Shown here: positions 1 through 28,434 of the stretch, piece by piece | How positions within the stretch are numbered: position 1 is the stretch's first letter | Layout: each line of letters starts with the position of its first letter | Origin: an uncultured Alphaproteobacteria bacterium | GTDB taxonomy: Bacteria > Pseudomonadota > Alphaproteobacteria > Rs-D84 | DNA: 28,434 bases | Direction: 5' to 3' | Assembly: GCA_946611025.1 (NCBI GenBank) | Contig: CAMOCR010000001.1 | Location: 1 to 28,434 of the forward strand | Program-made: the position numbers and the translations under genes | The notes under the pieces: generated by a model | What the model saw: the letters and a program-made list of their open reading frames with translations, nothing else | What the model was told of the DNA's origin: nothing | Databases searched by the model: none

Positions 1-749
1 GTCGTATTAGTCGGATTTGCTGTGCATTCAGAAACTTTTAAACTTTTCCCATCTTCGAAAATACTGTTATAATAATCTGTATCATTTTTCTTTAATACAT
101 CAATAAAATTTTTCGGATAACTACTTTCCAACAAATCAAGTCCACCTTCTTTCCACCCATACGCAACTTCTGTTTTGTTAGAATTTACTTTCTTTGTATC
201 CTTTAGATACTTGATATATTTCTCATGAAAATCATTGATACTTTTATCACTCATTATTCCTAAATTTCCATACCCTATCCGTTTTACTGGATATGATTTA
301 TCTACAAGCCCCTCTTTAACAACATTAACATAATGAATTTTATCTGTTGGAACTTCATATATAGCAAAATCAGACAACCAAGCGTCTTTTACACCAGATG
401 CTTTATATGTCACAGACATTATTTCCCGTGCTGGTGTTGTTATATTGATTTTTTTATGAAGTGCACCATCATTTCTTTTGACACAATGCTTTGCAGTATA
501 AACATATAATTTACCATCTGGTAATTTTGCCACAACCCCACTACACATATAAGTGTACACAGTGTCCTGTATTTTTTCTTTTGCCTCTACTTTGACCACT
601 GCATTATATGGTTTTTCTTTCTTTTGTTCATCTGTCACATAGCAACGCTTGTCTATCGTGTATTCTTTTGGTTTCGTACAATGGTCGTCACCGAATGCCA
701 ACATGGGCGATATAAATGCTAATAAAAATGTCACTACACTTCTTTTCAT
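1..749 (-). CDS. Secreted trypsin-like (S1/V8-type) serine protease, 3' end truncated by window edge; not in the supplied ORF track
   Basis: Manual translation from ATG at 749 stays open to position 1: MKRSVVTFLLAFISPMLAFG (signal peptide) ... YMCSGVV ... YVYTAKHCV (His at 486-488) ... SDFAIYEV (Asp at 369-371) ... RIGYG ... LKVSEC. The catalytic Ser motif would lie beyond the edge. Confidence 0.75.
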   Translation of the reverse strand, partial: MKRSVVTFLLAFISPMLAFGDDHCTKPKEYTIDKRCYVTDEQKKEKPYNAVVKVEAKEKIQDTVYTYMCSGVVAKLPDGKLYVYTAKHCVKRNDGALHKKINITTPAREIMSVTYKASGVKDAWLSDFAIYEVPTDKIHYVNVVKEGLVDKSYPVKRIGYGNLGIMSDKSINDFHEKYIKYLKDTKKVNSNKTEVAYGWKEGGLDLLESSYPKNFIDVLKKNDTDYYNSIFEDGKSLKVSECTANPTNT

Positions 750-1699
750 CTCAGCACATCCTCGCATCGTTGTGCAGACGCCATCAATTTCTTGGTCAGT
801 GTTATCAGCGATATATTTAACCCCGTTTCAACTGCCCCGGTCGCTATATTTGCCCCCGACATCACATTTGCAGTTGTATTTAATGCCTGTTCTTTCCGCT
901 TGTCTTTATTTGACATTTTTATTTTGTTTTCCATGTCCATATATTTGTTTGAATTTGCCGCCGCACTGGTTCCAACACCAACCGCACCAATTGCAACCCC
1001 CGCAACAGATGTTCCCATAACCCCTTTCATTCTGTTTTCTATTTTTTCAATATCGCTGATATTTATTGGTTTGCACCATGTGCGCGCGTTGCTTAATTTT
1101 TTCATAACATTGTGTTCCATTGGATTTGCACCAACCTTCTTTAATTCTATTTCGATATCTGGTATGGCTTCTATCATTTCATTACAAGCCGTCACGCGCT
1201 GAATTAAATCAGATTGGTTTGTATTTATTCCTGACATTATCGCAGATGCCAAATTTGTTCCAATCGTGCCTGCTAATAACCCGGTACGCCAATTCCCCAA
1301 TTGTTTTGATTTTTCAATATGTTCTTGTAATTCTGCAATTTGCGCCATCGGCTGTAATACATTTTCAAAAAATTCGGCATTGCTCATTGCTTCTACACCT
1401 TCGGCAGAACATCCACCCGCATTGCACATTTCTTCGATTAGCCTATCAATCTCTTCTTCCTCTTTTGACTTTGTGATACCAGCAACCAATGCACCACCCG
1501 CCGCAACCGTTCCCACAACAGATACCGCCGTGTTCGCCTTGGATATATTCGCGACACGACCAATCTCGTCAGCGACACCCGAACACACAACACGAATCGC
1601 CTCATATGCCACTGTGGCATTGGAAACAACATCGTCTACATCTGCAAACGATGCAACAGGGAACAGAAACAACAAAAACAAAATCGGTATTTTTACCAT
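746..1699 (-). CDS. Secreted Gly/Ala-zipper helical protein, paralog A (hypothetical, 317 aa)
   Basis: Signal peptide MVKIPILFLLFLFPVASFA; four Gly/Ala/Thr-rich hydrophobic segments; 6 Cys; aligns end to end with 18782-19726 (e.g. SKQLGNWRTGLLAG vs SKSLGNWRTGLMAG). AGGG RBS upstream of ATG 1699. Confidence 0.85.
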   Translation of the reverse strand: MVKIPILFLLFLFPVASFADVDDVVSNATVAYEAIRVVCSGVADEIGRVANISKANTAVSVVGTVAAGGALVAGITKSKEEEEIDRLIEEMCNAGGCSAEGVEAMSNAEFFENVLQPMAQIAELQEHIEKSKQLGNWRTGLLAGTIGTNLASAIMSGINTNQSDLIQRVTACNEMIEAIPDIEIELKKVGANPMEHNVMKKLSNARTWCKPINISDIEKIENRMKGVMGTSVAGVAIGAVGVGTSAAANSNKYMDMENKIKMSNKDKRKEQALNTTANVMSGANIATGAVETGLNISLITLTKKLMASAQRCEDVLR

Positions 1700-1708
1700 A
1701 TGTCTGCC

Positions 1709-3307
1709 CTATTTTTTCAAATACTGAATCGGGTTATACGCGCGCGTTCCACGGCGAATTTCAAAGTGCAATTGCGGCTTGTCAACCTTGCCTGTCTTGC
1801 CGACCGTGCCGATTTTTTGCCCGACACGCACATTTGTACCGCGTCGCACCCCCAGTGAATCCATATGGGCATAGACCGTCATCCAACCATCGCTGTGTTG
1901 AATAATAACCAGATTACCCATACCTTTGACCTCATTCCCGGCATATGCCACAACGCCGTTTTCCGCAGCCAGAACCGATGTGCCAACATTTGCGCCGATA
2001 TTTATACCATCGTTAAACAGACCGCCGTTTTTCGCACCATAGTTTGATAAAACGCGCCCCCGCACCGGCCACGAGAATTTAGATGCCGACCGCGCTGCAA
2101 TTGTTGGCGCCTTGGTGGATGACTTGATTTGTGTTGTCTTGGTTGCGGTTTGTTTTTTGGTTGTTTGTTCCTTTGGCTTTTTATCTTGATTGGTGGCCTT
2201 AGATTTTGTTGCTGATTTTTGTTCTGGTTTTGTGGCTGGTTTGTTTGCCTGTTTTGCCGTCACCTTGGCGGATTGATGATTTGCCATCTTGGTTTCTGCC
2301 TTGGGCGCGGCCTTGGCTGGTGCAGTTGTTGCCGCCTTCGCCGTACGCACCGGCGCCGATGACAAATCTGGCACACGCAATGTCTGCCCCGCATACAGCG
2401 CAAACGGTGGTGTCAAATTATTTATAACCGCCAAATCATTTACCGGTATTGAATATTTACGCGATAATGAATATAACGTGTCACCCGGCGCAACCGTCAC
2501 CGCACCAACATCAACACGCGTTGTTGTTTTGTGTGCTGGCTCTGCCTTTGGTTTTGGTTCCGCTTTGGCTTCTACTTTTGATTCTGGTTTCGGCTCTGGT
2601 TTTACTTCTGCCTTGGTTTCGGATTTTGTGGCTGGGGCTGTTTTAATTTCAGCAATCGCCTGTTCGGTTGGAACACGCACGCGCAGTTTTTGCCCCACCC
2701 GCAACAAATATGGCGCGGTTAAATTGTTTTCTTTTGCGATTTCTTCAACCGTCATATTGTATTTTTTACCCAACAAATACAGTGTATCGCCACGCACAAC
2801 GGCTATTTCCGTATACTCGTCCGCCCCACCATACATTGGAATATTCAATTTATCGTCTGTTTTGCTGTGTTCATCCCATGCAATATCATCTTCGTCAGCC
2901 GTTCCATCTGGGGTATTGTCTGGCACGACCAGTGTATCATCAACATCGTCACCCACAAATTCATCCATTTCGTCCGGGGCGTCATCATCTGTTGCATCTG
3001 GTGTGTTATCATCAGTGCTTTCTTCAACTGGTTGTGGCGGGACAATATAGTCATCAACCGATGAATACAAAACATAATCGTCACCAGTTGCATCGGTACC
3101 ATATACTTCTGGTGCGGCATACACGCCATAGTCTGTTGCCGCCGAATTATATATTTCGGGTTGGGCGTTTGGGTCCGCCAACAACGCCGGATAACGCGCC
3201 GAAATAAATTCACCAACCGTATCGGGTAATGATGTTATTTTGGGTTGCAAATCACATGCTGCAACGCCCAATATTGCAACCAATAAAAATGCACTGAATT
3301 TTTTCAC
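1709..3307 (-). CDS. nlpD: NlpD/DipM-like lipoprotein with two LysM domains and a degenerate M23 (LytM) domain
   Basis: Lipobox VAAC; LysM motifs VVRGDTLYLLGKKY and VAPGDTLYSLSRKY; M23 motifs FSWPVRG, NDGINIG, YAHMD, PQLHFEIR; lies directly downstream of tatC. Confidence 0.88.
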   Translation of the reverse strand: MKKFSAFLLVAILGVAACDLQPKITSLPDTVGEFISARYPALLADPNAQPEIYNSAATDYGVYAAPEVYGTDATGDDYVLYSSVDDYIVPPQPVEESTDDNTPDATDDDAPDEMDEFVGDDVDDTLVVPDNTPDGTADEDDIAWDEHSKTDDKLNIPMYGGADEYTEIAVVRGDTLYLLGKKYNMTVEEIAKENNLTAPYLLRVGQKLRVRVPTEQAIAEIKTAPATKSETKAEVKPEPKPESKVEAKAEPKPKAEPAHKTTTRVDVGAVTVAPGDTLYSLSRKYSIPVNDLAVINNLTPPFALYAGQTLRVPDLSSAPVRTAKAATTAPAKAAPKAETKMANHQSAKVTAKQANKPATKPEQKSATKSKATNQDKKPKEQTTKKQTATKTTQIKSSTKAPTIAARSASKFSWPVRGRVLSNYGAKNGGLFNDGINIGANVGTSVLAAENGVVAYAGNEVKGMGNLVIIQHSDGWMTVYAHMDSLGVRRGTNVRVGQKIGTVGKTGKVDKPQLHFEIRRGTRAYNPIQYLKK

Positions 3308-3313
3308 ACCGCA

Positions 3314-3342
3314 ATTATATCATAATTTCGGCAACAAATAAA
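3314..3342 (-). promoter_or_regulatory. Sigma70-type promoter with extended -10, probably leaderless
   Basis: Minus strand TTTATT-17 nt-TATAAT with TG at the extended position; the -10 (3314-3319) is 6 nt from GTG 3307 with no RBS. Confidence 0.6.
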
Positions 3343-3359
3343 CAGTTATGGGAATGTTT

Positions 3360-4064
3360 TTAATCCCGCATGAACAAAATACTGGATTCAAACAGCAGCC
3401 ACATCGGCACCGCCAACAGAATCTGGGACACGACATCTGGTGGTGTTAAAACCGCCGCAACAATCACGATAAAGACAATTGCATAGCGGCGCATTTTTAT
3501 AACACTTTGACGCGATAACACGCCCAACCGGTTCAGCATAACCATAACCAGCGGCAATTGAAACGCAACACCAAACACGCGCAACAGGCCAATTGAAAAC
3601 GACAAATAATCACGCGCCACCGGCAACATCAAAGATGGCACCGGCGATGATTCGTTTAATTCAATAAAGAACCGAAATACAAACGGCAACAAAACATAGA
3701 ACGCAAACCCCGCACCAATTAAAAACAAAACCGGTGATAAAATTAAAATTGGGAAAATAAACCCGCGTTCATTTTTTTTCAACCCCGGCGCAACAAACGC
3801 CCACACATGCCACAGCGCAACCGGTATTGTCACAATTATAGCAATTAAAAATGCCAATGACATTTGTATCATAAAACCATCGGTAATTCCCGAATACAAC
3901 AGCGCACCATCGGGCCATATATTTATCAGTGGCGCGGTTAAAAAATCTTGGACAACCGGTGCCACACACCACCCAAAAACCAACGCACAAACAAACACCG
4001 CCAATGCCCACAAAATGCGGCGGCGCAGTTCAGCAAAATGTTGCATCATTGTCATTTTTTTCAT
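3360..4064 (-). CDS. tatC: Twin-arginine translocase subunit TatC
   Basis: HFAELRRR, APGLKKNE, FQLP, AAVLTPPDVVSQILLAVPMWLLFE motifs; six hydrophobic segments; ATGA overlap with tatB. Confidence 0.96.
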   Translation of the reverse strand: MKKMTMMQHFAELRRRILWALAVFVCALVFGWCVAPVVQDFLTAPLINIWPDGALLYSGITDGFMIQMSLAFLIAIIVTIPVALWHVWAFVAPGLKKNERGFIFPILILSPVLFLIGAGFAFYVLLPFVFRFFIELNESSPVPSLMLPVARDYLSFSIGLLRVFGVAFQLPLVMVMLNRLGVLSRQSVIKMRRYAIVFIVIVAAVLTPPDVVSQILLAVPMWLLFESSILFMRD

Positions 4065-4372
4065 TTTTTGCGCACCGTTTTTCTTGTCGTGGTTGTACGT
4101 TTTTTCTTTACCGATTTTGCGGTTTTACGTGGTGATGAAAAATCGGCCAGAATATCATCTGTTGTTGTTTTGATTAAATCATCGATTGGTTTTTCTAAAT
4201 CAATTTGCGTTTTTATTTTTTCAGTTGCATCGGTTATTTTCCACACAATCGAACGCACAAATTTCACCGCACGCGCAACAAGGCGCGCCACATCTGGCCA
4301 CATGCGCGCCGGCACGATTAACACCGCCACAACAATAATTACAAAAAATTCGGCCAGACTTATACCAAACAT
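4061..4372 (-). CDS. tatB: Twin-arginine translocase subunit TatB
   Basis: MFGISLAEFFVIIVVAVLIVPARMWP N-terminus followed by an amphipathic helix; immediately upstream of tatC. Confidence 0.85.
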   Translation of the reverse strand: MFGISLAEFFVIIVVAVLIVPARMWPDVARLVARAVKFVRSIVWKITDATEKIKTQIDLEKPIDDLIKTTTDDILADFSSPRKTAKSVKKKRTTTTRKTVRKK

Positions 4373-4381
4373 GTTTTTCCA

Positions 4382-4996
4382 TTAGTCATAGAAGTCATCA
4401 CCACCACTGGTGCTGACGGTTTTATGACGCGAAATTTGAAAATAATTTTTTCCAAAATTCGTTTTTGTTTGCAAACCATTAAACGCGACATCGGTTTTTG
4501 CACCGGTTGCATCAACGACACTCCACGATTTTAATTTGACCGGTTTATTATCAAACACAACCGTCATGTGCCCCAGCCCCTCTTGTCCACGCAAATTCAT
4601 TTTCAGCGAAAACGAATCTGGGTCAGACTTGGTTTCAATTACATTTATATCCGCATTTTTCAAATCAATGTTTTTGCGAATCAAAATTCCCGCCGGCGTA
4701 CTGGTCAATGGCACAGTTGTAATTTGGTCCAGTGATTTATCAAAGAAATATAAATCTTTGCCATCGGCAATCATTTGCACCGGCATTTTATCATAGTCCA
4801 ACCGCACACGCCCCGGACGCAACATTGAAAAAGTCCCGCGATCAACACGCGAACCCGCCGTTTGTACAAAGCCACCAGTTAGCCCCGTAATTCCGTTTAA
4901 ATATTTTTCGGCACGCGTCACCAATGTGCTATCGACCATCGCATAAGATGACGATGCCAAAACAATTCCAAATATTGCAAATAATAATTTTTTCAT
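4382..4996 (-). CDS. lolA: Outer-membrane lipoprotein carrier LolA family protein
   Basis: Signal peptide; FVQ, RPGRVRLDY, MIADGKDLYFFD, TTVPLTSTPAGIL as in alphaproteobacterial LolA. Confidence 0.9.
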   Translation of the reverse strand: MKKLLFAIFGIVLASSSYAMVDSTLVTRAEKYLNGITGLTGGFVQTAGSRVDRGTFSMLRPGRVRLDYDKMPVQMIADGKDLYFFDKSLDQITTVPLTSTPAGILIRKNIDLKNADINVIETKSDPDSFSLKMNLRGQEGLGHMTVVFDNKPVKLKSWSVVDATGAKTDVAFNGLQTKTNFGKNYFQISRHKTVSTSGGDDFYD

Positions 4997-4999
4997 TTT

Positions 5000-5953
5000 C
5001 TACATTCCCTTAAATGCTGCTATTACTTGGGCGCGTACATTCTCTAATGTATCGCCCCGCACAACCGCGCCGGCGGCATGTTCATGACCACCACCACCAA
5101 ACGATGCGGCAATTTTGTCAATTGCGGCACTGCGACTGCGAATCGAAATACCGATTTGTGTTTCTTTCTGTTCCTTTAACAAGACGATATATTCAACGCC
5201 ATGAATTTGTCCCAAGATGTTCAACACCATTTCCCCGCGACCATCCATGTCGCGATAGTCACGCCGTGTAATTGTTGCAACCGCCAATTTGTTGTGATAG
5301 AAAAATTCTGCATTACCCGCCGCACGCGCTTCGACCAGAACAGCCTTGCGCGGTTTGTTATTCATTATTTCAACCAGATGACGTATCGACACCCCACCCG
5401 ACACCAAATCTGCCATAATCGATAACGATTCGGCATTTTTTGCAAACTTGAAATTACCCGTATCGGTTAAAATTGCCACCGCCAGCAAATCGCGCACATC
5501 CATATCAATGCGCCACTTTAATTCTTGCACGATGCGATAAATCACAACCGCCGTTGCATCGGCATTTTCATCATCAATACACAAACCTGCAATCGGGTTA
5601 TCATTTTTATGATGGTCAATTTCCACAACAAACTTTGCATTTTTTACAATTTCCAGCGGACCGCCAACCTGATGTTCGGCGCCATAGTCCAACAAAATTG
5701 CCATATCAAATGCATTTGATGTATCGATTTTATTCCAACAATGTGCATGACGGCGCAACGGCACACCATCCAGATAATCTGGTACATTGCCGTCATAAAC
5801 ACACACGCATTTTATGCCATAGTTTTTTTCAATCAGCCGCGCCAGCGCCAACACAGAACACAATGCATCACCATCTGGGTTTTTATGCGCCATGATTGCA
5901 ATGCTGGTTGCACTGCGTAATTTTTCATCAAAAATCTTTACGTTTTTTTTCAT
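5000..5953 (-). CDS. nrnA: DHH/DHHA1 phosphoesterase, NrnA-like (oligoribonuclease/PAP phosphatase)
   Basis: HKNPDGDALCS, ILLDYG, IDHH, ILTDTGNF, ISIRS, GGGGHEHAAG. Confidence 0.88.
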   Translation of the reverse strand: MKKNVKIFDEKLRSATSIAIMAHKNPDGDALCSVLALARLIEKNYGIKCVCVYDGNVPDYLDGVPLRRHAHCWNKIDTSNAFDMAILLDYGAEHQVGGPLEIVKNAKFVVEIDHHKNDNPIAGLCIDDENADATAVVIYRIVQELKWRIDMDVRDLLAVAILTDTGNFKFAKNAESLSIMADLVSGGVSIRHLVEIMNNKPRKAVLVEARAAGNAEFFYHNKLAVATITRRDYRDMDGRGEMVLNILGQIHGVEYIVLLKEQKETQIGISIRSRSAAIDKIAASFGGGGHEHAAGAVVRGDTLENVRAQVIAAFKGM

Positions 5954-7717
5954 TTATCCCAACGCAATATCTTCCAAGAAAAACTGTGGCGATACATGAC
6001 CATTGTATTCGTTTTTCTTTAATTTGCCTAATACCATTATTTTAGTGTTTGTATTCGCATCGTCCAGTAAAAAATCACCAACCGGCGTTCCAACCAGATT
6101 AAAGCCAACAAACGCCAATTGCTGACCGCGACTGGTCGAAATCGCGCCGCGCAAATGTGAACCATTTCCCATTGTGGTTGCAAAACGCAACAATCCCCCA
6201 TGCAACACCAATGTTGGTTCGGGGTTGCCTTGGCCAAACGGTTCCAGTGCGGACACCTGATTTATTAAATTCATTGTCGCACCAGACGCATCCAATTCGG
6301 CATCAACGTGCGTTTGGCCAATCGGCGATTTACCGTCTAATTGCGTAACAACCGACTTTTCCAGAAATTCACAAAACGCATCTTCTTGGTTTGCATTCAG
6401 CGAAAATCCCGCCGCCGCGGCATGACCGCCCCCTTCGGTTAAAATGCCCGCTGCCAACGCTTCGTGTATAATATGTCCCAAATCAACCGATGCAATTGAA
6501 CGACCCGATCCATTTATAACACCATCACACTTGGTTGCGACACACGATGGTAAATTATATCTGTCTTTTAATCGTCCGGCGATAATTCCCATCACACCAC
6601 CGTGCCAATTGTCGCCACATACAAACAAACTGTGCCTGCCCACCGCGCAACACTTGTCCGCCATTTCGGTTGCATGCAACATAATCGCATTTTGAATATC
6701 GATGCGTTCATGATTCATTTCATCCAAACGCTTTGCCAAATCAGCCGCAATCAACGGATTGTCCGTCAGCAACAAATCCAACGCCGGCGATGCAGAATCC
6801 AACCGTCCCGCCGCATTTAACCGTGGTCCCAAAACAAAGCCAGCGGCATAAACCGTTGCGCTTTTTACGCCGGCGACATCCATCAACACACGCAGTCCCA
6901 GATTTTGTCTGCGTCCCAATACCTTTAGACCGGTTGTCACAAACGCGCGGTTTAATTTTACCAATGGCATTGTGTCGCATATTGTCCCCAGCGCAACCAA
7001 ATCCAGATAATCGCGCAAATCTGTGTTAGCAATTCTGGTTTGCATATCGTCATCTAAATCACGCGACTTTAATTCACGCCGCAACGCAACCAGTGTCATA
7101 AACGCAACACCAACCCCCGCCATATATTGCAAACCCGATGTATCATCGGCGCGTTTTGGATTTACAACCGCATCCGCCGCCGGCAAAACATCATCTGGGG
7201 AATGGTGGTCGGTCACAACAATACGCAGACCAATATCGCGTGCATGTTTAACCTCTGCAATGCCACTGATACCACAATCCACGGTTATAATTATTTTTGC
7301 ACCCGCCGCGGCAATTTCATCAATCGCGGCAATGTTCAAACCATAGCCTTCGCCTTCACGTGTGGGCAAATGCCACATAACATCGCACCCCAACGCACGC
7401 AGATATTTCACCATTATCGCGGTTGATGTTATACCATCAACATCATAGTCGCCATATATTGCAATTTTATCATGCCCCACCACCGCATCGGCAATTATGC
7501 GCGCGGCATTATCCATATCAGCCATCGTTGATGGGTTTGGCATATATTTAATACTGGGGTTTAAAAATTCTGTGACATCGGCATCCGTCACAATACCACG
7601 CTGTGCCAGAATTTTTTCAACCAACCGGTCGGTTGCATATGTGTCGTTATTACCATCTTCATACGCATCAACAACCCATGCCCGACCCAGCATGGATTTT
7701 TCAACTATCTTTCTCAC
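5954..7717 (-). CDS. recJ: Single-stranded-DNA exonuclease RecJ
   Basis: IYGDYDVDGITS, ITVDCG, VTDHH, VALGTICD, GPRLNAAGR, GSGRS, GGGHAAAAG, LEPFGQGNPEP. Confidence 0.96.
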   Translation of the reverse strand: MRKIVEKSMLGRAWVVDAYEDGNNDTYATDRLVEKILAQRGIVTDADVTEFLNPSIKYMPNPSTMADMDNAARIIADAVVGHDKIAIYGDYDVDGITSTAIMVKYLRALGCDVMWHLPTREGEGYGLNIAAIDEIAAAGAKIIITVDCGISGIAEVKHARDIGLRIVVTDHHSPDDVLPAADAVVNPKRADDTSGLQYMAGVGVAFMTLVALRRELKSRDLDDDMQTRIANTDLRDYLDLVALGTICDTMPLVKLNRAFVTTGLKVLGRRQNLGLRVLMDVAGVKSATVYAAGFVLGPRLNAAGRLDSASPALDLLLTDNPLIAADLAKRLDEMNHERIDIQNAIMLHATEMADKCCAVGRHSLFVCGDNWHGGVMGIIAGRLKDRYNLPSCVATKCDGVINGSGRSIASVDLGHIIHEALAAGILTEGGGHAAAAGFSLNANQEDAFCEFLEKSVVTQLDGKSPIGQTHVDAELDASGATMNLINQVSALEPFGQGNPEPTLVLHGGLLRFATTMGNGSHLRGAISTSRGQQLAFVGFNLVGTPVGDFLLDDANTNTKIMVLGKLKKNEYNGHVSPQFFLEDIALG

Positions 7718-7745
7718 TATCTACTCTTTTTTTATTATCAAGAGT

Positions 7746-7774
7746 ATTATAAACGAAAATTATTCAAATAGCAA
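7746..7774 (-). promoter_or_regulatory. Sigma70-type promoter for recJ-nrnA-lolA-tatBC
   Basis: Minus strand TTGCTA (7769-7774)-17 nt-TATAAT (7746-7751); the -35 lies inside the end of ftsI. Confidence 0.55.
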
Positions 7775-9391
7775 CGGCAGTATGCCATCAATAATTTTTC
7801 CCGCCGTTGGCACCGCATTCCATGCGGCCGTACGCAGACCAAAAGATTCCTTGACCCCCTTGGGTTCATCCAAGATAACCAACAAAACATATTGTGGTGA
7901 ATTTATCGGGAACACACCTGCAAACGCGGTCAGGTTGCGCATTTTATCAATTTTACCGGTGGCATCGCGTTTTTCTGCAGTTGCCGTTTTACCACCGATT
8001 TCAATACCCTTGATTCGCGCTTGTTTACCACTGGTTTCTTCGGTAATACGGAACATTATCTCGCGCAGTTTTTGTGAAATTTCTGCACTTAAAACACGTT
8101 CACCATTTACCGCCCCCAGCGAACGCTTTTGCAATGTTGGATAAACATATATACCACCGTTTGTCATTGCGTTTACCGCCAATAACAAATGCATTGGACT
8201 GACCGAAACACCATGTCCAAACGCAACCGTTGCGCGTTCAACCGGCCCCCATTTACGTGGCATCAACGGTTTTTCAGTCGTTCCAAATTCCAGGTCCAGT
8301 TTTTCATCCAGATGCAACCGATGGAAAAATTCACGTTGTGCGCCATCAGGTAAATCCAGCGCAATTTGCGCACTGCCACTGTTGCATGAATGCAGCATAA
8401 TTTCATCAACGCTTAAATATGGACGTGGTGGTTTAAATGTTCGTACATCACCAATCGATGCCGCAACCCGACCAAATTTATCCAAAACCTTGTACGGTTT
8501 AACGACATAGTATTCTTTATGAATACCATTTTCATATGCCAATGCCGTATTAAATATTTTGAAAATCGAACCCATTTCATACAACGCACGCATTGGCCGA
8601 AACATACGATTCCCCACCGGATCCAGATTTTTGTTTTCTGGGTCAAAGTCGGGCAATGACACCATCGCAACCATTTCGCCGGTGCGTGAATTCATCAGCA
8701 TACCCATTGCACCCTTGGCACTGTATTTATTCATCGCCATCGACAATTGTTCATAGAACACCGTTTGAACACGTGAATCAACCGACAACAACAATGGATC
8801 TTCATTTTCGGTTAAATAATCTTCAAATGCACTTTCGGCACCCTGAACCCCATGATTTTTAACATCAACAAAACCAACCACATGTGAAAACAGACGGCGC
8901 TTTGGATAACGGCGCATTTGTATTGGTTCAATATCAAACCCATAAATCTTGGATGCCTTGATTTGTTTTCTGTGTTCTTCGCTGGCGTTTTTTTCCAGAT
9001 ACATAAATTTGCGTCCAGAATTTACCAGCGCAATTGCATCACGCAACGGATACTTGAACGGTAAAATATTATGAATCAATTGTGCCGCCGCTTCCTTATC
9101 TTTATCTGGAATTGCAAATGGCCGCACCGTTATATGCCCCGATACAATATCCTTGGCCAAGATGTCTTTACCATTTCTATCAACAATATCTGCACGCGAT
9201 ACAATATCCAAACCATTGCTGTACCGTCGAACCTGATTACCAGACGCCCCCAAAAACAACGTTCGCGCAACAAACGCACCAAAAACAACACAAAACATAA
9301 AATAAACGAACGACAGGCGGCGCGAATTCTTGCGCGGGATACGCACATCTTTTAATTTGTGCTTTAAAATATCGTTGCCTATTTCAAACAT
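7760..9391 (-). CDS. ftsI: Class B penicillin-binding protein FtsI/PBP3
   Basis: N-terminal TM, RADIVDRNG, RRYP, SxxK (GSIFK), SxN (SCN), KTG-like GKTATA; directly downstream of ftsL. Confidence 0.92.
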   Translation of the reverse strand: MFEIGNDILKHKLKDVRIPRKNSRRLSFVYFMFCVVFGAFVARTLFLGASGNQVRRYSNGLDIVSRADIVDRNGKDILAKDIVSGHITVRPFAIPDKDKEAAAQLIHNILPFKYPLRDAIALVNSGRKFMYLEKNASEEHRKQIKASKIYGFDIEPIQMRRYPKRRLFSHVVGFVDVKNHGVQGAESAFEDYLTENEDPLLLSVDSRVQTVFYEQLSMAMNKYSAKGAMGMLMNSRTGEMVAMVSLPDFDPENKNLDPVGNRMFRPMRALYEMGSIFKIFNTALAYENGIHKEYYVVKPYKVLDKFGRVAASIGDVRTFKPPRPYLSVDEIMLHSCNSGSAQIALDLPDGAQREFFHRLHLDEKLDLEFGTTEKPLMPRKWGPVERATVAFGHGVSVSPMHLLLAVNAMTNGGIYVYPTLQKRSLGAVNGERVLSAEISQKLREIMFRITEETSGKQARIKGIEIGGKTATAEKRDATGKIDKMRNLTAFAGVFPINSPQYVLLVILDEPKGVKESFGLRTAAWNAVPTAGKIIDGILPLLFE

Positions 9392-9678
9392 TATTCGCGA
9401 TTTGGTAATTCGTCTATTGTTATGTTTTTATGAAAGCCGATTGTTTCCGCGCGCGCATTGTTTAATGTGACACGATCACGTAAAACCTCTGGTCGAACAT
9501 AGGTGGCAAATTGTGTTTCATAAACCGCAATTTGTTGTGATGTTGTTGCAACACCGGCGCGCACACGTTTTAACACGCGATTTTGCGTACGATAGCAAAC
9601 CTGTAAAACAACGGTTAAAACAACCGCCGCCGCACACAGCCACACACCGATATGAAACATTTTCTCGTCTTCGCTCAT
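9391..9678 (-). CDS. ftsL: Cell division protein FtsL (alphaproteobacterial type)
   Basis: One TM, a coiled coil and FATYVRPEVL (cf. alpha FtsL W-x-x-L-x-x-P); TAATG overlap with ftsI. Start chosen at ATG 9678 (GGGGG RBS); ATG 9717 overlapping the sufE stop is an alternative. Confidence 0.78.
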   Translation of the reverse strand: MSEDEKMFHIGVWLCAAAVVLTVVLQVCYRTQNRVLKRVRAGVATTSQQIAVYETQFATYVRPEVLRDRVTLNNARAETIGFHKNITIDELPNRE

Positions 9679-9713
9679 ATTCCCCCGCCCGATTTTATTC
9701 TTATTTAAGTTTA

Positions 9714-10079
9714 TCATAAATTCTGTAAAAAGCGAATCATTGAATTTACACCGTTCAATCGCCCCGCCCCCAGATTTAATTCTAACCCAGAAAACATTTG
9801 TGCCAGATCCATTTGTCTAATTTCATCTGGTGTGTGTCCATCAACCATAGATAACAATATTGCAACAATACCACGCACAATTGCCGAATCGGCACATGCA
9901 TAAAACCTATTGCCAAGCCGGCAAATTTCAACATGCGACGCACACCCCGTAATTTCACTGCACACGGCACCATCTGGGACCTGTGCCAAACGCGCCCCCA
10001 AATCCATAACCATTTCCAGTTTCATTGCCGGATCGGTAATGCCCGATAATAATTTTTTTATTTCATCATAATTCATCAT
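9714..10079 (-). CDS. sufE: Cysteine desulfurase acceptor SufE
   Basis: ITGCASHV (acceptor Cys), DSAIVRGIVAIL, LGAGRLNG; two genes downstream of sufS. Confidence 0.9.
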   Translation of the reverse strand: MMNYDEIKKLLSGITDPAMKLEMVMDLGARLAQVPDGAVCSEITGCASHVEICRLGNRFYACADSAIVRGIVAILLSMVDGHTPDEIRQMDLAQMFSGLELNLGAGRLNGVNSMIRFLQNL

Positions 10080-10082
10080 AAA

Positions 10083-10397
10083 TTACCATCCGCTTTCTGT
10101 TAAATCTAATTCCAGACGCGCCGCATCCGACATCATCGATAAATTCCATGGCGGGTCCCAAACCAATTCAACACGCACCGGCGCACCATGCGCAACCGCG
10201 GCAACCGCATCTTTGACCTGGGCAAAGATTTCTTCCATCAATGGACATGTGGGACTGGTAAATGTCATGGTTATAACAATTTCTTTGGTACCGATTTTTA
10301 TATCATAAACCAAACCCAAATCCCAAATATTTACCGGAATTTCCGGGTCATACACGGTTTTTAATGCATCAATAATATCTTCACGCGATGTCGCCAT
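10083..10397 (-). CDS. DUF59 / SufT-like Fe-S assembly protein
   Basis: LKTVYDPEIPVNIWDLGLVY, MTFTSPTCP, VELVWDPPW. Confidence 0.92.
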   Translation of the reverse strand: MATSREDIIDALKTVYDPEIPVNIWDLGLVYDIKIGTKEIVITMTFTSPTCPLMEEIFAQVKDAVAAVAHGAPVRVELVWDPPWNLSMMSDAARLELDLTESGW

Positions 10398-11503
10398 TAC
10401 TTTATAATCCCCCGAATAATATCAACCGTGCGTACGGCATCATCCATCGTATTCCATGGTCCAACCGATATTCTTATTGACCCGTCAACACCCAACGCAT
10501 GATGCATCCACGATGCACACATATTTCCAACACGTACACAAACATCATGCGCACCAATCAACACCCCAAAATCCAGCACATGCATATCGCGAACCACAAA
10601 TGAAATTATTTTTGCATCACGCGGTGTCAACAACTGTACACGTGGCATTTTTGACAATTCATCATACATATACGAAATAATATCCGCACCACCCGACCAC
10701 GTGCGCCACGCATCAATCGCAACCGGCAATCCCGCAATTTGTGCCAATGGTAATGTGCCCGCTTCGAATTTATTTGGCGCAACATCAATGTTCCATGTAT
10801 CACCCGATATGGTTTGAACCATGCCACCACCAAATTTATCGGGCATAAATACATCGGGGTCTTTGATATACATTACACCAACGCCGGTGTTCGCCCCAAT
10901 TTTATGTCCCGAAAAACACATAAAATCACAATTCCATTTTTGCACATCAATTGGTGCATGTGCGACATATTGCGCCGCATCAACAATCGTTATGACATTT
11001 GGGTTTTTATCACGCGCCGCCGCAATAATTTTTTGAACATCTTGCCCCACACCCATAACATTAGACATGGCGGTAATAACCATAACGTCGGCATATGGCA
11101 CATTACCGGCATCAATATCATAATTTTCATCCAGCGGCATTTTTACCAATTCCATTTCACCACGCCGCGCAACATTTTCCCATGGCATGCGCGCACTGTG
11201 ATGGTCAATATCGGCAACCGCAACCGTCTTTACGTTTTTTGTACCACGCACAATATTCACGATTCTGTTCATCGCATCGGTCGTGCCCGATGTAAAAATC
11301 ACCTGATTCGCAGATTCGGCACCAATAAAGTTCGCCACATATTCACGTGCATGCGCCAACATTTCATCTGCCGCGATGCTGCGCGCGCAAACGCCCCGCC
11401 CCGTGTTCGCATATGAATCACGCAAAAATCGGGTTTCGGCATCAATAACCCCAGACGATTTTAAGGCACTTGCCGCCGCATCTAAGTATATGATTTTATT
11501 CAT
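10397..11503 (-). CDS. sufS: Group II cysteine desulfurase SufS
   Basis: YLDAAA, FTSGTT, DHHS, VDAAQ, FSGHK (PLP Lys), FEAGT, RVGNMCA (persulfide Cys). Start moved to ATG 11503 (MNKIIYLD). Confidence 0.92.
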   Translation of the reverse strand: MNKIIYLDAAASALKSSGVIDAETRFLRDSYANTGRGVCARSIAADEMLAHAREYVANFIGAESANQVIFTSGTTDAMNRIVNIVRGTKNVKTVAVADIDHHSARMPWENVARRGEMELVKMPLDENYDIDAGNVPYADVMVITAMSNVMGVGQDVQKIIAAARDKNPNVITIVDAAQYVAHAPIDVQKWNCDFMCFSGHKIGANTGVGVMYIKDPDVFMPDKFGGGMVQTISGDTWNIDVAPNKFEAGTLPLAQIAGLPVAIDAWRTWSGGADIISYMYDELSKMPRVQLLTPRDAKIISFVVRDMHVLDFGVLIGAHDVCVRVGNMCASWMHHALGVDGSIRISVGPWNTMDDAVRTVDIIRGIIK

Positions 11504-11531
11504 TTTATGTTTTCTCTTGCATTTTTTGACG

Positions 11532-11559
11532 ATTATAATACACTTTAGCGAAATATCAA
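11532..11559 (-). promoter_or_regulatory. Sigma70-type promoter for the suf-ftsL-ftsI run; -10 is part of the palindrome ATTATAAT
   Basis: Minus strand TTGATA (11554-11559)-16 nt-TATAAT (11532-11537); the plus strand also reads TATAAT at 11534-11539 upstream of trxA. Confidence 0.55.
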
Positions 11560-11578
11560 CAACCAAGGGAGAAAAAAG

Positions 11579-11899
11579 ATGGCATTACAACACGCAAACG
11601 ACGAAACTTTTCCATCTATGATTGGCGATGGCATAACATTGGTTGATTTCTGGGCAACATGGTGTGGTCCATGCCGCATGTTTGGTCCAATTTTCGAAAG
11701 TGTTTCTGAAAAAATCGGTGATGTGAATTTTGTAAAATTTGAAATTGACGAAACGAATCGCCGCACACCTGCGAAATATGGCATTCGCAGCATCCCCAGT
11801 GTTCTGGCATTTAAAAACGGCGAATTGGTCGAAGCACGCACTGGTTTAATGGATGAAGAAACGGTCACAGCATGGGTAAATGAATTAAAGGCATCATAA
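11579..11899 (+). CDS. trxA: Thioredoxin
   Basis: DFWATWCGPC, YGIRSIP; AAGGGAG RBS. Confidence 0.97.
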   Translation: MALQHANDETFPSMIGDGITLVDFWATWCGPCRMFGPIFESVSEKIGDVNFVKFEIDETNRRTPAKYGIRSIPSVLAFKNGELVEARTGLMDEETVTAWVNELKAS

Positions 11900-11900
11900 A

Positions 11901-12335
11901 ATGGCGACAAGAAAAGATTTTAAAAAGATTGAACTGCCACCGAAATATGTTCCAAAAAAATCGGAACCATATATGTGTCCCGAACAGTTGGCATATTTCT
12001 ATCAGTTATTAACCGCGCAAAAACAGGAATTACAACACACATCAAGTGATGTGTTAAATTCTGTACGCATGGCGGAAAAATCATCGGCCGATGGTGTTGG
12101 TGATGATTCCGACAGCGCAACACTGGAACAAGAAATAACAATGAACCTGCGGATGAGCCAGCGCGACAATAATTTGATGCGTAAAATTGATGCCGCATTG
12201 GCGCGTCTGGATGACGGCACATATGGATACAGTGTTGTTTCCGGTGACGAAATTGGAATTCAACGCATGTTGGCACGCCCGTTGGCGACAATGACGGTCG
12301 AAGAACAAGAAGAATACGAACAACGCAAAGAATAA
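11901..12335 (+). CDS. dksA: RNA polymerase-binding factor DksA, zinc-independent type
   Basis: EPYM-x-x-EQLAYF N-terminus, DDSDSA coiled-coil tip, KIDAALARLDDGTYGY, EIGIQRMLARP. Confidence 0.93.
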   Translation: MATRKDFKKIELPPKYVPKKSEPYMCPEQLAYFYQLLTAQKQELQHTSSDVLNSVRMAEKSSADGVGDDSDSATLEQEITMNLRMSQRDNNLMRKIDAALARLDDGTYGYSVVSGDEIGIQRMLARPLATMTVEEQEEYEQRKE

Positions 12336-12361
12336 AAAATCCGCCATTGGCGGATTTTTTT
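12334..12361. terminator. Bidirectional intrinsic terminator between dksA and tatA
   Basis: AAAAAATCCGCC-ATT-GGCGGATTTTTT perfect inverted repeat between convergent genes. Confidence 0.9.
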
Positions 12362-12375
12362 CTTGTGTATTTATT

Positions 12376-12603
12376 TTATTTTTTTGCGACCTTTTTCGCC
12401 GGTGTTTTTTTCACCGGTTTCTTTTTTGGTGCCGCCTTGGGCGCCGGTTTTTCTGGGGCGGGTTCTGTCTTCATTTCTTTTTTGAAAACATTTAACCCAT
12501 CGGCCAAGTTTTTCATCATGCCTGGAATCTTGTTGTGACCAAACAAAATCACAACCAACACGACAATGACTAAAATTTCTGCCCAACCAAAACGTCCAAA
12601 CAT
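12376..12603 (-). CDS. tatA: Twin-arginine translocase subunit TatA
   Basis: GWAEILVIVVLVVILFGHNKIPGMMKNLADGLNVFKKEM matches the TatA TM-FG-amphipathic helix pattern; AAGGAG RBS. Confidence 0.93.
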   Translation of the reverse strand: MFGRFGWAEILVIVVLVVILFGHNKIPGMMKNLADGLNVFKKEMKTEPAPEKPAPKAAPKKKPVKKTPAKKVAKK

Positions 12604-12632
12604 TTTTATCTCCTTATACTAACAACTAGCCC

Positions 12633-13463
12633 CTATTTTGCGACATAGCAATCCAATCCATCAGATTTTGCATTCTGGCAGAAGCCATTTGCATCATTTG
12701 ATGATGTGAACGCGACACGCAATCTGTATGTGGTTTTGCCGTTTGGCAATTGCGCCGCCAAGATTACGAATTGTTTGCCTTCGAATAAACTCTTGTGTCC
12801 AGCGCGCATTTGACGTTCTGCACTTTCCGCCAAGGCACGTGAACTGTACGAACCAAACTGAACATACCAACCACCACGTGCAACCGTCGATGTTGATTTA
12901 ACAACTGGTTGTTTTGCCGCCGGCTTTGGTGCTGGCTGTACCGCTGGTTTTGCAGCCGGTGCTGGTTTTGGTTGCGCAACTGGCGCAGGCTGTGCGACTG
13001 GTGCGGGTGCCGGATTGGCGACTGGTGCGGGGGCTGGCTGTGCCACCGGTTTCGGCTGTTCCGCCGCCGGATTAAATGTCACATCACGACGTTCGGTGAC
13101 AACGCGTACCGGAACACCATTATTTTCCACCACGGGTTGTGGTGCCGCCGGTTTCGGCTGTGGTGCGACTTCGACTGGGACCGGTTTTGCCGGCACATTT
13201 AATGTGTCATTTGGCACATCAACCGAATCGGTACCAACGACCACCGGTTCATCTAAATTTATTTCCACAGATTTCGATGAATCGTTTCCAATTGTACGAA
13301 TAATGATATACACCGCCAATATAATGACGACCAACGCCAACCCCATCAACATCCACGGTTTGCGCGGACGCGGTGCGGCAAATGGTGTTGTTTCCGGCAA
13401 TGTTTCAACCGGTGTATCATCGTCTAAATCTAACAGGTCCAAATTGTTATCTTCGTTATTCAT
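12633..13463 (-). CDS. SPOR-domain cell division protein (FtsN-like)
   Basis: Short acidic N-terminus, single TM, Pro/Ala/Gln-rich linker (PAPAPVAQ repeats), C-terminal SPOR (WYVQFGSYSSRALAE ... YRLRV ... ANGFC). Start ATG 13463 after GGGGGG RBS. Confidence 0.88.
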   Translation of the reverse strand: MNNEDNNLDLLDLDDDTPVETLPETTPFAAPRPRKPWMLMGLALVVIILAVYIIIRTIGNDSSKSVEINLDEPVVVGTDSVDVPNDTLNVPAKPVPVEVAPQPKPAAPQPVVENNGVPVRVVTERRDVTFNPAAEQPKPVAQPAPAPVANPAPAPVAQPAPVAQPKPAPAAKPAVQPAPKPAAKQPVVKSTSTVARGGWYVQFGSYSSRALAESAERQMRAGHKSLFEGKQFVILAAQLPNGKTTYRLRVAFTSSNDANGFCQNAKSDGLDCYVAK

Positions 13464-13494
13464 GCGAAATCCCCCCATTTGTTTACTACTGGGT

Positions 13495-13522
13495 ATTATA
13501 CCATAAAATTAGGCATTTACAA
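13495..13522 (-). promoter_or_regulatory. Sigma70-type promoter for the SPOR gene and tatA
   Basis: Minus strand TTGTAA-16 nt-TATAAT with TGG extended -10. Confidence 0.6.
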
Positions 13523-13550
13523 AATGTAATCAGCAAACAAATTAAAATTA

Positions 13551-13694
13551 TTATTTTGGCATTTGACCAAAGTGTGGTGGCACAATCAGTTTATGATTTT
13601 CTTCGACAATTGGTTCTGTTTCACAGTGATGAATACAGCCCATCAAAGATACCGACACAACCCCCAACAAAATAATCGCGACAGTTTTTTTCAT
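13551..13694 (-). CDS. Small (47 aa) predicted lipoprotein, below the ORF-track cutoff
   Basis: MKKTVAIILLGVVSVSLMGCIHHCETEPIVEENHKLIVPPHFGQMPK; lipobox LMGC; RBS AAGGAAAGGGT directly upstream. Confidence 0.75.
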   Translation of the reverse strand: MKKTVAIILLGVVSVSLMGCIHHCETEPIVEENHKLIVPPHFGQMPK

Positions 13695-13716
13695 ACCCTT
13701 TCCTTTTTAATTATAT

Positions 13717-13736
13717 GGGGCGCAAAAACGCGCCCC
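13717..13736 (-). terminator. GC-rich hairpin after thrS (possible terminator)
   Basis: GGGGCGC-6 nt-GCGCCCC just after the thrS stop; the U-tract is weak. Confidence 0.45.
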
Positions 13737-13744
13737 GATATTCA

Positions 13745-15478
13745 TTACAACGGCATTTTGATTGCGTCACGCATTTCTGCAACAAACGCATCCAAAGATT
13801 TCGTTTCTTGTTTTTCAACGCCCAGACGACGCAGGGTCACCATTTTATCGGCGGCTTCTTTGTCACCAACAACGGCGATGATTGGCGTTTTTGCCAACGA
13901 CAGTTCACGAATCTTGTAATTAACCTTTTCATCGCGCAAATCGGCACGGCAATACACCCCCGCCGCACGCAAGGCATTTACAACTTCGTTTGCATAGTCC
14001 GCCTGTTTTTCGGAAATTGGCGTCACAACCACGGGTTCCGGCGACAACCACAACGGCAAATTACCACCGGTTGATTCCAGCAATACACCCATAAAGCGTT
14101 CAATTGAACCTAACAACGCACGATGCAACATAATCGGGCGATGCTTTTCGCCATCTTCGCCAACATAGGACAAGTCGAAACGTTCCGGCAAATTCATATC
14201 CAACTGAACCGTGCCACATTGCCAAACACGCCCCATTGAATCTTTCAAATAATTATCAATTTTTGGACCATAGAATGCCGCATCACCTTCGGCAATTTCG
14301 TATTCAATCCCATTTGCATCCAGCGCATGTTTCAATGCGCCTTCGGCTTTATCCCAAACTTCATCACTGCCGATTCTAAATTCGGAATTTGGACGCGTTG
14401 CCAATTTCATCGAGATTTTATCAAATCCAAATTTGCCGTAAATATCTTTGATGAATTTCAAGATTTTCACAACTTCCGTTTCTAATTGTTCTTCGGTGCA
14501 AAAGATGTGCGCATCGTCTTGGGTAAATTCACGCACACGCATCAAACCCGACAAACCGCCCGCAGCCTCATAACGACAAACCTTGCCGAATTCAGCCAAA
14601 TACAAAGGCAAATCTTTATACGATTTAATGCCCTGGCCAAAGACCAACATACCACCCGGACAAGACATCGGCTTTACACAGAACGTTTTGCCATCTTGCG
14701 TTTTTCCAGAATAGTTATGCGCACCATATTTCGCCCAGTGGCCGCTACGTTCCCACAAGCAACGGTCCATAATGGACGGCGTGGAAATTTCCAAATAGCC
14801 CGCGCGTTCCTGACGTGCACGCAAATAATCAATAAGTTTGCGATAAATGCGATAACCATTATTGTGCCAGAACACCGCCCCCGGCGCATATTCTGGTTCA
14901 AAGTGGAACAAGTCCATATCTTTACCCAATTTACGATTATCGCGCTGTGCGGCTTCTTCTTGCATTTTCAAGAACTGTTCCAAATCTTCCTTGGTTAAAA
15001 ATGCATCAACATAAATGCGTTGCAGCATTTTGTTTTTTGAATCCCCCTTCCAGTATGCACCGGCAACATTACGAATTTTGAAAGAATCGCGTGGCAAATC
15101 TTTGGAACTTTCCACGTGCGGCCCACGACACAAATCGGTAAAATCGCGGAAAGTATAAACCGACAAATTTTCCCCCGCCGCATCATATTCGTTTAACCAT
15201 TCCATTTTGTATGGTTGAAATTTGAATAAACCTTTGGCTTCGTCTAAATCAACAAACCGTTGTTCAAACCGACCGTTTGATTTAATCAGTTCGCGCATTT
15301 CTTTTTCAATTTTCGCAAAATCTTCTTCGCTAAATCTGTGTTCGGTATCAAAATCGTAATAGAACCCGTTTTCAATCGCCGGACCACCCGCGAATTTAAC
15401 ATCTGGAAATAACTTTTGCACCGCTGCTGCCATAACATGCGCCAACGAATGACGAACCGTTTCAATTGGATAAGACAT
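13745..15478 (-). CDS. thrS: Threonyl-tRNA synthetase (short form lacking the N-terminal TGS domain)
   Basis: RHSLAHVM, ENGFYYDF, DLCRGPH, KPMSCP, GLMRVREFTQDDAHIFC, AFYGPKID, MLHRA. Confidence 0.97.
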   Translation of the reverse strand: MSYPIETVRHSLAHVMAAAVQKLFPDVKFAGGPAIENGFYYDFDTEHRFSEEDFAKIEKEMRELIKSNGRFEQRFVDLDEAKGLFKFQPYKMEWLNEYDAAGENLSVYTFRDFTDLCRGPHVESSKDLPRDSFKIRNVAGAYWKGDSKNKMLQRIYVDAFLTKEDLEQFLKMQEEAAQRDNRKLGKDMDLFHFEPEYAPGAVFWHNNGYRIYRKLIDYLRARQERAGYLEISTPSIMDRCLWERSGHWAKYGAHNYSGKTQDGKTFCVKPMSCPGGMLVFGQGIKSYKDLPLYLAEFGKVCRYEAAGGLSGLMRVREFTQDDAHIFCTEEQLETEVVKILKFIKDIYGKFGFDKISMKLATRPNSEFRIGSDEVWDKAEGALKHALDANGIEYEIAEGDAAFYGPKIDNYLKDSMGRVWQCGTVQLDMNLPERFDLSYVGEDGEKHRPIMLHRALLGSIERFMGVLLESTGGNLPLWLSPEPVVVTPISEKQADYANEVVNALRAAGVYCRADLRDEKVNYKIRELSLAKTPIIAVVGDKEAADKMVTLRRLGVEKQETKSLDAFVAEMRDAIKMPL

Positions 15479-15530
15479 AATAAATACCTTCTTTGTAATA
15501 TTTTGTTTGTTTATTTAATTGTTGTTTTTG

Positions 15531-15558
15531 ATTATAGCGCGCACATAAAAAAGCGCAA
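15531..15558 (-). promoter_or_regulatory. Sigma70-type promoter for thrS
   Basis: Minus strand TTGCGC-16 nt-TATAAT, then an A-rich leader and AAGGT RBS. Confidence 0.6.
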
Positions 15559-15617
15559 TTAGAAATTACACCCCCGCAGGGGTTGTTGTAGTTGTGGTTG
15601 TAAAAACAAACATATAT

Positions 15618-25059: not shown

Positions 25060-25565
25060 TGCAATTAACCGAAGGCGCTGCTGCAAACAGAATCGCGGAA
25101 CTTGGCATGGACGACTTGCCGATTGTGCCGATTCGCCCAACACCGCAAATGGTCACGCCTGATTGGTTTAAAAAATATCATGATTTGGTTCGCGAATTTA
25201 CCACAACACTGACCGATTCAATTCAAGAATTAGCATTCATGAATTTACCCCAGGGTGAATTTGTTGACTTGGTTATGGGGCGCCGCATGCCCGAAAATTT
25301 ATCTGTGCGTTTTCGTGTACCATTGGTTTGGGGGGGCAAGTTGGAAATTGATAATTTATTTTTATGTACCACATTTCCACACGCGCACAACATGGACCGG
25401 TTTATAATTGAACAATCTGGTAACGATGTTATTTGGTTACCAAACCCCGCGAAAAAGGTTTACATCCCGGCCCACATGGCATCTGGTGGCGATGGTGGCA
25501 ATGCGACCGACGACCGTTTTAACCAGATTTCGAACCAGGTTGCTACAACATACCAGATGGAATAA
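25059..25565 (+). CDS. Degenerate HNH-like protein
   Basis: GRRMPENLSVRFRVPLVWGGKLEIDNLFLC...H matches the HNH pattern G..P....vHH..Pl..GG.n...NL.L with HH replaced by RF; TAATG overlap with the upstream gene. Confidence 0.6.
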   Translation: MQLTEGAAANRIAELGMDDLPIVPIRPTPQMVTPDWFKKYHDLVREFTTTLTDSIQELAFMNLPQGEFVDLVMGRRMPENLSVRFRVPLVWGGKLEIDNLFLCTTFPHAHNMDRFIIEQSGNDVIWLPNPAKKVYIPAHMASGGDGGNATDDRFNQISNQVATTYQME

Positions 25566-25567
25566 CA

Positions 25568-26002
25568 ATGAACACGAACGAATTTTTATCTGCGATGAAA
25601 ACACGTGGTGCAACAATTTATCCACCTGCATCGCGTCGCGACATTGAATTGGCAAACAATGCCTTGCAATCACGGCGATGTGCAATGTTTCCGGCGATTT
25701 TTAGTGATTTATATAATCATGCCGCAGCGATAAACATGGGTAATGGATACATTTTCCCACCAATTGAAATACCACGTGGGGCGCGTTTTCCAATTCCATC
25801 GATTGTTGACATAAATATAAACCTGCCGGCAAATCCAATATTGCGCGGGAAAACAATATTTGGTCGAAACGATTTATTTTGGTTTGCGTTTGATGCGTTT
25901 GGTGTATTCTATATGCTGGATAACCTGAATTTGCGCGTACTACGAAAATACGATGATCCATATCGTGCAATGACCGATTGTTTAATTGCTGGGAAATTTT
26001 AA
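25568..26002 (+). CDS. SMI1/KNR4 (SUKH)-like protein
   Basis: PPASRRDIELAN ... FPAIFSDLY ... IF ... SIVDIN ... IFGRND ... FD..G follows the SUKH pattern; directly after the HNH-like gene. Confidence 0.62.
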   Translation: MNTNEFLSAMKTRGATIYPPASRRDIELANNALQSRRCAMFPAIFSDLYNHAAAINMGNGYIFPPIEIPRGARFPIPSIVDININLPANPILRGKTIFGRNDLFWFAFDAFGVFYMLDNLNLRVLRKYDDPYRAMTDCLIAGKF

Positions 26003-26003
26003 T

Positions 26004-26219
26004 ATGAAAAAAATATCTGTATCTTTGTCCGGTCACCAGACCAGTATTTCAATCGAAGATGATTTTATAATCGCCCTGCATCAAATTGCCAAACACGACA
26101 ATGTTTCGGTTGCATCGATTATTCAATCAATTGATGCAACGCGCATGCCCGACACTAATCTTTCTTCTGCGGTGCGTTCATACATATTGCGCCGATACAT
26201 GAAATCAGCAAAATTATAA
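26004..26219 (+). CDS. Ribbon-helix-helix DNA-binding protein (RHH_4 type)
   Basis: KISVSLSGHQTSISIE ... IA ... ID ... NLSSAVRSYIL is the alphaproteobacterial RHH_4 signature; start ATG 26004. Confidence 0.88.
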   Translation: MKKISVSLSGHQTSISIEDDFIIALHQIAKHDNVSVASIIQSIDATRMPDTNLSSAVRSYILRRYMKSAKL

Positions 26220-28173
26220 TCAACCACCCATCACGACCAATCATGCGATATGGCGTCATGTGTGCACCCCACACGGTACCGTCCAAAACACCTGTCTGGT
26301 CAATTGGTAATGACGAAACAATTTCACCACTTGGCAAAATAAATGCACTGATACCCGAATAGTTTGCACGAATAATCGGCAACCCCGATTCAATCGCATA
26401 ACGGCGCACCATATCCAAATGCTGATATGTCCCCGGCGTTTTACCAAACCATGTATCATTTGTAATGTTTATAATTGCCGATGGTTGCAATTCGACACGT
26501 GGCACCAATGAATCACTGAATATAATTTCATAGCAAATCGCCGGTGCAAATACAAAATCGGCATTATCCATGTTGATTGAAATAATTTCTGCCCCACCCC
26601 CATGACTAAGGTGTGCCGGCGATGGCATAATGCCAAACGGGCTGTATTCACCAAACGGCACCAAGTGCGATTTACTGTATATCGTGTTTATTTTACCACT
26701 GTCATCTGCAACAATCATTGAATTATATGCATGACCATCGGCAAATGATGTTGCGCCAATTATAACATTTGTTTTTAATGCCGCAGCCAATGGCATATCG
26801 TCTGTATTAACAATTGTAAATGGATATGTCGTTTCTGGAAAGACAATCAAATCTGGTTTATCACCACCATCACGGGACGCCAATTGAAACAATCGAATTA
26901 AATTTTCTTCGGCTTGTTTCAATGCACTTTCACGTGAATAGACCATCTTTTGTGACTGTGATTGTGCTGGCTGAACGATGCGAATCATTGCCGAACCACC
27001 CGCATCTTTTGAAACACTTGCGATATTATGTGCACCAACAAAACCGCCACATAGCGCGATTATCATCAACAACAAAAACACAAACCAATTACGCCATGAT
27101 TTTACCATGCGCAACAATTCAACAATCGCCGCAACCAATCCAACAATTACAAATGTTAAACCCAACGCCCCCCACAACGACATTGAATTTGCAATTTGCG
27201 GAAACGGCATAGTGATATTTGCAATCGGGTTCCACGGGAATCCTGTGAATAACCATTCACGCAACCACAACACAAATGCCCATACCCCAGAAAACACAAA
27301 TACACGTGACGGTGCCGAAATGTTTTTTCGGGCAATTGCAACAAATGGAATTGTAAATAACAACACCCCAACCAGCCCAATTCCAATCAATGCCGGCACC
27401 GTCCAGATTGCAAATTGCCGTGCCAATTCTGGTACAACATATATTGAATGCAACGTCCACCAAAACATCGCGATTGCATATGCCGCACCAAATGGCGACA
27501 GTCGCAAAATTTCACGCCAAAAGCCCCCATAATTTTTACGCCGAACCATCAACCAATATGCCCCTGCAACACCAAAACACGTTGCAAACCAAAAATAAAA
27601 TGGTGCAAACCCAAACGCCGCAACCCCACCAAACAGTGCATATAGCGCGAATTGCCAAAATCCATTTTCACGAATTTTTAATCTTTTCAAAAATGAAATT
27701 GTTTTAGCACCTGGACAACATTCGCCATTACTACAAGACGCATTTTCTTCATCGGCATATGGATTTTTATATCCCAACTTTTTCATAATATCAATTTCGC
27801 GAGATTCCATAACGACCGCTTCATCATCACGAATATGGTCATACCCCTGCAGGTGCAACATACCATGCACCACCATATGCGCTGTATGTTCTGCAACCGA
27901 TATACCGGCGGCATCGGCTTCGCGTTTAACGGTATCCAGTGAAATATAGATATCACCCAACAACAAATCATCACCCAATTCAAACGACAGAACATTTGTC
28001 GGTTTGTCCATATTGCGATATTGGCGATTCAGTTTATGTATTTCAATATCGTTGGTCAGTGTGATTGATACCTCTGCCCCACGGCGATGTGGTCCCGCCG
28101 CCGATGCAATGCGTTCAAAATCAATCGCATATTTTTTCCAACGTTTATCATCATAGTTTACATAAACTTGCAT
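26155..28173 (-). CDS. ybeY-lnt: YbeY endoribonuclease - apolipoprotein N-acyltransferase (Lnt) fusion
   Basis: YbeY: NRQYRNMDKPTNVLSF, LGDIYIS, HMVVHGMLHLQGYDH. Lnt: GFPW, IVQP, FPE, YSKSHLVPFGEY, ICYE, TNDTWFG, RANYSGIS. One uninterrupted ORF; start ATG 28173 after GGAG RBS. Confidence 0.93.
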   Translation of the reverse strand: MQVYVNYDDKRWKKYAIDFERIASAAGPHRRGAEVSITLTNDIEIHKLNRQYRNMDKPTNVLSFELGDDLLLGDIYISLDTVKREADAAGISVAEHTAHMVVHGMLHLQGYDHIRDDEAVVMESREIDIMKKLGYKNPYADEENASCSNGECCPGAKTISFLKRLKIRENGFWQFALYALFGGVAAFGFAPFYFWFATCFGVAGAYWLMVRRKNYGGFWREILRLSPFGAAYAIAMFWWTLHSIYVVPELARQFAIWTVPALIGIGLVGVLLFTIPFVAIARKNISAPSRVFVFSGVWAFVLWLREWLFTGFPWNPIANITMPFPQIANSMSLWGALGLTFVIVGLVAAIVELLRMVKSWRNWFVFLLLMIIALCGGFVGAHNIASVSKDAGGSAMIRIVQPAQSQSQKMVYSRESALKQAEENLIRLFQLASRDGGDKPDLIVFPETTYPFTIVNTDDMPLAAALKTNVIIGATSFADGHAYNSMIVADDSGKINTIYSKSHLVPFGEYSPFGIMPSPAHLSHGGGAEIISINMDNADFVFAPAICYEIIFSDSLVPRVELQPSAIINITNDTWFGKTPGTYQHLDMVRRYAIESGLPIIRANYSGISAFILPSGEIVSSLPIDQTGVLDGTVWGAHMTPYRMIGRDGWLIIILLISCIGAICMNAPQKKD

Positions 28174-28197
28174 TACCGTCTCCGTTTCTATATGCAC

Positions 28198-28434
28198 CTA
28201 GGCATGGGTTATGTCATGTTCTATAACAAATGTTTTGTTATCTTTTTGTAAATTTCTGGTTTTGTCTTGGATATCTTTTTGTGCCACATTAAATGCGATA
28301 AATTTATCATCATATTGACCATTAACAATCCACGGTTTTTTAGCAATATAATCACTGACCGTTCCAATGTTAACATGTCGTGTATTTCGCACCCCCAGCG
28401 CATATTCAATTGTTGGATCGTCAAACACAAAATG
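28198..28434 (-). CDS. Hypothetical protein, C-terminal fragment (5' end beyond window)
   Basis: The frame is open from the window edge (HFVFDDPTIEY...HDITHA*) and ends 24 nt before the ybeY-lnt start. No recognisable motif. Confidence 0.6.
   Translation of the reverse strand, partial: HFVFDDPTIEYALGVRNTRHVNIGTVSDYIAKKPWIVNGQYDDKFIAFNVAQKDIQDKTRNLQKDNKTFVIEHDITHA

Follow-up and report, generated by a model that had tools for sequence, protein, structure and literature searches.

A helper protein gene coupled to variable secreted partner genes in gut bacteria of the Candidatus Enterousia lineage

Described two-gene systems and the layout of locus A

Adjacent gene pairs encode the binary forms (XaxAB, YaxAB and PaxAB) of the ClyA-family alpha-pore-forming toxins, which resemble the helper protein described here in size and in their elongated, all-helical bundle. 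In phage holin-endolysin cassettes and in type 10 secretion, the gene for a helical membrane-type protein lies directly upstream of a hydrolase gene, often overlapping it, and the hydrolase comes in many interchangeable enzymatic classes, including glucosaminidases and the L,D-peptidase fold. The type VI secretion (T6SS) Eag/DUF4123 adaptor-effector pairs and the mycobacterial PE/PPE pairs combine a conserved family of small helical proteins with diverse, fast-evolving effectors, as is the case here. The S1B-type serine proteases (V8/GluV8, Spl, exfoliative toxins and glutamyl endopeptidase) have their fold and their His, Asp and Ser motifs in common with the family to which the partner protease of locus A belongs.

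The window, the whole stretch of 28,434 nucleotides that we analysed, derives from a tiny-genome gut bacterium of the Candidatus Enterousia lineage (order Rs-D84). The lineage is reported to have a reduced genome and probably to depend on other cells; together with the wider order it is uncultured and found in the gut, with genomes below 1 Mb that lack most biosynthetic pathways, and its members are thought to live off other cells (PMC12306168). Contigs matching the locus are low-depth fragments from strains of bovine and sheep guts, and none of the public runs labelled RNA contains it.

In locus A (Table 1), the stop codon of the gene for the helper, called a Gly-zipper protein in a preliminary description of the sequence, overlaps the start codon of a trypsin-like gene with a signal peptide, confirming what that description had recorded. 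The minus strand reads, 5' to 3', ...CTG AGA TGA across the junction, with ATG AAA AGA in the +2 frame, a 4-nt overlap. The same ATGA junction joins paralog B to a different secreted Cys-rich protein, again as first described. All genes of both modules are on the minus strand. Paralog B aligns with A along its whole length at 32% identity (E 3e-39), and a third paralog, C, lies on another contig; each of the three has a different secreted partner. Upstream of helper A is a gene encoding a LysM-LysM-M23 peptidase, and the two are probably co-transcribed, because there is no separate promoter-like site between them. We reject this peptidase as a general feature of the module, since only the nearest orthologous loci (L004 and L074) share it.

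The module departs from each of the described systems. Unlike the ClyA family, the helper has no beta-tongue or hydrophobic head and carries a Sec signal and four invariant cysteines, and the second gene encodes an unrelated enzyme instead of the second helical subunit of XaxAB-type toxins. Unlike holins, it is three to five times larger, with a cleavable signal peptide and no true transmembrane segments; each partner comes with a Sec signal of its own, and the module has no PHROG match and no phage context, in contrast to holin-endolysin cassettes. The adaptor of the T6SS pairs is cytoplasmic, whereas here both proteins are Sec-exported. One partner class carries the domain of the T6SS effector Tlde1 itself, a known antibacterial effector that targets peptidoglycan (PMC9638812). 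The T6SS sheath gene VipB/TssC was not found in five same-genus genomes (94-98% complete). A search for a Slam/T11SS gene, present in L004, gave no match in this incomplete genome, nor did it match any control genome.

Table 1. Features of loci A and B in the window, with positions read from its first base
Feature	Position	Strand	Description
S1 (trypsin-fold) serine protease gene, secreted	3..749	minus	first 249 codons; runs off the contig at base 3
Protease Sec signal	749-690	minus	
Protease N-terminal C-x11-C box	680-642	minus	
Protease TAKHC motif	497-483	minus	residues 85-89
Protease SDFAIY motif	374-357	minus	residues 126-131
Protease GYGNLGIMSD	275-246	minus	start of helical insertion
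ATGA junction A	746..749	minus	helper stop TGA 748-746 over protease start ATG 749-747
Shine-Dalgarno GAGGA of protease gene	759..763	minus	within 3' end of helper gene, 9 nt upstream of ATG
Helper (zipper) paralog A	746..1699	minus	317 aa; Sec signal peptide 1699-1643
Helper A Gly/Ala/Thr-rich helical segments	1534-1472, 1294-1226, 1027-956, 883-800	minus	four segments
Helper A invariant Cys	1585-1583, 1186-1184, 1075-1073, 766-764	minus	C39, C172, C209, C312
Helper A LGNWRTG motif	1300-1280	minus	
Helper A CNAGGC pair	1426-1409	minus	hairpin tip
LysM-LysM-M23 peptidase gene	1709..3307	minus	upstream; stop 9 nt before helper start
Helper (zipper) paralog B	18782..19729	minus	GTG start, 315 aa; own promoter-like site and upstream terminator hairpin
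Partner of paralog B	15618..18785	minus	1055 aa, signal peptide, 26 Cys; ATGA 18785-18782

Coupling of helper and partner genes across the lineage

Related loci were retrieved with an alignment query; a single-protein query retrieved none. In the home family of the helper, 53 of 54 sampled members are followed by a signal-peptide ORF at -8 to +18 nt and 41 of 54 by one at -4, counts that include five loci in which the partner start was taken as the ATG at -4, with which the signal peptide begins, in place of an in-frame ATG at -22. About 70 of 81 helpers are coupled in a second, overlapping sample drawn from species representatives. The background of this genome comes from a crude call of 623 genes, of which 5% overlap a downstream ORF of 100 aa or more at -4 and 11% have a spacing of -4, -1 or +1 to such an ORF. 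The ATGA junction is found in 76% of the home family against 5% of this crude background, and the coupling of helper to partner is far above chance.

The two samples support the earlier suggestion of a conserved subunit with a variable secreted partner. Tabulating the downstream genes and junctions of homologs, as the preliminary description had advised, also showed that housekeeping neighbours or the lack of a secreted gene are not the rule. It had further proposed that the two proteins are made stoichiometrically. Nearly every coupled locus has an SD-like motif (GAGG, GGAG, GGGG, AGGAG, AGGA or AAGG) ahead of the partner start. An ATGA overlap accompanied by a separate Shine-Dalgarno sequence is evidence of coordinated expression and not of a 1:1 ratio.

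Two loci, L074 and L075, whose helpers share 72-73% identity with A, have the S1 gene immediately upstream of the helper gene and not downstream, and thus the association of helper and protease is independent of gene order. When partner class is mapped on the helper tree there are 17 label changes, against 42 for shuffled labels, with some partner swaps. The helper is more conserved than the partner in every pair of the two main partner classes, with identities of 60% against 27% in the large Cys-rich class and of 66% against 36% between window locus A and L008.

Some helpers have no adjacent partner. About seven A-type orthologs are solitary, flanked by a peptidase S66 gene on one side and a peptidase U32 gene on the other, and none of the 15 sampled members of a sister family is coupled; therefore, the helper can work alone or in trans. 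The helper gene is absent from 20 near-complete genomes of the same genus, 17 of which are also without the S1 partner family and 18 without the large partner. The three that have an S1 homolog encode it as an ORF of 580-650 aa. The one of these three that was inspected, in L068, carries a coiled coil and Gly-rich segments of its own at the C-terminus. A zipper-like segment in the C-terminal extension of the stand-alone 639-aa protease was rejected, as its match is weak (hhalign probability 15%).

Predicted properties of the helper and its partners

Every helper examined (A, B and all 15 ORFs of the sister family) has a Sec signal peptide at its N-terminus. The most conserved parts of the protein are its four Gly/Ala/Thr-rich helical segments. 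Four cysteines and the motif LGNWRTG are invariant across the family, and a CNAGGC pair at a hairpin tip is a feature of the A clade. The AF2 model of helper A (pLDDT 78.6) is a four-helix bundle of long helices without strands, with confidence lowest in the four small-residue segments, and the modelled bundle is probably stapled by disulfides. Their 19-residue Kyte-Doolittle hydropathy (1.1-1.5) and summed Hessa free energy (+4 to +6 kcal/mol per segment) predict that the Gly/Ala-rich segments are too weakly hydrophobic for classical transmembrane helices. An internal two-hairpin duplication was not adopted, its hhalign match being weak (probability 39%, E 3e-4).

Scans of the helper against Pfam, NCBIfam and PHROGs gave no real match, a phmmer sequence search against the PDB gave none, and 0 of 66 family members match the Gly-zipper_Omp, Gly-zipper_YMGG or Rick_17kDa_Anti profiles. 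The only recurrent Pfam match is P5CR_dimer (7 of 66 members, best E 3e-6; 19 bits for the window copy against a cut-off of 25), which we attribute to Gly/Ala-rich composition and reject as a sign of kinship. A match to TIGR04527 is also below threshold (20 bits against a cut-off of 125). Fold searches (Foldseek and wide VIA-align against the PDB, AFDB clusters and the ESM Atlas) recover only generic helical bundles and the helper's own unnamed cluster (TM 0.81).

The trypsin-like ORF of locus A proved to be an S1 protease, as the family profile, the motifs and the AF2 model of an ortholog agree. The predicted protein opens with the Sec signal MKRSVVTFLLAFISPMLAFG, followed by the C-x11-C box CTKPKEYTIDKRC. 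The catalytic His lies in TAKHC and is invariant in our alignments A2 and A3, and the catalytic Asp, in SDFAIY, corresponds to the Asp that is invariant in A3 (D129 in L008). The Ser motif falls past the contig end in the window copy and is a nearly invariant G-(N/D)-S-G-G in orthologs. Contigs from other runs reach 240-300 nt past window base 1, and thus the protease stops at an assembly end and is not a truncated gene. This partial copy scores 15.7 and 16.8 bits against Pfam Trypsin and Trypsin_2, below the cut-offs of 20.6 and 27.6. Among relatives, L068 and L011 do pass PF00089, most database homologs carry PF13365/PF00089, and the profile of the partner S1 family matches glutamyl endopeptidase 1p3c (E 1e-12), exfoliative toxins and trypsins. 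The full-length L008 ortholog is modelled with a two-beta-barrel fold (pLDDT 92.6, pTM 0.89). It has 837 PDB matches in Foldseek at E<=0.001, of which the best 50 are all S1 proteases, and the Foldseek probability is 1.0 for trypsin, exfoliative toxin and DegS.

Two relatives bear the name 'V8-like Glu-specific endopeptidase' in one source, and in a search of a protein collection the window protease is at most 44% identical to any relative. The partner S1 family differs from the S1B type in a helical insertion of ~60 residues between the barrels (residues 174-235 of the L008 model, beginning at GYGNLGIMSD in the window copy), in its conserved N-terminal disulfide-type C-x11-C box (…YTIDKRCYV…) and in its location beside the helper gene. 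The window copy is, in addition, unusually AT-rich (GC 32.8%, GC3 24.5%), compared with 42.3% GC for the helper gene and 43.9% for the genome.

Besides S1 proteases, the partner classes include Cys-rich proteins of 1000-1300 aa, Tlde1/YkuD-like proteins of L,D-transpeptidase fold (with a conserved His and SGGC), a glucosaminidase and several unknown small Cys-rich proteins. Judged by family assignment, the S1, Tlde1/YkuD-like and glucosaminidase partners represent envelope-degrading activities. The 1055-aa partner of paralog B belongs to the commonest class of the first sample (21 loci), and S1 proteases are the commonest partners in the A clade (39 of 76 partners detected in the second sample). 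Proteases make up about a quarter to a half of the partners overall, and paralogs B and C of this genome both have non-protease partners. No docking motif or N-terminal domain shared across partner classes was found, a difference from adaptor-effector pairs. A common docking domain was rejected: once signal peptides are removed, similarity to the N-terminus of the 1000-aa class extends to just one small class and one orphan, and not to the proteases. No immunity-like third gene was found after the peptidoglycan-active partners, so these proteins may attack other cells or remodel the producer's own wall.

A candidate export module and its alternatives

We tentatively propose that locus A represents one copy of a two-gene module specific to this lineage, in which a conserved Sec-exported helper and a variable secreted hydrolase are used on other cells, a plausible reading if short of probable. 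The first gene supplies the conserved ~315-aa helper, modelled as a four-helix bundle, and the second, translated from a start overlapping the first gene's stop, supplies a fast-evolving, variable secreted protein, here the S1 protease. Sec would carry both proteins across the inner membrane, and beyond the cytoplasm the helper would meet, and may bind, its co-expressed partner. The small-residue helices could associate with the surface of a membrane, which may be the producer's outer membrane or the envelope of the cell that the producer lives on, and the helper could thereby position or deliver the enzyme at that surface. The partners would then act on the neighbour's envelope, for attachment or feeding.

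Alternatively, the helper could be a periplasmic safety catch. As a holdase or inhibitor synthesised immediately before a dangerous hydrolase, it would keep that enzyme inactive in the producer's periplasm until export. The protease and peptidoglycan-active partners would indeed pass through this periplasm, there is no separate immunity gene after the peptidoglycan-active ones, and the helper gene is upstream and translationally coupled. However, a single conserved fold would then need to hold in check both unrelated enzymes and 1000-aa Cys-rich proteins, and helper conservation peaks in the small-residue helices and not in a variable binding surface. Given also the solitary helpers and a whole partnerless sister family, we regard this role as unlikely.

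It is quite unlikely that the helper damages membranes independently, as a secreted alpha-helical pore-former or permeabiliser with the partner acting alongside and no complex between them. Its logic would be that of a membrane-lesion protein combined with a wall hydrolase, applied from outside. Solitary helpers exist, wall hydrolases occur among the partners, the small-residue segments modelled with low confidence may be conformationally labile, and members of the ClyA family (ClyA, XaxA, PaxB, AhlC, NheA) recur among the weak fold matches. Against this, VIA-align gives Z 10.9 for ClyA and 10.6 for XaxA, within the stated noise for helical proteins and below the 13.8 of the best unrelated designed bundle, and Foldseek E-values are at least 0.05 with TM 0.2-0.3. 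The helper has no strongly hydrophobic hairpin, its insertion energies are positive, and its invariant cysteines, assuming that they are disulfide-bonded, would limit large rearrangements. We rejected ClyA-family membership as unproven, the fold matches being no better than generic bundles. The suggestion of a carrier or pore in the preliminary description gains no support from these fold matches or from the hydropathy of the segments.

That description also raised the possibility that the protease is an activator that matures the zipper protein. The two genes of locus A are adjacent and coupled, and S1 is the commonest partner class of the A clade. Yet most partner classes, including peptidoglycan enzymes and the 1000-aa Cys-rich proteins, are not proteases, and activation therefore cannot be the general function; we consider a maturation role very improbable.

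Hardly more credible is an integral inner-membrane four-pass helper of the holin or type-10-secretion type that lets the partner out. The four segments look hydrophobic, the helper gene lies upstream of wall-hydrolase genes and overlaps them in some loci, and an M23 peptidase gene precedes it in locus A. However, the protein is 317 aa long and starts with a cleavable Sec signal peptide, its partners have Sec signals too, scans against PHROGs and Pfam gave no holin match, and four passes would place the extra Cys pair of the hairpin tip on the cytoplasmic side. The four-pass topology was rejected on the signal peptide and on hydrophobicity. Finally, that the overlap is just gene packing in a compact genome, without functional link, is scarcely credible: other ATGA overlaps occur in the window (for example tatB/tatC at 4061-4064), but the junction frequency is far above background, the partner is always a signal-peptide protein, and the association survives both gene-order inversion and partner replacement.

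The proposed export module can be extended to a more ambitious and rather doubtful form. The helper family might serve all partners as translocator or anchor in a Sec-dependent binary delivery route not described before, by which a genome-reduced, partner-dependent gut bacterium places interchangeable hydrolases (S1, L,D-transpeptidase-fold, glucosaminidase and giant Cys-rich) onto or into the envelope of the cell that it lives on, and in which recombination at the helper gene's conserved 3' end exchanges the partner genes. As the helper is without an annotated relative in Pfam, NCBIfam, PHROGs and the PDB, its function would define a new protein family, and solving it may also reveal a new way of deploying secreted enzymes. 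A multi-copy, lineage-restricted module that pairs one exported protein with changing proteases and cell-wall enzymes is a concrete, testable candidate for the machinery by which Enterousia interacts with other cells.

Gene pairs of the window and contig C6

Contig C1 opens with the 28,434 bases of the window and belongs to an assembly of 710 kb (94 contigs) that is roughly 80% complete; every gene of the locus A and paralog B pairs lies on the minus strand of the window. Zipper protein A, a member of the exported family that we call the helper, contains six Cys residues and has charged helices between four Gly/Ala/Thr-rich segments. The preliminary description placed its stop codon across the start of a trypsin-like ORF with a signal peptide, as the sequence confirms, and a GAGGA Shine-Dalgarno motif is located 9 nt 5' of the protease ATG. 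Bovine and sheep gut contigs of other runs extend 240-300 nt beyond window base 1, thus the protease is truncated by the end of the assembly. The same junction was said to join paralog B to a secreted Cys-rich protein, and we identified it there. Paralog C, on contig C6, has a 207-aa secreted partner with 9 Cys that begins 1 nt past the helper stop.

Coordinates of the helper genes, their junctions and adjacent ORFs in the window's genome (G000)
Feature	Position	Strand	Description
Zipper paralog A	1699..746	minus	317 aa; Sec signal peptide (MVKIPILFLLFLFPVASFA)
ATGA junction A	zipper stop TGA 748-746, protease ATG 749-747	minus	Stop and start overlap
S1 protease ORF	from 749, open at contig base 3	minus	Signal peptide MKRSVVTFLLAFISPMLAFG; TAKHC; SDFAIY
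Zipper paralog B	19729..18782	minus	32% identical to A, full length, E 3e-39
ATGA junction B	18785-18782	minus	Partner of 1055 aa; signal peptide; 26 Cys
Autotransporter beta-domain ORF (PF03797, E 1.6e-7)	L003:2437-3864, contig C6	minus	Ends 15 nt upstream of paralog C

Coupling of helper and partner genes

In a genome this compact, overlaps by themselves are nothing unusual. Short ones are common in the window, as had been cautioned, with same-strand examples at 4061-4064 (tatB/tatC), 9714-9717, 9391 and 10397 (tatB/tatC and the cell-division cluster). In a crude call of 623 genes in the window's genome, counting only downstream ORFs of 100 aa or more, 5% of genes have a -4 (ATGA) overlap and 11% have a -4, -1 or +1 junction. 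A first sample, drawn from genomes of the window's order, covered 60 loci and 69 family members. Within it, the window's own family (n = 54) has junctions at -4 (41), +1 (7), -1 (3), -8 (1) and +18 (1), and one member is uncoupled; for five of the -4 junctions the start was moved from an in-frame ATG at -22 to the signal-peptide ATG. All coupled downstream ORFs in this sample have a signal-peptide-like N-terminus. A second, partially overlapping sample of 81 members on 80 species-representative contigs gave -4 in 49, -1 in 9, +1 in 3 and about 10 more within -8 to +23. Judging from the junction counts in both samples, homologs do not mostly lack a downstream secreted gene or overlap, the pattern named beforehand as counting against a conserved module; 53 of 54 members of the home family are coupled.

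Ten of the 81 members in the second sample are uncoupled on their downstream side, and one of these, L105, lies at a contig end. About seven of the ten are flanked by peptidase S66 and peptidase U32 genes and have no partner. The closest zipper orthologs in this sample (loci L074 and L075, 72-73% identical) are both uncoupled downstream and have an S1 protease gene directly upstream of the zipper gene instead. In L074 these genes lie at 578-1462 and 1483-2439 with a 20-nt gap, and a second S1 gene follows about 740 nt downstream, past an opposite-strand gene. The gene order is inverted at these loci and the zipper-S1 association is kept.

The order also contains a sister family, whose 15 sampled members all lack a coupled downstream ORF and all retain the signal peptide. 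These homologs are solitary (loci L048-L061; proteins P0183, P0204, P0229 and P0233). In long proteins of the family, as found in the protein library, an insertion of 200-400 aa, with coiled coil and Cys residues, separates segments 1 and 2 at the first hairpin's tip. The sister lineage may have the variable part built into the helper itself.

Partner proteins, their exchange and possible exits

The downstream ORF of locus A was described as trypsin-like, and the partner family bears this out. The window copy, cut at the contig end, falls under Pfam thresholds. Among solved structures, a profile built from 13 partner proteins matches S1 proteases, first glutamyl endopeptidase (E 1e-12) and after it exfoliative toxins and trypsins. 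In the family alignments the His and Asp motifs are conserved, as is the Ser motif G(N/D)SGG. An AF2 model of the full-length ortholog from locus L008 (pLDDT 92.6, pTM 0.89) has two barrels with a helical insertion at 174-235 and matches S1 proteases with a Foldseek probability of 1.0.

Identity to the nearest database relatives is at most 44% for the window protease and up to 73% for the zipper protein. The protease gene (window 1-749) has a GC content of 32.8% (GC3 24.5%) and the zipper A gene (746-1699) 42.3% (GC3 38.1%), with 43.9% for the genome, and this sharp compositional break coincides with junction A. Partner genes overall average only about 3 GC points below zipper genes; with 10 points, the window has the biggest drop of any sampled S1 pair, an indication that its partner gene was recently replaced. 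The paralog C partner shows the same drop (33.8% versus 45.5%) and, together with the break at junction A, suggests that partner genes were recently exchanged via recombination at the helper gene's conserved 3' end.

The syntenic ortholog locus L004 holds a four-gene cassette (zipper, 315-aa protein, S1 protease and 300-aa protein). On either side of it (5583-5882 and 9796-10095) lies a direct repeat of 300 nt that corresponds to the M23 peptidase gene's 3' end; the two copies are 95% identical. A second M23 fragment of 143 aa lies past the cassette, and 83 nt of the protease N-terminus are also repeated. This pattern looks like insertion or duplication by recombination.

Clustering of the partners defines a Cys-rich class of 1000-1330 aa (21 loci, window B included), the S1 class, which accounts for 13 loci of the first sample and for 39 of the 76 second-sample partners, and a dozen or more small classes with Cys residues; domains are recognisable in two of these small classes. 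One of these has a Tlde1/YkuD L,D-transpeptidase fold with a conserved YLHG...SGGCISLG motif, and the other a glucosaminidase domain above the Pfam cut-off. The helper tree tracks partner class (17 label changes, versus 42 with shuffled labels); S1 partners occur in at least two helper clades, and partners are swapped inside the A clade. In both main classes, the helper of each pair is the better conserved protein.

The helper is absent from 20 near-complete genomes of the same genus, profile search included. These genomes also lack the S1 partner family (17 of 20) and the large partner (18 of 20), and the S1 homologs in the remaining three are ORFs of 580-650 aa. One, at L068:2165-4084 (minus strand), is a stand-alone protease of 639 aa with its own C-terminal coiled coil and Gly-rich segments. 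After the coiled coil, its SLGNRILGAAAIGAGGIGG resembles the helper's LGNWRTGLMAG segment, with an hhalign probability of only 15%; it is also similar to a Gly-rich stretch, GLGAAAIGAGVAGLGVG, in the window's 1055-aa partner.

Tlde1 is an antibacterial T6SS effector that targets peptidoglycan (PMC9638812). Five near-complete genomes of the genus were searched for a T6SS sheath gene, and none was found; each of these genomes encodes a VirB4-type ATPase. In the window's genome a secretin gene adjoins a TcpQ-like gene (contig C11, L073:3837-6426), an arrangement as in type IVb pilus systems, and two TolC-like genes are located on contigs C28 and C76. The secretin/TcpQ-like, TolC-like and VirB4-type systems are possible outer-membrane exits for Sec-exported pairs. 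No consistent immunity-like third gene follows the partners at the sampled loci.

The helper protein and its possible role

The helper has no informative match in Pfam, NCBIfam, PHROGs or, by sequence, the PDB. A library of 1.8 billion proteins contains 280 clusters of its family, defined at 50% identity, and the family occurs in 81 of 121 genomes of the order, with 1-8 matches each. Records with a name belong to Candidatus Enterousia or are Alphaproteobacteria MAGs recovered from the gut of ruminants, horse and mouse, and three of these MAGs are listed as Enterousia (PMC12306168). Invariant residues are C39, C172, C209, C312, G74, S131, G135, R138, T139, S245, N249, N274 and N278. The AF2 model (pLDDT 78.6) has long helices at 42-93, 107-158, 214-248 and 264-316 and a small helical head at 163-208, with confidence lowest in the four small-residue segments; an ESM Atlas model of the family's own cluster concurs (TM 0.81). 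For these segments, Kyte-Doolittle values over 19 residues range from 1.1 to 1.5 and the Hessa free energies sum to +4 to +6 kcal/mol, which rules them out as classical transmembrane helices. Given this weak hydrophobicity, the signal peptide and the invariant Cys flanking each hairpin, the simplest reading is a helper that is fully exported and carries disulfide bonds.

The helper could act as a periplasmic safety catch, which we consider unlikely. Fold searches return only generic bundles, among which ClyA-family toxins recur within helical noise, and an independent membrane-damaging helper seems slightly less likely still. The protease had also been proposed as the activator of the helper, for which we see very little chance. 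A holin-like inner-membrane protein is just as improbable, since the segments are too weakly hydrophobic to span the membrane in the classical way, and we would be equally surprised if helper and partner had no functional link.

What these loci show is a conserved exported helper whose gene overlaps that of its partner, a variable secreted hydrolase or a large Cys-rich protein. The host lineage is thought to depend on other cells (PMC12306168). As our best reading we tentatively favour a model in which helper and partner would bind each other outside the cytoplasm, and the helper would carry the partner to the surface of a membrane that belongs either to the producer or to a neighbouring cell.
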